The notes under the pieces: generated by a model
Databases searched by the model: none
What the model saw: the letters and a program-made list of their open reading frames with translations, nothing else
Told to the model about the DNA's origin: nothing
Part shown: positions 1 to 64,000 of the stretch, in pieces
Layout: each line of letters opens with the position of its first letter
How positions within the stretch are numbered: position 1 is the first letter of the stretch
Position numbers and translations under genes: made by a program
From: a virus
Length of the DNA stretch: 64,000 nucleotides
Reading direction: 5' to 3' (one strand)
IMG/VR virus record: IMGVR_UViG_3300032607_001425
Coordinates: 38,120-102,119 of that record

Positions 1-1207
1 TAGTTGCATGAAGAGCATCGTCTACTCTGTCTTTCTTTTCTTTCATTTCAACTTCAGTATGACCTCCAACATGAATCATAGCTACTCCTCCAATAAGTTT
101 TGCTAACCTGTCTTGTAAGATTTCAATCTCATAAGGTGAAACTGTATTCTCAATTTGCTCTTTCAGCTCTTCGATTCTTTTTGTAATAGCTTCTTCAGTT
201 CCTTTACCATCTACAATGGTAGTGTCATCTTTACCTACTGTTACTTTTCTTGAATTACCAAACCATTGTAAATCAAACTTATCCAACTTCATTCCTTTTT
301 CTTCAGACACAACTGTACCTCCTGTTAGGGCTGCAATGTCCTCAAGCATAGCTTTCTTCTTGTCTCCGAACTCAGGAGCCTTAACTGCTACTACTCTAAG
401 AATTCCCCTCATTTTGTTTACAACTAATGTTGAAAGAGCTTCTCCGTCAATATCATCTGCAATGATAAGTAAGTCTTTGTTTTGTTGCGATACTGATTCT
501 AGTAGTGGAAGTAGTTCTTTGATTGCTTGAATTCTCTTATCTGTGATAAGGATTAAAGGATTGTTGAGTACTGAAGTCATTGTATTGTTGTCTGTAACAA
601 AGTATGGAGATTTGTATCCTCTATTGAATTGCATACCCTCTACAGTCTCAAGATAAGTTTCTCCTGTCTTAGATTCTTCAATAGTTACCAATCCATCTCT
701 ACCAACTTTATCCATTGCTGTTGCAATAAGATTTCCTACTTCTGGATCATTGTTCCCTGAGATTGTTGCTACTTGTTTGATTTGCTCTTCTTCAGTAACT
801 TCTTTTGAGTAATCCTCTCTAAGGTATTTGATTACTGCTTTGGTTGCAATATCAATTCCTCTTTTAATTTCTACCGCATTTGAATTTTCTAGTTCAGATA
901 ATCCTTGGCTATAAATTTCTCTTGCAAGTAATGTTGCTGTGGTAGTTCCATCTCCAGCTAACCTGGCTGATTCTATTGCTACTTGCTTTACAGCTTGTGC
1001 TCCAGTATTTTCAATTGGATCTTCCAATTCTACTTCTTTGGCTACTGTTACACCATCCTTTGTTGAGGTTGGGTTACCTCCTTGTTGTTGAATAAAAACA
1101 TTTCGACCTGATGGTCCTAATGTACATACAACTGCATCTGCTAGTTGGTTTACTCCTGATAGTAATTTCTCTCTAGCTTCTTTTGAAAAACTAATTTGTT
1201 TTGACAT
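1..1207 (-). CDS. groEL: Chaperonin GroEL (runs off the window edge)
   Basis: Not in the ORF track. Manual translation from ATG at 1207 gives [37 protein letters not shown]...[13 protein letters not shown]...[12 protein letters not shown], which are canonical GroEL motifs. Confidence 0.97.
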
Positions 1208-1263
1208 ACTCTTTTTTAATTAAAACTTTTTAATAATATAACTAATATTTCTCTAATATACAA

Positions 1264-1899
1264 CTAAATAAATTCCATTGTTGATTTATTTTTATTTCTA
1301 CCTGATAGCCAGGCTTGTAAAGTTGCTGGTAGTACTCCTATTGCTTTTGCTGCTGCTCGAACTGTCTCATAAACCTGTTCTGTCTCTGTATCCCGAACTG
1401 CTCTTGCACTTGGATTATTTGCTCCTTTCCAACTCTCTGCACCAGTCTTTGCCATCCTTATCTCTCGAAACTTCTGCCTTGTTATTTCTGAAGGTTTATT
1501 TCCTTTAAGTGAGTTTGATAGGTTCTTTTTATGCTCTTCTGTTCTTGGAGGCTTCTTCTTACCTCTATTACCATCTCCTATTCTATTTGCTGTTTCTTGT
1601 GAGCAGTGTCCAGTTCTATCGTTTGTTTGAGTCAGTCGAAGATTTAATCCACCCTCTCCCAGTACGTTAAAGAAATCTTGCCAGTGTCTCTCACGGACGT
1701 TCAATTGATCTATCTCACACTCTTCCACTACTTCAAAGATATGCTCAGAGAAACCATATTTTACTAGTGAAACATATAGCTTTTTTTGATTTTTGCAACT
1801 CTGTAGGTGGCTGTATTCTCGTCGTCTCTTTTTTAGGTTGACCGATTGTCCAATATAAACTTTTCCACTTGGACTTGTAATTTTGTAAATTCCTACCAT
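1264..1899 (-). CDS. GIY-YIG homing endonuclease with NUMOD/HTH C-terminus, between groES and groEL
   Basis: N-terminal GIYKIT...VYIGQS motif, then a NUMOD3-like segment and an HTH tail. Confidence 0.9.
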   Translation of the reverse strand: MVGIYKITSPSGKVYIGQSVNLKKRRREYSHLQSCKNQKKLYVSLVKYGFSEHIFEVVEECEIDQLNVRERHWQDFFNVLGEGGLNLRLTQTNDRTGHCSQETANRIGDGNRGKKKPPRTEEHKKNLSNSLKGNKPSEITRQKFREIRMAKTGAESWKGANNPSARAVRDTETEQVYETVRAAAKAIGVLPATLQAWLSGRNKNKSTMEFI

Positions 1900-2001
1900 A
1901 ATAAAAAAAGCTTAGGCTTTCAAGATTGGAGACTCTACTTGCCATAAGCTTTAGTTGATATTTTCTTTAAATATGTAGCTCCAATTCTACGTATATAAAT
2001 A
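1900..2001 (-). ncRNA. Endonuclease leader RNA family A, copy 1 (kissing-loop hairpin pair)
   Basis: Minus strand: short hairpin GTAG/CTAC with loop ATTGGAG; long stem AAAGCTTATGGC...GCCTAAGCTTT with loop CTCCAAT; then a U tract and the ATG. Confidence 0.75.
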
Positions 2002-2027
2002 GCAACTTTTTGTAGAAACCTACCAAA

Positions 2028-2330
2028 CTACTCTGCCTTCCTAATGGTAGCAAGGATTTCTCTGTCTGGTGTAATGAAGTACTCTTGACCTTCAAAGTCA
2101 ATACGAATGGTTCCTATCTTAGGAATCAATACAATGTCTCCTACTTTAGCTTCTACTCTAATAAATTGTCCAAATTCAGACTGGCGTCCTGGACCTACGG
2201 AAACTACTTCACCCATTTCTGGTCTTTCTTTTCCCATGTCTGGAATGATAATACTTCCAAACCTTTCTTCTCCTGACTCTACAGGCTTAACGATAACTCT
2301 ATCGCTGTTTGCTGATAACTGTTGTGACAT
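2028..2330 (-). CDS. groES: Co-chaperonin GroES
   Basis: DRVIVKP...IIIPD..KERPEMGEVVSVGPG...KVGDIV motifs; adjacent to groEL. Confidence 0.95.
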   Translation of the reverse strand: MSQQLSANSDRVIVKPVESGEERFGSIIIPDMGKERPEMGEVVSVGPGRQSEFGQFIRVEAKVGDIVLIPKIGTIRIDFEGQEYFITPDREILATIRKAE

Positions 2331-2394
2331 AAACTGATTTTAATTTAAAACTTATTTCTATTAATATAACAATAAATAGTACGTGAGACAACTT

Positions 2395-4767
2395 CTAATG
2401 TCCTTCAGCAAAGTTATTTGCTAATTGTGGTGGTGCTTTTAATGTTACTCCTGGTAGTTGTGTTGTTAGTTCCATTAACTCTTTTACGTATGGCATAAAC
2501 ATTTCTGCTTGATCTTCTCTTACGTTTATAATTAACTGGTCATGAATTTGAGCTTGCACTCTTGCATCTACTCCTAACTCTTTTGCCTTTCTGTTAATTT
2601 GAATTGCTGCTCTGTTTACAACCGCTGCTGCTAGACTCTGTAATTGAAAATTTAAACAGTTATTGATTCCATTTCGATAATCCATGTACATTTTGTTGAC
2701 TGGATCTTTTCCATATCTACTCTCTAGATCTTTTCTAAATCTCCAATCCAATACCTGATCTCCAAACTTTTCAAAGATCTGTTTTACTTTTGGTAAATGT
2801 CTAATCCTTCCTACTTTATTTGTAACAAATCCATGAGTCTTTGCTTGGTTACGTGAAGCAATCATCCATTCTCTTAGTTGTGGGAATCCACTTAAGTATC
2901 CTTCGACCAATTTATCTCCTTCCTTAGCAGAGATTCCCAATGTCATTGCTAATGCATATCCTGACATTCCATATGCTACTCCTAAAGAGTATGACTTTGC
3001 TTGTTGTCTTTTGACTGGATCTAGTTTTTTTAGAAAGATTGGTGACTTGGTATCTGGTGATACTCCGTTTGGATACCTTAGTGTATTTTGATCTAACTTT
3101 TCTGTCTTGATTGCAATTGTAGAATAAAAGTCCCATCCATTGTTAAAAATATCCTGCAGTCCTTTATCTCCTGATACACTTGCAAAGCAGTGAGGTTCTA
3201 ATGAAGTATAGTCATTATCAATCAACTTTCTACCTTCCCCAGCAATTAGAAATTCTCTTACTACATTTGTGTAATGTACAAGTAGTGCAGTTTCTTCTCC
3301 CTCCTCTTTTGGCTTTGGAAGTTGTTGAGCATCTGAACCGTAACGTCCTGATACTGTTCCATTTTGCTTGTAGTAAAAATAGTATCGTCCATCCTCTTGT
3401 CCGTCTAAGAATCTATCAATGTATGTTGATTTGATCTTAACTAATTTATTGTACGTTCTAAGATTATTGGCCCACTCATACGTCTTAGCAAGCTCCTCTA
3501 ACATATCCATATCAAATTGGTCTTGACCTTTCTTTGTTTGAGTAAGTGGTTTGATTCCCATATACTTAAATGCAATCTCACCTAAGTGTTTCTTTGATTG
3601 GATGTTTAAGTACACTCCCTCATTCTCATCTTTCCACATTGACATAGAAATTCTAACAACTTCCATTTGATCTAATAAACTTAGATCTCCTGTTTGAAGG
3701 AATTGTTTTATGTTATCGTCGTCTAGGTTGTCGATGTCTTTTTTTGCTAAAGAATATTTCTTTGTTTTCTCACTTCTTGGTAATGGTAGTGAGTACATCA
3801 TTGCTAAGTTCTGAGCCCAGTTACCTCTATGTGAAGGTGGATACGTTGCTAGTGCTGTATCTACTACCCATTCTTTTGCTTCTGGAATTGCTAGGATGCT
3901 GTCTATTACAATTTTCTTGTTTGCTTCTAAATCTCTTATGATATCCTCTTTGGTCTTTTCCAATAGTGGAAGATCCAATGCTACTCCTAACTCTTCCATT
4001 GGAACAGTAACTTCTCTGTAAAGAGGCATTACTTCTTCCTCAAAGAAAAAAGTTTCTAGGTTTTCTTGTCTTAAAACTTTTAAGAAATGATTACAAACTC
4101 TAAGAGTCAAATCGGTATCGGCTGCTGCATACTTGGATAAAATCTCCATATCTGCTTTGAAGATCTCGTAGTTGTCTTTTGTAATAGATCCTCCATTCTT
4201 TTTAATAGACTCCTTAAGCTCTACCTGTTCTTTGTTGGCTGCTTGTTGTACATCCAATCCAATCTCTTCTTGAATAGAAATTGCCAGTGCCTTTAGTCCA
4301 AACACTCCCATACCTGCTCCTTCTTCTTGTACTGTATGAACAAGTAGTGCTGTATCAACCCAAAGATCTTCTAATAGAGATACTCCGTAGTAGTTTTTAG
4401 TATAACGGCAGTCAAAAGAAGCATTGTGCATTACCAGCTTCTTGCCCTTGAGCAGCGGGAGTAGCTTCTTAGTAATACCATGTGCTCCTTTGCCGCCAAT
4501 GATACATTCCTCTAATTGATTTGTTTCGTTATTCCATTTCTGAGTTGGGAGGTAAAATCCTATTCCTTCTTCACCTGATACAGACCATCCTACAATAGAT
4601 CCTTTTCTTACATTTAACCCATCTGTTTCTGTATCATAAGCAATAACCTCAGACTGATTGATATGTTCGATAAGAAGGTTGACTGTGTCGATACTGTCAA
4701 CGTGGTAGTATTTTTTTTCTATTTGCATAACCTTTTTATATTTGTAATAAGATACAAAAAGAGTCAC
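2395..4767 (-). CDS. polA: Family A DNA polymerase with 3'-5' exonuclease domain
   Basis: ExoI DTET, HNASFD, YAAADT; polymerase motifs DYTSLE, AKSYSLGVAYG, QIHDQL. The true start may be the later MQIEKK. Confidence 0.93.
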   Translation of the reverse strand: MTLFVSYYKYKKVMQIEKKYYHVDSIDTVNLLIEHINQSEVIAYDTETDGLNVRKGSIVGWSVSGEEGIGFYLPTQKWNNETNQLEECIIGGKGAHGITKKLLPLLKGKKLVMHNASFDCRYTKNYYGVSLLEDLWVDTALLVHTVQEEGAGMGVFGLKALAISIQEEIGLDVQQAANKEQVELKESIKKNGGSITKDNYEIFKADMEILSKYAAADTDLTLRVCNHFLKVLRQENLETFFFEEEVMPLYREVTVPMEELGVALDLPLLEKTKEDIIRDLEANKKIVIDSILAIPEAKEWVVDTALATYPPSHRGNWAQNLAMMYSLPLPRSEKTKKYSLAKKDIDNLDDDNIKQFLQTGDLSLLDQMEVVRISMSMWKDENEGVYLNIQSKKHLGEIAFKYMGIKPLTQTKKGQDQFDMDMLEELAKTYEWANNLRTYNKLVKIKSTYIDRFLDGQEDGRYYFYYKQNGTVSGRYGSDAQQLPKPKEEGEETALLVHYTNVVREFLIAGEGRKLIDNDYTSLEPHCFASVSGDKGLQDIFNNGWDFYSTIAIKTEKLDQNTLRYPNGVSPDTKSPIFLKKLDPVKRQQAKSYSLGVAYGMSGYALAMTLGISAKEGDKLVEGYLSGFPQLREWMIASRNQAKTHGFVTNKVGRIRHLPKVKQIFEKFGDQVLDWRFRKDLESRYGKDPVNKMYMDYRNGINNCLNFQLQSLAAAVVNRAAIQINRKAKELGVDARVQAQIHDQLIINVREDQAEMFMPYVKELMELTTQLPGVTLKAPPQLANNFAEGH

Positions 4768-4794
4768 ATTTCTGCAACTCTTTTTCTATTTATT

Positions 4795-4986
4795 TTACTC
4801 TGGATTGTTCGTTAAATCAGCATCGAGAATGCTGTTATGTAGATCAGACACTATACTATCTAGTGATTCTAACATTTTTACATTACTTGCTGTTTGCATA
4901 GCCTGTAATGCCACTGCTAACGGAACCATCTGCACTCCTTGTACATCCTGTGCACTTGCCTGTAGGTATTGTTCTAACTCTTCCAT
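4795..4986 (-). CDS. Hypothetical protein
   Basis: Small ORF co-oriented with and overlapping the upstream gene. Confidence 0.6.
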   Translation of the reverse strand: MEELEQYLQASAQDVQGVQMVPLAVALQAMQTASNVKMLESLDSIVSDLHNSILDADLTNNPE

Positions 4987-5771
4987 ACTGCTGTCTTATG
5001 TGCTTGGTTGAGTAAAAACTGTACATTACTCTCAATTAGTTCACGATTAACACTTGACATATCAAACGTCTCTAAGAAGTTATGAGGTGTAGGGGTGCGT
5101 GTTGTATGATCTTTTGTAAAATCCTGTCCTAGAGACGCTGCAAACACTGGATATACTGAGTCAGTACTCCTCATCATTGGATGATCATAGTATGCGAACT
5201 CTGTTGGATCTCCTTGTCCTAAACAGTGAATAGGCTTTACTAATAATCCTTTTTCCTTCAAGTAATCATATGCCATGTGACGTGCTTCCTTAATTCCTTG
5301 ATCGTCTGTATAATTTTCTAGGAATACATTTGGTACTGCTATTTTTGAAAATCCTATTATATCAATCCAACTTTGGTTTATTGCCCAGTTGTATGCATTC
5401 AACCATGCTTCTTTAGTCTCTCCTTGTGGACAGAAAAAGATATCAATCGTTCCTAACAATCCTTCTTGCTCCATACGATCTCTAAACATTCTCGCATTAG
5501 CAATTGTATCCTCTTTATTAAATAAAACGTCTGGTGCTATTACTTCGTCAGGCATTAACTCTCTACAGATTTCAATTAAGATATCTTCTGTTACCAATGC
5601 TCTTTCAGCTGCTGAGTTATCTAATGTAATGAACTTTCCTTGCTCTTTTTGATCTAGGATAAATGCTCTGTACTCTGGAAACTGAACCCATAAGTGAGCC
5701 AATGCGAAGATGCGATCTCCCAACTTCATTGGCTCTAAGTCACTTACTGGTGATATTACGTATACGTCCAT
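4974..5771 (-). CDS. TGT-fold DpdA-like (probably DpdA3-type) 7-deazaguanine insertion/nucleotide enzyme
   Basis: LDNSAAE, PDVL, PQG, HCLG and RSTDS motifs typical of TGT/DpdA TIM barrels; lies within the folE/queD/queE cluster next to polA. Confidence 0.65.
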   Translation of the reverse strand: MDVYVISPVSDLEPMKLGDRIFALAHLWVQFPEYRAFILDQKEQGKFITLDNSAAERALVTEDILIEICRELMPDEVIAPDVLFNKEDTIANARMFRDRMEQEGLLGTIDIFFCPQGETKEAWLNAYNWAINQSWIDIIGFSKIAVPNVFLENYTDDQGIKEARHMAYDYLKEKGLLVKPIHCLGQGDPTEFAYYDHPMMRSTDSVYPVFAASLGQDFTKDHTTRTPTPHNFLETFDMSSVNRELIESNVQFLLNQAHKTAVWKS

Positions 5772-5774
5772 TAT

Positions 5775-6530
5775 TTATTTTTTTAATTGTTTATATTCAT
5801 ATATTTGCTTTACCATACTAAAAAAATCCTGTTCTGGCAAATCCATTTTCATTTTATTAATGTGCTTATGAACCCACTGTATATTTCCTAGTACATATCC
5901 CTGCTTTGAGTCTATCCTATCAAGAGAAGCTGTGCTAATCTCCTTTGCTCCAAGAGTTCCTTTACCCTTGTCTGAAAATTCTATCTGCATATTTGATATA
6001 GCACATCGTCTGTTTTGTTGTTCGTACAGCTCATACAAATACTGTGGAGTTACTAGCCATTGCTTCTTTCTTAATCTAGCACCCTGTTCGTAACGTCTTA
6101 TATCTCCCATTGGTATACATCCTACTTTTTCTACTAGATACTTTTGCAATCTACACTTTTCACACTGTGTTGATAAGCCTCTTGTTATGTGAGATGTTCT
6201 AATATGCTTTTCTGTTCCACAGTCGCATCTACAATTGTACTGACGTTCTAGTATATTTCCATTCTTCCTATATAGAAGTGTATAGTCGTTCACGTCTATT
6301 ACAGTCCACTTTCCAAAGCGTTTTCCAGTTACAATTCCTGCTTTTGGCTTTTTTGCATAGCAGGAGGTGCATTGCTTAGTAACTCCTCTTAGTAGGTCTG
6401 TTTGTCGTTGTTGTTTAGTAAATCCACAATCACAGATACAATCAATCTTTTGAGCTGTGTGTGTTTGCGTAACTGTCCAATGCCAGAAGCGATCTCCTGC
6501 TTGCACTTTAATAGTAGAAATATCAGCCAT
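5775..6530 (-). CDS. Putative HNH-type homing endonuclease with repeated CxCxCG domains
   Basis: Two WTV...CxCDCG repeats; C-terminal SLDRIDS..GY..GNIQWVH..IN.MK. Confidence 0.75.
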   Translation of the reverse strand: MADISTIKVQAGDRFWHWTVTQTHTAQKIDCICDCGFTKQQRQTDLLRGVTKQCTSCYAKKPKAGIVTGKRFGKWTVIDVNDYTLLYRKNGNILERQYNCRCDCGTEKHIRTSHITRGLSTQCEKCRLQKYLVEKVGCIPMGDIRRYEQGARLRKKQWLVTPQYLYELYEQQNRRCAISNMQIEFSDKGKGTLGAKEISTASLDRIDSKQGYVLGNIQWVHKHINKMKMDLPEQDFFSMVKQIYEYKQLKK

Positions 6531-6580
6531 AGTTATAGTATTTTATTATAAATATAGCCAATATTCCTAAAGCAAGATTT

Positions 6581-7231
6581 TTACAGTCTTGAGTTTTCAA
6601 TCAAACTAAAAAACTCTTGGCGAGTGCCTATCTCATTGGTGTAGAAGTATTGGGATAGTTGAGATGTTTTCATTACACTTTCGTGATTCAAACCTCTACA
6701 TCTTACACAATTATGCTGACTCTCAATAACTACTGCCACTCCTCTGTTACCAATACACAGCTTATCGACGTGGTCGTGGATCTGCTTTGTAAGCGATTCC
6801 TGAACTTGTGGTCTGCGGCTGTAGAAGTCTACAATACGGTTCAACTTACTTAGTCCAATAACCTGATCTGTCTTTCCAGTTCCTGGGATGTATGCAACAT
6901 GGGCCAATCCCAAAAATTGTAAATTATGGTGTCCACACATACTTATTACAGGAATTCGAGTCTGACAGATAAGTCCTGTGTACCCTTCATCGTTAGGGAA
7001 GCTAGTAATAACTGGCTCGGCACTTACACTACCTGCAATAAGATCATTGATCCAAGCCTTTGCTACTCTCTTTGGAGTATTGGCTGAGTGTGGATCTTTT
7101 TCCCAATCAAATCCCAAAGCATTTAAAAACTGTCCATAGTAGATAGCTGCTTGGTCAATCATTTGGAGTTTCTCTTCTGCTGTACGTGGCATGTTTCCAT
7201 TTGCCTTCTGTAACAATTCTAACTGTTTCAT
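6581..7231 (-). CDS. folE: GTP cyclohydrolase I
   Basis: [39 protein letters not shown]. Confidence 0.95.
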
Positions 7232-7236
7232 ATAAC

Positions 7237-7710
7237 TTATATTTTGTTTTGTTCTTTTAATATACTAAATAATTCTGATAATCCCAACTCATTATCTCTT
7301 TTTTCTGCTTCTTCGAATGTTAAAGTATCTTTTGGATCTTTACGAGCTTCAAACCTTCTTTTACGCTCTGCACTACTAACCTCCAACCATTTGTATTCTA
7401 ACTCTACGTTCTTAAACTGCTCAGTAAGCCATCGTTCAATTGGTTGTAAAACTGTATACTGTCTGATTCCATCTATGATGTAACACTCTGGTGATCCTTC
7501 AGCGTAGGCCATGTAGTTCCAGATAGTCTTAACTATTTCATCTACAATTCTAGTATCAAGATGCTTGGAATTTTGTAACACCTCTCTATCCTCAGATTGC
7601 ATTAATTCCTTAACAAAATCTGAAACTATTAGCTTTACTGAATGCTCGTCGTTGTGGTTGTATGTGCTCTTGCCTGAGCATATCTCTCCAAATAAAAATA
7701 CTACTTTCAT
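7237..7710 (-). CDS. P-loop nucleoside monophosphate kinase-like protein
   Basis: GEICSGKST Walker A, IIDGIR and an ERKRRF lid. Confidence 0.7.
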
Positions 7711-8051
7711 TATTTCTCAACTATTCCAAAGAACTCTCCGTCTTCTGACACTGAGCACTTATCTAGGTTAAACTGTACTAGTAAATCCTCTGCAATATGC
7801 TCACAAGACATGCTTCCAAAGTTACAGCAGCTATATGTAGCATCGTACCACTTCTCTTGTATGTACGATCTAATTTTGTGCTTAAAATCAATAAACTCTG
7901 TTTCTCTATTTGAGTGACCTACTTCCAGCATGCATGCTACTTGGAATGTATGTCTGTGTGGATATTTTAGGTACTGTACATTTGGTAGATTACAATCATC
8001 CCAACAGTGTAGTCCTTCTATATCAATTCTTACTTCTATACTTTTTTTCAT
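7710..8051 (-). CDS. dpdL: QueD-paralog T-fold protein, DpdL-like (predicted CDG decarboxylase)
   Basis: Internal ATG at 8051 (MKKSIEV); LKYPHRHTF fits the LxxxHRHxF signature; also RETEF, SCEHIAE and VSEDGE. Confidence 0.7.
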   Translation of the reverse strand: MKKSIEVRIDIEGLHCWDDCNLPNVQYLKYPHRHTFQVACMLEVGHSNRETEFIDFKHKIRSYIQEKWYDATYSCCNFGSMSCEHIAEDLLVQFNLDKCSVSEDGEFFGIVEK

Positions 8052-8657
8052 AATATTTCCTTTATACTTTCTTATTTTTAAATTTTCTTCCCAACTAATA
8101 AATCGTAGGTTGGTTAAATCTGATACTTGTTCGGGAGTCCATCCTTCGTACCAGCAGTCTATTATTGGTCTTATGTGGTCAATTTGATATGCTCCAGGTA
8201 TTCCTGCCCTACCTCTTTTATCCTCAACATACCCTTCTATCTGCTCCTTTACTCGTTCAGTAAGTACCACTACTCTATTACGAAACTGCTTATAAGTTTG
8301 TTGTGTATTGTGATACTTAAATTTACCATAATTTGGATTACGATCTCCTGCAGTACCTCCACTAAGCTGCTTAGTTTGTTTAATTTTCTCCCTAGTCACT
8401 TCATCCCTAGGCACTCCCCTATTCCATGCAGGCTTACCTTTACTTGGATTATTTTGAAGAAACCTTTGAGACTGTTTAAGTACTGCTTCAGGATCTGACC
8501 ATCGTTTATTATTACTTGCCGTTGTTGCACAGCTTTTGCATACCCGACCTTCTTTTTCAAACCGCTTAGCAGTGTCATCTGCTCTTTTTTGGCTATGTAA
8601 TGATGTATTTTGAATTAAACTCCTACAGTCACTGCATATTCTACTTGATTTGTACAT
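8052..8657 (-). CDS. HNH endonuclease reading in-frame, without a stop, into the DpdL-like gene
   Basis: Probable start MYKSSRICSDC just after a TATTTATA motif; CxxC pairs, PAWNRG NUMOD-like segment, YQIDHIRP...NLRFISWEEN. Confidence 0.7.
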
Positions 8658-8712
8658 ACTATCTTTTAGTATAAATAGTAGGGAATTCACATTAACCGTT
8701 ATATGGAACAGG

Positions 8713-9192
8713 TTACTTGTAGTCCTTTTCTCCCAACCATTGACCGTTGTAGGCCTCTGCATCGTTATTATCAAATACGATAATTTGGGCCACTCTTGCG
8801 CCTTTTTCTATTGTAATTGGTCGAGTTGCAATAAGTACTGCTCCCATTTCATCCACATAGAAAGATGGATCATAAACTCCTGACGTAATGGTTGCTCCAC
8901 ATCTTAGAACACTTGATCTGTGTCTGATGAAAGCTGTCTTGTTACTTGGAAGTTTTACTCCTTGTTCGAATGTTAGGCTGTAGCTTCCTGGACTAAGATT
9001 ATATACTATTTTACCTTCTTTGGTAAAGGTTGGTACTTCTAGGTACGGCAATACTACAGTCTTATCTGAGGATACTGTTCCTCCTACAATCTGCTTAACT
9101 TCTTTCAGAGTTAGATCATAACCTACTTGAGCTTTCGCCCCTTTACCATTTGCCTGTAGAAGCTGTTCTACTTGGTTTGCGTTGTTTAGCAT
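8713..9192 (-). CDS. Trimeric dUTPase/dCTP deaminase family protein
   Basis: GYDLTL, RSSVLRCG, YDPSF and GARVAQI motifs. Confidence 0.85.
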   Translation of the reverse strand: MLNNANQVEQLLQANGKGAKAQVGYDLTLKEVKQIVGGTVSSDKTVVLPYLEVPTFTKEGKIVYNLSPGSYSLTFEQGVKLPSNKTAFIRHRSSVLRCGATITSGVYDPSFYVDEMGAVLIATRPITIEKGARVAQIIVFDNNDAEAYNGQWLGEKDYK

Positions 9193-9243
9193 AACTTTAT
9201 TTTTTTACTAATATACAAAGAAGCCTCCGAAGAGGCAACTTTT

Positions 9244-9444
9244 TTATTCGATTATTTTAATAATTTTTGTCTGAGCTACTCGAATTACTTCGAAGTTGCT
9301 CTCTCCTTCAAACTCTTTATAGATCTTACTTTCTGCTTCTGTTGCTGAAACTGCATCTACTATATACTGCTCGTTTACTCTTTGTACTTTTCCCTTATCA
9401 CTTTCGTGCTGTAACTGTACCGTTACTTGCCAATAATTGTTCAT
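9244..9444 (-). CDS. DUF4494-like protein (Bacteroidota)
   Basis: W.V.V...KG.VQRVNEQYIVDAVSATEAE pattern. Confidence 0.65.
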   Translation of the reverse strand: MNNYWQVTVQLQHESDKGKVQRVNEQYIVDAVSATEAESKIYKEFEGESNFEVIRVAQTKIIKIIE

Positions 9445-9460
9445 GTTTATTTAATTTTAG

Positions 9461-9865
9461 TTATTTTTTTAAGTAATCTTGAATTGCTTCTGAGTCCTTT
9501 CTTTCCCATGGATAAATTATCCACTCATCCCCTTGGTGCACTTCTGCAAACATGCTTGGTGTAAATACTGATGTGTGAGGTTTATAATGGAGAACTGCTG
9601 TTGGAACTCCTTGCACTAGTGCTTTTAACGTTTCTCCTGTATCACAAATATCATCTATGACCAATGTACTTGCATTAATAGATTCTACGTAAGGAATGTT
9701 CAGTCTGTGTGAGATCATTACTGCTGGTACCAATCCTCCTCTTTCAATTCCTGTTACACTTTTTATGTCAGGTCCTACTCTCTGAATTGTAATACATAGT
9801 TTGTTTACTAGTTCATCTACGTCATCCCAACTTAGATAAATTTTATTACCTGCTTTTAATGCCAT
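9461..9865 (-). CDS. Purine phosphoribosyltransferase (Gpt/XGPRT-like)
   Basis: LSWDDV, ERGGLVPA, PRPP-binding loop LVIDDICDTGETL, WIIYPWE. Confidence 0.88.
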   Translation of the reverse strand: MALKAGNKIYLSWDDVDELVNKLCITIQRVGPDIKSVTGIERGGLVPAVMISHRLNIPYVESINASTLVIDDICDTGETLKALVQGVPTAVLHYKPHTSVFTPSMFAEVHQGDEWIIYPWERKDSEAIQDYLKK

Positions 9866-10143
9866 TACACTTTTGCTATTGTAATACCTTCTACTCCTGT
9901 AATAACAATCTCTCCTACTGCTAATTGTATTGTATCGTTTTGAAGTTCTGCTGTAACATACTTTACTAGTTCCTGTACCGATACTTTATCTTTGAATCCA
10001 GCTTTGCTTGAATTGCTTACAATTAGTTCTAAGTTTGTAGCATCTATTAATTTGTAATCCCAGATGTAAAGTCCATCTGCTTTAGGATATGATTTTAAAA
10101 GGTCTCTGTCTTGTGCTAAATTAATTAGGTCTTGTAACGTCAT
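9865..10143 (-). CDS. Hypothetical protein
   Basis: Coupled ORF in operon. Confidence 0.6.
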   Translation of the reverse strand: MTLQDLINLAQDRDLLKSYPKADGLYIWDYKLIDATNLELIVSNSSKAGFKDKVSVQELVKYVTAELQNDTIQLAVGEIVITGVEGITIAKV

Positions 10144-10149
10144 TTTTAT

Positions 10150-10380
10150 TTATTTAATTGTGTATTTGGTTTTACCGTCTTGTGTTTGTGCTTTTATTTC
10201 TCCATTTGCTAGAACTGTTAGTTCTAGTTCAAACTCTTCTTTTAAAAGCCTCTTTACTGTAACAATGTTCATTGCCCTGTGCTTCCACATAGTGTGGAAT
10301 ACTCTTAATGTTTCCTCTGCATTTGCTTTTCTCATTACACTTCTCTTTGGTCCTGAAATGCAATTATGTGAGGTCTCCAA
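10150..10380 (-). CDS. Hypothetical protein (start probably at MRKANAEE)
   Basis: Coupled ORF in operon. Confidence 0.55.
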   Translation of the reverse strand: METSHNCISGPKRSVMRKANAEETLRVFHTMWKHRAMNIVTVKRLLKEEFELELTVLANGEIKAQTQDGKTKYTIK

Positions 10381-11123
10381 GTTAATCTATAACCATTATC
10401 TCTCACCCAATCAAATAATTTTGGATATGATTTGAATAAAGCCTCTCTTGTATCTCCTGCTGGCATGAAATATATCTTGTCTTGAGGAATATCCATCATT
10501 CGAATAAAATCTATTATCTCTCCTAGGGCTACTTGATCTTCTCCATCCCATACTGGTTTTAAATGGTAATCAGAATGATATGTAATCATTTTAGACATTG
10601 CATCATAATTAAGTCTTAGCTTGTTGTGTTGCTTAATCATTTTTTCATCCGTAACATCTCCTTGAGGAGTAAGTACTCCGACTTTAGGTATCGAGTTACT
10701 AAATTTAGGTGATATGGAAAGTAAATTAATAGGATAGTCAGTCTCCAGAAAATGACTTCCTTCAGTTTCAATAGTGATAAATATCTTTCTTTCATGTGCA
10801 AAATGCGTTAGTTCATTTACTAATTTAGGCCACATAGTTGGGCTTCCGCCTGTAAGCATCATCTCTGTGATGTGTGGATTTTCATTATAAATCCTAATTA
10901 TATCATCAAAACTATATTTTGATTTATCAGGATGGATACTCGTGTACCAACTGTCGCACCAACCGCCTTCACCGAAATAGCAGCGGTGAGTGCAGCCTGT
11001 AGTTCGAATTACTACTGTAGGGTATCCAGCTCTACTCCCCTCTGATTGCACCGCTGTATAGAGCTCAGTAATTGCTGAGATTTTATTTTTCTCCGCTTCT
11101 GTCATTCTTGTTATTTGTCCCAT
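10335..11123 (-). CDS. queE: 7-carboxy-7-deazaguanine synthase (radical SAM)
   Basis: QSEG...IRTTGCTHRC........CDS, LTGGSP, IETEG, SISPK. Confidence 0.92.
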   Translation of the reverse strand: MGQITRMTEAEKNKISAITELYTAVQSEGSRAGYPTVVIRTTGCTHRCYFGEGGWCDSWYTSIHPDKSKYSFDDIIRIYNENPHITEMMLTGGSPTMWPKLVNELTHFAHERKIFITIETEGSHFLETDYPINLLSISPKFSNSIPKVGVLTPQGDVTDEKMIKQHNKLRLNYDAMSKMITYHSDYHLKPVWDGEDQVALGEIIDFIRMMDIPQDKIYFMPAGDTREALFKSYPKLFDWVRDNGYRLTWRPHIIAFQDQREV

Positions 11124-11596
11124 CGTAATGTTATGTGTTGATTTAGTAATTTATCTTTATATTTAATGTAGTATTCAATTAAGTAGTCCAACTCTCTTTG
11201 TTTACAATTCTCTTTAGAGGCCTCTTCTATTACTTCAAACTTAATCTTTTCAGGAGCATTATCGTAAGCAGCTTGTAAATACTTATTGAAGTGATTACCT
11301 CTCTTTAAAGAGGCGTAGTGTCCTTGACTTCTCTCTCTCAATAAGCCTCTTCCTATATAGAATTCTTCAGTATCAATATTCCCTATTCTATAAATTCCAT
11401 ACCCACCTCTTAGTATAAAAGCCTTTGAATGTTTGCTAGAATTTCCTTTTTCCCTATTCCAAGACTTTCTACACTCTTTACACCTAGACTCTATTCCGTC
11501 TTTCCTACTTTTACTTTTGTAAAAATACTCGAATTCTAACTCCTTGCTGCAGATACAGCAGACTTTAGTTTTGGTACCTACCGTATTGCTACCCAT
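11111..11596 (-). CDS. GIY-YIG endonuclease with N-terminal Zn-finger
   Basis: CCIC...CKEC followed by GIYRI...FYIG...HFNKYLQAAYD. Confidence 0.75.
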   Translation of the reverse strand: MGSNTVGTKTKVCCICSKELEFEYFYKSKSRKDGIESRCKECRKSWNREKGNSSKHSKAFILRGGYGIYRIGNIDTEEFYIGRGLLRERSQGHYASLKRGNHFNKYLQAAYDNAPEKIKFEVIEEASKENCKQRELDYLIEYYIKYKDKLLNQHITLRWDK

Positions 11597-11880
11597 TCAT
11601 AGGTAATTTTTTCTACTTTTTCTACTCTAGTTAGTTCTGAGAAATTATCTTCAAATCCATAATTATCATCCCAAACTACTTCATTAGTTTGCCATGTTCC
11701 TAAGTACTTATCAAAATCTTCTATATCTGTAAAATGATTTTTATGTTCTGGTAAAAATTCTATAATGTCTGTTCTATAAAAATTGGATCCTCTTCTATGG
11801 TCCATATCGCTATCTATTGAGAATTCATCTATTTCATCAAACAATAATGGCTCTTCTTGGTATGTTACTCTGTTTATCAT
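11578..11880 (-). CDS. Hypothetical acidic protein
   Basis: ORF in operon. Confidence 0.6.
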   Translation of the reverse strand: MINRVTYQEEPLLFDEIDEFSIDSDMDHRRGSNFYRTDIIEFLPEHKNHFTDIEDFDKYLGTWQTNEVVWDDNYGFEDNFSELTRVEKVEKITYEWVAIR

Positions 11881-11881
11881 C

Positions 11882-12421
11882 TTATCTTAGTTTAATTTGT
11901 AATTCAATTTTGTCTCCATTTGGTTTAGAGTATACAGCATGTGTTGGAGTTAATTCAAATTCCTGTCCTTTTAACATCTCAACATATTTTTTACCAGTTC
12001 CTGGTTTTAAATAAGCAATAGTTGCATGAGGGTGATAATCAGGAAAATTTGTTGTATGAGGATATTTAGTCAATTCAGCATTAGTTTCATGTAAGCTAGG
12101 ACCTTTAACATTAAACTTAAATACATCGTATTGAGGATTATTAAATATAGAAGCATTAAATAATTTACAAGTTCCGAATTTAAATTTATCTAGAACATTA
12201 ATTACATCCTCATCTGATACCTCTTCATGTAAACCAAATAATAGTGTAGTATGTGGTTCATCTTCAAAGCCAAATGATCTATCACCTTCCTCGGTGTATG
12301 CATCTTCGGGGTTTATAACATTTTGGACTTTACTCATTTCAGGAAAATCAAAGTATAACATAGCACACCCGAACTCAAATTTCTGTTTTTCTTCCTTAAG
12401 AAGATCCATTAATTTTATCAT
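11882..12421 (-). CDS. 2H phosphoesterase, T4 gp57B/Acb1-like (anti-CBASS nuclease candidate)
   Basis: Two HxT motifs (PHTTLLFG and FPDYHPHATIAY); start reassigned to MIKLMDLLKE. Confidence 0.75.
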   Translation of the reverse strand: MIKLMDLLKEEKQKFEFGCAMLYFDFPEMSKVQNVINPEDAYTEEGDRSFGFEDEPHTTLLFGLHEEVSDEDVINVLDKFKFGTCKLFNASIFNNPQYDVFKFNVKGPSLHETNAELTKYPHTTNFPDYHPHATIAYLKPGTGKKYVEMLKGQEFELTPTHAVYSKPNGDKIELQIKLR

Positions 12422-12422
12422 C

Positions 12423-12887
12423 TTACTCTCCATATATTGCTGAATTTTTATGGTTTTCAAAAAATTGTACTTGAGTAACGTGGACTCTACCCGCTGTTTC
12501 CTCTTGTATGAATGCGTCTAGTTTTTCGTAAATATACTTTGCAAATTGCTCTGCTCCTATTACCGATAAGACTCTTACTTGAGCTACTCCTGCTTCATCC
12601 ATTTTCTTAAACGATTCTAAGAAAGGATCATCCTCAGATACTATAAGAGTGTGGTCAAACATATAGTCCATCCACTCTTTTGCATTCATACCATCAATCT
12701 TTGTTTTTGCTCTTTTTAAAATTCCAAAATCAGCTACCCAGTTTCTATGGTCTAAGTCACCTTGAAAAGTAACATCAAAGTATACGTCATAGCCATGTAG
12801 TTTCGAACAGTGCGTATCATCTGCTTTCCATTGACGAAATACCGTACTAAATCCTTCATACCTTTTTTTACTTCTAAATTTTTCCAT
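12423..12887 (-). CDS. queD: 6-carboxy-5,6,7,8-tetrahydropterin synthase
   Basis: HCSKLHGY, WVADFG, FDHT, GAEQFA, ENHKNSA. Confidence 0.9.
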   Translation of the reverse strand: MEKFRSKKRYEGFSTVFRQWKADDTHCSKLHGYDVYFDVTFQGDLDHRNWVADFGILKRAKTKIDGMNAKEWMDYMFDHTLIVSEDDPFLESFKKMDEAGVAQVRVLSVIGAEQFAKYIYEKLDAFIQEETAGRVHVTQVQFFENHKNSAIYGE

Positions 12888-12888
12888 T

Positions 12889-13611
12889 CTACTTTTTTAT
12901 GTTTAAAGTTTGTAAATCTATTAAATTTGTATCAATTATATCGGATACCGTATAACTGCCGTACCCTGCTTCTCTAAAGGTCTTACCAATGTATATTCTA
13001 TCATGTTCTTTCAGTTTATGATCAGTTGCAGCTACAGCTACTGCTGTTACTACTTTGTCTGGATTAGTGCATCTTCTACTTAGTGTACTCATGTCAATTC
13101 CTATTTCCCTATGTGCAATTTGTAATGAAGAGTAATTACCCAAAGGAGTAGTGTATATGTACTTGGTTTTTGCTCCTACTTTAAAAATATCTTGTTTAAA
13201 TTCTACTAAAGAGCATGATCCTCTAAGTCCTGTTGATAGATGTAAATAACTGACCATTCCTACTAGTGGCTCCCTCTTAGCTCTTTTTTTTAGTTTAACC
13301 CGTAACTCTACCATCTCATTTTGAGATAATCCTGCATAAGTATTACCTCCTTCTCCACCTGTTGCTATATTATAAAATAACTTACTTTGTACAGCATTTA
13401 GCAACTTTATCCATCTTACTTCTCCACTTCGGCAATCTTCTTTGTTGGAATACCTTTCTAGTATAATTCTAGTAAAGTTATCTTTTCCGTACTTCTGTAC
13501 TGCTCTTTTTAATAATTTACCTGACCCTAGGTAATTATCAGACTCCGGTCCTTCGTACTTACCTACATAACTCTTCCCATTAAACAAACATACTGTGAGA
13601 TATACAAACAT
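12889..13611 (-). CDS. Seg-like GIY-YIG homing endonuclease
   Basis: FVYLT..LFNGKSYVG...YLGSGKLLKRAVQKYG...YNIATGGEGG. Confidence 0.88.
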   Translation of the reverse strand: MFVYLTVCLFNGKSYVGKYEGPESDNYLGSGKLLKRAVQKYGKDNFTRIILERYSNKEDCRSGEVRWIKLLNAVQSKLFYNIATGGEGGNTYAGLSQNEMVELRVKLKKRAKREPLVGMVSYLHLSTGLRGSCSLVEFKQDIFKVGAKTKYIYTTPLGNYSSLQIAHREIGIDMSTLSRRCTNPDKVVTAVAVAATDHKLKEHDRIYIGKTFREAGYGSYTVSDIIDTNLIDLQTLNIKK

Positions 13612-13646
13612 ACTTTTTTATAATAAATAGTACCGAAGTCTAAGAA

Positions 13647-13694
13647 CTAGAGTTTGGAGGTACTAAAGATCTTTGTTGATTGAAATTTATTCAT
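13647..13694 (-). pseudogene. Remnant 5' end of an ancestral queD (MNKFQSTKIFSTSKL*)
   Basis: 15-aa stub after a promoter-like motif, aligning with the current QueD N-terminus MEKFRSKKRY. Confidence 0.6.
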
Positions 13695-13722
13695 TTATTT
13701 GTTTTTATATAATGTACGAACT

Positions 13723-14373
13723 TTATTTTAAGATTCCAAACTTTTTATTAGATTTTTTTATATTATCTTGAGCCCACAGTGGTTGAAAATTTGTGTAATG
13801 ATTTAGTTTATAAATTTCTTCTAAGGTTTGTGCAGATGAAATTGGGATAATATGATCAAAATGCCACTCACCATGGTTACTTAATGTCATACCTTCCTGA
13901 AATTTGTGCTCGATGTATATTAAAAATTCCTGCATTGAGCATCCTAAAATCTCTTCAGTAAGTTTGCTCTTTTTATAAAGTCCTTTACAAGCTCTACCAA
14001 AAGAACCTCCTACTAATGCCCTTACGCCACATATGGTTTTAAATAAAGGATCTACTTCTCTTCTACGAGTTGCATATTCTTGAGTACGTTTTTTAACATG
14101 CTCTATATTATTTTTATAATATTCAGAATAGCTATTAGGATTTTTTTCTTCCCACTGTTTCATATAGTTAGGATTTTGCTCCATCCATTCCTTTAGGTAA
14201 TTAGGGTTTTCTAAATACCATTTTTGAAGATAATCAGGATTTTTTTCTCTCCAACTAGTATTCCTTATTTTACAACATTCTTTACATTCCCCAAACCTAC
14301 CATCTAGGTTTCTTACATTCTTATAGTAATCTTCTAATAACTTTTCTTGATTACAAGTTATACATTTTTTCAT
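13723..14373 (-). CDS. HNH endonuclease with Zn-finger and NPxY repeats
   Basis: CITC...CKEC, four W.E.NP.Y repeats, WHFDHIIP...NHYTNFQPLWAQDN..K. Confidence 0.85.
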   Translation of the reverse strand: MKKCITCNQEKLLEDYYKNVRNLDGRFGECKECCKIRNTSWREKNPDYLQKWYLENPNYLKEWMEQNPNYMKQWEEKNPNSYSEYYKNNIEHVKKRTQEYATRRREVDPLFKTICGVRALVGGSFGRACKGLYKKSKLTEEILGCSMQEFLIYIEHKFQEGMTLSNHGEWHFDHIIPISSAQTLEEIYKLNHYTNFQPLWAQDNIKKSNKKFGILK

Positions 14374-14477
14374 AATAAAAAAAAGCTTAGGCTTTCGAGG
14401 TCGGACGCTCTACTTGCCATAAGCTTTAAATTGATGTTTTCGATATAAATATAGGTCCGACGCTATGCATATAAATA
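14374..14477 (-). ncRNA. Endonuclease leader RNA family A, copy 2
   Basis: Same scaffold as 1900-2001; loops GTCGGAC and GTCCGAC. Confidence 0.75.
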
Positions 14478-14508
14478 TCGACTTTTTATGAAAAGTACGG
14501 TTTATTTT

Positions 14509-14850
14509 TTAATTCTTCCAAAATAATTGCACACCCATTATTGCTAATGCCAATCCAAGGCAGATTAAAGTCTTCAAAGATAAGGGCTCTCTAAACCAAG
14601 CCCAAGACATTATAGTAAAAACTATTGCTCCTATAGCAAATCCTAGTAAACGTGAAGGCCAAAGCTGGCCTTCAAAATGTGCTACCATATACTTGACTGA
14701 TGCTAGGTATAGAAGTGATAGAGGAAATCCTAAAAGAGCCATGTAGATTGGATTATCTTTTGCCCATTCAAACTTAAATTGACCTTGTAGTTGTACGAAT
14801 GTAAGTATTTGTGCTAATATTCCTAATATTAATCCTAGTATAAAATTCAT
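14509..14850 (-). CDS. Small four-helix membrane protein (DMT/SMR-like)
   Basis: Four hydrophobic segments; FREPLSLKTLICLGL ending. Confidence 0.6.
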   Translation of the reverse strand: MNFILGLILGILAQILTFVQLQGQFKFEWAKDNPIYMALLGFPLSLLYLASVKYMVAHFEGQLWPSRLLGFAIGAIVFTIMSWAWFREPLSLKTLICLGLALAIMGVQLFWKN

Positions 14851-14851
14851 A

Positions 14852-16063
14852 TTAATTGCTTAAAGGTGCTTTGATTGTTGGGTGTGATTGGTAATCCTTT
14901 ACTATGAAATCATCATTGTTTAAATGGCCTATCAAGCTTATTCTATTAGATAACGATTCGTAATAAGCGTCTGCTTTCAAATGAACTAAGGTTGGTAATG
15001 CATAAGGTTGTCTTGTTCTAATTGGAGTTGGTTCGTAATAATCATTATCAAAATCAGGTAAGTTATTTGGATCAAAATTTCTTTCCATACCTGTTTCATA
15101 GTTATTGGTAAACCAAATATCGTATCTCTCTTCATCACTTAACTGTCTACCAATTTGTTCCTTTGCTTGTTCAATGTGATTTGAGTATAAATGAACATCT
15201 CCTAGATTTCCAATCAACTGGTCAGGAACCATATTAGCTTGTTTTGCAATTATTTCTAGTAACAATCCATAAGAAGCAATGTTGAATGGTAAACCTAAAA
15301 AGGTATCTACTGAACGTTGATTCCACATTAATGAGATTGCTCTATACTTTCCAGGATTGGTAATTTTTTCTTCTCTAGTTGTTGCTCTTGTATAAACTTG
15401 AAATCCATAATGACAAGGAGGTAGAGTCATTTGATCTAATTCTCCAACATTCCAAGCATTGACCATTAATCGTCTTGAGTCTGGATTTGTTTTAAGTTCG
15501 TTGATTAGATTTTGAATTTGGTCTATGTATCCGAAGGTGTCTGTTGCTGAGATGCTACCATTAGAAGTTTTATTTTTTCCTATCCACTTTCTCCATTGTT
15601 TACCATAAATTGGACCTAACTCACCCCACTTGTTAGCAAACTCATCATCTCTTTTGATTGTATAGATGAACTCTTCTTGAGTCAAAAGTCTTATTTCATC
15701 CCCTACAACAAGTAGTAGTCTGTCATAAATCATATCATCCAAATCCCCAACGTCAGATTTCAACCACATTTTATCAACAGTATCAACGTAGTTTTTATAA
15801 GCATCACCATCCCATATATGACAATTATTATCAACCAAATATTTAATATTTGTATCACCTCGAAGGAACCAAAGTAGTTCTGTTACAATTGTTTTGAATG
15901 GCATCTTCTTTGTTGTTAGAAGTGGAAAACCATCTTTCATATTGTGACGTATTTGTCTACCGAATATTGAGGTTGTTCCTGTACCTGTTCTGTCTTGTTT
16001 CTGTACTCCGTTGTCAAGAATGTCTTGGAGTAGGTCTATGTATTGCTTATCTAAAGTTGCCAT
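14852..16063 (-). CDS. thyA: Thymidylate synthase
   Basis: DRTGTGT, FPLLTTKK, ELLWFLRG, LPPCH, QRSVDTFLGLPFNIASY, GDVHLYSNH. Confidence 0.97.
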   Translation of the reverse strand: MATLDKQYIDLLQDILDNGVQKQDRTGTGTTSIFGRQIRHNMKDGFPLLTTKKMPFKTIVTELLWFLRGDTNIKYLVDNNCHIWDGDAYKNYVDTVDKMWLKSDVGDLDDMIYDRLLLVVGDEIRLLTQEEFIYTIKRDDEFANKWGELGPIYGKQWRKWIGKNKTSNGSISATDTFGYIDQIQNLINELKTNPDSRRLMVNAWNVGELDQMTLPPCHYGFQVYTRATTREEKITNPGKYRAISLMWNQRSVDTFLGLPFNIASYGLLLEIIAKQANMVPDQLIGNLGDVHLYSNHIEQAKEQIGRQLSDEERYDIWFTNNYETGMERNFDPNNLPDFDNDYYEPTPIRTRQPYALPTLVHLKADAYYESLSNRISLIGHLNNDDFIVKDYQSHPTIKAPLSN

Positions 16064-16065
16064 AA

Positions 16066-16410
16066 TTATAAATTGTTTATTACTGCTTCCAACATTCTAG
16101 TTTCATTTTTGAAGATTACATCTTCAGATTTTTGCCTATCAATTTCCATTGCCCCTTCTATTAAATCTACAAGCATATTAAATGCTTTAGGATGAATAAT
16201 TTTTGCACAAAAGAATTTAGAATTTGTTATCTGAATTCCATTATCTCTTATCATTATTTCATAATGTTTTGCAGTATTGGATAAATAATACTTGTGAGAG
16301 ATTGGTGCCATCCTTAAAGATGTTTTAGGATGTTCTAATAGCTTTGTAACAATATCAATGAATTGTTGTTCTTGAAGTGTTGGCGTGTACTTGAAAAATT
16401 TATTAAACAT
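16066..16410 (-). CDS. Hypothetical protein
   Basis: ORF downstream of a promoter motif. Confidence 0.6.
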   Translation of the reverse strand: MFNKFFKYTPTLQEQQFIDIVTKLLEHPKTSLRMAPISHKYYLSNTAKHYEIMIRDNGIQITNSKFFCAKIIHPKAFNMLVDLIEGAMEIDRQKSEDVIFKNETRMLEAVINNL

Positions 16411-16435
16411 AACCTTTATTTTTATTTGTTTCTAA

Positions 16436-16476
16436 TACTTAAATATACGAAAAAAGACCTGCGTAAGCAAGCCTTT
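16436..16476 (-). promoter_or_regulatory. Composite terminator hairpin and Bacteroidota-type promoter (recurs near 9212, 20595, 24900, 27118, 31590, 31803, 50685)
   Basis: Minus strand AAAAGGCTTGCTTACGCAGGTCTTTTTTCGTATATTTAAGTAT: hairpin plus U tract overlapping a -33 TTG and a -7 TAnnTTT-like element. Confidence 0.6.
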
Positions 16477-16488
16477 TATTATTTATTT

Positions 16489-17292
16489 TTACATTTCTTC
16501 GATAGGAGTGTACCCTACTATTGCTTGTGGAGGAATGTTTTGATAGGTATAAGCTCCTTGTCCTTTAAAATTTGGATCTTCGTAGAAAGCTCCTTTAAGT
16601 AGGCTAGTATCAATAGTTAGCTCTACTCCTTGATTCTTTCCAAAATGTTGCTTTAAACCTCTAAATAAAAAGTCAGAATCCTTCTTAGAAAGTGAAACAT
16701 ATATTCTTTCAGGATGTGCTGATCTCTTTTCTAATGTTTTTGGTGTGAGTCCTATTTGTTTAATTTTATCTACAAATCTTGTTGTTGTAGTATGGTAAAC
16801 ATACTTTGGAATCTCTACTTCTGGATCATATTTAGCTTCGAAAAAGAATTTAAGGTAAGGAGGCTGTTCATTTAAAACTAACTCCCTAAACTTAGAAGAG
16901 CTATACTTCATTGAATATTGTTGATTATTATCGTTAAGAGAAGGAAATAGGATCGATTTAGGTTTTTGTTGATTGGGGTTGTTAAGTTTATAATATACTA
17001 CGCTAGGAAAATATCCTAAGTTATTTGCTAGTTGAATTACTTTTGATATTTTAGGATCATATAAAGTTCCTGTACTGTACTTACTACTTTGTTCTGTAGC
17101 ATAAGTAGGTTTGAATCCTAGTACAATAGTGTTACCATCATTTAAGAAATCAAGTTCAGGGTAATTTTCAACCTCTCTACCTAGAACTTCCATGGCCTGC
17201 TGTATAGGCACTGTCCTAGTCAGTCCTTCCTGTAAGTCTCCTGTAAACGGATCAAAAACAATCCCCCTTATTAAATCCTTTAATTTAATCAT
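16489..17292 (-). CDS. ADP-ribosyltransferase-fold (Tpt1/KptA-like) domain protein
   Basis: C-terminal YHTT....IKQIGL.P, RIYVS, LTID, Y.DPN...YTYQNIPPQAI; N-terminus MIKLKDLI. Confidence 0.55.
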   Translation of the reverse strand: MIKLKDLIRGIVFDPFTGDLQEGLTRTVPIQQAMEVLGREVENYPELDFLNDGNTIVLGFKPTYATEQSSKYSTGTLYDPKISKVIQLANNLGYFPSVVYYKLNNPNQQKPKSILFPSLNDNNQQYSMKYSSSKFRELVLNEQPPYLKFFFEAKYDPEVEIPKYVYHTTTTRFVDKIKQIGLTPKTLEKRSAHPERIYVSLSKKDSDFLFRGLKQHFGKNQGVELTIDTSLLKGAFYEDPNFKGQGAYTYQNIPPQAIVGYTPIEEM

Positions 17293-17309
17293 ACTTTTTA
17301 TAATAAATA

Positions 17310-18032
17310 TTATATAAATTCTATTGTATTTGTTTCCTTATCCCAATCAAACGTCATTGGCTTTTGAGTGTACTCATAACTCTCATCCAATACAGATGCA
17401 TTGAAGAAGTGAGTACCATCTTTAAACTCATAACCATATCCTGAATGGATATGACCGCAAACGTGAATTTTAGGCCTTATTTGTTCTATTCTTTGTGCCA
17501 ATAACTCACATCCTAAACCATCCCACTCTCTTCCTTTTACTGTATCTAAAGTTCCAAATGCTGGACCATGTGTAACTAGAATGTCTGTGTTGTCAGGAAT
17601 TGCTTCCCACTTACCTGCTAACTGTATTCCATTTTTAGGTAAATTGAATGCCCAAGAATAGAATTCAGGTTGCCAAGGGGATCCATAAATACGAATGTTG
17701 TTCTCAGGCATATCTCCATTTGGACCATCACCATACAATGCTATTTGTTCATCTTGTAGATAGTCAATTAATGGAAAATCTTTTAGATATCCTTTCACAT
17801 CCTCAGGATGATTCTCAAACATTCTATCATGATTACCTGCTATGAATATTTTATCTTCATATTGCTTTAGGGATTGGAACCAATTACAGAAGCTCCAGAT
17901 ATCATTTCTATTGTATCCTGAGTTCATTATGTCTCCTGCATGGATGAGAATATCTCCTCCAGGTAAATCCTCCATTGGGATTAGTCCATGTCTTGTATGT
18001 GTGTCCGATAATACTGTTATACGTGTTTTCAT
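17310..18032 (-). CDS. Calcineurin-like metallophosphoesterase (MPPED-like)
   Basis: SDTH, HAGD, AGNHD, THGP, GHIH. Confidence 0.9.
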   Translation of the reverse strand: MKTRITVLSDTHTRHGLIPMEDLPGGDILIHAGDIMNSGYNRNDIWSFCNWFQSLKQYEDKIFIAGNHDRMFENHPEDVKGYLKDFPLIDYLQDEQIALYGDGPNGDMPENNIRIYGSPWQPEFYSWAFNLPKNGIQLAGKWEAIPDNTDILVTHGPAFGTLDTVKGREWDGLGCELLAQRIEQIRPKIHVCGHIHSGYGYEFKDGTHFFNASVLDESYEYTQKPMTFDWDKETNTIEFI

Positions 18033-18130
18033 TTTATTCTCCTCCTCCTTTTTTAATTAAAAAATACCAAAACCAAATTACTTTGGATCTTATTAGTTCG
18101 TATGCTATCCAAATTAGAATGTACTTCATT

Positions 18131-18373
18131 TTATCTGTTTAAAGATTTTAAATAAATTGCTTGTTGTCTGATTCCAAATTCTCTTGTAAGAATATTTACA
18201 TGCATTTGATTTTTCATAAACATCTCCAGTCCAACTATCATTTCAGTAGCATCAAACTTTTTTGATCTACCTTGAATTTTTAAATCTTCATCAGCAAGTT
18301 TTAGCATTAAATATCCTAATTCGGTTTCACTTTCACATTGATTAACTTCTTGCCATTTTTGTAATTCTGTCAT
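18131..18373 (-). CDS. Hypothetical protein
   Basis: ORF after promoter motif. Confidence 0.55.
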   Translation of the reverse strand: MTELQKWQEVNQCESETELGYLMLKLADEDLKIQGRSKKFDATEMIVGLEMFMKNQMHVNILTREFGIRQQAIYLKSLNR

Positions 18374-18408
18374 AACTTTACCTTTTTATATAACTAAATA
18401 TACGAAAT

Positions 18409-18771
18409 TTATTTCGATAAAACAAATAATTCATAACAAGAATTTTCAGTTGAAAATTTTATGTAATCGTCTCTGTGCTCTACAATTTCAGTTACTATAG
18501 TAGTTTGCCAAATAAAAAACTCATTGAATGGAGACATAATTAAACTTGTATTAACTGCAATGTTTGGTGATTCTCCTTTATACCTTCCTTGCTCATTAAA
18601 CTCTAACCACTTTATGTCTTTAGAGGTTTTTGTTAATTGGTCTCTTTCTCGAACTAGTTTATATTTATGCTCTTCTGGATTCCCAAAAACCATTTCAAAC
18701 ATTTGATCTAAATGTAAAGTATTACCATCTGCTTGAGATAGTAGTACTTTTGGCTGTGCTCCTGCTATCAT
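18409..18771 (-). CDS. Hypothetical protein
   Basis: Coupled ORF. Confidence 0.6.
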   Translation of the reverse strand: MIAGAQPKVLLSQADGNTLHLDQMFEMVFGNPEEHKYKLVRERDQLTKTSKDIKWLEFNEQGRYKGESPNIAVNTSLIMSPFNEFFIWQTTIVTEIVEHRDDYIKFSTENSCYELFVLSK

Positions 18772-18980
18772 AATTCTTTTTCTTTTTTGTAGATTGCTAA
18801 TAGTTCTTCGTATGTCTTAAGTGCTTTATCATTACGCCATTCACACCAATAAGCAAATCCAATAGCAAATTCATCAGCTACTTTTTCGTGTTCAATAGAT
18901 ACAAGTTCTACCATTCCTTCATAATGTTCATCTTCTTCATCATTGATAAACCATTGTTGAAATTTTTCTTTTAGTGTCAT
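18768..18980 (-). CDS. Hypothetical protein
   Basis: Coupled ORF. Confidence 0.55.
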   Translation of the reverse strand: MTLKEKFQQWFINDEEDEHYEGMVELVSIEHEKVADEFAIGFAYWCEWRNDKALKTYEELLAIYKKEKEL

Positions 18981-18983
18981 AAC

Positions 18984-19391
18984 TTATACTGTATGTTGAA
19001 TTTGTACTCTTACACAATTTTGAGGTAAACGATGTATGTGTCTGTAGTTGTTAATGTACCCCATCATGTTACCACTTCCAACTGCATTTGCAGAATGTAC
19101 TACAACATCAACAACACAACCTCCATCAAGCCATTGATTGACCAACCATTTAGTACAATCCATTCCAGTTTTCTCTTTAATATTGTCATAATTCAATTCA
19201 TAATTGTAGTAAACATTTTTATGCCATTCAGCCATTGCTGTATCTCCTAAATCGTGATCTAGAGAAATTACATCTATGTTTTCTAATCCAATGTAAGTAA
19301 CTGTATCGACAAATTGCTCGTAGTTTCTTACTACAGTCCAAGATGTATCAACTGGTGTTCTTACATCATCTAGGTATATTTTCTTTTTCAT
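18984..19391 (-). CDS. Cyclic-phosphate-processing receiver-like domain protein
   Basis: IYLDDVR, ISLDHDLG, TGMD, VHSAN.VG motifs. Confidence 0.8.
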   Translation of the reverse strand: MKKKIYLDDVRTPVDTSWTVVRNYEQFVDTVTYIGLENIDVISLDHDLGDTAMAEWHKNVYYNYELNYDNIKEKTGMDCTKWLVNQWLDGGCVVDVVVHSANAVGSGNMMGYINNYRHIHRLPQNCVRVQIQHTV

Positions 19392-19401
19392 TTTATTTGT
19401 T

Positions 19402-20025
19402 TTAATCCCACCACCCTTGAATCTGACTTTCCATTATTTTAAATAATAGTTTGTGTGCTCTTTGGTGGTTAATGTGAGCAATATTCATTGCAATTCTCTG
19501 TTTTCTATCAGTACTAACGTTATCGTGATCTCCTAAAGAAAAGACACCTTCACCATTCATAACTCTTTTATAAATTAAAGGGTATTTTTTGAAGTAGTCA
19601 TCAAACTTTTCCCATACTAATTCACTATTCATTAGAGACGAATCTGGTCTGTCTTCGCAAGGTGTAAACCATACCCTGTCTTTATGGTAATCCATATACT
19701 CCATTACATACTCCTCTTCTTGCACTTTTTGCATTAACTTAACACATATTCTCATATTACGAGCATCTTGCTGGGCACGAGTATGTCTATCCTTTGCTCC
19801 AATATAATCGGCTTGAGCTTTTAATTTATGTTTTAGTATTTCGTAGATGTAGTGCGAATCCCAATTTCTATCTTTCCAAATGATTGGAAACCAATACCAA
19901 ACGTTTTTTACTCCTTGTTTAAAGTATTTGTGATAATACTTTCCATCATGATTCCACCAAAGCTGTACCTTTCTAAGTATGTTTGGTCTAGGTCTGTTTT
20001 CTAATTCTTCGAAAAAATCTTCCAT
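19402..20025 (-). CDS. Hypothetical phage protein
   Basis: Trp-rich ORF (WFPIIWKDRNWD...GWWD). Confidence 0.65.
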   Translation of the reverse strand: MEDFFEELENRPRPNILRKVQLWWNHDGKYYHKYFKQGVKNVWYWFPIIWKDRNWDSHYIYEILKHKLKAQADYIGAKDRHTRAQQDARNMRICVKLMQKVQEEEYVMEYMDYHKDRVWFTPCEDRPDSSLMNSELVWEKFDDYFKKYPLIYKRVMNGEGVFSLGDHDNVSTDRKQRIAMNIAHINHQRAHKLLFKIMESQIQGWWD

Positions 20026-20215
20026 TGTTATCTGTTTTTATAATGTTATGCTTTTTGAATGCGTGAAGTCTTTACACAATACAACATATCATTTCCTATA
20101 TGTTCGTACTGTAAACCGTTGATCTCTATTGTTTCTCCGTGTTTCTTAGACGCTCTAATACTTTTTAGTATTAGAGATATGTCTTCACAATAAACTCTCT
20201 TTCCTCTCATAACTT

Positions 20216-20404
20216 TTATTTTGTAAGTTTAATTGGGAAGGTTGAAATCATTATTATAAGTATTGCTTCTACAATAGATATACTACCACGTTGATCAATG
20301 GTCCACTCAGTTGCGTCGAGGTTACCTATTGCGAACGCCATTAGTAAATACCCTAATAAAAATCCGATTGCTGCTAGTAAGCTTCTTGCTATTATTTCTT
20401 TCAT
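20216..20404 (-). CDS. Small membrane protein
   Basis: Two hydrophobic helices. Confidence 0.5.
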   Translation of the reverse strand: MKEIIARSLLAAIGFLLGYLLMAFAIGNLDATEWTIDQRGSISIVEAILIIMISTFPIKLTK

Positions 20405-20418
20405 AACCTTTATTTATT

Positions 20419-20565
20419 TTAAATTAGTATTTTCTTTTTAAAAAGGTAAAGTAGGCTGTTGGTCTTATCTATAACAACGGATACTAATTCCCAACCATGT
20501 TGACCAGCATTATTAAGTTGTTCTCTTGTTACATCCCATTGCTTTAGGTATTCCCATTTTTCCAT
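20419..20565 (-). CDS. DUF4177-like small protein (48 aa, not in ORF track)
   Basis: MEKWEYLK...LNNAGQHGWELVSV...YLFKR. Confidence 0.6.
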   Translation of the reverse strand: MEKWEYLKQWDVTREQLNNAGQHGWELVSVVIDKTNSLLYLFKKKILI

Positions 20566-20638
20566 AACTTTTATTTGTTTTAAATTTCTAATAATTAAAT
20601 ATACGAAAAAAAGCTTGCCGAAGCAAGCCTTTTGCCAA

Positions 20639-21337
20639 TTATTTTTTAGAATATTTCCAGATAAATCCTCCTGCAGTTTTTACCTTACCTTTTATACAGG
20701 TCGAGATGTTCCCTTTATCTATTCCTAGATCTTCACTGGCTTCTCTTCCTGAAGACCATTCTCTGATGAATCTTCCATCTCTATTGTATTGATTGATAGC
20801 TTTTTTGTTTTTCTCTGCTATTAGCTTATAATCTGTATTTTCTACCTTTATTATAAAGTTGGTATTTTTAATCCTTGCTGCTTCATCTCTACTAGCTGCT
20901 GATTTATTTCTGTTTCCTTTTCCTTCCTCGGTCATATTATAGACCCTTAGAGTCTCTGCTATTTGGGACTTTACCTCAACCCCCTTGGAAGTACTGTAGA
21001 GAAGCTTCTTAGCTGCTTTTATTTTATCCACTGTATTTTGGGAATGTACAGTCTTAGCTTCCTGCGTACTCTGTAACTTACAGTTTAATCCATTTTCAGA
21101 TAGAACATCGTAATATTCTTGCCAGTGTCTCTCACGAATGTTTAGTTCCTCTACCTTACACTGTTCTACTATTTCAAAGATATGCTCAGGGAAACCGTAT
21201 TTTACTAGTGAGGCATAAAGTCTTATCTGATTCTTGCATCCTTTTCTAGCGTAAATTTTCTGCCTTGTTTCCAAGTCAGTACTCTGCCCAATATATACTC
21301 TTCCCGTTGGACTTATAATTTTATAAATTCCTATCAT
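20639..21337 (-). CDS. GIY-YIG homing endonuclease with NUMOD1 C-terminus
   Basis: GIYKI...VYIGQS; C-terminal INQY..DG.FIREW...AGGFIWKY. Confidence 0.9.
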   Translation of the reverse strand: MIGIYKIISPTGRVYIGQSTDLETRQKIYARKGCKNQIRLYASLVKYGFPEHIFEIVEQCKVEELNIRERHWQEYYDVLSENGLNCKLQSTQEAKTVHSQNTVDKIKAAKKLLYSTSKGVEVKSQIAETLRVYNMTEEGKGNRNKSAASRDEAARIKNTNFIIKVENTDYKLIAEKNKKAINQYNRDGRFIREWSSGREASEDLGIDKGNISTCIKGKVKTAGGFIWKYSKK

Positions 21338-21447
21338 ATTAAATAAAAAAAGGAGAAATTAAAAATATAGTACCTGACCGTACTAAATCTTTAAAATCTC
21401 CATATGCTCTTGTAGGTCGGTCAGTACCCTTTATTTAATATAAATAG
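21338..21447 (-). ncRNA. Endonuclease leader RNA family B, copy 1
   Basis: GGAGA...TCTCC-closed stem with apical TAGTAC/GTACTA; complementary CTGACCG/CGGTCAG; U tract before the ATG. Confidence 0.72.
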
Positions 21448-21476
21448 CAACTTTTTATAAAAACCGCTAGTTTTTA

Positions 21477-22622
21477 CTAGTGGCTGTCGCCATAATCGTG
21501 CTTCTCCGATGCAATTAAATATTCAGGGTTTATTACTTTTGCTACCTTTTTACGATCTCCAGATATGTGCTTTATGACTATTCCCTCGTGAGGAGTTTTT
21601 GTCCTTTCAATGAAGTTGTTGAATACAAAACTGTCTTGGATTTCTTGGTTCCATTTACCTGCATATAGAACTTCTACATGAGGTAATCCTAATAGCTCAT
21701 CTATTTCATATTGAGCAGAATCTGTTGGAAAGTATTCATTATCCATTTTTAAATCAAATCCTGTAAATCTAATATCCTCTAACCCATAGGTGTAGTTCTT
21801 TTGAATTCCTGCTCCATAAATTTCTCCATAAAGAATTAGTCCATCACCAACATAGTCACTTCCATAGATGTAGCATAGGTTCCAAAGCCTTGCTTTGATT
21901 TGATACTTTCCAGCAATTGTTCTCCAAACATCAGTTGAGTAGAATCCTTGAGAATCACTCCCTTTTTCTACATTATGAGATCCGTAGACATACTCGTAAT
22001 CAATCCACTCATCAGTAATTCTTAGGAATTTTTTTACTTTATCCCAAAATGATAATTTAGATTTTTTAACTATTCCGTATCGTGCGTTAGTCCCATGAAT
22101 CTTTCTAGTGATTTGAACTTCATCTTCTTGCGTAAACATTCCGTCAACGTTTTTAAGGTTTGGGAATCTGTAGTAGATGTGGAAGTTTTGATTATCTTGG
22201 TACTTAATCTTTCTACCTGAGGCAAGTTGAATTTGTTTAACTGGTGGTTCGTATTTGGTAATGTTTAGGTGAGACATACAATCTCTCCCCTCAATTACTA
22301 AATCATAGTCACCCATTGATACTTTACCTTTAAGATAGCTTATTGGAATGATTAAGCATTCAGAATAAACTCCTCTTAATTTTACAGTCCTTACTCTATT
22401 GCCTTTTCTTAGGTAAGAAGTAACTCCCATCTGTTCAGATAATTTTTCTGGTATAACTGCATCGGTAGTTGCAATAACTGCTAACCCATCTACTTGAAAT
22501 TCTCCTTTTTTAGTAATAGCATTCCATCCACCTGCAATCACAAGTTCGATGTTATCTGCTCCTTCAATGGCTCTTACTTCGTTTATTTTTGCTATAAAAC
22601 AGCAGCTGTTATTATTTTCCAT
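21477..22622 (-). CDS. RNA ligase (Rnl2/DRB0094 family)
   Basis: N-terminal OB domain (IEGADNIE...LRGVYSE), motif I KIHGTN, YGEIYG..IQ, FDL, EGIV, K.INPEYL. Confidence 0.9.
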   Translation of the reverse strand: MENNNSCCFIAKINEVRAIEGADNIELVIAGGWNAITKKGEFQVDGLAVIATTDAVIPEKLSEQMGVTSYLRKGNRVRTVKLRGVYSECLIIPISYLKGKVSMGDYDLVIEGRDCMSHLNITKYEPPVKQIQLASGRKIKYQDNQNFHIYYRFPNLKNVDGMFTQEDEVQITRKIHGTNARYGIVKKSKLSFWDKVKKFLRITDEWIDYEYVYGSHNVEKGSDSQGFYSTDVWRTIAGKYQIKARLWNLCYIYGSDYVGDGLILYGEIYGAGIQKNYTYGLEDIRFTGFDLKMDNEYFPTDSAQYEIDELLGLPHVEVLYAGKWNQEIQDSFVFNNFIERTKTPHEGIVIKHISGDRKKVAKVINPEYLIASEKHDYGDSH

Positions 22623-22866
22623 TTTTATGTTCTTGTATTAAATTTTTTATTCCTTCTTTTTTCTCATCATTGAAAACATCTTCGAGTTTAATTTCTTTTT
22701 CTGCAAAATACATAAACTCTAAACATTTGTAAACACTCATTCCACTTTTACAACAATCTTCAATATAGTCTTTATACTTTTCAAAATCCTCATCAGTGTA
22801 CTTGTAATTATCTTCTGTACGTCTGTCTTTTAGTCTTTGTAAATAATTTTCAAATGTTTCTTTCAT
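22612..22866 (-). CDS. Hypothetical protein
   Basis: Coupled ORF. Confidence 0.55.
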   Translation of the reverse strand: MKETFENYLQRLKDRRTEDNYKYTDEDFEKYKDYIEDCCKSGMSVYKCLEFMYFAEKEIKLEDVFNDEKKEGIKNLIQEHKNGK

Positions 22867-23264
22867 AACAATATTCCGAATCTTTTTTTCATAGTTTCTA
22901 ATTTATCTTGTGGTACTCCATGCTCGTTTACTCCTCCGTGTCTATTTTCTACAATTAACGAGTAGACTCTATATCCGTATTTTTCTGCTAGATCATAGTA
23001 TGGTTGCATTTCCCATTCTTGAGTGAATGTGTTTGACACTGTTATTCTTTCGTATTGTGCTTTAATTAAAGATGAAACTTCTTCTTGACACCAAGCATGT
23101 GCTTCTTTTAATTGGGAAGGATCAAACTTATAGTCTCCATTCTTATCTATAAAGTACATATCAGCTTCTCTATAATAATGTTCTTTGTAATTTGTCATTA
23201 ATGACTTTGCTAATGTTGATTTACCTGATCCAGGTAATCCTCGTAAAAGAAACAATTCCTTCAT
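22863..23264 (-). CDS. Polynucleotide kinase-like P-loop protein (AAA_33)
   Basis: LLRGLPGSGKST, EADMYF, AHAWCQ, VSNTF, HGVP. Confidence 0.85.
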   Translation of the reverse strand: MKELFLLRGLPGSGKSTLAKSLMTNYKEHYYREADMYFIDKNGDYKFDPSQLKEAHAWCQEEVSSLIKAQYERITVSNTFTQEWEMQPYYDLAEKYGYRVYSLIVENRHGGVNEHGVPQDKLETMKKRFGILL

Positions 23265-23464
23265 AACCTTATTTGTTTTTAAGTTCTTTTTCTTTTAAAG
23301 TATTCATATATTTTAATTCAATTGCTACTCTATCTATTGCAAAATAAATAAGTAAACCTACAGTTAGTATTGTAAAAATTAATAGTACCATCATAATCTT
23401 ATTTGTTTTTAAATTTATACTTAAATATACGAATAATATCTCAGTCTACCAAATTATTTTTAAT

Positions 23465-24106
23465 TTATTTTACATATTTCCAAATAAATCCTCCTGCCGT
23501 CTTATTACGACCAGTCAGACAATTAGATATACTATTCCTAGATATTCCTAATGATCTCTCAATATCTCCCAGTGAAGGCCAAACTTGTACAACCACGTTG
23601 TCAAGCGTTAGTTGTTTAACTGAAACCATTCGCTTTATTGATCGCTTTTTAATGCTCTCTGGGTTTTGCATGTGATCTGTGGAAGGTTTAAATCCAATTG
23701 CTTTTCTTGTGGCTACAATTTTTGCAGCATGCTCTTTTGTTTTGGGGACATTTTTAAATTGAATAGATACGGCTAAGGCGTGCCTCTCTTTTACCTCCTG
23801 GTACATCCTTGCTGTTACTTTATGCTTAGGTTTGCTTATATCTCCCATTGTTACAAAAAACCACAGTGCCTGTGATAATTTTAGTTCGGTTGGGAAAATC
23901 CTACATAAAAGTAAATGTGCTACAAAATGTTCTCGAGCTGTAAGTAGTACAACATTTGGATGAGTTTTCCACTAACGTTCCAAACCTTCTCCTCCCATAC
24001 ATTTTGGAATAATGTGATGAGCTTCAAAATAAAACTCTCTACTCTTAACTCTGTTTTCACTTTGAGCTCTCTCAATTAGTTGATTGTAAATTCTTTGGTA
24101 ATTCAT
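23465..24106 (-). pseudogene. HNH homing endonuclease interrupted by one in-frame TAG (23972-23974)
   Basis: MNYQRIYNQLIERA...EAHHIIPKCMGGEGLER*WKTHPNVVLLTAREHFVAH continues in frame to AGGFIWKY; paralog of 44009-44674. Confidence 0.85.
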
Positions 24107-24210
24107 AATAAAAAAAGCTATGGCTTTCGAGGTAGGAGACTCTACTTGCCTATAGCTTTAGTTGATATTTTATTTAGTATTTGTAGCTCCTACACTACAT
24201 ATATAAATAG
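24107..24210 (-). ncRNA. Endonuclease leader RNA family A, copy 3
   Basis: Same scaffold; loops GTAGGAG and CTCCTAC. Confidence 0.75.
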
Positions 24211-24237
24211 CAACTTTTTATGGAAAACACCGTTTAT

Positions 24238-24888
24238 TTACACTCTAGCCTCATGATGATCCCTAGGAAGTGATGATTTTCTAACAGGCCTATCTTTGAG
24301 AATTTTAAGTACTTCATCCATCGAAATTGGTTCCAGACCATTTCCATCACATCCTACATCCATTGCTCTTCCCTCCATAACTCTTAGGTGTGGTGGTAAG
24401 TGGACATGTCCAAACAGATGTATATTTTCATTGTTCATTCCGTCCCAACTAATGATAGGAAAATGCATGCAAACAAATGTAAAGCTCTCTGTTGTTGCTT
24501 TGTTGATTGGCCTTCTTACTTCAAGTCTTACGTATTGACTTACTGAAGAGAATAGTTTTTGTACTCCCTCTTTGTTCCTTTCGATATGGTGATCGTGATT
24601 TCCAAGTACCAGGTGAATGTTTTTACAAAGTATTCTATCTCTAAATTCTTGTATCTTTTCAAATCCTCCGAATGAAAAATCTCCTAAGTGGATTAAGATG
24701 TCATCTTCACCAACCATGCAGTTAATGTTGTTCACTAAAGTATCGTTCATATGATCAAGTGACTTAAACTCTCTTGTGAAGTTTGAAGCACCTTCCCATT
24801 TCGTAGTAGCACTACAAATGTTTGAGTGAGCGTAATGTGTGTCTGATGTGAAGAACAATTGTTGTCCTTTTTGTAATGTAATTCTCAT
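24238..24888 (-). CDS. Calcineurin-like phosphoesterase
   Basis: TSDTHY.H, HLGDF, GNHD, HFP, GHVH, DVGCDG. Confidence 0.9.
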   Translation of the reverse strand: MRITLQKGQQLFFTSDTHYAHSNICSATTKWEGASNFTREFKSLDHMNDTLVNNINCMVGEDDILIHLGDFSFGGFEKIQEFRDRILCKNIHLVLGNHDHHIERNKEGVQKLFSSVSQYVRLEVRRPINKATTESFTFVCMHFPIISWDGMNNENIHLFGHVHLPPHLRVMEGRAMDVGCDGNGLEPISMDEVLKILKDRPVRKSSLPRDHHEARV

Positions 24889-24954
24889 AACTTATTTTCT
24901 TATACTTAAATATACAAAAAAAGACTTGAATAGACAAGCCTTTTTGCAATTATT

Positions 24955-25920
24955 TTAAATAAATTTTGATATATGAAACTCAATTAATTGTTGAGCTTTA
25001 GAAACATCCTCAACCCTAAGTTGTAAATTATTATCAGCGACTTTAGATAAAGTATCTAAATCTACCAATGTTACTGTGGAGAGTTGTGTTACATCGTGAT
25101 CTACGTTAGCAGGTACTGATAGATCGAGTATTAATTTTGGGTTGTTATCGATATTGTTTTTGTTTAGTATAGGTGTTTCAGCATTTGTAGCTACTATTAC
25201 TATGTCAGATACAAATATGTTTGCTTTTAGAGTATTGTAATGTGCTTTACCAACATGAAGTTCTTTTGAAAGTAAATCACTTACCTCCTCTGTCCTATTC
25301 ATTAATGTAATTTTAGTACAGTGGAGATAGTCGATTAAATTTTTACAAGTGCTTCTTCCCATCTTGCCCATACCTACTATTAGTATATTTTTAGTACTTG
25401 CATCTGGAATATTCTTTTTTATGTATTCAATGGCTACTGATGATACTGAGACTATTCCTTTACTTAGGTTAGTATTATTTTTAACTTGTCTTGAGATGTG
25501 GATGACTTTGTTAGTTATTTTTTCTAACTTTCCTCCTAATTTTTGTGCTGTTTTAGATTTATTAATAGCACTTTTTAGTTGACCTATTATTTCATAGTCA
25601 CCAAGTATTTGTGAATCTAATCCACATGCTACTTGTGAAAGATGTCTCAAAGCATCTTCCCTACTTTTTATATAACATTGATCGATAAAGTCATCCTTTG
25701 TTCCTTCTGTCTCAGAACATAGTAGTTCAATTAAACTATCAATACTAGGTCCATACCCATATATCTCAGTCCTATTACAAGTTGATAGAATAAAGAAGTT
25801 TGATAAGTTATTTGTAAGAAGTTTTTTGTACTTACTATCTGAGATAGAATATTTACCTCTTGTTAGTACATTTGATTTTTTATAATTAATTCCGCAAACA
25901 TGAAAATTACTTAACTCCAT
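24955..25920 (-). CDS. hemA: Glutamyl-tRNA reductase (C-terminally shortened)
   Basis: LSTCNRTEIY catalytic motif, GLDSQILGDYEIIGQLK, Rossmann GMGKMG, LDLSVPANVD. Confidence 0.93.
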   Translation of the reverse strand: MELSNFHVCGINYKKSNVLTRGKYSISDSKYKKLLTNNLSNFFILSTCNRTEIYGYGPSIDSLIELLCSETEGTKDDFIDQCYIKSREDALRHLSQVACGLDSQILGDYEIIGQLKSAINKSKTAQKLGGKLEKITNKVIHISRQVKNNTNLSKGIVSVSSVAIEYIKKNIPDASTKNILIVGMGKMGRSTCKNLIDYLHCTKITLMNRTEEVSDLLSKELHVGKAHYNTLKANIFVSDIVIVATNAETPILNKNNIDNNPKLILDLSVPANVDHDVTQLSTVTLVDLDTLSKVADNNLQLRVEDVSKAQQLIEFHISKFI

Positions 25921-25938
25921 TTATGTTAATTTATAACT

Positions 25939-26583
25939 CTAGATCATAAGTTTGGGAAATAATACGTTAGTCATAAAATGTCTTGCTCGATCTTCCCCTA
26001 TCTTAGCTTTTAGCGCACTAAAAGTTCTTTCGTTTTTTGATTGATATTCACAATACTCGTTCTGCTTTATAAATATCTGTTGGAGTTGTTCTTGATCGGT
26101 TGTTTTATGTGCTTGACTATTTAGCTGGTCAAGGTATGTTTCAAATATATCAAATGCTAATTCAAATAACTTATCATGCTCTTCTGGTGTAGGTTTAACT
26201 GCTATAAATTGTTTTGAAAATATAGTAGCCCATACTGGAAGTTTTCTATCTGAATTCCATGTAGTAGTATGAAAATCTTGTTCAAATCCAATTGGAGATA
26301 GATCTAAAAATGCTCCACTTATTTGTTGACTCTTTTCAGAACATACTACATCAAATCCGAAAACTGGGGAGGCATCATTGCTATATGGGAAGCATGTTAT
26401 GTGGAGTACGAGTAAATTATCTTGAAAATACCTTTCAACATGAGCTAATCTAAAGTTTTTAGACTCGTACCTATAGTTTTCCCATCCAAACTCTTCTGTT
26501 TCCAGAAGAGCAGATTGGGGTTGATTTTCAATTAATTGTTTGAATTTTTCACTATGGTGAATAAGTTTACTGCGTAAGTCCAT
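25939..26583 (-). CDS. Ferredoxin-dependent bilin reductase (PcyA/PcyX-like)
   Basis: FRLAHVE, VLHITCFP, PVFGFDVV, LDLSP, LPVWATIFS, Q..YC..Q.KNERT, VLFP. Confidence 0.85.
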   Translation of the reverse strand: MDLRSKLIHHSEKFKQLIENQPQSALLETEEFGWENYRYESKNFRLAHVERYFQDNLLVLHITCFPYSNDASPVFGFDVVCSEKSQQISGAFLDLSPIGFEQDFHTTTWNSDRKLPVWATIFSKQFIAVKPTPEEHDKLFELAFDIFETYLDQLNSQAHKTTDQEQLQQIFIKQNEYCEYQSKNERTFSALKAKIGEDRARHFMTNVLFPKLMI

Positions 26584-27097
26584 CTTCTAATTGTGCTAGG
26601 ATTGCCATATTAAAATCTAAAGCTTTATTTGCTTCATCAGCCCATTCATCTTTTTGTACCGCTCTAACTGCACCCATTGCTTCTCTCATATCTTCAAAAT
26701 CATACATCTTTCCACTTCCTGGTACTCTTTCTTTCATGATCTGTCCTCCGAACATTATAGCTAAATAATTTAGATAAACATGTGGTAGACGTTCAATTTG
26801 GTTTAATGTGTTTAAATACGTTGTGTACTGCTCAGTTGCTGGAAGTATTGCTAGTGGTCCTTCATATGCACCCTGTATATCTGATATTTCACTAATATCT
26901 GCAAATACTGCTTCTGTACGTTGTAAAGAAGGGTGTGGTAATGGAAGTGATTCTATTGTTTGAAAAATTGGAAGTAATTGGTATAGGTACGTTAAGTACT
27001 CTTGGTTGGTAAGTTCTCCTTTAGCCATTTTTTGATTGAAAGGCATTTTTTCTGCTTGAGAATGTTTTTGTTGAATTGCTTCTTTTAATGGTAACAT
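26567..27097 (-). CDS. hemO: Heme oxygenase
   Basis: Start reassigned to MLPLKEAIQQKHSQAE (proximal His); HVYLNYLAIMFGGQ distal helix; EANKALDFN. Confidence 0.88.
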   Translation of the reverse strand: MLPLKEAIQQKHSQAEKMPFNQKMAKGELTNQEYLTYLYQLLPIFQTIESLPLPHPSLQRTEAVFADISEISDIQGAYEGPLAILPATEQYTTYLNTLNQIERLPHVYLNYLAIMFGGQIMKERVPGSGKMYDFEDMREAMGAVRAVQKDEWADEANKALDFNMAILAQLEDGLTQ

Positions 27098-27171
27098 ATT
27101 TGTGTTTTTAAAATTTATACTTATAATATACAAAAAAAGACTTGAATAAACAAGTCTTTCTGTAATTATTT

Positions 27172-27969
27172 TTAAAAAAATTTCCAAATAAATCCTCCTG
27201 CAGATTTTTTCTTCTCTAAAGCACACTGTGATATGTTACTTCCATCTACTTTTAAAGTGCTACTTGCTAATGATATTGAAGTCCATTTTTTAATAAACTC
27301 CCCCTCTAAAGAGTGTTGAAGTATTATTTTTGTATTGTAACCTCTTTCCCTTCTAGTAGCAGTCCGTTTTTGAAGGGATTCCTTAGAGTGTACTACTCCT
27401 TTTTTAGCTTTAGAGATATTACTTCTGTGTTCCTGGGTTATTGTTTTTCCTTTTTTAGCTTTTGATAGCTTGCTTCTGTGATCTTGAGTATGCTTCTTTC
27501 CTTTATTTGCTTTAGATATCTTAGTTGCATGTTCTTGTGTATGTTTTTTTCCACTATTAGCTTTAGACAATTTATCTTTAGTTTTTTGAGAGACTACTCT
27601 TCCTTTGCTAGATTTGGATATCTTCTCCTTTGTCTCATCTGAGTGTGTGTGGGGTATGCCCTCTGTACTAAAGCCTGTACTAGTTGCTTTACACTTATTA
27701 TAGAAATTGGCATTAACCCCTACATTAAACTTATTGTGTAGTTTAATTTCAAGTAGCATAGCCTCCTCTCTTGTATCAAATACGGAGACTATTTTTAATT
27801 TATAATTCTCAGGGTTATTCTTAAATAATTCTTTAAATTTTAAATTAGTAGAACTAGTAAAGTATTTTACTCCTAAATCATTCTCAGGACTGTCAGTAGA
27901 GCTTCTATACCCATAGTAGTGCTTGTTTTCTTGTATAGAGGTGACTCTGTATACGTAGTAGTATTTCAT
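27172..27969 (-). CDS. GIY-YIG endonuclease with tandem NUMOD3 repeats
   Basis: Start reassigned to MKYYYVY; YYG.R, repeated H(T/S).E...K(I/L)S.A.KG units, AGGFIWK. Confidence 0.88.
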   Translation of the reverse strand: MKYYYVYRVTSIQENKHYYGYRSSTDSPENDLGVKYFTSSTNLKFKELFKNNPENYKLKIVSVFDTREEAMLLEIKLHNKFNVGVNANFYNKCKATSTGFSTEGIPHTHSDETKEKISKSSKGRVVSQKTKDKLSKANSGKKHTQEHATKISKANKGKKHTQDHRSKLSKAKKGKTITQEHRSNISKAKKGVVHSKESLQKRTATRRERGYNTKIILQHSLEGEFIKKWTSISLASSTLKVDGSNISQCALEKKKSAGGFIWKFF

Positions 27970-28081
27970 AATAAATAAAAAAGGAGAAATTAAAATACAC
28001 CACATGCAACATGGTATTATTTTAAAATCTCCGTAATATTTTTATCGAGTAGTTGCATTACCCTTTCTTTATTATAAATAG
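27970..28081 (-). ncRNA. Endonuclease leader RNA family B, copy 2
   Basis: Same scaffold; complementary ATGCAAC/GTTGCAT. Confidence 0.72.
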
Positions 28082-28119
28082 CAACTTTTTATGGAAACAT
28101 GTACCTTTTTAGTAAAAAT

Positions 28120-28437
28120 GTTATCGGGAATAATAGTCATATAGACTAAATCAAAACCAAAATCAAAATCAAAGACCTTCTTCTTTTTAAAGACAAAGAC
28201 ACAGTCTAAGGCTCATTTTAATAGCTAGTTATCTTCCTCCATGAGGTTTAAGTAATCTATCTATACGTGAGTTCTATCTCAGTTTGTGATTTTTTAAGAA
28301 GAAGCGAGTTTACAAAGACCCGGAGGTCATTATGTCTGTAGTTGATTAGATATCAATTTATCATATATGTTTTTTAAAAACTACTCTTCCCGATACAAAG
28401 CTCTGAAGGATCAGCTTGTGCCTACCCCCTTAGCACC
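28120..28437 (-). ncRNA. Putative ~310-nt structured RNA downstream of the coiled-coil gene
   Basis: Long-range helices TATCGGGAA/TTCCCGATA, CATATA/TATATG and CTTCTTCTT/AAGAAGAAG; hexamer repeats GTCTTT/GATTTT; no ORF of 60 aa or more. Confidence 0.6.
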
Positions 28438-28440
28438 AAA

Positions 28441-29352
28441 TTATTTTAATTGATTCAAGAATTCATTCACTACATCCTGGAATCTCTCTGCTACTTCAAT
28501 TTTTAAATTGACAGCTTCTTGAATTCTACCTTGACGTGCTTCTTCAAACTCGTGTTGAGCTTTACGTTCTTCTCCAACCCACTTATCATACGCTAGTTTG
28601 TAAGTATTTGCAGCTTCCGAGTTTCTCTCATTCACGCTTGCTTGAATAGTACCTCTCTCTTTCTGAATTTTAGCATTCTCAGTAGTGACAGCATTTTTTA
28701 CTTTGGATTTAAAGTAATTTACTTTTTGCTCATACCCCCTATGCAAAGCTGCTAACTCTTCGTGAATTGTAAGTAAATAGGCAGGTGTGTGGTGAATTTC
28801 CACCTTAAGAGGTGTTTTTTTACCTACTTCAATCTCCATAAACTCTAAAGTTTTGATGGTAGGGAGTTCTGCTCTCAATCTATCCAATTTACCTCCCTTA
28901 TGGATAAACTGCCCAATATGAGATGCATAAGCCTCTGCTTCTAGGTATTCGTTATATTCAGCTGTAGATAAGGTATCCCAACCAAATTCTTCTCCTATTT
29001 CTGTAGGAATTGTTTCTGAAATAAGTTTTGGTCTCTCGGGAGATTCAATTTCATAATTGAATGATTCACGTTTGATTTTATTAATCAATTCGTCCTTAGC
29101 CTTGATGTTCTCCATCAAGAAGGCTTGAGTGGCAGATAATCTTGCTTTTGCTTGTAGCAACTGTACTACGTTTGCAGGGATTGGGTTCCCTTGAGTTTCA
29201 ATATAAGTCTCAGTTCCAATAGTTAATTCTTTTGAAACGTTGTTGATATCAGCCAATTGTGCTGTAATATCTTTTGAACGTTGATTACAAAGGTTTGAGA
29301 TTGATTGTGCTTGGGACATTGATAATCCTTTTGATGCTAATGAATTTTTCAT
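28441..29352 (-). CDS. Coiled-coil protein of unknown function
   Basis: 303-aa helical ORF with its own promoter motif. Confidence 0.75.
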   Translation of the reverse strand: MKNSLASKGLSMSQAQSISNLCNQRSKDITAQLADINNVSKELTIGTETYIETQGNPIPANVVQLLQAKARLSATQAFLMENIKAKDELINKIKRESFNYEIESPERPKLISETIPTEIGEEFGWDTLSTAEYNEYLEAEAYASHIGQFIHKGGKLDRLRAELPTIKTLEFMEIEVGKKTPLKVEIHHTPAYLLTIHEELAALHRGYEQKVNYFKSKVKNAVTTENAKIQKERGTIQASVNERNSEAANTYKLAYDKWVGEERKAQHEFEEARQGRIQEAVNLKIEVAERFQDVVNEFLNQLK

Positions 29353-29420
29353 AACTATGATTTTTATTATTTATTTCTTACTTAAATATACGAACAATAT
29401 TTTAGATATCCAACTTTTTT

Positions 29421-29876
29421 TTAATTTATTTTTAAAGTAAGTATGATATAATCTGCCCAACCCATTGCATGTCCTACTCTGTAGAAGTCATCTTCTGGGA
29501 AGTAATGTGATAAATCTGTATCCCATAACTGATCGTACAATCCTTCTTTAAATGTATCCATATCTGTTGGATAGACTTTAGGTACTAAACATTCTAATTT
29601 TTGTGAGAGGTACTTTGTGGCAAGTTCTTCATTTAGTGCTTTAAAGATTTCAAATGCTTCTGTGCTATTACCATCACCACCATAGTATTTGTAGGTTTTT
29701 GTTAAAGCTTCCTCAACTAGTCTATGCCTTTCTGCATCTTCTTCGGATACTGGTACTTCAGTATGGGTTTTTAGTGAATCTGTAGAAAGTACTGGGAGAT
29801 ATCTTCTAGTAATATACTCTCCAACATACATTCCTAATTGGTAATTTAAGTCTTTTACATCAGGATCTCTTCTCAT
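29421..29876 (-). CDS. Hypothetical protein
   Basis: ORF. Confidence 0.6.
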   Translation of the reverse strand: MRRDPDVKDLNYQLGMYVGEYITRRYLPVLSTDSLKTHTEVPVSEEDAERHRLVEEALTKTYKYYGGDGNSTEAFEIFKALNEELATKYLSQKLECLVPKVYPTDMDTFKEGLYDQLWDTDLSHYFPEDDFYRVGHAMGWADYIILTLKIN

Positions 29877-29881
29877 AACTT

Positions 29882-30415
29882 TTATTTTTTATACACTATT
29901 AAATTTTCTGAATCTATGTTGAAATCTTCTTTAGGTGTAAGTTTGTTGATTAGCATTCTAGAAAATATAAATCTAGAGGTTGATATAGGTTTGATTACCA
30001 TTTTATCACTTAGTTCTTGTTGCTTAAAGAAAGGTAGTATTTCATCTCTATAAATCTTAGCCAATGTGTTTGATCTTTTATCTAAATCAATCGCAGATGA
30101 CTCTGGTGATATTGGTGGAGTTGAAGGCTCATATTGAGGTTTTCCTTGTTTATTTATCCATCCGGTTTTTAATTCAAAGTATGGATCAGATAAAGGTTGG
30201 TATGTTAATCGTACAAAGAACTTAACATTGTTTGCGTCTTTATAGTAATATAGCCCTTTACTTCCTTCATACTCATATGAATCCTCAGGATTTAATAATT
30301 CACTCAGTATTATTTCATTCTCCAAAATTAACTCATCCTCTAAAGAATACTTATTAGTTTTAAAAAATTCTTTAATTTCACTTTTAATTAATTCCTGTAA
30401 GGTTTTTACTTTCAT
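29882..30415 (-). CDS. Hypothetical protein, possible internal virion protein
   Basis: N-terminus LQELIKSEIKE...ILENEIILSE. Confidence 0.55.
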   Translation of the reverse strand: MKVKTLQELIKSEIKEFFKTNKYSLEDELILENEIILSELLNPEDSYEYEGSKGLYYYKDANNVKFFVRLTYQPLSDPYFELKTGWINKQGKPQYEPSTPPISPESSAIDLDKRSNTLAKIYRDEILPFFKQQELSDKMVIKPISTSRFIFSRMLINKLTPKEDFNIDSENLIVYKK

Positions 30416-30430
30416 AATGGATAAAATTTT

Positions 30431-30506
30431 GTGTCCTATACAGGATTCGAACCTGTGACCTTCTCGTTATGAGCGAGCTGCTCTAGCCAACTGAGCTAAA
30501 AGGACA
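30431..30506 (-). tRNA. tRNA-Met or Ile2 (CAT)
   Basis: Cloverleaf; anticodon loop CTCATAA. Confidence 0.85.
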
Positions 30507-30512
30507 TTCTAG

Positions 30513-30582
30513 TTGCGACCGGAAGATTCGAACTTCTCCTCAAGGTTATGAGCCTCGTATGCTACCTTTACACTACGTCGCG
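30513..30582 (-). tRNA. tRNA-fMet-like (CAT)
   Basis: C1:A72 mismatch; loop CTCATAA. Confidence 0.8.
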
Positions 30583-30589
30583 ATGTTAG

Positions 30590-30667
30590 CTGACTAATAA
30601 GGATTTGAACCTTACTCCCCTACCTCCTTTAGATTCAGAGGTGGTGTGCACCATTACACCATAATCA
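30590..30667 (-). tRNA. Atypical Gln-like tRNA with possible CTA (amber) anticodon
   Basis: D arm GGTGTAATGG, T arm GGTTCAAATCC; anticodon arm ACCTC-TGAATCTAAAG-GAGGT with an enlarged loop. Confidence 0.45.
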
Positions 30668-30717
30668 ATCGAGGTTTTCGAACACCTCAGTCATAGGTTA
30701 ATTACTCCTATGGTTTG

Positions 30718-30789
30718 CGGTCTATGAGGGAATCGAACCCTCGCCTCTGACGTGACAAGCCAGTACTGCTACCATTACACAAATAGACC
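30718..30789 (-). tRNA. tRNA-Asp (GTC)
   Basis: Loop TTGTCAC. Confidence 0.88.
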
Positions 30790-30865
30790 AAATTACCTGT
30801 CTGTTCCAGGTTGTCAACTACTTACCAATTAGCCTCATTGGTCAATCCTCTTATAGTCGATTTTG

Positions 30866-30937
30866 TGGAGATATAGGGAATTGAACCCTAATTTATGATT
30901 TGCAAAACCATCGTAATAGCCATTATACGATATCCCC
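30866..30937 (-). tRNA. tRNA-Ala (TGC)
   Basis: Loop TTTGCAA; G3:U70. Confidence 0.88.
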
Positions 30938-30942
30938 AATTG

Positions 30943-31014
30943 TAGCCCTGCTGGGAGTCGAACCCAACTTTTATGGATGAAAACCATATGTCCTAACCGA
31001 TAGACGACAGGGCC
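30943..31014 (-). tRNA. tRNA-Glu (TTC)
   Basis: Loop TTTTCAT. Confidence 0.88.
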
Positions 31015-31020
31015 ATTTTG

Positions 31021-31094
31021 AGCAACATGCCGGTCTCGAACCGGCCTTATTCCACATTGGAAGTGTGGTGCCATACCTACTAGGCGAATGTTGC
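31021..31094 (-). tRNA. tRNA-Gly (TCC)
   Basis: Loop CTTCCAA. Confidence 0.88.
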
Positions 31095-31186
31095 AATTTG
31101 AGGTGGAGTTCCTCAGTGTTGCTAAGTTTACTTTTACTTAGTTATAATTACTAACATAATTCCTTTCTCAAGGGAACAACACTTTG

Positions 31187-31259
31187 AGCTTCCTACCGGT
31201 CACGATCCGATAACCTCTTGTTTACAAAACAAGTGCTCTACCAATTGAGCTAAGGAAGC
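31187..31259 (-). tRNA. tRNA-Thr (TGT)
   Basis: Loop TTTGTAA; T-loop ATCGTGA. Confidence 0.85.
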
Positions 31260-31410
31260 AATTAATTAGAATGGGTGTTCAAATCCCTTCTGCAGGTAGA
31301 ACCTGATGCTTTGCTATAAGCTAATTCTAATATTTTTTGTAGGCGACCAGTACTCCGATCCTTCTGCCCATTTAAGGAACTCATATCCACTTTAAGTGGT
31401 CCTACTATCG

Positions 31411-31486
31411 TACACCTGGTGGGAGTCGAACCCACAAAATCTTCTGATCCTAAGTCAGACGGCTTTACCAGTTTACCCACAGGTGC
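31411..31486 (-). tRNA. tRNA-Leu (TAG), short variable arm
   Basis: Loop CTTAGGA. Confidence 0.83.
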
Positions 31487-31647
31487 AATTTTACCGCATG
31501 TGCGGTCACTTATCAATCGGTAGCTCCCTCTCGATATCCATCTGTGGGTGTAACACATTTGGTAGAGGGTCGACTCTTCAATGCTTTCTTATACTTAAAT
31601 ATACGAACTATATTTGTAATATCCAAGCTTTTTTAATTTATTTTTTG

Positions 31648-31719
31648 AGGGCCTCCAGAGAATCGAACTCTGAATCTCACATTTTGCAGACATGAAGCTT
31701 AACCATCAGCCTGAGGCCC
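31648..31719 (-). tRNA. tRNA-Cys (GCA)
   Basis: Loop CTGCAAA. Confidence 0.8.
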
Positions 31720-31848
31720 ATATTCACCTAGCCTGACCTTCCAGACAGTACAAGTCGAGATTAATTTGGCGCCTCGTTTTGTAGTAGGTGATTTATCTTT
31801 CTTATACTTAAATATACGACCTTTATTTGTAGTATCCAACTTTTTTTA

Positions 31849-32355
31849 CTAGAAAAATAAAAATGTTTCCCATTCTTTTGGAATGTATGTTAACTGTTTT
31901 AGAAGCATCAAATAGTGTGGCCTTTTTGGTTCTACTATCTCTTTACCATATTCCTCAAGTGTTAAATCTGCTTTTTGTGAATTACAAGTTCTACAAGCTG
32001 TTACTAAATTATCCCAAGCATTTTCTCCACCTTTTGATTGTGGAATAACGTGGTCAAGTGTTAGTGACTTTACATAATTTGATCCACAATACACACATTC
32101 ATAGTTGTCTCTTTTATAAACATTTTCTCTTGTTAGAGGAACTTTCTGAATGTTTTGTTTTACATATTTGTAAACCCTAATAATTGAAGGTTTAAAAATT
32201 TCTAGTTTTGGATTTACTAATCCGAATGTTTCTGGATGTTCAGCTATTATTTCTGCATTACCCTTATACGAAATCACGAAAGCTCTTTCTGTGGAGATAA
32301 TGCTTCTTGCCATAAAGCTTGAATCAATTACCAGTGTTCTTTGGTGCTTACTCAT
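31849..32355 (-). CDS. HNH endonuclease (McrA-like) within the tRNA array
   Basis: RENVYKRDNYECVYCG...TLDHVIPQSKGG..WDNLVTACRTCN..K. Confidence 0.92.
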   Translation of the reverse strand: MSKHQRTLVIDSSFMARSIISTERAFVISYKGNAEIIAEHPETFGLVNPKLEIFKPSIIRVYKYVKQNIQKVPLTRENVYKRDNYECVYCGSNYVKSLTLDHVIPQSKGGENAWDNLVTACRTCNSQKADLTLEEYGKEIVEPKRPHYLMLLKQLTYIPKEWETFLFF

Positions 32356-32386
32356 GATTTTAATTTTTAATGAAACAATTTACTAG

Positions 32387-32458
32387 CACGCCTGGAAGGT
32401 TACGATCCCTCGATTTTGGGTTTGGAAGCCAATGTGTTACCAATTACACTACAGACGC
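32387..32458 (-). tRNA. tRNA-Trp (CCA)
   Basis: Loop TTCCAAA; T-loop ATCGTAA. Confidence 0.75.
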
Positions 32459-32556
32459 ATTTGTAGGATATCGTTTAACCTACTGTGAATGGCCTATTCA
32501 CCTTAATACTCTAAAGTTGCATCCTAAACGGGAAACTTTGGTATACGATTTTTTTG

Positions 32557-32628
32557 AACCCCTACCTGGACTCGAACCAGGACCAAAACGTTAGAAGCGT
32601 TTTATTCTTCCGATTAAACTATAAGGGC
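32557..32628 (-). tRNA. tRNA-Arg (TCT)
   Basis: Loop CTTCTAA. Confidence 0.87.
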
Positions 32629-32788
32629 AAGTAAAATATAATTAGTAAGTTTTATCAGGAATCTGGGGTCTGATTTCTCAGTGCTTCACACACCCTTAGA
32701 GAGTTGAGTATAAATACTTGTCCTTAGTGTGTACCCTTGCGTAACGTCTCTCCACGTCTTCTTACCTACGATTTGTAATTATATTTTG

Positions 32789-32860
32789 AGGTCCTACCAG
32801 AACTCGAATCTGGATTCTATCGTTCGTAGCGATAAGTTTTTCCAATTAAACTATAAGACC
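32789..32860 (-). tRNA. tRNA-Arg (ACG)
   Basis: Loop CTACGAA. Confidence 0.85.
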
Positions 32861-32865
32861 ATTTG

Positions 32866-32944
32866 TATCCCTGACTGGAGTCGAACCAGCAAGCCTAGGC
32901 ATTTGGGCTTAAACCAAACGTGTTTACCATTTCACCACAGGGAT
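32866..32944 (-). tRNA. tRNA-Leu (TAA)
   Basis: Loop TTTAAGC; variable arm present. Confidence 0.85.
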
Positions 32945-33040
32945 GTAAAGCCAATCCCGTAGATTGGCAGCTCAACTTACGGTATTGAGTTTGAGGAAAC
33001 AAGTTCCTTACCACGTCCTTTACCCTTTGGGCACCGACAG

Positions 33041-33114
33041 TGTGAAGGGTGGGACTCGAACCCACAATCGCCTGAACCACAATCAGGTGCTTTACCAATT
33101 CAGCTACAATCACC
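33041..33114 (-). tRNA. tRNA-His (GTG)
   Basis: Loop TTGTGGT; G-1 present. Confidence 0.87.
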
Positions 33115-33121
33115 ATGTTAG

Positions 33122-33189
33122 TACCGAATACTAGTAACGATCTAGTCTAAGAGCGGATATGAGCCATTCTCGGTCCCTGACCATTCGAT
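33122..33189 (-). tRNA. Miniature atypical tRNA (CAT) with a 3-nt D loop
   Basis: ATCGAAT-GGTC AGG GACC-GA-GAATGG CTCATAT CCGCTC-TTAG-ACTAG ATCGTTA CTAGT-ATTCGGT. Confidence 0.55.
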
Positions 33190-33194
33190 AATTG

Positions 33195-33279
33195 AGGAAA
33201 GAATGAGAATCGAACTCAATCCGGTTACCCGAACATCTCGCTTAGCAGGCGGACTCAACACCATGTTGACTTACTTTCC
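33195..33279 (-). tRNA. tRNA-Ser (GCT)
   Basis: Loop CTGCTAA; long variable arm. Confidence 0.8.
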
Positions 33280-33285
33280 ATTTTG

Positions 33286-33357
33286 TACTTCTAGGAAGAA
33301 TTGAACTTCCATTTCATCCTTATCAGAGATGTGTGCTAACCATTCTACTATAGAAGC
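33286..33357 (-). tRNA. tRNA-Ile (GAT)
   Basis: Loop CTGATAA. Confidence 0.87.
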
Positions 33358-33364
33358 AGTTTTG

Positions 33365-33436
33365 CTGGCCTGGAAGGAATCGAACCTTCATAAGATGATT
33401 AACAGTCATCCGTAATAGCCGTTATACGACAAGCCA
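33365..33436 (-). tRNA. tRNA-Asn (GTT)
   Basis: Loop CTGTTAA. Confidence 0.88.
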
Positions 33437-33441
33437 ATTTG

Positions 33442-33514
33442 TGGGGATTACAGGTTACGCTCCTGTCTCTCATGGGCTTCAACCATGCGCTTTCACTAGA
33501 TTAGCTTAATCCCC
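33442..33514 (-). tRNA. tRNA-Phe (GAA)
   Basis: Loop TTGAAGC; T-loop AGCGTAA. Confidence 0.8.
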
Positions 33515-33526
33515 AATTTAATAAAG

Positions 33527-33597
33527 TGGGGCCGGTAGGAATCGAACCTACCCAGTGAGCTTTTACAGAGCTGCTCGGCACCTTGCCTGTCGTCCCC
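33527..33597 (-). tRNA. tRNA-Tyr (GTA), short variable arm
   Basis: Loop CTGTAAA. Confidence 0.72.
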
Positions 33598-33602
33598 TTT
33601 TG

Positions 33603-33673
33603 TACCTCGTGATGGTTATGCTCCACCGCCTATTGCATGTAAAACAATTACGCTTCTATTACGCCAACGAGGC
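33603..33673 (-). tRNA. tRNA-Val (TAC)
   Basis: Loop TTTACAT; T-loop AGCATAA. Confidence 0.78.
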
Positions 33674-33732
33674 AAATTTAATTCTATGCTCGCAATATGT
33701 AGCTCTATGAATTAATAACAATCTCATCTGTG

Positions 33733-33803
33733 TACCCCTCTCAGGTAATGATCCTGATTCCCGATATTAAAAGTATCGTGCTTCACCTTAAAGCTTGAAG
33801 GGC
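33733..33803 (-). tRNA. tRNA-Lys (TTT)
   Basis: Loop CTTTTAA; T-loop ATCATTA. Confidence 0.8.
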
Positions 33804-33809
33804 AGTTTG

Positions 33810-33882
33810 TCTAAGTGGGAGGGCTCAAACCTCCGGCCTCATGCTCCCAAAGCATGCCATCTACCAACTGATCTACACCTAG
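33810..33882 (-). tRNA. tRNA-Pro (TGG)
   Basis: Loop TTTGGGA. Confidence 0.87.
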
Positions 33883-33896
33883 AAATCTAATTTTTG

Positions 33897-33968
33897 TTAC
33901 CCCTAATGGAATCGAACCACTACCGCATGGACCAAAACCATGTGTACTAACCGTTATACGAAGGGGCA
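33897..33968 (-). tRNA. tRNA-Gln (TTG)
   Basis: Loop TTTTGGT; U1:A72. Confidence 0.88.
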
Positions 33969-33973
33969 AATTG

Positions 33974-34633
33974 TTACTTTATTTTTCTTCCTAATCTCCA
34001 TCCTTCCGGAATTAGATCTCCTTTGTATATTTTTTTATTTTCAACTTCATCTGTTATCCAACAAGTCCCGTATTGGGAATTATTAATTCCTTTTCCTAAA
34101 TCTCTTTCTTTTCTAGTATTTCTTATTTTTTGAAGAGTTTCAGGTTTATGTTTCTTGCCTTTCCAGGAATAGCATTCTGATATGTTGTTAAATTTCACTC
34201 CTCTTTCTTTTGCCTTTTTCTGACCTTTCCTAATTGCTTTGCAGTATTTTTCTCTAAATTCAGGATCTGTCTGTAAAAGTAGTGCTTTTGCTATATTTGC
34301 TGCTGCTCTTCCCTTTATTTTATTTTCTTCTGTGAAGCCTCCTGAACTTCCTTGTTTTAAATTTAAACAGTTTGAATTTTTTAAATCCTGTTCTGTTATT
34401 AAATTAATCTCAGCTTGAACTAATTCTTCTCTTGATTGAAATTGCTCCAGTATTTCTAAGTTAAAACTGTCTCTACCATACTTATTTAATTCGTAATACA
34501 ATCTTTTACCACTTCCCAAGTAACCGTCATCTATACGGTTAGTTGAATGCATTCCCAGGTAGTACCTGTTGTTTATAAGATTTGTAGTCCTATAGGTGAA
34601 ATGATACCTTTTATTCTCTTTGATGTTAGCCAT
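33974..34633 (-). CDS. SegB-like GIY-YIG endonuclease in the tRNA array
   Basis: FTYRTTNLINNRYYLGMHST...YLGSG...KYG; C-terminal GTCWITD...IPEGWRLGR. Confidence 0.88.
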   Translation of the reverse strand: MANIKENKRYHFTYRTTNLINNRYYLGMHSTNRIDDGYLGSGKRLYYELNKYGRDSFNLEILEQFQSREELVQAEINLITEQDLKNSNCLNLKQGSSGGFTEENKIKGRAAANIAKALLLQTDPEFREKYCKAIRKGQKKAKERGVKFNNISECYSWKGKKHKPETLQKIRNTRKERDLGKGINNSQYGTCWITDEVENKKIYKGDLIPEGWRLGRKIK

Positions 34634-34676
34634 ATCTATTGTTTATTATAAATAGGCTAACTTTTCAAAAAGTCTA

Positions 34677-34763
34677 CAGAAGAAGGCGTGAGACTCGAAC
34701 TCACAACGGTTTAACCCGCTACCACTTTTCAAGAGTGGCTCTTGATCCAGCCAGATCTTCTCC
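34677..34763 (-). tRNA. tRNA-Ser (TGA)
   Basis: Loop CTTGAAA; long variable arm. Confidence 0.8.
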
Positions 34764-34774
34764 ATTTAATTTTA

Positions 34775-34846
34775 TCCAATACGTCAATGAACTTTTGTTC
34801 TTTATTACTTTGTAAAGATACTACCTTTTTTCGTTTGTAGCAACTT
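34775..34846 (-). promoter_or_regulatory. Host-type promoter followed by a boxA-like element at the head of the tRNA array
   Basis: Minus strand GTTGCTACAAACGAAAAAAGGTAGTATCTTTACA, then AAAGTTCATTGACG. Confidence 0.5.
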
Positions 34847-34862
34847 TTTTTTAATTTATTTT

Positions 34863-34899
34863 AAAAAAAAACCCGAATCTTTTTTTTTGATCCGGGTTT
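34863..34899 (-). terminator. Intrinsic terminator of a putative attenuator
   Basis: AAACCCGGATC-A-run-GATTCGGGTTT followed by a U run. Confidence 0.8.
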
Positions 34900-34931
34900 C
34901 TTATTAGAAGTTATATGTATAATTTCTTATA

Positions 34932-35066
34932 TCATATCCCGGTTTTTGTTGTTTTCGGTTCGTTATTATACGTAAAGCCAAACACAATATCACTCCATAA
35001 CGAACTCGCTGACATTGTCAGTGCTCTCGATGGTTGATGTTGTTGTATGTTTTGTTGTGCTTTCAT
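34932..35066 (-). CDS. Putative 44-aa attenuator leader peptide (not in ORF track)
   Basis: MKAQQNIQQHQPSRALTMSASSLWSDIVFGFTYNNEPKTTKTGI*; its last codons overlap the antiterminator strand CCGGG. Confidence 0.65.
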   Translation of the reverse strand: MKAQQNIQQHQPSRALTMSASSLWSDIVFGFTYNNEPKTTKTGI

Positions 35067-35158
35067 TTTACTTTTGTTCTATATATAAATATACGCCTTT
35101 TTTGTTTCCGTTGCAACTATTTGTTGATTTATTTTTAAGATACCGTTCTTTTATTAAT

Positions 35159-35440
35159 TTATCCTTTTATTACTTGTTTTTCTTTTGTTATTCTTGTTTC
35201 GAACTTATCAAATCTGGAGTCTATAAATGAATATACATCTCCTACTAATCTGTCTGTTCTGTCAATTTCTTGATCAACTCTTCGGTTAATCATTTGTTCG
35301 TTATTGTTTATAACGATTTCAATGTCTGTTACTTGTTTTTCTAACTGTTCTACTTTTTTTGTTGTCTTAAACGCTGACACAACTACCAATATAAAGGTAC
35401 CTATACCTAGACCTAAAACGAATGCTAAAATTTGTTCCAT
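35159..35440 (-). CDS. Membrane-anchored coiled-coil protein flanked by ~19-bp inverted repeats
   Basis: MEQILAFVLGLGIG... transmembrane helix plus coiled coil. Confidence 0.65.
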   Translation of the reverse strand: MEQILAFVLGLGIGTFILVVVSAFKTTKKVEQLEKQVTDIEIVINNNEQMINRRVDQEIDRTDRLVGDVYSFIDSRFDKFETRITKEKQVIKG

Positions 35441-35483
35441 AGTTTTTGTTTTTAAATTCAAAGAACGGTAATCTTAAAATTTG

Positions 35484-35561
35484 TAGTCAGGGAGGACTCG
35501 AACCTTATAGCGACCTATATTTCAAGGGTTCGGCAACCTCGCCTCATTACGCCACCTGACT
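35484..35561 (-). ncRNA. tRNA-like element with a non-canonical anticodon arm
   Basis: Acceptor AGTCAGG/CCTGACT, TGGCGTAAT D start, GGTTCGAGTCC T arm. Confidence 0.5.
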
Positions 35562-35822
35562 TCCTTACCAACCTTGGTCTTTCTTGTAGCCTTCCGAGTT
35601 ATCAGTTACGGGGCTTGTACAAGAGCAGGGTTTCTGATTGAGTGCAATAAGTGACGCCTTCCTACTATAAACCCTTGTTCGGAAATTAATACACTCTACT
35701 TCTCAATTAACAGCGAGCATTGGTAATTTTTAATAAAACATTCCAGCCACATTGGGAGAGCCGCAGTTCCCACGTTGTTTAAAGACTTTCTTGGCGGACC
35801 TATCTACTGGGGTAGTTTTATT

Positions 35823-35987
35823 TTACAGTGTACATTCTGTAGTGTCTACCGCTGTGATATCTACACTTACTGAATCAACTTGTACTTTTGTTGAATCTAC
35901 TGTTGTTAGTCTTGCTGGTGCTTCAACTTTTTTACAACTTACTGCCACTAAAGCCATTACGGCTAATATTAAAAATACTTTTTTCAT
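35823..35987 (-). CDS. Small lipoprotein (54 aa, not in ORF track)
   Basis: MKKVFLILAVMALVAVSCKK lipobox, then VDS/T repeats typical of Bacteroidota lipoproteins. Confidence 0.75.
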   Translation of the reverse strand: MKKVFLILAVMALVAVSCKKVEAPARLTTVDSTKVQVDSVSVDITAVDTTECTL

Positions 35988-36004
35988 TTTTGTTTTACTG
36001 TTTA

Positions 36005-36358
36005 TTATGTTTGTGTGTTAGTCCACCTATTTACTACTACTTTAGCTTTGAAGTATTCGTCTAAAAAAACTTTTCTATAGACCATAACTTTTCCTTTATA
36101 CAACTTAGTTTCTATTATTCTAGTTTGTACTTCCTCCCTAGTTCGTCTAGCAACTTCATAGACATCTGCTCCTAACCGTGCTCCAGCTGGATACCCTAAA
36201 TAATCAAATAAAGATACTGTTGGCTCTTCTTTTACTTCTTTTTGGTATATTTTAATTGGAGTTTCGTCAATACTATCAATTAATTTAATTACATCTTTTT
36301 TGCTAAAAATTGAACTTGGTGAAGTTACTACTTCATTCAATACCAATTTCTTTTCCAT
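36005..36358 (-). CDS. Hypothetical protein
   Basis: ORF with SLFDYLG..AG..LG motif. Confidence 0.65.
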   Translation of the reverse strand: MEKKLVLNEVVTSPSSIFSKKDVIKLIDSIDETPIKIYQKEVKEEPTVSLFDYLGYPAGARLGADVYEVARRTREEVQTRIIETKLYKGKVMVYRKVFLDEYFKAKVVVNRWTNTQT

Positions 36359-36486
36359 AATGATTTTATTTTACATTTAATATACGCAAAATATCCTGCA
36401 AATGCAACTATTGTAGCAGAAATATTTAATAAATGTGGATGATTTTCTCCGCATGCCCCACAAACGTGGCTGATTACTTCTCCCAT
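36337..36486 (-). CDS. Small membrane protein with HxCGxCGExHPH motif (49 aa, not in ORF track)
   Basis: MGEVISHVCGACGENHPHLLNISATIVAFAGYFAYIKCKIKSLWKRNWY. Confidence 0.55.
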   Translation of the reverse strand: MGEVISHVCGACGENHPHLLNISATIVAFAGYFAYIKCKIKSLWKRNWY

Positions 36487-36488
36487 GC

Positions 36489-36797
36489 TTAGTCGATTGT
36501 AGTCATTGTGTTCATCTTATTTTGTATATCATTCCAACTACCTATGTATTCTTGAATTGATTTGTAGTGGCTGTTGCCTGTAGTATGTAATAATTCTCTT
36601 GATACAACTTTAAGTGCATGATTGAATGTGGCTGGGTAGCATATTGTTTTAAAATAAGCTCTGTCTGTTTGTCCTCTAGTAACTCTTTCGAATACTGTGT
36701 ATCCTCCTGTTGTTGATTTTACGATGAAGAAAGGTTCCATGATTGGATCTTCAATAAGTGTGTCCCCTTCTGGGATAGTATTTGGATTACGTAACAT
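36489..36797 (-). CDS. Hypothetical protein
   Basis: ORF. Confidence 0.65.
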   Translation of the reverse strand: MLRNPNTIPEGDTLIEDPIMEPFFIVKSTTGGYTVFERVTRGQTDRAYFKTICYPATFNHALKVVSRELLHTTGNSHYKSIQEYIGSWNDIQNKMNTMTTID

Positions 36798-36809
36798 TTG
36801 TTTTTGTTT

Positions 36810-37076
36810 TTAATTTAAAATAAAATCTTTCAACTCGTCTTCTGATATTCTTCCGGATCTAGATTTTGAATTACCATCTTTGTATGCTACGACTGTATGA
36901 GGAATTCCTCTCACTCCATACTGTCCTGCTAAGTTATCAGAATCATTCTCTACATTAATTTCTACAAATTCAATTTGCTCACTTTGTAGTTCCTGTTTTA
37001 CTTTTTCAAAAGTAGGTGCATATTGATTACAAGGTCCACAATACCCAGCCCAAAATTTAATTACTGTTTTTTTCAT
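36810..37076 (-). CDS. trxA: Thioredoxin
   Basis: Start MKKTVIKFWAGYCGPC; cis-Pro motif GVRGIP. Confidence 0.9.
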   Translation of the reverse strand: MKKTVIKFWAGYCGPCNQYAPTFEKVKQELQSEQIEFVEINVENDSDNLAGQYGVRGIPHTVVAYKDGNSKSRSGRISEDELKDFILN

Positions 37077-37505
37077 TACGCTCCTTGTTTTTTGTAATAA
37101 TCTGCTTTTGAGAATTTTCCTGATGGTTGTTCTTTTAGTTCTACGGATGGTTGTTTTTTTAAAGTAACAATCCAAGCCATTAACTGTTCGTAGTTTGCTT
37201 TTGCTGAATTCTTTGACATAAATTTGATTTTTGTTTATTATATAATATACTACTTTTGTTTTAAATATCCTAATTTTATTTGGTTTATTATTCTATTTTG
37301 TAGTGTAGTGTAGTCTTTTATTTTTAGTAAATACGTAAACTGTTCCATTTGAAAGTTCTTGGCCTGTTCAATAGTATCAAACTGGTAGTGGTCAGTCACT
37401 CCCCAAAAGTCAGTAATTTTGTAGATTTTATTCTTAAATTTAAAACAGTATTTATCCATACTTAAAGATAACAAAAAAGAGTTGAATTACCAACTCTTTT
37501 CCTAA

Positions 37506-37961
37506 TTATTCTTCTACTATTTCTGCTCGATTTCCATCTACTGCAATCTCATGCCAGTGAACTCTTCCTTCTTGAATTGCTGTTTTAATATTCCTTTGTT
37601 TGCCCATTAGAATTGATTTACCTGATTTTACTTCGATAAAATGTACTTCACATTTTGTCTTGCTATCTGTGTGTGTAAATCCTACATAATCAATTGGCAT
37701 TCCTAAAAAAACTACATCTTCTGGTGGTACAGGAAACTTTGACATAAATGGTACAAAGTGTTCGATTGTCTTTCCCCAATTTACTGCTGATGATCTGAAT
37801 GTTGAATCTTTCTTTACTTTTGCTTTCTCTATAATGTGGGCAGCATCTTTTTCTTGTAGTTCTAGTTTTAGTTTGGTTATTTGACCTTTAAGCTTATTTC
37901 CTTGTTCAACTATTACAAATCCTAGTGCAATGCATGTTACTGCCAGTATTAATGTTATCAT
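37506..37961 (-). CDS. Holliday-junction-resolvase-like PD-(D/E)xK nuclease with N-terminal transmembrane helix
   Basis: EHFVPF...FLGMPIDYVGF...FIEVKSG...Q..IK..I.EGRV. Confidence 0.8.
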   Translation of the reverse strand: MITLILAVTCIALGFVIVEQGNKLKGQITKLKLELQEKDAAHIIEKAKVKKDSTFRSSAVNWGKTIEHFVPFMSKFPVPPEDVVFLGMPIDYVGFTHTDSKTKCEVHFIEVKSGKSILMGKQRNIKTAIQEGRVHWHEIAVDGNRAEIVEE

Positions 37962-37975
37962 ATTTTTTTATTTGT

Positions 37976-39685
37976 CTATCCGTCGCATGCACCACAATCG
38001 GTACTAACCCTACTTCCCAAATCCCCATTAATTACCGAATCAGTCCTTAAGTAATACAGTGTTTTTAGTCCCAATTTCCAGGCTGTCTGGTGAACAAGGT
38101 TTATAAACTTAGGACTATCTCCTGGATCGAATGCTAGATTTAGGGACTGTGCTTGGTCTATGTACTTACCTCGAACTGCAGCTTGCTCCACTAGGTTTAG
38201 CATATTAATCTCAGCAAATGTTAAGAAAACTTCTTTATCCTCAAATGGCATAATGTCTTCTGGTAAGTTTGCAATTGATCCTCTATCTTTGAGAATTTGT
38301 TGCCATACTTCTTCTGTATTATGTCCTTTGTCTTCTAAATACTTTTCTAATACTGGATTCTTTCTAATGAAAGTTCCTTTTGAAGAATTAAAAGTATACA
38401 CGTTTGCTGGAATTGGTTCAATACCTGCTGATACTCCACCTGAGATTGTTGAATTAGAAACTGTAGGAGCAATTGCAATTAAATGCGTATTTCTCATTCC
38501 TGTTCCCTTACACCAAACTGGTTCTCCGTATTCCTCTGCTAGTTTTCTTGAAGCTGCTTCAGCTTGTGTTTTAATTTGAGAGAAGATTCTATTTGTCCAA
38601 GAAGTTGATGCAATTGAATTAAATGGTAATCCTTTTGCTTGTAGGAATGAGTGCCATCCTAAAACTCCTAATCCTAATGCTCTTCCTTTTTTAGCAGAAC
38701 GGTGAGATCTAATCATAGAATCTTTTCCGTTTGTCTTAATTAAGAATTCCTCTAATACCCCATCTAGGAAGTATATTGCTGTCTCAACTAAGTCAGTATC
38801 TTTCCACTCTTCGTATCTTGTAATGTTTAGAGAAGATAAACAGCAAACAAATGAATGCTCTTCATCAGTATGTAATGCAATCTCTGAGCAGATATTGGTC
38901 ATTGTTACATCCAAGTTATTCTTAACATATGCAGCAGGATTTGCGTTGTTTACATTGTCTTTAAACATGATATACGGTTCTCCTGTCTCTACTCTTGATT
39001 TGAGAATTTCAACCCATAGTTCCATTGCTTCTGGATCTCTATGCTCCAATCTTTGCATGAATTTATCGTCAATGGAAATACATTGGTGTAAGTTTAAACA
39101 TTGACGGTTTGCATCTCCTTGAGGTCTTCTAATACGTAAAAATTCTTTTATATCAACATGGTTAATATCTAAATTTACAGAAGCTGCTCCTCTACGAACT
39201 GATCCTTGATTTGTAGCAATGATAGTTGAATCAAATATTTTAGCCCAAGGCACAATACCTTCTGACTGTCCTGTCTCTCCATTTCCTATCTTTACTCCTC
39301 TTCCTCTTACTCTTCCAAGTCCAATTCCAACTCCACCTCCTAAAGAAGTAAGTCTCATTAGTTCTGCATTGGTTAATCCTATACCTCTAATTGAATCAGG
39401 AGTATCTATACCAAAACATGAGATTGGCAATCCTTTGTCTGTTCCCGTGTTTGATAGTACTGGTGAGGCTAAATTTAACCAACCTTTCCACATATACTTG
39501 AAAAACTTATTTGCTAGATCAGGACGATCTAATCTTTTGGCTACTGCATCAGCAACTCTTCTATATGCTTTCTTTGGATTCTCATCAGGTAACAAATACC
39601 CGTTTGAAACTGTAGCCAAAGATACCTCATTCATCCATTCCGGATAATCTACGCCTGGTTTCCAGGCACTGTAATCTATATTCAT
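37976..39685 (-). CDS. nrdA: Ribonucleotide reductase class I alpha subunit
   Basis: LASPVLSN, ISCF, TNICSEI, IAPTVS, IDQAQSLN, LKTLYY, C-terminal CGACDG. Confidence 0.96.
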   Translation of the reverse strand: MNIDYSAWKPGVDYPEWMNEVSLATVSNGYLLPDENPKKAYRRVADAVAKRLDRPDLANKFFKYMWKGWLNLASPVLSNTGTDKGLPISCFGIDTPDSIRGIGLTNAELMRLTSLGGGVGIGLGRVRGRGVKIGNGETGQSEGIVPWAKIFDSTIIATNQGSVRRGAASVNLDINHVDIKEFLRIRRPQGDANRQCLNLHQCISIDDKFMQRLEHRDPEAMELWVEILKSRVETGEPYIMFKDNVNNANPAAYVKNNLDVTMTNICSEIALHTDEEHSFVCCLSSLNITRYEEWKDTDLVETAIYFLDGVLEEFLIKTNGKDSMIRSHRSAKKGRALGLGVLGWHSFLQAKGLPFNSIASTSWTNRIFSQIKTQAEAASRKLAEEYGEPVWCKGTGMRNTHLIAIAPTVSNSTISGGVSAGIEPIPANVYTFNSSKGTFIRKNPVLEKYLEDKGHNTEEVWQQILKDRGSIANLPEDIMPFEDKEVFLTFAEINMLNLVEQAAVRGKYIDQAQSLNLAFDPGDSPKFINLVHQTAWKLGLKTLYYLRTDSVINGDLGSRVSTDCGACDG

Positions 39686-40488
39686 TTATTTTGGTTTTTG
39701 TTGTTTCCGTAATTTATATTTTCTTCGTACGTAATTAAACATCCTTTTAATTTTCCTCCCTTTACTGAGACTCCTGTGTTCCTATGCTTCTTTAATGTTC
39801 CTTCATCGTACACTTTTAGTGCTTCCTTTAAATTATCGAATACTTCTCGACTTGTGTCTGGATGTATGATTATATATTTTCCTTTTGATTTACCATAGTT
39901 ACCTGCCAACTCTCCTGGCCTTTTCGTTCCAAAATTACCATTTGATTCACCTACTCTTGCATATTTTTCCCTTCTTCCTTCTTTTCCTAACGCATCTATG
40001 GTACGTTTGTGTGATTGTTTACGTTTTTCAATGGCTTGTGGTGTATGCTGTCCTCCTGTATTATTTAATGTTCTCATGTTTTCAAGCCCTTGTTCTGAGT
40101 GGTATTTTCCCTCGTACTTCTGTCTTTTAGTTTCTAAGGATTTTTCCATGTTTTTAGAAATACTCATTGGATTTCTAGTTTTCATAATATGCCTTCTATC
40201 CTCAATGGTATACTTTTCAAATGCAAGTTGTACCCTAAGCCTCTCTCCTTTTTCTGTCTTACCCGATAGCATTAGCCATGCGACTTTGTCTTGCAACTTC
40301 CCAAGCCACTTGTATCGCAACCAATGTGCTGTAGCGTGATCTTTCACGGACAGTCTTACTAAGTTATCTTCCCTATCACTTCCCTGTTCATACCTTGGAA
40401 CAATATGATGTCGATGCGTGATTTCTTCTAGCTTAGTAGTTTTTCTTTCTTGTAAGAACTTATTGTAAATTTCTTGCCAGTTTATCAT
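39682..40488 (-). CDS. MobE-like HNH homing endonuclease between nrdB and nrdA
   Basis: HRHHIVPRY..GSD..DNLVRLS..DHATAH. Confidence 0.88.
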   Translation of the reverse strand: MINWQEIYNKFLQERKTTKLEEITHRHHIVPRYEQGSDREDNLVRLSVKDHATAHWLRYKWLGKLQDKVAWLMLSGKTEKGERLRVQLAFEKYTIEDRRHIMKTRNPMSISKNMEKSLETKRQKYEGKYHSEQGLENMRTLNNTGGQHTPQAIEKRKQSHKRTIDALGKEGRREKYARVGESNGNFGTKRPGELAGNYGKSKGKYIIIHPDTSREVFDNLKEALKVYDEGTLKKHRNTGVSVKGGKLKGCLITYEENINYGNNKNQNK

Positions 40489-40544
40489 AGTATTTGTTTA
40501 TAATAAATAGGCAAGAAAAAGATTTTTTTACTATTCGAGCAACA

Positions 40545-41528
40545 TTAAAAAACATTAGCTGTATCCCAATCCATATGCCCTTTGCTGTACGAAGTAACTC
40601 TGACAGCGAAGAAGTCGGAATGCATCTTACCTCCCGTTAAACTATCAAACCATAACATTTGTTTCAAAGCACCTTTATCAATGTCTTCTGAAGGTATTAA
40701 TGGTTTCAATCCTAAATCTCCCATCTTAGTGTTTACTCTGTGTTTGATAAAGTTCTTTAACTCATCTTTAGTTAAGTTTTCCAAATCCCCCATTTCAAAT
40801 ATCTTATCGATAAAATTGAATTCTAGCTCAAGAGCAAGGGTTGCTGCTTGTCTAATATCGCTGATAAGTTTTTCTGTTTTTAATTCTGGGTGTTCTTGCA
40901 TTAAAGTTCTAAACAACCAGCATCCTGCTTCTGAGTGAAGTGATTCATCTCTTACAGACCACTCAACTATTTGTCCTACTCCTTTTAGTTTGTTTCTCAT
41001 TTTAAATGATAACAATACTGCAAAAGAGGAGAATAGGTTTACTCCTTCAGTAAATGCTGAGAATATTGCTAGAGATCTAGCTGCTTCATGCCAGTCTGTT
41101 TCTCCATTATGTCCATCTCTAACATCCATTAAAGATTGAATTTTAGCTGCAGTTGATTCATCTTCTAGGAATTCTGCAAAATTATCCAGTCCTAACTGCT
41201 CATTTAGTAGAGCATATGCCTCAGCATGGATAGTTTCAAACGCTCCAAACGTAACTGCCATCATAATAACCTCAGGTTTTCTAAACCATTTGGTAACAAG
41301 GTTTGTCCAGTAATCATTTACAACTGTTTCTGTTTGTGCAAATCCTTTTAGGATTCCTCCTATAACATTTTTTTCGTGTGGTTTAAGATTAGAATTCCAA
41401 TCTGATACGTCTTGTGACATTGGAACTTCTGTATGTAACCAGTGAGCCTGGTGCGCTTTGAGCCAATATTCATGTGCTTGTGGGTATTCAAAGGGCTTGT
41501 AAACTATGCGTTCGTCTTTTAGACTCAT
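40545..41528 (-). CDS. nrdB: Ribonucleotide reductase class I beta subunit
   Basis: ETIHAEAY, EGVNLFSSF, RDESLH, DFFAVR. Confidence 0.96.
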   Translation of the reverse strand: MSLKDERIVYKPFEYPQAHEYWLKAHQAHWLHTEVPMSQDVSDWNSNLKPHEKNVIGGILKGFAQTETVVNDYWTNLVTKWFRKPEVIMMAVTFGAFETIHAEAYALLNEQLGLDNFAEFLEDESTAAKIQSLMDVRDGHNGETDWHEAARSLAIFSAFTEGVNLFSSFAVLLSFKMRNKLKGVGQIVEWSVRDESLHSEAGCWLFRTLMQEHPELKTEKLISDIRQAATLALELEFNFIDKIFEMGDLENLTKDELKNFIKHRVNTKMGDLGLKPLIPSEDIDKGALKQMLWFDSLTGGKMHSDFFAVRVTSYSKGHMDWDTANVF

Positions 41529-41582
41529 ATTTAATTTTTTTAATATTGTTTTGTAATTAAGACTGTAAGAATAAATAGCATT

Positions 41583-42935
41583 TTAGAATGGAACTTGATT
41601 CTCCAATGCAAAGAACTTATTGGCCAATTCTTTAAAGTTTCCCGGTGGTTGGTTGGTTAAAATATCCTCAGACATACTTCCAAGGATTTCGATATGGCCA
41701 TTATTTGTATTTACTTTTGCGTCAAACGTCATTCCATCCATACCATACCTATTTTTCATCATATGAAAACGTCCTGTTCCTAATACCTTATCCTCTTTCA
41801 TTCTTGATAAAGATATTGCAATATCGCATACCATCATCTTGTCATAAGACCCTGCTGCCTTATCTCCTTCAATAACTGAATCCTTTGCTCCCATTCTATT
41901 AACTTGAGACGGTGTTAGGATAGGAATTTGAAGTTCCTTAGCCAATCCTTTTGTTGCAATGAATACATCATCGATTTCGTCTTTTCTTTCTGTGAAACGA
42001 GATTTTGAAGGTGCTTTCAAGTAATCGACATAATCAATAATAATCATATCTGGTTTGTGATCCATGTCAATACATTTCTGGATATGTGCTTTGATTGTAT
42101 TTATTGAGGCTCCTTTTGGTGGATATTCTTTTACAATCAACTTTCCTTTAAGTTTACCTACAATTTTCTCCACTTCTGCTCTATGTTTGTTTACTTCTTC
42201 AATTCCATAACCTGTTAGGTAACAGTCAAATCGCTTCCCTACATAATCTTCTCCAAGTTCTAGAGTATAGAAGTTTACATTGTATCCCATTACCACTGCA
42301 TGTGCTGCTGCAGCAACCATTGTCCATGACTTTCCTCCTCCAGGATTACCAAACATGATAATTAAATCACCAGGTCCAAATCCTCCTCCGATTGTTTCAT
42401 TAAGTATTGGCCAAGGTGTTGGAATAGTTGGTCTGTAGTTTTCTCTATAACGACTCTCTACATCCTTATTGTATTCATGACCCATGTTCTTATCCATACC
42501 AGCTCTCATGGCTTTTTCAATTACTCCTCTGATTCCATCAAAGTCTCCTTGATTTAGAAGATCTGCTGAATTTAGTAATGCTGCTTTAAGTTCTTGATTC
42601 TTAGCGAACGTTGTAAACTCTTCTACTACGTATGCTAAATCATCTTGAGTTGCTTCATAACAGTTTCTTAATTCTGCCTTAACTGCTACTTGTAAGATAT
42701 CATTTTCTACTTTTTGTAGTTCAATCTTTAGTGCTTCTAAAGAAATTGTAGTATGATACTTATCGTAATACTTGATTGTAGTTTCTAGAATCCATTTATG
42801 GGCATCTGAATCGAAGTAATCTGGTTGTAATAGCTCTCTTGTGTTAAGTAGAAACTTCTTGTCTGTTAGGAGTGCTCCTAATACTTTTAGTTGAAATCCT
42901 TTCCCGTAGGAGCTGAGTTTTGCTAGTGAGGTCAT
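41583..42935 (-). CDS. DnaB/gp41-like replicative helicase
   Basis: GNPGGGKS Walker A, IIIDYVD, SQVNR, KNRYG. Confidence 0.93.
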   Translation of the reverse strand: MTSLAKLSSYGKGFQLKVLGALLTDKKFLLNTRELLQPDYFDSDAHKWILETTIKYYDKYHTTISLEALKIELQKVENDILQVAVKAELRNCYEATQDDLAYVVEEFTTFAKNQELKAALLNSADLLNQGDFDGIRGVIEKAMRAGMDKNMGHEYNKDVESRYRENYRPTIPTPWPILNETIGGGFGPGDLIIMFGNPGGGKSWTMVAAAAHAVVMGYNVNFYTLELGEDYVGKRFDCYLTGYGIEEVNKHRAEVEKIVGKLKGKLIVKEYPPKGASINTIKAHIQKCIDMDHKPDMIIIDYVDYLKAPSKSRFTERKDEIDDVFIATKGLAKELQIPILTPSQVNRMGAKDSVIEGDKAAGSYDKMMVCDIAISLSRMKEDKVLGTGRFHMMKNRYGMDGMTFDAKVNTNNGHIEILGSMSEDILTNQPPGNFKELANKFFALENQVPF

Positions 42936-42955
42936 GTAACTTGTTTTATTATAAC

Positions 42956-43990
42956 TTATTTTTTATATGTTGAAAGCGGTCTGAATAATTCTAACCATCC
43001 TTCAACGTTTTTGTTTAGAGCTTCAATTTGATCTGACTCTAACATGCTTAAAAAAGTAACAACCTGTAAATTTGGTGTTGGCTCTTTTATCTTCTCTAAT
43101 ATATGAAAAATTTCGTAATCTCCCAAGCGAGGCTCCAATAAATTCATTAAATCGTAGTTAGTTTTTACTTTGTCCCAATCATAAACAATACTTGCAAAAA
43201 TCTTCTTTGGTTTGCTTTCTTGTAACTTTTGTTCACAAATATCATAAATATCTTTTAATAAAACTCCAGGCTTGCTTACTAGTTGTGGAAATTCTTTAAG
43301 AAGTGTTTTAGGACCTAATCCTTTTACACCTGAAAGGTTATCTGAGTTATCACCCAGTAGTGCTTTCATTATTAAATAATTCTCGGGAATCAGCCCTATT
43401 TCTTCTTGGATATCTTTTTTTTGATAGGTTTTTTTCTTAATAGGAGAATAAACTTCTATATTTTCGTCTACTATCTGTAAAAAATCTTTGTCGGAAGACG
43501 TAATTGTTACTTTCTTTCCATTAGCTGCAAACTTCTGTGCTAGATACGAAATTGTATCATCTGCTTCTACTTTATCAATAGAAATTAAAGTAACTGGTAA
43601 GCATTGTAAGTACTCTACCAATCTATGCATTTGCATTGTCATTGAAGCAAACTCATCATCTTTATCATCAAACAATTCCCAATTTGTAATCCTCTTTATG
43701 TTTCTTGTTGCTTTGTATTCTGGATTAATGCTCTTTCTACTTGAGGAAGATGCTTGCCCATCAAATACGCAAATGATTCTAGTTGGATCAATTGTTCTAG
43801 TTAAGAACCCCAAGGACCTTAGAAAACCAACAAGACCCCCTGTGTGGTGGCCTTGTGGATTCATTGACTGTAGCATTGCGAACGACCTTATAAATGTGTT
43901 CATGCTATCAACTATAAGTATGTGATCATTCAATTTCCGATCAGGCTTTTTTTGTATTCCGTTTAGGATTTCACTATAACTCTTTTCCAT
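42956..43990 (-). CDS. 5'-3' exonuclease/flap endonuclease (T4 RNase H-like)
   Basis: VDSMN, VFDG, YKATR, EADD, SSDKDFLQ, GDNSDNLSGVKGLGPKT. Confidence 0.93.
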   Translation of the reverse strand: MEKSYSEILNGIQKKPDRKLNDHILIVDSMNTFIRSFAMLQSMNPQGHHTGGLVGFLRSLGFLTRTIDPTRIICVFDGQASSSSRKSINPEYKATRNIKRITNWELFDDKDDEFASMTMQMHRLVEYLQCLPVTLISIDKVEADDTISYLAQKFAANGKKVTITSSDKDFLQIVDENIEVYSPIKKKTYQKKDIQEEIGLIPENYLIMKALLGDNSDNLSGVKGLGPKTLLKEFPQLVSKPGVLLKDIYDICEQKLQESKPKKIFASIVYDWDKVKTNYDLMNLLEPRLGDYEIFHILEKIKEPTPNLQVVTFLSMLESDQIEALNKNVEGWLELFRPLSTYKK

Positions 43991-44008
43991 TCTTTAATAT
44001 AAGATTAT

Positions 44009-44674
44009 TTATGCGTATTTCCAAATAAATCCTTTGTAATTTAATACTTTTTCTGTCAGGGCTCTTGAAATTCCTGAGATATTTATCCCTAAGGTGTTTG
44101 CCGCTGATGTAGTAGATATGTGGACTTCTAATAGTTGTTCATTGAGGTCAAATCTTAAAATAGCTCTTCTTTTTTTCATCGATAGCTTTTCCTTATGCTC
44201 TTGGCTAAAAGACCTCCCTACATAGCTGTCTCTTTCTTTCCTTGTCTGTATGCCTTTTTGTACAGACTCTTTTGTTCTTTTATAATTTCCCCTATCCCTT
44301 CTCGTAGCTGTCCTCTTTTCTATAGCTATATTACTTGGTGAAATTCCTTTTCTAGCTTTATTGTTTAGTTCTTTCGCTTCTGAGATTACTCTGCTGGATG
44401 GGGTGTATCTTTGTTGGTAGCTTTTTTTTAAAGTGCACATTGCATCAAACGCTTTTGCAAGCCCTTTACTACTTGGATATGCTCTAGCCAATAGCCAATG
44501 AGCTAGAAAATGCTCCCTTGCAGTCAATAAAATTAAGTTTTCTTTTCTATTCGAACCGCCCATACACCTAGGGACTATGTGGTGTCTTTCGTAGTAGGCT
44601 CCGCCTTCTTCTTTAATCCTGTTTTGCTTTTTTGCTCGATCAATTATTTGATCATAAATTCTTTGATAATTCAT
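44009..44674 (-). CDS. HNH homing endonuclease with NUMOD C-terminus
   Basis: YYERHHIVPRCMGGSN..ENLILLTAREHFLAH. Confidence 0.9.
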   Translation of the reverse strand: MNYQRIYDQIIDRAKKQNRIKEEGGAYYERHHIVPRCMGGSNRKENLILLTAREHFLAHWLLARAYPSSKGLAKAFDAMCTLKKSYQQRYTPSSRVISEAKELNNKARKGISPSNIAIEKRTATRRDRGNYKRTKESVQKGIQTRKERDSYVGRSFSQEHKEKLSMKKRRAILRFDLNEQLLEVHISTTSAANTLGINISGISRALTEKVLNYKGFIWKYA

Positions 44675-44778
44675 AATAAAAAAAAGCTTAGGCTTTCGAG
44701 GTCGTAGTCTCTACTTGCCATAAGCTTTAGTTGATATTTTATTTAAGTATGTAGCTACGACTCTACTTATATAAATAG
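44675..44778 (-). ncRNA. Endonuclease leader RNA family A, copy 4
   Basis: Same scaffold; loops GTCGTAG and CTACGAC. Confidence 0.75.
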
Positions 44779-44797
44779 CAACTTTTTAAGTAAAAAC

Positions 44798-45874
44798 TTA
44801 GTCTAATAGCTCCATATCAGGTCTCTTTTCTTCCTCTACATCTGCTTCTACGGTAATCTGAAAGTCATCTGATCCTAGTACTTTTACCCATTCATGTTTA
44901 TACTGATCCTTATACGTATCGATTGCCTTTTTATCGTCTGCAATAAATCCGTGACTAGTCATGATAATTGCTCCTCTAGATTGAATACCATCAATATGGT
45001 TTTTTTCTATTTGAACTTTGGTTCTTTTAGCAAACTCAAATTCCTTACCTTTTGTTGTAGCTTTTATTTTACTTGTTCCAGAATTCGTAATATTTCCAAA
45101 GGTAATAATAACTGTTGAGTCATACCACATGCTTTTCCCACCCTTATTCTCAAGGCGTGGTTGTCCCATTGGATGTTCAGGTTTCGCAGTCCAAACTTTG
45201 TTTACAGCCACTAGTGTGTTTGTATACTTACTTGCTTCTTTCCTTGATAGCATAATCTTTTGATTTACATTATTTGCAAACTGTTGACTCATTGCTCCAG
45301 CATTCCATTCTGCATTATTCTTCGAAGATCTTACAGATAAGTCACATGGCACTGATCCAACTGAATCCCAGAAGAAACATAAATCGTAAGGAAGGTTTCC
45401 TTTCTTTTGTTCGTCAATTAAGTCTAAGATGTAAACTGCTACGTCTTCTATGGTGTTTAGAGTTCCTCTATCTGCATATAAGAAAAATCCTTTGTAATCA
45501 GTTATCTCTCCTGTATCCTCATCAACTACTTCTTGAACTTCAAGACCCATCATTTGAGCATGTGGCCAAGACCATTTCATCTCAGTAATAATGAATACTG
45601 GGAGGATTTGTCTTTTCTGTGCTTGAACTGCAGCTTCTAGTAGCAAAGTTGTCTTTCCTGTATCGGAATGTCCTCTTAGTAGTGTAATATGTCCCATAGG
45701 AATTCCTTTGAGAGATGTTACTTCTGAGAATGCATCTGATACTTTAATCCAATCTTGGCTCTTAAACTTTACTGAAGTATTTGAGAATCCTTTGTTTTTC
45801 TTAAAGTTGTCCAAACTAAAACCGCCTTTGATTATATCGCTAGCGGTTTTTGTTGTTGTTTTTTTGATTGCCAT
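44798..45874 (-). CDS. RecA/UvsX-like recombinase
   Basis: GIPMGHIT..GHSDTGKTT, WDSVG, KGGKSM, IEKNH. Confidence 0.88.
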   Translation of the reverse strand: MAIKKTTTKTASDIIKGGFSLDNFKKNKGFSNTSVKFKSQDWIKVSDAFSEVTSLKGIPMGHITLLRGHSDTGKTTLLLEAAVQAQKRQILPVFIITEMKWSWPHAQMMGLEVQEVVDEDTGEITDYKGFFLYADRGTLNTIEDVAVYILDLIDEQKKGNLPYDLCFFWDSVGSVPCDLSVRSSKNNAEWNAGAMSQQFANNVNQKIMLSRKEASKYTNTLVAVNKVWTAKPEHPMGQPRLENKGGKSMWYDSTVIITFGNITNSGTSKIKATTKGKEFEFAKRTKVQIEKNHIDGIQSRGAIIMTSHGFIADDKKAIDTYKDQYKHEWVKVLGSDDFQITVEADVEEEKRPDMELLD

Positions 45875-45876
45875 TC

Positions 45877-46707
45877 TTAATTGAATAAATCGTCAAATTT
45901 GTTAACTGTACTTTTGTTTCCTGCTGTTGCAGTCTCTAGGGTGAAGTCTGTTTTGTTACTTCCTAAAGCTGCTGGTAATGGTGGTTCAACTGCAGGTGCA
46001 ATCGCTTCCGTTGGAGTTGCAGGTGCTTCAGCAACTTCTTCTCCTGGATTCAAGTACTCTTGTAACTTTTTCTTAATAAATTCATAGTCGTACTGAGTTT
46101 GTACTTCTAATGCGTTTGGTTGATCCTTTAACCAAGAGTTTACTTTACTGTCATCATCTGACAATACTGTTTGCTTTGGTTTGATACGAACCGTAGTACT
46201 TGGGAACTGACCTGGTCCTGCAGCTGGTGTATTCTCTACAACCATATCCCATCCACTCATTACGTCTGTAAAATCTCCAATGTCTTCATCTTCTGCTAAA
46301 GCAAGTAACGCTTTGTAGATGTTTACACCAAATGACCAAAGACGAACTCCTTTTTCTTCTTCTCCTCTTACAACAACAGGAGCAAAGAATCTTGACTTAG
46401 GAGATAACTTTCCAGACAAAGACCAATTATCTTTATCGGATGTTTTTCTCAATTCTTTTACGAATTCTTCGATTGGATCAATTTTACCATAATTAGAAAG
46501 AGCTGTCATGGGAAACTTTGCTATATTGTAGTGCAGTTTAATCTCCGTAAAGGGGTCTGCAGCATTAAATGCCGAAGGGACAATGCGTATAGTGCTTTTG
46601 CCGTTTGCTGGCCTCCAGTAAATCTTCTCAAAATCTACCTTTTCGCGATCTTGATTACCGCTGCTGTTTAGACTTTCTAATTTTTGTTTAATCGCTTTTA
46701 AATCCAT
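45877..46707 (-). CDS. Single-stranded DNA-binding protein (gp32-like)
   Basis: YWRP..GK..IRIVP, LWSFG...Y, acidic C-terminus ending FDDLFN. Confidence 0.85.
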   Translation of the reverse strand: MDLKAIKQKLESLNSSGNQDREKVDFEKIYWRPANGKSTIRIVPSAFNAADPFTEIKLHYNIAKFPMTALSNYGKIDPIEEFVKELRKTSDKDNWSLSGKLSPKSRFFAPVVVRGEEEKGVRLWSFGVNIYKALLALAEDEDIGDFTDVMSGWDMVVENTPAAGPGQFPSTTVRIKPKQTVLSDDDSKVNSWLKDQPNALEVQTQYDYEFIKKKLQEYLNPGEEVAEAPATPTEAIAPAVEPPLPAALGSNKTDFTLETATAGNKSTVNKFDDLFN

Positions 46708-46771
46708 AGTGTAACTTTTTTTAATTTAACTTTATTTTACTTTATTATAATATACGAAACCTTTTTTAATT

Positions 46772-47542
46772 TTACAACTCTTTCTGTTCATATTTCCAAA
46801 TAAATCCTCCAGCTGATTTATATCTTCCTTTCAGACAGGATGAGATATCTCCTCTACAAATTCCTAAAGTAGTACTAGCCTCTTTTCCTGAGGTCCATTC
46901 TCTTATTAGATTTCCTGCTTTATCATACTGGTTGATAGCTTTTTTGTTCTTTTCAGCTATAGTGTAGTAGTCTGTATTGGCTACCTGTCTGGCTTTATTT
47001 TCAATTCCCTCTTTTGTTTGGTAAAAGGCTCTGAAATTCTTTGCTTGGTTTTGCACTTTTAGTAGCCCTTCATCTGTTTGATTGAATAGTATTAGATTTG
47101 CTGTTATAGCATGCCTACTTCTCACCCCTTCTTGTGTTGCTTCAAAAGCTTTCCTGCTTTCTGCTTGTTTAGTAAGCATCTCTAGACCTTCTGGTGTTTT
47201 ATTAAAGGCTATTCTAGTTGCTGATATTTTATCAAGTGTATCTTGTGAGTACTTATGCTTTAGCGTATCTGTTGGGGTTAGTTTACAGTTTAGTCCTTCC
47301 TCACCTATTACTTTGTAAAAATCCTGCCAATACCTCTCCCTTATGTTTAATTCTTCAAAAAGACACTCCTCTACTATCTCATAAGTATGTGCAGTAAAGC
47401 TATATTTTATAATAGAGTTGTAAAGTCTTGGCTGTCCTTTGCACTCTAATCTAATATATTCTGCTCTTCTTTTTTCTAATACTTTACTCTGTCCAATATA
47501 AATTTTTCCACTTGGACTTGTTATTTTATAAATCCCTATCAT
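46772..47542 (-). CDS. GIY-YIG homing endonuclease with helical repeats and NUMOD1
   Basis: GIYKITSPSGKIYIGQS; (F/Y).T.EG repeats; AGGFIWKY. Confidence 0.9.
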   Translation of the reverse strand: MIGIYKITSPSGKIYIGQSKVLEKRRAEYIRLECKGQPRLYNSIIKYSFTAHTYEIVEECLFEELNIRERYWQDFYKVIGEEGLNCKLTPTDTLKHKYSQDTLDKISATRIAFNKTPEGLEMLTKQAESRKAFEATQEGVRSRHAITANLILFNQTDEGLLKVQNQAKNFRAFYQTKEGIENKARQVANTDYYTIAEKNKKAINQYDKAGNLIREWTSGKEASTTLGICRGDISSCLKGRYKSAGGFIWKYEQKEL

Positions 47543-47654
47543 ATTAAATAAAAAAAGGAGAAATTATAAATAACTACCTGGTCCGTAGTGTCATTATAAA
47601 ATCTCCGTAATGTTTTTATTGGTAGGACCAGTACCTTCTTATTTAATATAAATA
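47543..47654 (-). ncRNA. Endonuclease leader RNA family B, copy 3
   Basis: Same scaffold; complementary CTGGTCC/GGACCAG. Confidence 0.72.
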
Positions 47655-47666
47655 GCAATTTTTTTT

Positions 47667-47945
47667 CTAAACCGCTACTTTTTTTATATGATATCCAAAT
47701 TCTGATTCATTTTGTTGTGGATTATAGTACCGAGGTCTTGTACTATACTTTCCTTCCCAATCCTGTACATCCTCTTCCCATTCATTGGCTATTACAAAAT
47801 CCTCAGCATCACTTTCACTGTCAAAAAATTGCTCGGTGTATGGTTCATCCTGTCCACTATAATCGTGAAATACTACTTGGTACTTTTCTTGTGTATTTTC
47901 AGTTAGGAAGCTCTTCTTCCATTTTGCTATATCGAATGATTCCAT
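47667..47945 (-). CDS. Hypothetical acidic protein, possible internal virion protein
   Basis: MESFDIAKWKKSFLTEN N-terminus. Confidence 0.55.
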   Translation of the reverse strand: MESFDIAKWKKSFLTENTQEKYQVVFHDYSGQDEPYTEQFFDSESDAEDFVIANEWEEDVQDWEGKYSTRPRYYNPQQNESEFGYHIKKVAV

Positions 47946-47950
47946 TTTAC

Positions 47951-48406
47951 TTACAACTCTATGATGCGAAAAAGTTTAGTGTTAATTCGTTTTAATTCAT
48001 TTCCTTTTGTTAGTAATATACAATTTTGGTAATCCATCCAGTTTATCTTATATGTTACATCTAGGACTCCTCCGTTTAGGGACTCAATCAATCTGTTAAG
48101 TGAATTAATTGTATATAAAGAATTGCTTTCTTTTTTGCGGTGGACAAGGATTGTATTTTCTAAGAAATTAGAAACGTTTCCAAATTCAATATTATAAGTC
48201 ACGATGTATTCGTCTTGACTCTTTGAATAAAGAACGAAAATTTTGTTATAAATGATCTTGTATTTAGTTTGTATTGTACTTAATAGGGTATCCAGATTTT
48301 CCTCTGAGGAGAATGTACAGAAAAGTTTATTGCTCATGTCGGCTATGTTGTAATCGTATTCGACATCGTAGTCAAATTTTGAGGTATGTATTATGCTTTG
48401 GGTCAT
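47951..48406 (-). CDS. Hypothetical phage protein
   Basis: LFCTF...HRKKESNSLYTINSLN motif. Confidence 0.7.
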   Translation of the reverse strand: MTQSIIHTSKFDYDVEYDYNIADMSNKLFCTFSSEENLDTLLSTIQTKYKIIYNKIFVLYSKSQDEYIVTYNIEFGNVSNFLENTILVHRKKESNSLYTINSLNRLIESLNGGVLDVTYKINWMDYQNCILLTKGNELKRINTKLFRIIEL

Positions 48407-48425
48407 TAATAAATAGGATTTTGTT

Positions 48426-49754
48426 TTACAAAACTAAATTGTTACTATATTTGAATTTTACTGGGTACTTTCCTCCTTGATTCATTATTTTTTCTAAAGA
48501 TTCTAGTGTTTCTTTGCCATCTGACTTATCGAAATCGAAGACAAACGCATCGTACGTATAAAGTGCTAACTTACTTTTCTTATCTTGAAGAAACATTAAC
48601 ACATCCTTTAATATAAGGATATTTCTTGACGTTTCCAAGCTCTGCATCATATAGTTCATTAACTTTTGTGGATGCATATCTGGAAGTTCTTGGGTAAACC
48701 TTTTACCTGATATTGGATCTTCTATATATCCTTGTTCTTTGAATTGCTTCCAAAGCATTGCAATGTACTTTTCTATCTTATCAAACACCTCAAGGAAAGC
48801 ATACTCTGGTGGAATCTTTCCATAAATGGCATGAAAGTTTATTTGCTTTGCTTTTGCATACTCCTCTTCAGCTATTTCATCTTTTCCAAAGTACAATCTT
48901 GCTAATTGAACGTGTGCAGATTCATCTGTCAGTTGATATCCAATTTGTTCACATAGAAGGCGAAGGTGGTAGCCGTCAAAATCTAATTCACAAAAGAAGT
49001 CGTTCTGGGGTATGATTGTTTTTCTAAACTCAGGAGCTTTAGGAATTGCTGCAAAGTTTATGGAATTAAAAGCATTTGTCGGACGAGATGTAGTATTATA
49101 TAAGTTATACGATGTGTATGCAATATTATCTTCAATATTATACGCTTCATTGTTTGGTTTAAAAAGTTGTAAAAATTGTGTATAAATTATTTTTAATCCA
49201 GCTCTCTCAATCATAAAGAAAACTGAGGTGGCTGTTTTATTATAGAAATCAAATCCATTTGGTATTGCATATTGCAATATGCGATGTACCGTATTATAAT
49301 TATCTTCACATTTCTCAAACAACTTTGATATTGGAATAATTGTATTTATGTGTTTAAATTCGTGAAAACGATTGTAATACCAATTACATGTTGAGTTTGA
49401 TCTCGCAAGTTCTAACCTATTATAGTGAGTCATGCAATATAATAGTGACAGATCTGTTACGCACGGTAATATAAAGTGGTACATTAACTGTTTCTTATCA
49501 AACGTATAAAGTGTAGTGTACTGTTTTAAAATGTCGTAGACACAGTTTTTATCTAAATTTAATCCCTCATCATGACTTATTGGAATAATATACCCTTCGT
49601 GGTGATCTAATGGTCTTAAGTAAACTGCTACTGTATGTGTAAGAAGTGGATGATAGTTATCATTTGAAGAAATAACCTCTACATACCCCCCTTTCCTACC
49701 TAAATTTTTTAGCAATTGTATTTGCTCTTGTGTTTCTATGATATAGAACGCCAT
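48426..49754 (-). CDS. Second, compact family A polymerase-like protein
   Basis: Motif A ELDFDGYHLR, motif B AKQINFHAIYG, motif C LYTYDAF. Confidence 0.8.
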   Translation of the reverse strand: MAFYIIETQEQIQLLKNLGRKGGYVEVISSNDNYHPLLTHTVAVYLRPLDHHEGYIIPISHDEGLNLDKNCVYDILKQYTTLYTFDKKQLMYHFILPCVTDLSLLYCMTHYNRLELARSNSTCNWYYNRFHEFKHINTIIPISKLFEKCEDNYNTVHRILQYAIPNGFDFYNKTATSVFFMIERAGLKIIYTQFLQLFKPNNEAYNIEDNIAYTSYNLYNTTSRPTNAFNSINFAAIPKAPEFRKTIIPQNDFFCELDFDGYHLRLLCEQIGYQLTDESAHVQLARLYFGKDEIAEEEYAKAKQINFHAIYGKIPPEYAFLEVFDKIEKYIAMLWKQFKEQGYIEDPISGKRFTQELPDMHPQKLMNYMMQSLETSRNILILKDVLMFLQDKKSKLALYTYDAFVFDFDKSDGKETLESLEKIMNQGGKYPVKFKYSNNLVL

Positions 49755-49781
49755 AACCTTTTTTCTTTAATATAGTAAACT

Positions 49782-50498
49782 TTATTTATATTTCCAAATA
49801 AATCCTCTTGAAGTTACATTTCTTTCTTTACAGCAGTTTATAATACCTGTCTCTCTTATTTTTAAAGCTTCTGCTGCTTCCCTTATAGATGACCACTCCC
49901 TAACATAGATCCCCTCTTCTGTGAACTGTAAGACCAATCTCCTACTTCTACCTGACCATACTCTATTTTTTGGTTTTTGTAACTGCAGTACCTGTTCTAC
50001 AACTCCTACCTTGTACCTCCATAGAAACCCTCCTGCTGATTTACTTTCTTTTCTACAGCAAGCAGGAATATTACCTCTCTGTATGCCCAAAGCTTCTCCT
50101 GCTTCTTTTATTGAGTTCCATTCCCCAATGAAGACTCCTTCTAGTGAGTACTGTATAATTGTTTTCCTGTGTTTTTCTACTCTCTTCCTGTCTGAGTCTG
50201 CTGATACTTTCCCTGACCTGTCCTCCGTACCTGTCAGTTTACAGTTTAATCCACTCTCTCCTAATACGTCATAAAAATCTTGCCAATGTCTCTCACGAAC
50301 GTTTAATTCCTCAATACTACATTTTTCTACAACTTCGAAGAGGTGTGCAGAGAAACCGTATTTCAGTAGTGAGTTGTATAGCTTTGTTTGCCCTTTACAT
50401 TGCAGTCTCTTATATGCCCCTAACCTCGTTGCTGTATTTACACTTTGTCCAATATAAATTCTTCCTTTAGGATTTGTTATTTTATAAATTCCTATCAT
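49782..50498 (-). CDS. GIY-YIG homing endonuclease with two NUMOD1 domains
   Basis: GIYKIT...IYIGQS; duplicated QY/F..EG...EW.SI.EA..AL...GF.W.Y. Confidence 0.9.
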   Translation of the reverse strand: MIGIYKITNPKGRIYIGQSVNTATRLGAYKRLQCKGQTKLYNSLLKYGFSAHLFEVVEKCSIEELNVRERHWQDFYDVLGESGLNCKLTGTEDRSGKVSADSDRKRVEKHRKTIIQYSLEGVFIGEWNSIKEAGEALGIQRGNIPACCRKESKSAGGFLWRYKVGVVEQVLQLQKPKNRVWSGRSRRLVLQFTEEGIYVREWSSIREAAEALKIRETGIINCCKERNVTSRGFIWKYK

Positions 50499-50608
50499 AT
50501 TAAATAAAAAAGGAGAAATTAAAACAAACCCTCTGCAACAAGGTGTTATCTTAAAATCTCCGTAATGCTTTTATAGAGTGGTTGCAGTACTCTTCTCTAA
50601 TATAAATA
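50499..50608 (-). ncRNA. Endonuclease leader RNA family B, copy 4
   Basis: Same scaffold; complementary CTGCAAC/GTTGCAG. Confidence 0.72.
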
Positions 50609-50727
50609 GGCTAAGAAAATACTTTTAATAAGGTTCTAGCACTATCTGCTTTAATAATTCCCAACTAAATGGTCCTTTTTTTATAATATACGAAAAAAGA
50701 CCTGCGTGTGCAAGCCTTGTTGTCTTT

Positions 50728-51384
50728 TTATTTTCTTAAGTCGAAGTTTGCCTTTCTATCATTTTGCAATTGAGTGTCTGCATCTTGTTCAGTAAAACTT
50801 TGTGATGTTAGCTGCTGTTGCTGTGCTAGTACTGGCTCTTCTACTAGGTATTTATAATCTGTTATAAAAGTTGATATTCCTTTCATTTGTAATTCTAGTG
50901 CTTGTATTGCTTTTTTGTTTTTGGATTCAGCTCCTTCAAATGAATAGTTTCCAAACATTTTATCTTCGGCTGGTCCTTTTATTATCCAGTCTACTTCTAA
51001 GAAGTTTGTATTTACTAACTGCTTTTGAGCTTGCAGATATGCTTGCTTTTCTATTTCTGTTATTTTTTTGTTGTTTCTATCTTGTATAAAGTATCTTTTT
51101 GCTACTCCATTTTGTATTTCCCCTTTAGTTAGTTTCTTTGCAAAAAATCCTGTAATACTTGTTAGCAAAATGTTTGTACCTATTCTAGCTGCATCCTCTA
51201 CAAGTATATTTATTACTTTTTGCAATTCGATCCCTGTATCCATAGGAGTTTTTCCACTATAGTACTTTTTGTCAAAAGTTTCTACATAAAATCCCTTATA
51301 CGGTTGTTGCGAGATTTTTTCTATAAAACCTCCTAAGCCTGCACTTTTAGGTTTTGAGAACTTTGTTTCTGGATAGTATGGCAT
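50728..51384 (-). CDS. Hypothetical virion-module protein
   Basis: Last gene of the baseplate operon. Confidence 0.6.
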   Translation of the reverse strand: MPYYPETKFSKPKSAGLGGFIEKISQQPYKGFYVETFDKKYYSGKTPMDTGIELQKVINILVEDAARIGTNILLTSITGFFAKKLTKGEIQNGVAKRYFIQDRNNKKITEIEKQAYLQAQKQLVNTNFLEVDWIIKGPAEDKMFGNYSFEGAESKNKKAIQALELQMKGISTFITDYKYLVEEPVLAQQQQLTSQSFTEQDADTQLQNDRKANFDLRK

Positions 51385-51397
51385 GTTATTTTATATT

Positions 51398-54172
51398 TTA
51401 AGCGTAAAGTCCCTTATCTTTTTCAATTTTACCCCAGTAGCTGTCAAACTTTTGCTGTCTGTCTGCTAATCCGTTTGTCCCCCCATTTACTCTCTTGGTC
51501 ACTGCTTGTACGTTTGAATTAGAACTTCCTGCTTTTGCTAAGCTCGATATTCCTCTTGAAAGAAATTTCCACCAGTAGCATGCTGAATCTGCTGCAAAGT
51601 AGTTGCTCTCTAATAGTTTTGAATCAGTCATTATATCTGCTTTGGATCCTATAGATTTTAAATAGTTTTGGTATTGTTGGTAATTAGCTCTACCAGTAAT
51701 TTGAATATACCCTCTTCCTTTAAATTTAACTCCATCACCTCTTTGCGTATTACCTAAGGCTTTTCTTCCTTCATAAGCTTCTCCTGATGCAAATTCTTTT
51801 TTCCATGCAAACCCTCCTGATTCGTGGGCACACTGTGCAAGAAAGTGAGCTCTCTCTAATGGAGACGTAATGCCATATCGTCTCATAGCTTCTACAAGTT
51901 CGGTTGGTGGAACTTTAGTTGGTCTTGATGTGCTTGAACGTCTTTCTATATTAAGCTGCCTATTTGCAACATCCCTTGCTGTTATACCAGGTAATTGTCC
52001 TGCTGCCTGCACTTCAGCATCGCTAGGAAGCTCCGTTGAGTAGAATTGTGTTGTAACAGAAGTTTCCCAAGTATTTTTAGAATCTATACTATGTTCAAGA
52101 CCAGTTATTATATATCCAAATTTATCTTGGTACTTACTTGGAAGTATTCCTGCTCCTATTTTAAATGCCTGTCCTATTATAAATCCACCTATTCCATCTA
52201 ACTTAAATGAAAGTTCTACAGGAACCAGTCCTGGCATTGCTGCTTTGTTTTGGGTTCTGTACTTTTTTACTACATTTTGAATAGTCCATTCAGCATGCAT
52301 AGTTTTAATGGATTCCATGTCTTCTTTTTTGTATCCACTATTTGAGTTAAATTTACCAAATACCTCTACCACATCTACTAGCCATGTAGCTGCTCTCTCC
52401 TCTTGTTCTTTTTTTGCATCAGCGGCTGTCTTTGCTGCCTCACTATCTACTGTAGTTTTTGTTACTTTTAGCCTATCTATTATTCCCGTATTCCATCTTA
52501 GTATGTTTTCTATATACTCATTTGTACCAGAAGCACTTCCTTGTGCTGCAATAGATATTTGGGATGCTATCTCGTTACTAATTTTACTACTAATTCCTAC
52601 ATCAGTAAATACGCTTCCTATTCCCGCTAAAGTAAAAACTGGATGTGATGCTGAGTTTTCTGGTGTGTTGTTTCTGTCTATTACCGACCAAGTGCCTCCT
52701 TGATCTTCTTCGTCGTAAGCTAGTCCTAAATCATTAATTCCTCCAAGAGCTGTATTAACTCCATCAAGAATGTTTTCCGTAATATCAAACATACTCTTAT
52801 TAAGCTTTCCATTTTCATCTAAAGCTCCATCTAATATAGTTTTTAAGTATGGAAGTGTTATATAAATATTAAGAACATCATCTACGTCTCCTACAGGCGG
52901 AGTTCCAGTATGTGGAGATGTTACTGTAATGACATCTTCTGTTGTAAGTTTACCTGGTTTGGCAAGTACGCAAACTGTCGGATCTACTGAAAAGTGTTCA
53001 GGGCTTGTGAGAAAGGTGCTTGATTTTAAGTAGTCCGTATTAAACTTGGCAAGTATCCTATCTGGAGTTCCTTTGGGCTTGGTTATATCTATTGGTGAAA
53101 TTACTGTGTTAAATAAGTCAAATAGCAGTCTTAGCGATATCCAATGCATTGGAGTGTCTGTATCAAGAGAAAACCAACCATTCTCTAACTCTACGCTTTG
53201 AAAGTATCCTACGTGGTCTGGAAGAAGATCGTTACCGGGAGTTCCCAGTACCTCTTTTATTTTAGTGCTATCAAAGCTAATATCTGTAATAGTAGACATT
53301 TTACTTATAAAAAAATGGTACATACTCTTACGCTGCTCTTTTCCTGTTTCTGTGTCTTTTGAATCAAGTACAGCCCCTCTTTGAGCTGGGTCAAATCTCA
53401 ATTGTATTGATTCTAAAATCTCTCCTTGAGATATTATTGAAACACTGCAGTCGTACCCTCCATCAGGTGTATAACTCCATGAGAAGTTTTTTATATACCC
53501 AATCATTCCCTCGTAGTTATTATCAGCTGATGTTCTTATCTCCTTAATTGAAGCTGCTACATTTGACATCTTTACTCCATTGGAAAAAAAGCCATTAGGG
53601 ACTGTTTCAACCCTTTTTTGAAGGGCTCCGTTATTATTAATGTACATTGAATGTCCCCATTCTAAAAGAACTGTGTATCCTGGTCGAAGATACAACTCCT
53701 CCATTAATTCAAAATCCTCTAAAGTCCAGCACATAAACCTTACTTCTGCTTCTCTTAAAGTACCGTATGTATTTTTAGATTTAACATTCATAGAAGTTAT
53801 TCCAGGCATTGGCCTTATCCCTGTACTATCTTTTCTATTATTATATGCTGCTTGTTGATTATATCCTCCTGTAGTATCAATTCCTTGTCTTAGTCCCCTA
53901 AGTGGTGTTTGCACTCCTCCAAGAAGTACGTTATATCCTGCTTTTTTATTATCTCCTAAAATGGTAGTAGGATCCATCCCACCTCTTAATTGTAAAATTT
54001 GTCCTGGGGATAGTGTGTTTACTGATGAGGATAGTTTTATCCATCCAGTTTTTGAATTTAAGTAAAGTAGGTCTTCGTTTGTTCTTCCAACTTTTTTTTC
54101 TATAACTGCTTTCCTAGCTGCAATTTGATTAGCAACTGATTGCGAAACTGACTTGCCATTTCCTCCTGCCAT
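51398..54172 (-). CDS. Baseplate hub protein with C-terminal GH19 (chitinase/lysozyme-like) domain
   Basis: AHFLAQCAHESGGF, GRGYIQITGRANY, VTKRVNGGTNGLADR; located in the baseplate module. Confidence 0.85.
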   Translation of the reverse strand: MAGGNGKSVSQSVANQIAARKAVIEKKVGRTNEDLLYLNSKTGWIKLSSSVNTLSPGQILQLRGGMDPTTILGDNKKAGYNVLLGGVQTPLRGLRQGIDTTGGYNQQAAYNNRKDSTGIRPMPGITSMNVKSKNTYGTLREAEVRFMCWTLEDFELMEELYLRPGYTVLLEWGHSMYINNNGALQKRVETVPNGFFSNGVKMSNVAASIKEIRTSADNNYEGMIGYIKNFSWSYTPDGGYDCSVSIISQGEILESIQLRFDPAQRGAVLDSKDTETGKEQRKSMYHFFISKMSTITDISFDSTKIKEVLGTPGNDLLPDHVGYFQSVELENGWFSLDTDTPMHWISLRLLFDLFNTVISPIDITKPKGTPDRILAKFNTDYLKSSTFLTSPEHFSVDPTVCVLAKPGKLTTEDVITVTSPHTGTPPVGDVDDVLNIYITLPYLKTILDGALDENGKLNKSMFDITENILDGVNTALGGINDLGLAYDEEDQGGTWSVIDRNNTPENSASHPVFTLAGIGSVFTDVGISSKISNEIASQISIAAQGSASGTNEYIENILRWNTGIIDRLKVTKTTVDSEAAKTAADAKKEQEERAATWLVDVVEVFGKFNSNSGYKKEDMESIKTMHAEWTIQNVVKKYRTQNKAAMPGLVPVELSFKLDGIGGFIIGQAFKIGAGILPSKYQDKFGYIITGLEHSIDSKNTWETSVTTQFYSTELPSDAEVQAAGQLPGITARDVANRQLNIERRSSTSRPTKVPPTELVEAMRRYGITSPLERAHFLAQCAHESGGFAWKKEFASGEAYEGRKALGNTQRGDGVKFKGRGYIQITGRANYQQYQNYLKSIGSKADIMTDSKLLESNYFAADSACYWWKFLSRGISSLAKAGSSNSNVQAVTKRVNGGTNGLADRQQKFDSYWGKIEKDKGLYA

Positions 54173-54477
54173 TACCTTGTTCTATTAACCTGTCTGAATA
54201 ATTCTAGAGCTCCTTGTATGTTTGTTGGTATTCTTAATTGTACTCCTGGCTCTACGATTAGTGATGCTCTTTCTGAATTGTTGGCTGCTGCTATAATCCA
54301 CCATAAGGTGTGGTCACTGTAGAACTGTTGTGCTAAGTTATCGTATCTATCCCCTCCTGTAGAGATTACGTAGTAGTCCTGGTCAGATAAAGGGATTTCC
54401 GGATAGATAGTATTTGTTACATACTCTATCCCGTCTGTAGTTCTTAATCTTGCTATATCTCTATATCTGTTTGCCAT
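54172..54477 (-). CDS. LysM/gp53-like baseplate wedge protein
   Basis: GDRYDNLAQQFYSD.TLWWIIA.AN...PGVQLRIP. Confidence 0.8.
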   Translation of the reverse strand: MANRYRDIARLRTTDGIEYVTNTIYPEIPLSDQDYYVISTGGDRYDNLAQQFYSDHTLWWIIAAANNSERASLIVEPGVQLRIPTNIQGALELFRQVNRTR

Positions 54478-54478
54478 T

Positions 54479-56818
54479 TTATGTTATAGTTTCTCCGTTT
54501 GTAAAAAACGGTTTAGATCCATTTAGTGGTTTTTCGCTTGTAAAAAAATGATGCAATCCTGTCTGTGGTGCAAAGTTGTGTATTGGTTTAAACGATATAC
54601 TACACTTCAGCATCATTGGTAATTCTTGAACATCATCGTCTGTACTATTTCCTCCTCCTCCATCTGGATTGCCCATTGCTATTTCCCAAGGTGTGTTATT
54701 GTCTAGTGAAAATTTTACTGATGTTAGTACACCTGGTATTTGAGCAAGATACGACCCTATTGTTAATTTAGCAAGCGTCCCCCTCATTAATCCTGATGGT
54801 CCATAAGTTGGTGCTGTTGCAGATGCTAAGTACACCATTTTTCTATAAAGTGGCTTCATTTCGGACCTACTTGCTGCTGCTATGTTAAATGATACTGATA
54901 TATCTCTGTCAAATCCTCCGTAGGTATAAAAATTTTCTGCTCTTCCATTATACTTACGTCCTTGCCAATCTGCATTGTAGCTATCGTCTATTGAGTCAAT
55001 AAATGCTCTAAAGTGTAAAAACTTTGATCCGTCAGGTGTTATTATTTCAAAATAAAATTTAGCAAAGTCTCTACCAGGACCCACTCCTTCAACAAGCGTA
55101 GTACTTATGTCTTGGGCATTTAGTTTATCTACTGCAAGAGGATCTACTGTCATATAGCTACTCTTACTTGTAGACTTTCCTTGATTTCCTAAACTAATTC
55201 TTTGTTCTTTATTAACGGTCTTAGCATTGTAATCGTAGCTATAGGTTGTTTTACTTCCTAATCTAAAATCTTGTATCTGCGTTGTTTTAAAATCCTCAAA
55301 AACTATTTCTGCAGAACCTAAGTTTACATCTTCTCTAAGTTTTTTTAATGAAGTTTCTTTGGGAATACTTTGCTTACCCAATGAAGTTTCTTCGCCAATA
55401 TTTCCTGGTTCTGTATCTCCTACAAGGACTGCTTCTCCGTACGAAGTTTCGTTATGAAACGTGTAGTCCTGTCCTTCTACTGAAGAGAATATACTCTTAC
55501 CTGCTAAAGCACTTGATATATTTTTTGTAGTACTTCTTCCTGTATAAGGAGTACTATCGGAATAGTTTTGATTACCATCGTTGAGCCTATCTACATTTCC
55601 TGCAGATTTGTTTACGTCTTTTATATCAATAGGCTTTCCTCCTACATCATTTGCTGTACGAGTTTTTAATTTTTTTTCACCTTCAGCATATGATTTATTA
55701 CGTGAAAAGATGCTTGATTCTACAAACTCACTTCCTGGAGGTGCTAGTATAGTTGCTGACTCTGATGCGTTGATTGCAATGCTTCCTAAATAGTTTTTTG
55801 CTACAGTTGTTTCTCTTGGTACTTGCTGTGACGGAGTGGGTGCATTTAACGGGCGTACCGGAATGGGTGCTCCGGCTTGTGCATTATTTATTGAGGTTTT
55901 TGCTGATCTCTCTGCATAGGACTTGTCGTATGAGTATGGTACACTTAGTATATTGTTTGATGAGTCAGGATTAACATCTCCAGCTATAGAACCTGTATTT
56001 GATATGCTGTTTATCAAATTTTGCTTAGTAGGTACTCCTGGTGTTGCAGTTGTTTCTAAAGATGTTCCTGAAGGTGGATTGTATGTAGAATCATCCCCTA
56101 GTGGAATTTCTGCTTGCTTTTTATCAACAATAAAGTTTCCTACATTTATGGGGCTTCCATTTTTTGCTGAGGCTTTGTTGCTCCCATCTCTTGAAACAGC
56201 TTTATTTAGCTTTTCGTCGTATCTTTTATCTACTCTACCCCCATATCCTAAAGGTAGTGCTACATCTGGTGTAAACTCTCCAGAGACGGAATTAACATAT
56301 CCAAAATTTGATGCTGTTTTTCCCTCTATTGGTTTTCCTTCTAAAGCTAGAGGTGCTCCTTCGACGCCACCTGCTCCAAAGAATTGTGCAAATTTAGATC
56401 TAGTATTTCCTCCTGAGGGTTGTAGATATGTATTAGTTCTAAATCCTTTTAGAAAATGAGTACCAGTTCCATTTACAGGAACTTGTGCTAGAGTTGATCC
56501 TACAATTTTAACTGTATTTACAAATGTACCTCCTACTTGAGAAAGTACTGCTCCTGCAATAGATTTATTTCCTCTGTTTTTTATTTTATTTGCTACATCT
56601 ATTTGTTGAAGTAGTGCTTCATTTGCTAGATACTTAAAACCAGGTTTGCTTACAAGCATTTGGGCAATACGTGATGTGTCATCTATTCGTTTAGCTACTT
56701 GCATACCTATTTGATTACTTGAAGGAGCATTATTTATGTCCTTAGTAATGTATGGTGTTTCGCTTCCATAACGAAGACTTTTAAGGTCTGTTTGGAGATT
56801 AATTAATCCGTTTGCCAT
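54479..56818 (-). CDS. Baseplate/tail-tube initiator-like protein
   Basis: C-terminal FRAFID...W....Y.GR.E.FY.Y.GF.R domain; follows the tape measure gene. Confidence 0.65.
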   Translation of the reverse strand: MANGLINLQTDLKSLRYGSETPYITKDINNAPSSNQIGMQVAKRIDDTSRIAQMLVSKPGFKYLANEALLQQIDVANKIKNRGNKSIAGAVLSQVGGTFVNTVKIVGSTLAQVPVNGTGTHFLKGFRTNTYLQPSGGNTRSKFAQFFGAGGVEGAPLALEGKPIEGKTASNFGYVNSVSGEFTPDVALPLGYGGRVDKRYDEKLNKAVSRDGSNKASAKNGSPINVGNFIVDKKQAEIPLGDDSTYNPPSGTSLETTATPGVPTKQNLINSISNTGSIAGDVNPDSSNNILSVPYSYDKSYAERSAKTSINNAQAGAPIPVRPLNAPTPSQQVPRETTVAKNYLGSIAINASESATILAPPGSEFVESSIFSRNKSYAEGEKKLKTRTANDVGGKPIDIKDVNKSAGNVDRLNDGNQNYSDSTPYTGRSTTKNISSALAGKSIFSSVEGQDYTFHNETSYGEAVLVGDTEPGNIGEETSLGKQSIPKETSLKKLREDVNLGSAEIVFEDFKTTQIQDFRLGSKTTYSYDYNAKTVNKEQRISLGNQGKSTSKSSYMTVDPLAVDKLNAQDISTTLVEGVGPGRDFAKFYFEIITPDGSKFLHFRAFIDSIDDSYNADWQGRKYNGRAENFYTYGGFDRDISVSFNIAAASRSEMKPLYRKMVYLASATAPTYGPSGLMRGTLAKLTIGSYLAQIPGVLTSVKFSLDNNTPWEIAMGNPDGGGGNSTDDDVQELPMMLKCSISFKPIHNFAPQTGLHHFFTSEKPLNGSKPFFTNGETIT

Positions 56819-56829
56819 TTAATGGTGTA

Positions 56830-57030
56830 TTATTTTGGTGGATTGCTTAAGTACTTAGTTGGAGTTGCTCCGTCTAAATCTAATTTAGATGGGCTCTGCT
56901 CAATATCCGGACTATCATTTAGTGATGATTGAAAATGTAAAGTTGACGTATTTTTAGAACTTGGTATGTTGTTTGGTGTTGATCCTTTTAATCCTAGATC
57001 TGATTTTGGTAATGAATCTAATAATCCCAT
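56830..57030 (-). CDS. Small virion-module protein
   Basis: ORF after a TATTTATA motif. Confidence 0.55.
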   Translation of the reverse strand: MGLLDSLPKSDLGLKGSTPNNIPSSKNTSTLHFQSSLNDSPDIEQSPSKLDLDGATPTKYLSNPPK

Positions 57031-57066
57031 ATTATATATTTTTTTAGTTTATTATAAATAGTTTGT

Positions 57067-59934
57067 TTATGCTGATTTGTAGCTTCCTAGTACTTGAGCT
57101 TTTCCTACTTTGTTTGAATCCATGTAAACATCTCCTCCTGCTTTTACTACTGCTATTAAAGCATCTAGTTTTGCTGCTACAGCTGCAAGAGATCCTTCAT
57201 CTGATTTTCCTTTAGCTTCACCAGCACTTTTACTTCCTCCTAGAGTGTTTAGTTTTTCAAGTACTGGTATTGCGCCGGTTCCTGCATCTGCTATTTCTCG
57301 TAATCCGTCTGCTATTCCCATTAAAGATCCTTTAACCGTTGCTAAAGCATCTGCCTTGCTTCCTAAATTATCTAGAACAGTTAGTGCGGGAGTCATCATG
57401 TTCATTGCTTTTCCAACTTCTTGTAGTGCTTTTCCTAAAATATATACTGCTCCTGCTGCAACAATTAATGCTCCTGCTCCTAGTAGTACTGCTGGTCCTA
57501 CTGCTGCTAGTCCTACTAATGCTAAAGTAAGTCCTAGTAATGCGGCTCCTGCACCAAGATATGTTTCTAGTCCTATATCTTTGAATTCCTGCATTGCTTT
57601 TCCTAAAACCCACATTGCTCCTGCTGCAACTACTAAGGCTGCTGCGCCTACCACTAAATCCTTTGCTTTTATTTTCTCAACAGCTTTTATTATACCTTTT
57701 AGCTTACTTCCACTGTCCTCTGGGACTTGCTCTTCAACTCCTAGTACCTTATCTACTAGACCTCCTACTTTATCTTCAATAGCGCCTCCAACCTTATCCT
57801 TTGCCTTATCCGCAAGAGTCTCGGTAACTCCTCCACCTTTTGCACCAGTATAGGCCTCCCCTAGACTATCTTTAAATGTTTTTAATTTTTCAATAACACC
57901 TCCTGAAAATAGTTCTTTTGTTGAGGCAAGTAAATCTTTGGTGCCTTTTATGGCTGTACCGAAGAAAGATGCTACTGCTTTTCCTGCAAAAGCCCCTACC
58001 ATTACAACAATTAACGGTGCTAGTAGGTTCATTTTTGATAAAAATTGTGTAATATACCCTAATATGCCTCCAACAACTGCAAGCATTTTGGCTAGTATAT
58101 CAACAACTGGCTCTATTACATCTAATAGAGGAGAAAATGCTTGGAAGATTTTATCCATTACCTTTGCCATTTTTTCTTGAACAGCCATTCTTCTCATATC
58201 TGAAGCTTCTACTCCTGCTGCTGCTGCTGCCTGTTCTTCAGTCATATTTAAGTCAAGAGCCTTTTTATATGCTATCTTTGCTAGTTGGTCCTTTGTTAGT
58301 CCCAATGCTTTTGCATATGCATCTTGTTGAATCCTATTCATCTTACCAAACTCAGCTATAGATGATGAGTTTTTAAAAATTTCATCACCTACTCCTGCTA
58401 GCTTATTACTTAAAGCAAGTTCTCTAGCTTTTTCTAAGTTAAGATCCTTTCCTATTAATAGTTCTGCTTCTAGTTCATTTGAGATTGATGATTGAAAATC
58501 TACTAATGAATCTGAAATATTATCTAAATCTTTTAGCGTTAATCCAAGTCTTGCAGCTGAAGCAGCTGCTTTAACCAATGCTGTTCCACTGTTACCTAGT
58601 GATAGCTTCATACTATCTGATGCGCTTGCTGCGTCTCTAAGAGCTACACCCTGGCTTACTGCTGATCTGTTTGTTTTGTTGAACGAACTAACCACAGAGA
58701 CCATATCTGTAGACATATCCTTAATATCCTTACCTCCAGTTTGTGCCATTATTGCCAATCCTCCAGCCTCTTCAGCTGAAAGTCCCATGGTATTTTTTAA
58801 TTCAGCAGCACCTGCTAGTGTGCTTGCACTAAATACATTTTGAGCATTGGTTCCTAATGCTTTAGTAAGCTCTCCTGCTACTTTTAATACATCAACTGTA
58901 TCTGCTAAGGCAAAGTTTGCTCCTGCCATTGCATCGCCATTTTGACCTGAAAGTCTTGAAAGTTCAACACTTTCTTTATTTACATCTAGGAATGCACTGT
59001 AAATTTTACCCATTAAGTAAAGAGGATCTAACATTCCTTTTCCTATGGCTTTTCCTGTTAGCATTGCTCCCTTAGCTGCAAACATAAATCTTTGGCCAAA
59101 TCCTAATGCTTTATCACTATTTAATTTAATAGCTTCTCGCATTTCATATCGAAGCTTATTGTTTATATCTTCTAGTTGATCTGAGATATGTCCCATTGAC
59201 ATTTTAGAAGCTATTGTAGATGCTGCTGATAGAGCTACTCCTGTTAGTCCAAAAGTTTTAGTTACTTCTTTTTCTAACCTATACCTTTTTTCCACTTCTC
59301 TAACAATCTCTTGATATGGTTTGAGCGAGTCTGTGTAGGCTTTTAATATATCTAATTCATTTTCTAGTAGCTGATGTTGCTTTTTTTCAGCTTTATCTAA
59401 GTTTTCGAGTCCTTTTGCTTCTAAATTATTAAATTCTTTTTCTTTTTGAACTATCTTATTTAGTATGCCAGCCCTACTTGTCGTTTGTGCTATTGTTTCT
59501 ACTTGATCTTTTAGCTGCTTTCGACGAAGATTTGCTTCTTTCGCCATCTTTTCTAACTGCCTTTCGCTTAGTGCATCTAGCTTTTGATCTTCATAAACTA
59601 ACTGCTGTCCTAAACTAACAATACTCGACATAGCTTTTGTAGCTCTCTTAATAGCTGCCTCTTGCTTTTGCAATGCATCAACTATACCTTGTGCTAAATC
59701 TAAACTGTCAGTTAAGCTTGTATTAAACTGCTTTGTTGCGTTATTTAAGCCATTAACATAGCCCTCCATAGCGTTCAATTCCTGAGCTATCCTAGTAGTG
59801 TTACTACCAGCCTTATTTAGGAGGTCAGCAAATACATCTGCGTTCTTATTGACTTGTAGTAGTTGTGTCTCAAGTTTTTTGAATTGTGCTATCTGCTGTG
59901 GAGTAAGGTTAGATGTATTTAATGGTACTGCCAT
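57067..59934 (-). CDS. Tape measure protein
   Basis: 955-aa Ala/Leu-rich helical protein with hydrophobic repeats, downstream of tube and chaperone genes. Confidence 0.88.
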   Translation of the reverse strand: MAVPLNTSNLTPQQIAQFKKLETQLLQVNKNADVFADLLNKAGSNTTRIAQELNAMEGYVNGLNNATKQFNTSLTDSLDLAQGIVDALQKQEAAIKRATKAMSSIVSLGQQLVYEDQKLDALSERQLEKMAKEANLRRKQLKDQVETIAQTTSRAGILNKIVQKEKEFNNLEAKGLENLDKAEKKQHQLLENELDILKAYTDSLKPYQEIVREVEKRYRLEKEVTKTFGLTGVALSAASTIASKMSMGHISDQLEDINNKLRYEMREAIKLNSDKALGFGQRFMFAAKGAMLTGKAIGKGMLDPLYLMGKIYSAFLDVNKESVELSRLSGQNGDAMAGANFALADTVDVLKVAGELTKALGTNAQNVFSASTLAGAAELKNTMGLSAEEAGGLAIMAQTGGKDIKDMSTDMVSVVSSFNKTNRSAVSQGVALRDAASASDSMKLSLGNSGTALVKAAASAARLGLTLKDLDNISDSLVDFQSSISNELEAELLIGKDLNLEKARELALSNKLAGVGDEIFKNSSSIAEFGKMNRIQQDAYAKALGLTKDQLAKIAYKKALDLNMTEEQAAAAAGVEASDMRRMAVQEKMAKVMDKIFQAFSPLLDVIEPVVDILAKMLAVVGGILGYITQFLSKMNLLAPLIVVMVGAFAGKAVASFFGTAIKGTKDLLASTKELFSGGVIEKLKTFKDSLGEAYTGAKGGGVTETLADKAKDKVGGAIEDKVGGLVDKVLGVEEQVPEDSGSKLKGIIKAVEKIKAKDLVVGAAALVVAAGAMWVLGKAMQEFKDIGLETYLGAGAALLGLTLALVGLAAVGPAVLLGAGALIVAAGAVYILGKALQEVGKAMNMMTPALTVLDNLGSKADALATVKGSLMGIADGLREIADAGTGAIPVLEKLNTLGGSKSAGEAKGKSDEGSLAAVAAKLDALIAVVKAGGDVYMDSNKVGKAQVLGSYKSA

Positions 59935-59972
59935 TGTATTTAATAGTTTATTATAAATAGGTAAAGCTTCTA

Positions 59973-60239
59973 TTATCTAGAAGCCTTTGTGCTATAGTCA
60001 GGTGCTTTAATATGTCCATTTTGCAATAGAGATTGCTGTCCTGATTGTTGTTGTTGTGCTTTATTTTGTTTTTCGAAATAGTCTATTAAGCTTCTATGGG
60101 TAAATTTTCTTAGCCATATAGGAAATTCATATAATGTTTCAAATGAATATCCTCCATTACCATGAAATACTATATCATGAAGTTGAGCAAAAAGCGCTGC
60201 TCTATACTCCGGCGTCAGGCCAAAGAAATGTAACCCCAA
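59973..60239 (-). CDS. Tail assembly chaperone C-terminal frame (probable frameshift product)
   Basis: Only a TTG start; overlaps the upstream gene in the +1 frame; H..GGY....Y..P...R motif. Confidence 0.6.
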   Translation of the reverse strand: MGLHFFGLTPEYRAALFAQLHDIVFHGNGGYSFETLYEFPIWLRKFTHRSLIDYFEKQNKAQQQQSGQQSLLQNGHIKAPDYSTKASR

Positions 60240-60942
60240 TAGGAATATCTACCCCTCCTTCTGGTCCGTCTTCTGGAAAAAATCTTAGATCAACATCTGG
60301 TTGTATTGTTTTTATATACTCTCTTAGAGCTCTAGAATCTCTTGCAAGTAAGAAGTTGTCTACAAAATCTCTAATAGTTTTAGGTTCTGAATTACCTTCT
60401 ACTGAAGTTATCATCCTCTTTAATCTAGTAGACAGTTCGGCTGAGGAGTCTTTGTTTAGTTTTTTTAATCCTTTTACTTCTTGATTTATAAGAGTTTCAT
60501 CTCCGTGAGTAAGTATTTTAAAAGTAATATTTGTACCTGTAGATGGTGTTACAAAAGAAAATTCGTTTTTACCACCCTCTAGTAAAGTGTAGTCAATGTT
60601 TTTATTTTGTATCTGGGAAAGATCTACTGTCTCTACTTCCCCCTTATAGTCAAATTCATAATCCTTTCCATATCCCAATACTCGAGAAGCAATTAGGATT
60701 GCATTCTTATCTCCTACTAAAAGATCTCCATAATTAATTGGAGTTACAATAAGTGATTGTAGTAGTTTATCAATAACTACTCCTTGTTGAATATAATTCT
60801 GATTGGTTAGAATATCTTCTTCACGAGCAGTCATATATTTCATTTCAATTGTACCTGATGCTAGTGCAGAATCTTTTGGATATAATAATCCTTTTGATGG
60901 TAATTCTACCATTTCGGTAGGAAATTTTTGCTTTTGTTCCAT
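60202..60942 (-). CDS. Tail/baseplate hub assembly chaperone (T4 gp26-like)
   Basis: VELPSKG..Y...MTAREEDIL...GDKNAILIASR..GYG. Confidence 0.75.
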   Translation of the reverse strand: MEQKQKFPTEMVELPSKGLLYPKDSALASGTIEMKYMTAREEDILTNQNYIQQGVVIDKLLQSLIVTPINYGDLLVGDKNAILIASRVLGYGKDYEFDYKGEVETVDLSQIQNKNIDYTLLEGGKNEFSFVTPSTGTNITFKILTHGDETLINQEVKGLKKLNKDSSAELSTRLKRMITSVEGNSEPKTIRDFVDNFLLARDSRALREYIKTIQPDVDLRFFPEDGPEGGVDIPIGVTFLWPDAGV

Positions 60943-61027
60943 AAATTTTATTTGTTAGTAACTTTTTCTATATATAAATATACATATAAAACTTTTATAA
61001 AACAACAAAGCCTGGACTTGCCAGGTC

Positions 61028-61654
61028 TTATTCTATTTTCCATCCTTTCCTAAATACTCCTGGATTGTTTCTATGTCTGTGTTGGAGGGTAGCGTATGCT
61101 ATTCCTACTTCTTTAGCTAAATCCGGGTAGGATTGCTTACTTATTGTTTTTCCATTTTCAAAAGTTACTGTATACGGACCTTTTGTCCACTGCTTCTTCC
61201 CTAATTGCCTTTCTGTTGTTTTTTTTGACAAAGAAGCTTTACCTGCTTCAGTCATATCGGATTTCATTCCTTTAAATACTCTTGTAGCATTATTTGTATT
61301 GCCTTTTAGTGCAATTGCTATTTTTTCTTTATGAGAAATAGATTTATCACTTTGCCACAACTCTTGTAAAATTCTCCTTGCTTCTCCATACTCCTCTTTT
61401 GTAATTTTCCTCTTACCATCAAAAGAAATTCTATGAAAAGCCCATAGCATTTTTCTACTATAGATTGAATGCCCTTTCCAATACTCTGCTAGTATTTTAT
61501 GAACTATGTAATGTTCTTCGGGTGTTAGTAGTACTGTTGTTGACTCCTTATTAAAACTTTTAGGAATAATATGATGTGCTTCATAGTAAGTCCCTTGTCC
61601 TTTTTTCCTACCCTCTTGTAATGCTTGTCTAATAATCTTAAAATACTGTTCCAT
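61028..61654 (-). CDS. HNH homing endonuclease in the tail module
   Basis: YYEAHHIIPKS.....VLLTPEEHYIVH. Confidence 0.88.
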   Translation of the reverse strand: MEQYFKIIRQALQEGRKKGQGTYYEAHHIIPKSFNKESTTVLLTPEEHYIVHKILAEYWKGHSIYSRKMLWAFHRISFDGKRKITKEEYGEARRILQELWQSDKSISHKEKIAIALKGNTNNATRVFKGMKSDMTEAGKASLSKKTTERQLGKKQWTKGPYTVTFENGKTISKQSYPDLAKEVGIAYATLQHRHRNNPGVFRKGWKIE

Positions 61655-61690
61655 AAAAAATGCCTATTTACTTTATTATAAATAGGCATA
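61655..61690 (-). promoter_or_regulatory. Hairpin/terminator overlapping a TATTTATA promoter motif upstream of the HNH gene
   Basis: ATGCCTATTTA/TAAATAGGCAT inverted repeat followed by TTTTT and the ATG. Confidence 0.55.
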
Positions 61691-61722
61691 AGTTTTGTAA
61701 ACCAGTAGTTCAGTATACGACT

Positions 61723-62211
61723 CTAATAATTTAAGACACAATAATCCATTGCTACTGTAATTGCAATCTCTACTACTCCATCAGCAGAAGTCCAGTCAAA
61801 TTGTCCAAAATCTCCTTTTGTCAAGAAAGCTCCTTTAATAATCCATTCCCCTACGATATCTCCTACAGGACCTAGAATGTTTAAAGTTAAATCTTTCTTA
61901 TAGAAATCTGAATATCCAGCTCTACCTGTTACTGATTCGTATCCTAAACGAGCCCATTCCATTACTGCTTGTGCTCCTGAAGGTGTGATTGGAGAATATA
62001 AAGTCATATCCATGTTTTCCCAATTTCTCTTTCCTCTTATTTTTCTGTAGGAGTTGATATGATCAAGTTTGATCTCTGTGTCTGAGAAGTTAGGTGCTTT
62101 CACGTTTTTAATCATGAATGCTGGGATGTTATCTATATACATTACGAACCTGTGTTGAACCATTGGTTCGAAGGCTCTGAACATAATTTCGTTTGGATCT
62201 AATACTGCCAT
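61723..62211 (-). CDS. Tail tube protein (gp19-like)
   Basis: FEP...RF, W..M..TLY.PI.PSGAQAVMEW, YKKDL...GPVGD; downstream of the sheath gene. Confidence 0.88.
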   Translation of the reverse strand: MAVLDPNEIMFRAFEPMVQHRFVMYIDNIPAFMIKNVKAPNFSDTEIKLDHINSYRKIRGKRNWENMDMTLYSPITPSGAQAVMEWARLGYESVTGRAGYSDFYKKDLTLNILGPVGDIVGEWIIKGAFLTKGDFGQFDWTSADGVVEIAITVAMDYCVLNY

Positions 62212-62230
62212 TTTATTTTATTTATTTTAT

Positions 62231-62238
62231 TATAAATA
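62231..62238 (-). promoter_or_regulatory. Putative phage late promoter TATTTATA (recurs near 6547, 8670, 34647, 57053, 59952, 60974, 61677 and at the 5' end of every leader RNA)
   Basis: Conserved motif 10-30 nt upstream of structural and endonuclease start codons. Confidence 0.6.
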
Positions 62239-62252
62239 TCTTTGTTTATAAA

Positions 62253-63998
62253 TTATGAGAAAGTAGCTCCAGTTGGTTCGATTGTGAAATCAAGTACTAC
62301 AAATTCAATTGTTTTAGCTGGTTGAATAAATATTTGACCTACTAATTGATTTCTATCTACAACATCTGCTGTGTTGTTGGTATCGTCCATTACAACTCTG
62401 TAAGCATATAGTCCTTGACGTTGTACTACTGATTCTAAGTAAGGATTTACCGTTGCTAAGAACTTGTTTCTAGTTGCTATAGTATTCTGCTCAAATACTA
62501 ACGTTCTTGCTTGATCACCAATAAATTTCTTAAGTTCAATTAACAATCTTCTTACGTTTACTCTATCCAATGCTGATGCTTTAGTTTGTAAAGTTTTTTG
62601 TCCAAATACTGCTATACCTGAACCTGGGAATGTTGCAATTGGATTAACTTTTGCTGAGTAGAGGGTATCTCTATCACCTTTAGTTAGTTTTCTCTCTGCT
62701 TGGATTACTCCTCCGATTCCTCCTCTTACAAGTCCTGCTGGTGCAAACCATGGTGCTGATGAAGCGTCGGTGAAAGCATATACTCCTGGAATTACTGTTC
62801 CTGCTGGAACCCATTCGTTTCTTCCTGTGGCTGATTGAATTTGTAACCAAGGCCAGTAAGTTGCTGCGTAAGAGCTGTTTAAAGAAGCTGCTTGAGTTGT
62901 TATAGCTGATACTATTGATCCTGTCTTTACTAGGTCTACTACTGCAATACAATCTCCTCTTTCTTCTGCTAAAGATATAAACGAGTTTACTGTAGAAGTG
63001 AAGCTTCCGTTGTGAATTAATCCTGGTGTTGATATAATATTAAATTGGTACTCGTCCTTATTTGCAAGCAAAGAACGTGCAATTGTATAATCTCCTGTAC
63101 CCAATCCCTGTGCATCTGCTCCTCCAGCTATTGATGAAAAGAAGGTTGCTGTTGATGGAACTGCTCCTGTTGCTCCGTGGAATGAACCTGATCCAGAGTT
63201 TGGAAGCGATCCTGAGTATGATATGCTGTTGCTGTCTATGTTTACTGTTACTCCGTCATTTGCTAAGTATTGGTTTGTTGGTAAGTTAACTGACCCTACT
63301 CTAACGTAGTTAGATTTATTTGGATATTCTCCTGCTGGATAGTTATAGTATACTCCGCTATCTGAGTCTACTGTAATTTCTTGGTTACCTATTACTCTCT
63401 CAATGTAGCTATCTGAGGCTGGATCAAGGTTTACATTAAATGTTTCTAGGATAGCTTTGTTATTTGTACTATCATTTCCTTGTCTAATAATTACTGAGAA
63501 TGTTCCTAGTGGCTTATTTACGTTTGCAATTTCCCATCGCAAATCATCAGCAGATCCAGATTTTAACGATCCGTCCGAGTTTTGTGCTCCTGGATCGCCT
63601 ACTGCAGTTGAGCTGTTGTATACAACACCCTTTCCTAAAGTTTTTAAAGTAAAAGGTTGAAGATATCCTACTTGTGAGGCTGATATATTGGTACTTGTTG
63701 CTGCTGTGTACGTTCCATTAGCTACTCTAGTTACTAATGCTGTTTGTCCACCATTTTGAAAATAGTTTTTAACTGCTACTGAAGTAAGGAATTCGTAGTT
63801 CTTGTTAGAAGCTGATACATAAACTTCACCAAATTTTCTTACATAATCACTATAGGATGTAACAGTGAGAGGTTGGTTTTGAGGTCCTTTAACTGTTGGT
63901 CCAACAAATGCTGCTCCTGCTTGGATTGGTGCTGGTTGTATAAAAGAAATGTCATTTTCTCTTGTAAATACTCCTGGAGAGATAATTGATTCTGCCAT
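62253..63998 (-). CDS. Contractile tail sheath protein (gp18-like)
   Basis: SPGVFTREND, PWFAPAG..RG, VNPIATFPG.G..VFGQKTL, DRVNVRRLL. Confidence 0.96.
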   Translation of the reverse strand: MAESIISPGVFTRENDISFIQPAPIQAGAAFVGPTVKGPQNQPLTVTSYSDYVRKFGEVYVSASNKNYEFLTSVAVKNYFQNGGQTALVTRVANGTYTAATSTNISASQVGYLQPFTLKTLGKGVVYNSSTAVGDPGAQNSDGSLKSGSADDLRWEIANVNKPLGTFSVIIRQGNDSTNNKAILETFNVNLDPASDSYIERVIGNQEITVDSDSGVYYNYPAGEYPNKSNYVRVGSVNLPTNQYLANDGVTVNIDSNSISYSGSLPNSGSGSFHGATGAVPSTATFFSSIAGGADAQGLGTGDYTIARSLLANKDEYQFNIISTPGLIHNGSFTSTVNSFISLAEERGDCIAVVDLVKTGSIVSAITTQAASLNSSYAATYWPWLQIQSATGRNEWVPAGTVIPGVYAFTDASSAPWFAPAGLVRGGIGGVIQAERKLTKGDRDTLYSAKVNPIATFPGSGIAVFGQKTLQTKASALDRVNVRRLLIELKKFIGDQARTLVFEQNTIATRNKFLATVNPYLESVVQRQGLYAYRVVMDDTNNTADVVDRNQLVGQIFIQPAKTIEFVVLDFTIEPTGATFS

Positions 63999-64000
63999 GT

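Follow-up and report, generated by a model that had tools for sequence, protein, structure and literature searches.

The module described here, at the head of a phage tRNA array, is probably a ribosome-mediated transcription attenuator with general decoding capacity as its signal, an interpretation for which there are no experimental data. Patterns observed directly are the anatomy of the module, its conservation among relatives, covariation in both of its alternative helices, and maintenance of the reading frame of a short leader ORF. The proposed switch depends on competition for one arm of an intrinsic terminator, which can pair either within the terminator or with the last codons of the ORF.

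The array head and its relatives

The window (the whole 64,000-nt stretch of DNA that was analyzed) comes from a 102-kb IMG/VR virus record whose G+C content is 34% and in which nearly all genes are located on the minus strand. The sole relative in GenBank, Flavobacterium phage immuto, gives only a distant match (71% across 280 nt in a single gene), the sequencing runs containing the stretch are mostly freshwater metagenomes, and the host lineage of the phage appears to be of Bacteroidota type. Along the minus strand, on which all features named here lie, a gene for a 100-aa protein (35461-35159) is the upstream neighbor of the module and is followed by a promoter-like element, P1 (35087-35116; TTGC, 19 nt, TATATTT), about 20 nt 5′ of the ATG of a 44-codon leader ORF (35066-34932). 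Behind the ORF come a hairpin, H, and an intrinsic terminator, then a second promoter-like element, P2 (34814-34843; TTGC, 19 nt, TATCTTT), between the terminator and the first tRNA gene, and a box of about 30 nt, AAGTTCATTGACGTATTGGATAAAATTAAAT (34764-34793), of unknown function and immediately 5′ of tRNA-Ser(UGA) (34679-34761, found by ARAGORN), which opens the array. The remaining array of about 25 further tRNA genes (30431-33968) is separated from tRNA-Ser by a GIY-YIG homing endonuclease gene (34633-33974), and together with tRNA-Ser these tRNA genes cover all 20 amino acids, as a first-pass annotation of this DNA had held. The coordinates in that annotation were all correct, including those of the ORF and of the complementary motifs CCGGG (34942-34938) and CCCGG (34896-34892). 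Promoter activity has not been shown for P1 or P2.

Twenty-four database homologues of the leader peptide were found, 56-88% identical and with E values down to 1.6e-15, and an alignment-based scan recovered the leader ORF at 41 viral and 45 metagenome loci, i.e. 86 loci that reduce to 70 distinct variants of the ORF and its downstream region. At every locus with enough flank the ORF lies 110-870 nt 5′ of tRNA-Ser(tga) or of the first tRNA in the array, and Ser(tga) is the first tRNA past the module in most relatives. The longer gaps between ORF and tRNA contain a homing endonuclease gene or a tRNA-like element of about 120 nt. The entire module is kept in relatives, from a TATATTTATA-type promoter element in the place of P1 through the ORF, TGA, hairpin H, terminator, and P2 to the box. 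The recurrence of a short ORF with antiterminator and terminator ahead of tRNA arrays, which had been suggested as a check on the attenuator idea, was therefore confirmed at the 86 loci. The box is near-identical in all relatives, regardless of the sequence between it and P2. Metatranscriptome runs contained only short contigs of relatives, one of which spans the ORF (35093-34928) and another of which joins ORF, terminator, P2, and box (34768-35065); the ends of such contigs do not mark RNA ends, and carry-over of DNA is possible in both cases, so neither contig is taken as evidence for the model.

Beyond these loci the module was not detected. The leader ORF occurred in none of 80 more distant relatives found by way of the upstream 100-aa gene, and in about 25 of the 80 the tRNA array begins 27-126 nt past that gene without any module, so the module is specific to a subclade. 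No record in the GenBank phage collection carried the leader peptide or the module DNA, and no match to the peptide was found in Pfam or PHROGs. An Rfam scan of the region returned tRNAs and sub-threshold hits only, with no leader family, the lone hit on the leader being NsiR1 on the terminator; no T-box or other cis-regulatory Rfam family was found at E <= 1 within 30000-36500. Phage immuto has a 51-codon ORF at the same place, but this is unrelated, and the hairpin behind it lacks a T-run, indicating a different device.

P1 and P2 share the pattern TTGC-N19-TAnnTTT. A related motif, TTG[GC]...CGTATATTTA, precedes at least 10 other coding-strand genes, and two sites of this motif sit inside the array at about 31818 and 31605; this motif resembles the Bacteroidota −33/−7 promoter type. 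The second promoter-like site downstream of the terminator, earlier raised as a caveat, proved real, since a promoter-like site at the P2 position is present in nearly all relatives and there are further promoters within the array. Read-through from P1 would, given P2 and the array-internal promoters, supplement tRNA transcription and not serve as its on-switch. The tRNAs would therefore not depend on read-through, and the gain from it may be modest. There are two natural exceptions, variant L108, in which the terminator 3′ arm and P2 are both lost, and variant L123, in which P2 is absent; judged from sequence alone, the array head in these two is predicted to be fed from P1.

Terminator, antiterminator, and hairpin H

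The intrinsic terminator (34863-34899) has an 11-bp stem, with the 5′ arm at 34899-34889 and the 3′ arm at 34879-34869, a nine-A loop, and a run of nine T ending at 34863, and its predicted stability is −13.9 to −17.2 kcal/mol depending on the flank folded. Three segments bear on the proposed switch: seg1 (CCGGG, 34942-34938) in the ORF tail, seg2 (CCCGG, 34896-34892) within the terminator 5′ arm, and seg3 in the 3′ arm. These change together among relatives. Matched sets of seg1/seg2/seg3 include CCGGG/CCCGG/CGGG, CCGAG/CUCGG/CGAG, CCGGA/UCCGG/CGGA, UCGGG/CCCGA/UCGGG, and GAUUUGGG/CCCAAAUC/GAUUUGGG, and matched pairs of seg1 and seg2 include GAUCUGGG/CCCGGAUC and GGUACC/GGUACC; in DNA letters, natural sets read, for instance, CCGAG/CTCGG/CGAG and GATTTGGG/CCCAAATC/GATTTGGG. 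G-U intermediates are present among the sets as well.

Pairs were counted in 64 sequences aligned with MAFFT, without fitting the alignment to a structure. In the terminator 97.6% of cells were paired and 5 of the 11 pairs had compensatory changes. In the alternative helix of seg1 with seg2, 88.8% of cells were paired and four of the five pairs had changed on both sides, so that the pairing of ORF tail with 5′ arm, whose conservation in relatives had been named as a point to check, is kept through compensatory change. The full antiterminated fold was 81% paired, compared with 14-53% when the partners were slid against each other. Cognate seg1-seg2 duplexes had a mean energy of −10.04 kcal/mol versus −8.83 ± 0.2 kcal/mol for permuted partners, and none of 20000 permutations reached the observed value.

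When the RNA was cut before the 3′ arm, the minimum-energy fold of the window contained seg1:seg2 around H (p 0.98-0.99), and among relatives the ORF tail paired with 5-8 bases of the 5′ arm in nearly every case. In the full RNA the terminator fold is the more stable, as in other attenuators, and the decision would thus be a kinetic one. Such complementarity is not a general feature of the genome. The duplex of tail and 5′ arm has about −10.4 kcal/mol, compared with −2.6 ± 1.0 kcal/mol (range −0.2 to −4.0) for nine other gene-terminator pairs, in which the terminator lies 6-33 nt from the stop with no hairpin between. The number of 5′-arm bases paired to the ORF tail at p > 0.5 did not discriminate, as three of the nine ordinary terminators also reach 5; the duplex energy did.

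Between the two segments lies hairpin H (34937-34913; ATATG.TATAA / TTATA.CATAT), which has the TGA stop in its 5′ arm and stacks on seg1:seg2. The first-pass annotation had extended the antiterminator with a different inner hairpin, AGAAATTATA/TATAACTTCT, but this leaves a 2-nt loop and is not the inner helix that is conserved, which is H. Folding predicts hairpin H for the window and for almost every relative, its outer five pairs are standard in about 77-98% of sequences, and pair 31/60 alternates among AU, GU, and GC. A small hairpin, TTCT/AGAA (34898-34909), belongs to the antiterminated fold and overlaps the terminator base; support for it is weak, with 84% of cells paired and little covariation. 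The end of seg1 is 3 nt before the stop here and at most 3 nt before it in the majority of variants; the distance does not exceed 7 nt in the family, the exception being four variants folded onto an upstream GAACCG. The first base of codon 38 is 13 nt upstream of seg1.

The leader ORF and competing readings

The reading frame is open in all 66 distinct DNA variants and the ATG is invariant. At least eight indel events have occurred in the body of the ORF (codons 1-38, M...GFTYNNEPK, 34953-35066), and every one is a multiple of 3. RNAalifold found no conserved fold in the body (−2.7 kcal/mol, 6 pairs, zero covariation), so that a structured non-coding RNA can be rejected. The leader ORF thus appears to be translated, as is strongly argued by frame maintenance, with the reservation that translation itself has not been observed.

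Constraint differs between the body and the six-codon tail that follows it with the TGA (34932-34952). In the body, dN/dS is 0.56, indicating weak amino-acid constraint, and variability is flat across the three codon positions (0.15, 0.13, and 0.17); many body codons are near-invariant at the nucleotide level. Past codon 38, dN/dS rises to 1.61. Peptide ends are variable, e.g. TKTGI, GGTEV, TDLG, NTFGMI, and NHIWE, and the motif ATTTGGG in the tail is read in three different frames (in variants L101, L125, and L156) with the stop still within hairpin H, yet the tail is six codons long in 77 of 83 peptides. The tail, to judge from these patterns, is constrained as RNA and not as peptide. A variable tail peptide with a stop retained in H indicates that what is conserved is translating up to that point, not the C-terminal peptide.

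The first-pass annotation had also described the ORF as using nearly every amino acid. It is true that this copy has 19 of 20 and lacks only Cys, but for one copy the observation is marginal, since 6% of 44-codon phage windows reach 19; the property holds instead for the family. The full set of 20 occurs in 62 of 83 distinct peptides, a further 18 peptides have 19 amino acids and 3 have 18, and 62 of 81 distinct bodies have all 20 before the tail. Among 40-residue windows taken from the proteins of this phage, just 0.36% reach 20. Shuffling of residues within alignment columns reduced the number of complete sequences from the 56 observed to 34.6 ± 2.7 (0/5000 shuffles reached the observed number), suggesting that losses in one column tend to be offset in another, and the property is retained across variants differing at up to about half of their positions. 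These statistics are not formal probabilities because the sequences are related.

Rare codons had been noted too, and here the enrichment of NCG codons was real, whereas AGA and ATA, listed with them, are the preferred Arg and Ile codons of this phage. Five NCG codons occur in the ORF, against a mean of 0.39 per 43-codon window of phage genes, and none of 2095 windows reaches 5; the roughly 12-fold enrichment is conserved across the family. An index of the CAI type, computed relative to the phage's own genes, was 0.55 for the ORF versus 0.71 ± 0.07. There are no runs of cognate codons in the ORF. The idea that leader codons mirror the anticodons of the array was rejected, as the match is 95% here and 87% as a family mean, compared with 86 ± 6% for ordinary phage genes.

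One pattern in the body is not predicted by a sensor that would respond to any codon. The GFxYNNEPK block is invariant or nearly so, with some synonymous changes among the 66 variants (CCG/CCA/CCT, AAC/AAT), and this block, like the near-invariant codons, remains unexplained. It could reflect an arrest peptide, a peptide acting in trans, selection on codons, or homogenization or gene conversion by the neighboring homing endonucleases. An arrest peptide would leave the RNA switch as it is and alter only its signal, with GFxYNNEPK halting the ribosome immediately ahead of the tail when a specific cue is present (a small molecule, a factor, or one tRNA species such as Asn, Tyr, or Lys) as opposed to general decoding speed. 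The near-invariance of the motif in spite of synonymous changes does point to constraint on amino acids, and the motif extends exactly to codon 38, beyond which a stalled ribosome is no longer expected to leave seg1 free. We nonetheless consider this unlikely, since the spacing from W to P varies through indels, neither Pfam nor PHROGs gives a match for the peptide, and coverage of all 20 amino acids with compensation between columns is not accounted for.

Two further readings would dispense with a role in tRNA supply. The ORF could be an ordinary small gene in a promoter-terminator cassette whose peptide acts in trans, the pairing simply tying termination to translation. Cassettes of promoter, gene, terminator, and promoter are the general layout of this genome, P2 frees the array from P1, the peptide has conserved motifs, and the fixed position could follow from gene order shared among related phages. 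Such a gene would not, however, be expected to have a tail constrained only as RNA and used in three frames, a body with dN/dS of 0.56 and flat variability over codon positions, or all 20 amino acids in 37-45 residues, which is surprising for a small folded protein; nor does it have a protein family match, a parallel in the nine other gene-terminator pairs examined, or an explanation for L108 and L123, which lack P2. We regard it as somewhat less likely still than the arrest peptide. It is also conceivable that the functional product is the terminated leader transcript of about 215 nt, acting as a small or dual-function RNA in the manner of rnTrpL of Sinorhizobium, with its linkage to tRNA genes incidental. 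The unit combines a promoter of its own with a strong terminator, it is very highly conserved in nucleotide sequence, and small RNAs derived from attenuators have been reported (PMC6614838). The body without conserved secondary structure, the absence of an Rfam match, a frame maintained with all indels in frame, and the competition of seg1 with the terminator, which would be left unexplained, make this the least probable of the three, and very improbable in its own right.

Proposed mechanism and known systems

The attenuator reading may be spelled out as follows. Transcription from P1 would run through the short translated ORF, whose last six codons contain seg1; stacked on H, seg1 could pair with seg2 of the terminator 5′ arm. 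A ribosome located on the tail or stop when RNA polymerase makes the terminator would cover seg1 and H, the terminator would form, and the transcript would end at about 34863. A ribosome held anywhere in codons 1-38, or absent, would allow seg1:seg2 to form first, with read-through past P2 and the box into tRNA-Ser and the array; in such a geometry, a complete lack of translation would also give read-through. Like the trp 1:2 hairpin, H might also hold RNA polymerase in a pause until a ribosome has caught up, which is conjecture. With its usual footprint a ribosome positioned on the tail or stop would mask seg1 and melt H, and one held at codon 38 or earlier would leave seg1 free. Taken with the geometry, this footprint places the boundary between sensing and masking where the boundary between body and tail lies. 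The presence of all 20 amino acids and several rare NCG codons in the body makes overall decoding capacity the likely signal, rather than any one amino acid.

The attenuator geometry envisaged in the first-pass annotation is supported by the module in relatives and by the conserved pairing, and translation in vivo, the response of read-through to stalling in direction and size, and the trigger, whether anticodon nucleases or starvation, remain inferred. Attenuation of this kind depends on close coupling of transcription and translation in the presumed Bacteroidota host, where coupling is unknown. More tentative, and in our view slightly less likely than not, is the stronger form of the idea, in which the module is a universal gauge: how fast ribosomes cross a track of 37-45 codons, kept stocked by evolution with all 20 amino acids and slow NCG codons, would set the amount of read-through into the full tRNA set of the phage.

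Leaders of amino-acid operons (trpL, hisL, leuL, pheL, thrL, ilvL) have a translated leader ORF, an intrinsic terminator, and an exclusive antiterminator, and the position of the ribosome decides between the two. The phage module shares with them the leader ORF, the terminator, the mutually exclusive antiterminator, and the logic of ribosome position. The operon leaders differ in having runs of cognate codons and four segments, with the 1:2 hairpin serving as pause and anti-antiterminator so that absence of translation results in termination; the phage module has three segments plus H, an antiterminator strand in the last codons of the ORF, no codon runs, and read-through as the default. The match to cognate codons expected of leader-peptide attenuators is therefore not met, and the logic is analogous but not identical. 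T-box riboswitches recognize uncharged tRNA by direct binding, work without translation, and act on synthetase or amino-acid genes. Like the phage module they would choose between terminator and antiterminator according to the tRNA pool, but there is no T-box match at this locus.

A parallel on the side of the genes controlled is the trn operon of Anabaena sp. PCC 7120, which is reported to be horizontally spread, with more than 20 tRNA genes and with expression that rises when translation is impaired (PMC8421152, PMC10272220). That array is cellular and is reported to be controlled by the repressor TrcR at its promoter (PMC8421152, PMC10272220), in contrast to the leader ORF and terminator switch proposed for the phage. 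The closest system in logic, and in logic only, is the uORF attenuator of whiB7 (wblC) in mycobacteria and other Actinobacteria, where a short uORF precedes a Rho-independent terminator and efficient translation of the uORF leads to termination (PMC10274678). Shortages of many different amino acids, depletion of tRNAs or synthetases, and inhibitors of the ribosome there favor an antiterminator and read-through, making whiB7 a general sensor of translation stress whose specificity is set by the composition of the uORF (PMC10274678). The whiB7 uORF is enriched in alanine, varies between species, and controls a transcription factor, and no sequence relationship with the phage module is claimed. 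The phage module, by comparison, has all 20 amino acids and an invariant C-proximal motif, is carried by a phage, and is positioned before tRNA genes. Because of that position its output would directly replenish what is sensed, unlike that of whiB7.

Current discussion treats phage tRNA arrays as a means of adapting codon usage and of countering host tRNA degradation and anticodon nucleases. To our knowledge, essentially nothing is known of how expression of such arrays is controlled, and no description of a leader-ORF attenuator ahead of tRNA genes turned up in full-text literature searches. The roughly 70 natural variants, with their compensatory sets, frame-shifted tails, and two cases without P2, make the model directly testable. 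An attenuator in this place would widen the reach of attenuation beyond genes for amino acids, synthetases, and stress regulators so as to include tRNA genes and a leader design in which all 20 amino acids are sampled. If the module is indeed a universal gauge, it would close a feedback loop that replenishes tRNA after depletion of the host pool, for example by degradation during infection, anticodon nucleases, or starvation. A leader-ORF attenuator before the array would mean that the phage measures translation itself and adjusts its tRNA output accordingly.

The head of the tRNA array

The tRNA array opens with tRNA-Ser(UGA) (34679-34761, minus strand), which was called by ARAGORN with the anticodon at position 31 and was not reported by the Rfam tRNA model at E <= 1, indicating that its D-arm region is atypical. 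Adjoining its 5′ side is a box of about 30 nt, AAGTTCATTGAC[G/A]TATTGGATAAAATTAA (34764-34793, minus strand), found at the same position in the related viral and metagenome loci that carry the module (L083-L168) and near-invariant across all of them regardless of the sequence upstream of it. Possible roles for the box are as a signal for tRNA processing or as the target of a homing endonuclease, although these are candidates only. Farther along the array, a 79-nt tRNA-like gene (30589-30667, minus strand), labeled 'Phe (aaa)' by ARAGORN, has an enlarged anticodon loop.

Elements around the box

Many relatives carry a tRNA-like element of about 120 nt between P2, the promoter-like site between the terminator and tRNA-Ser, and the box (L095:3277-3395; also L089, L090, L100, L102, L108, L110, L111, L116, and L118), and this element is absent from the window. 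It contains two GGTTCGA T-arm-like hairpins and received no ARAGORN call, while the Rfam tmRNA model matched it only at the model ends and below the gathering score (16.5 bits, E 1.7e-4). GIY-YIG homing endonuclease genes also occur in the module, in the window at 33974-34633 (minus strand) and, in loci L086 and L091, within the P2-to-box interval, such that the insertion point differs from phage to phage. Gene conversion by these endonuclease genes might account for the unusually high nucleotide conservation from the leader to tRNA-Ser.

Upstream gene, recurrent cassettes, and variants lacking P2

Upstream of the module lies a 100-aa gene (35159-35461, minus strand) whose product has a hydrophobic N-terminal stretch and then a region resembling a coiled coil, and which gives weak matches to both holin and DUF7365. 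Relatives of this gene occurred on 100 viral contigs (E <= 1e-3), and a tRNA array was positioned directly 3′ of the relative in approximately 25 of 80 contigs examined. The window also contains recurrent intergenic terminator-promoter cassettes (16441-16470, 20597-20626 and others, minus strand), ordered as GGCTTGC...GCAAGC, a T-run, and then CGTATATTTA, in which the recurrent promoter shares its -33 TTGC with the hairpin of the preceding terminator.

Two natural variants lack P2, one together with the terminator 3′ arm, the second stem strand (L108:3144-3373), and the other with the terminator retained (L123:3147-3260). In both, P1, the promoter-like site upstream of the leader ORF, is the only route to the array head.
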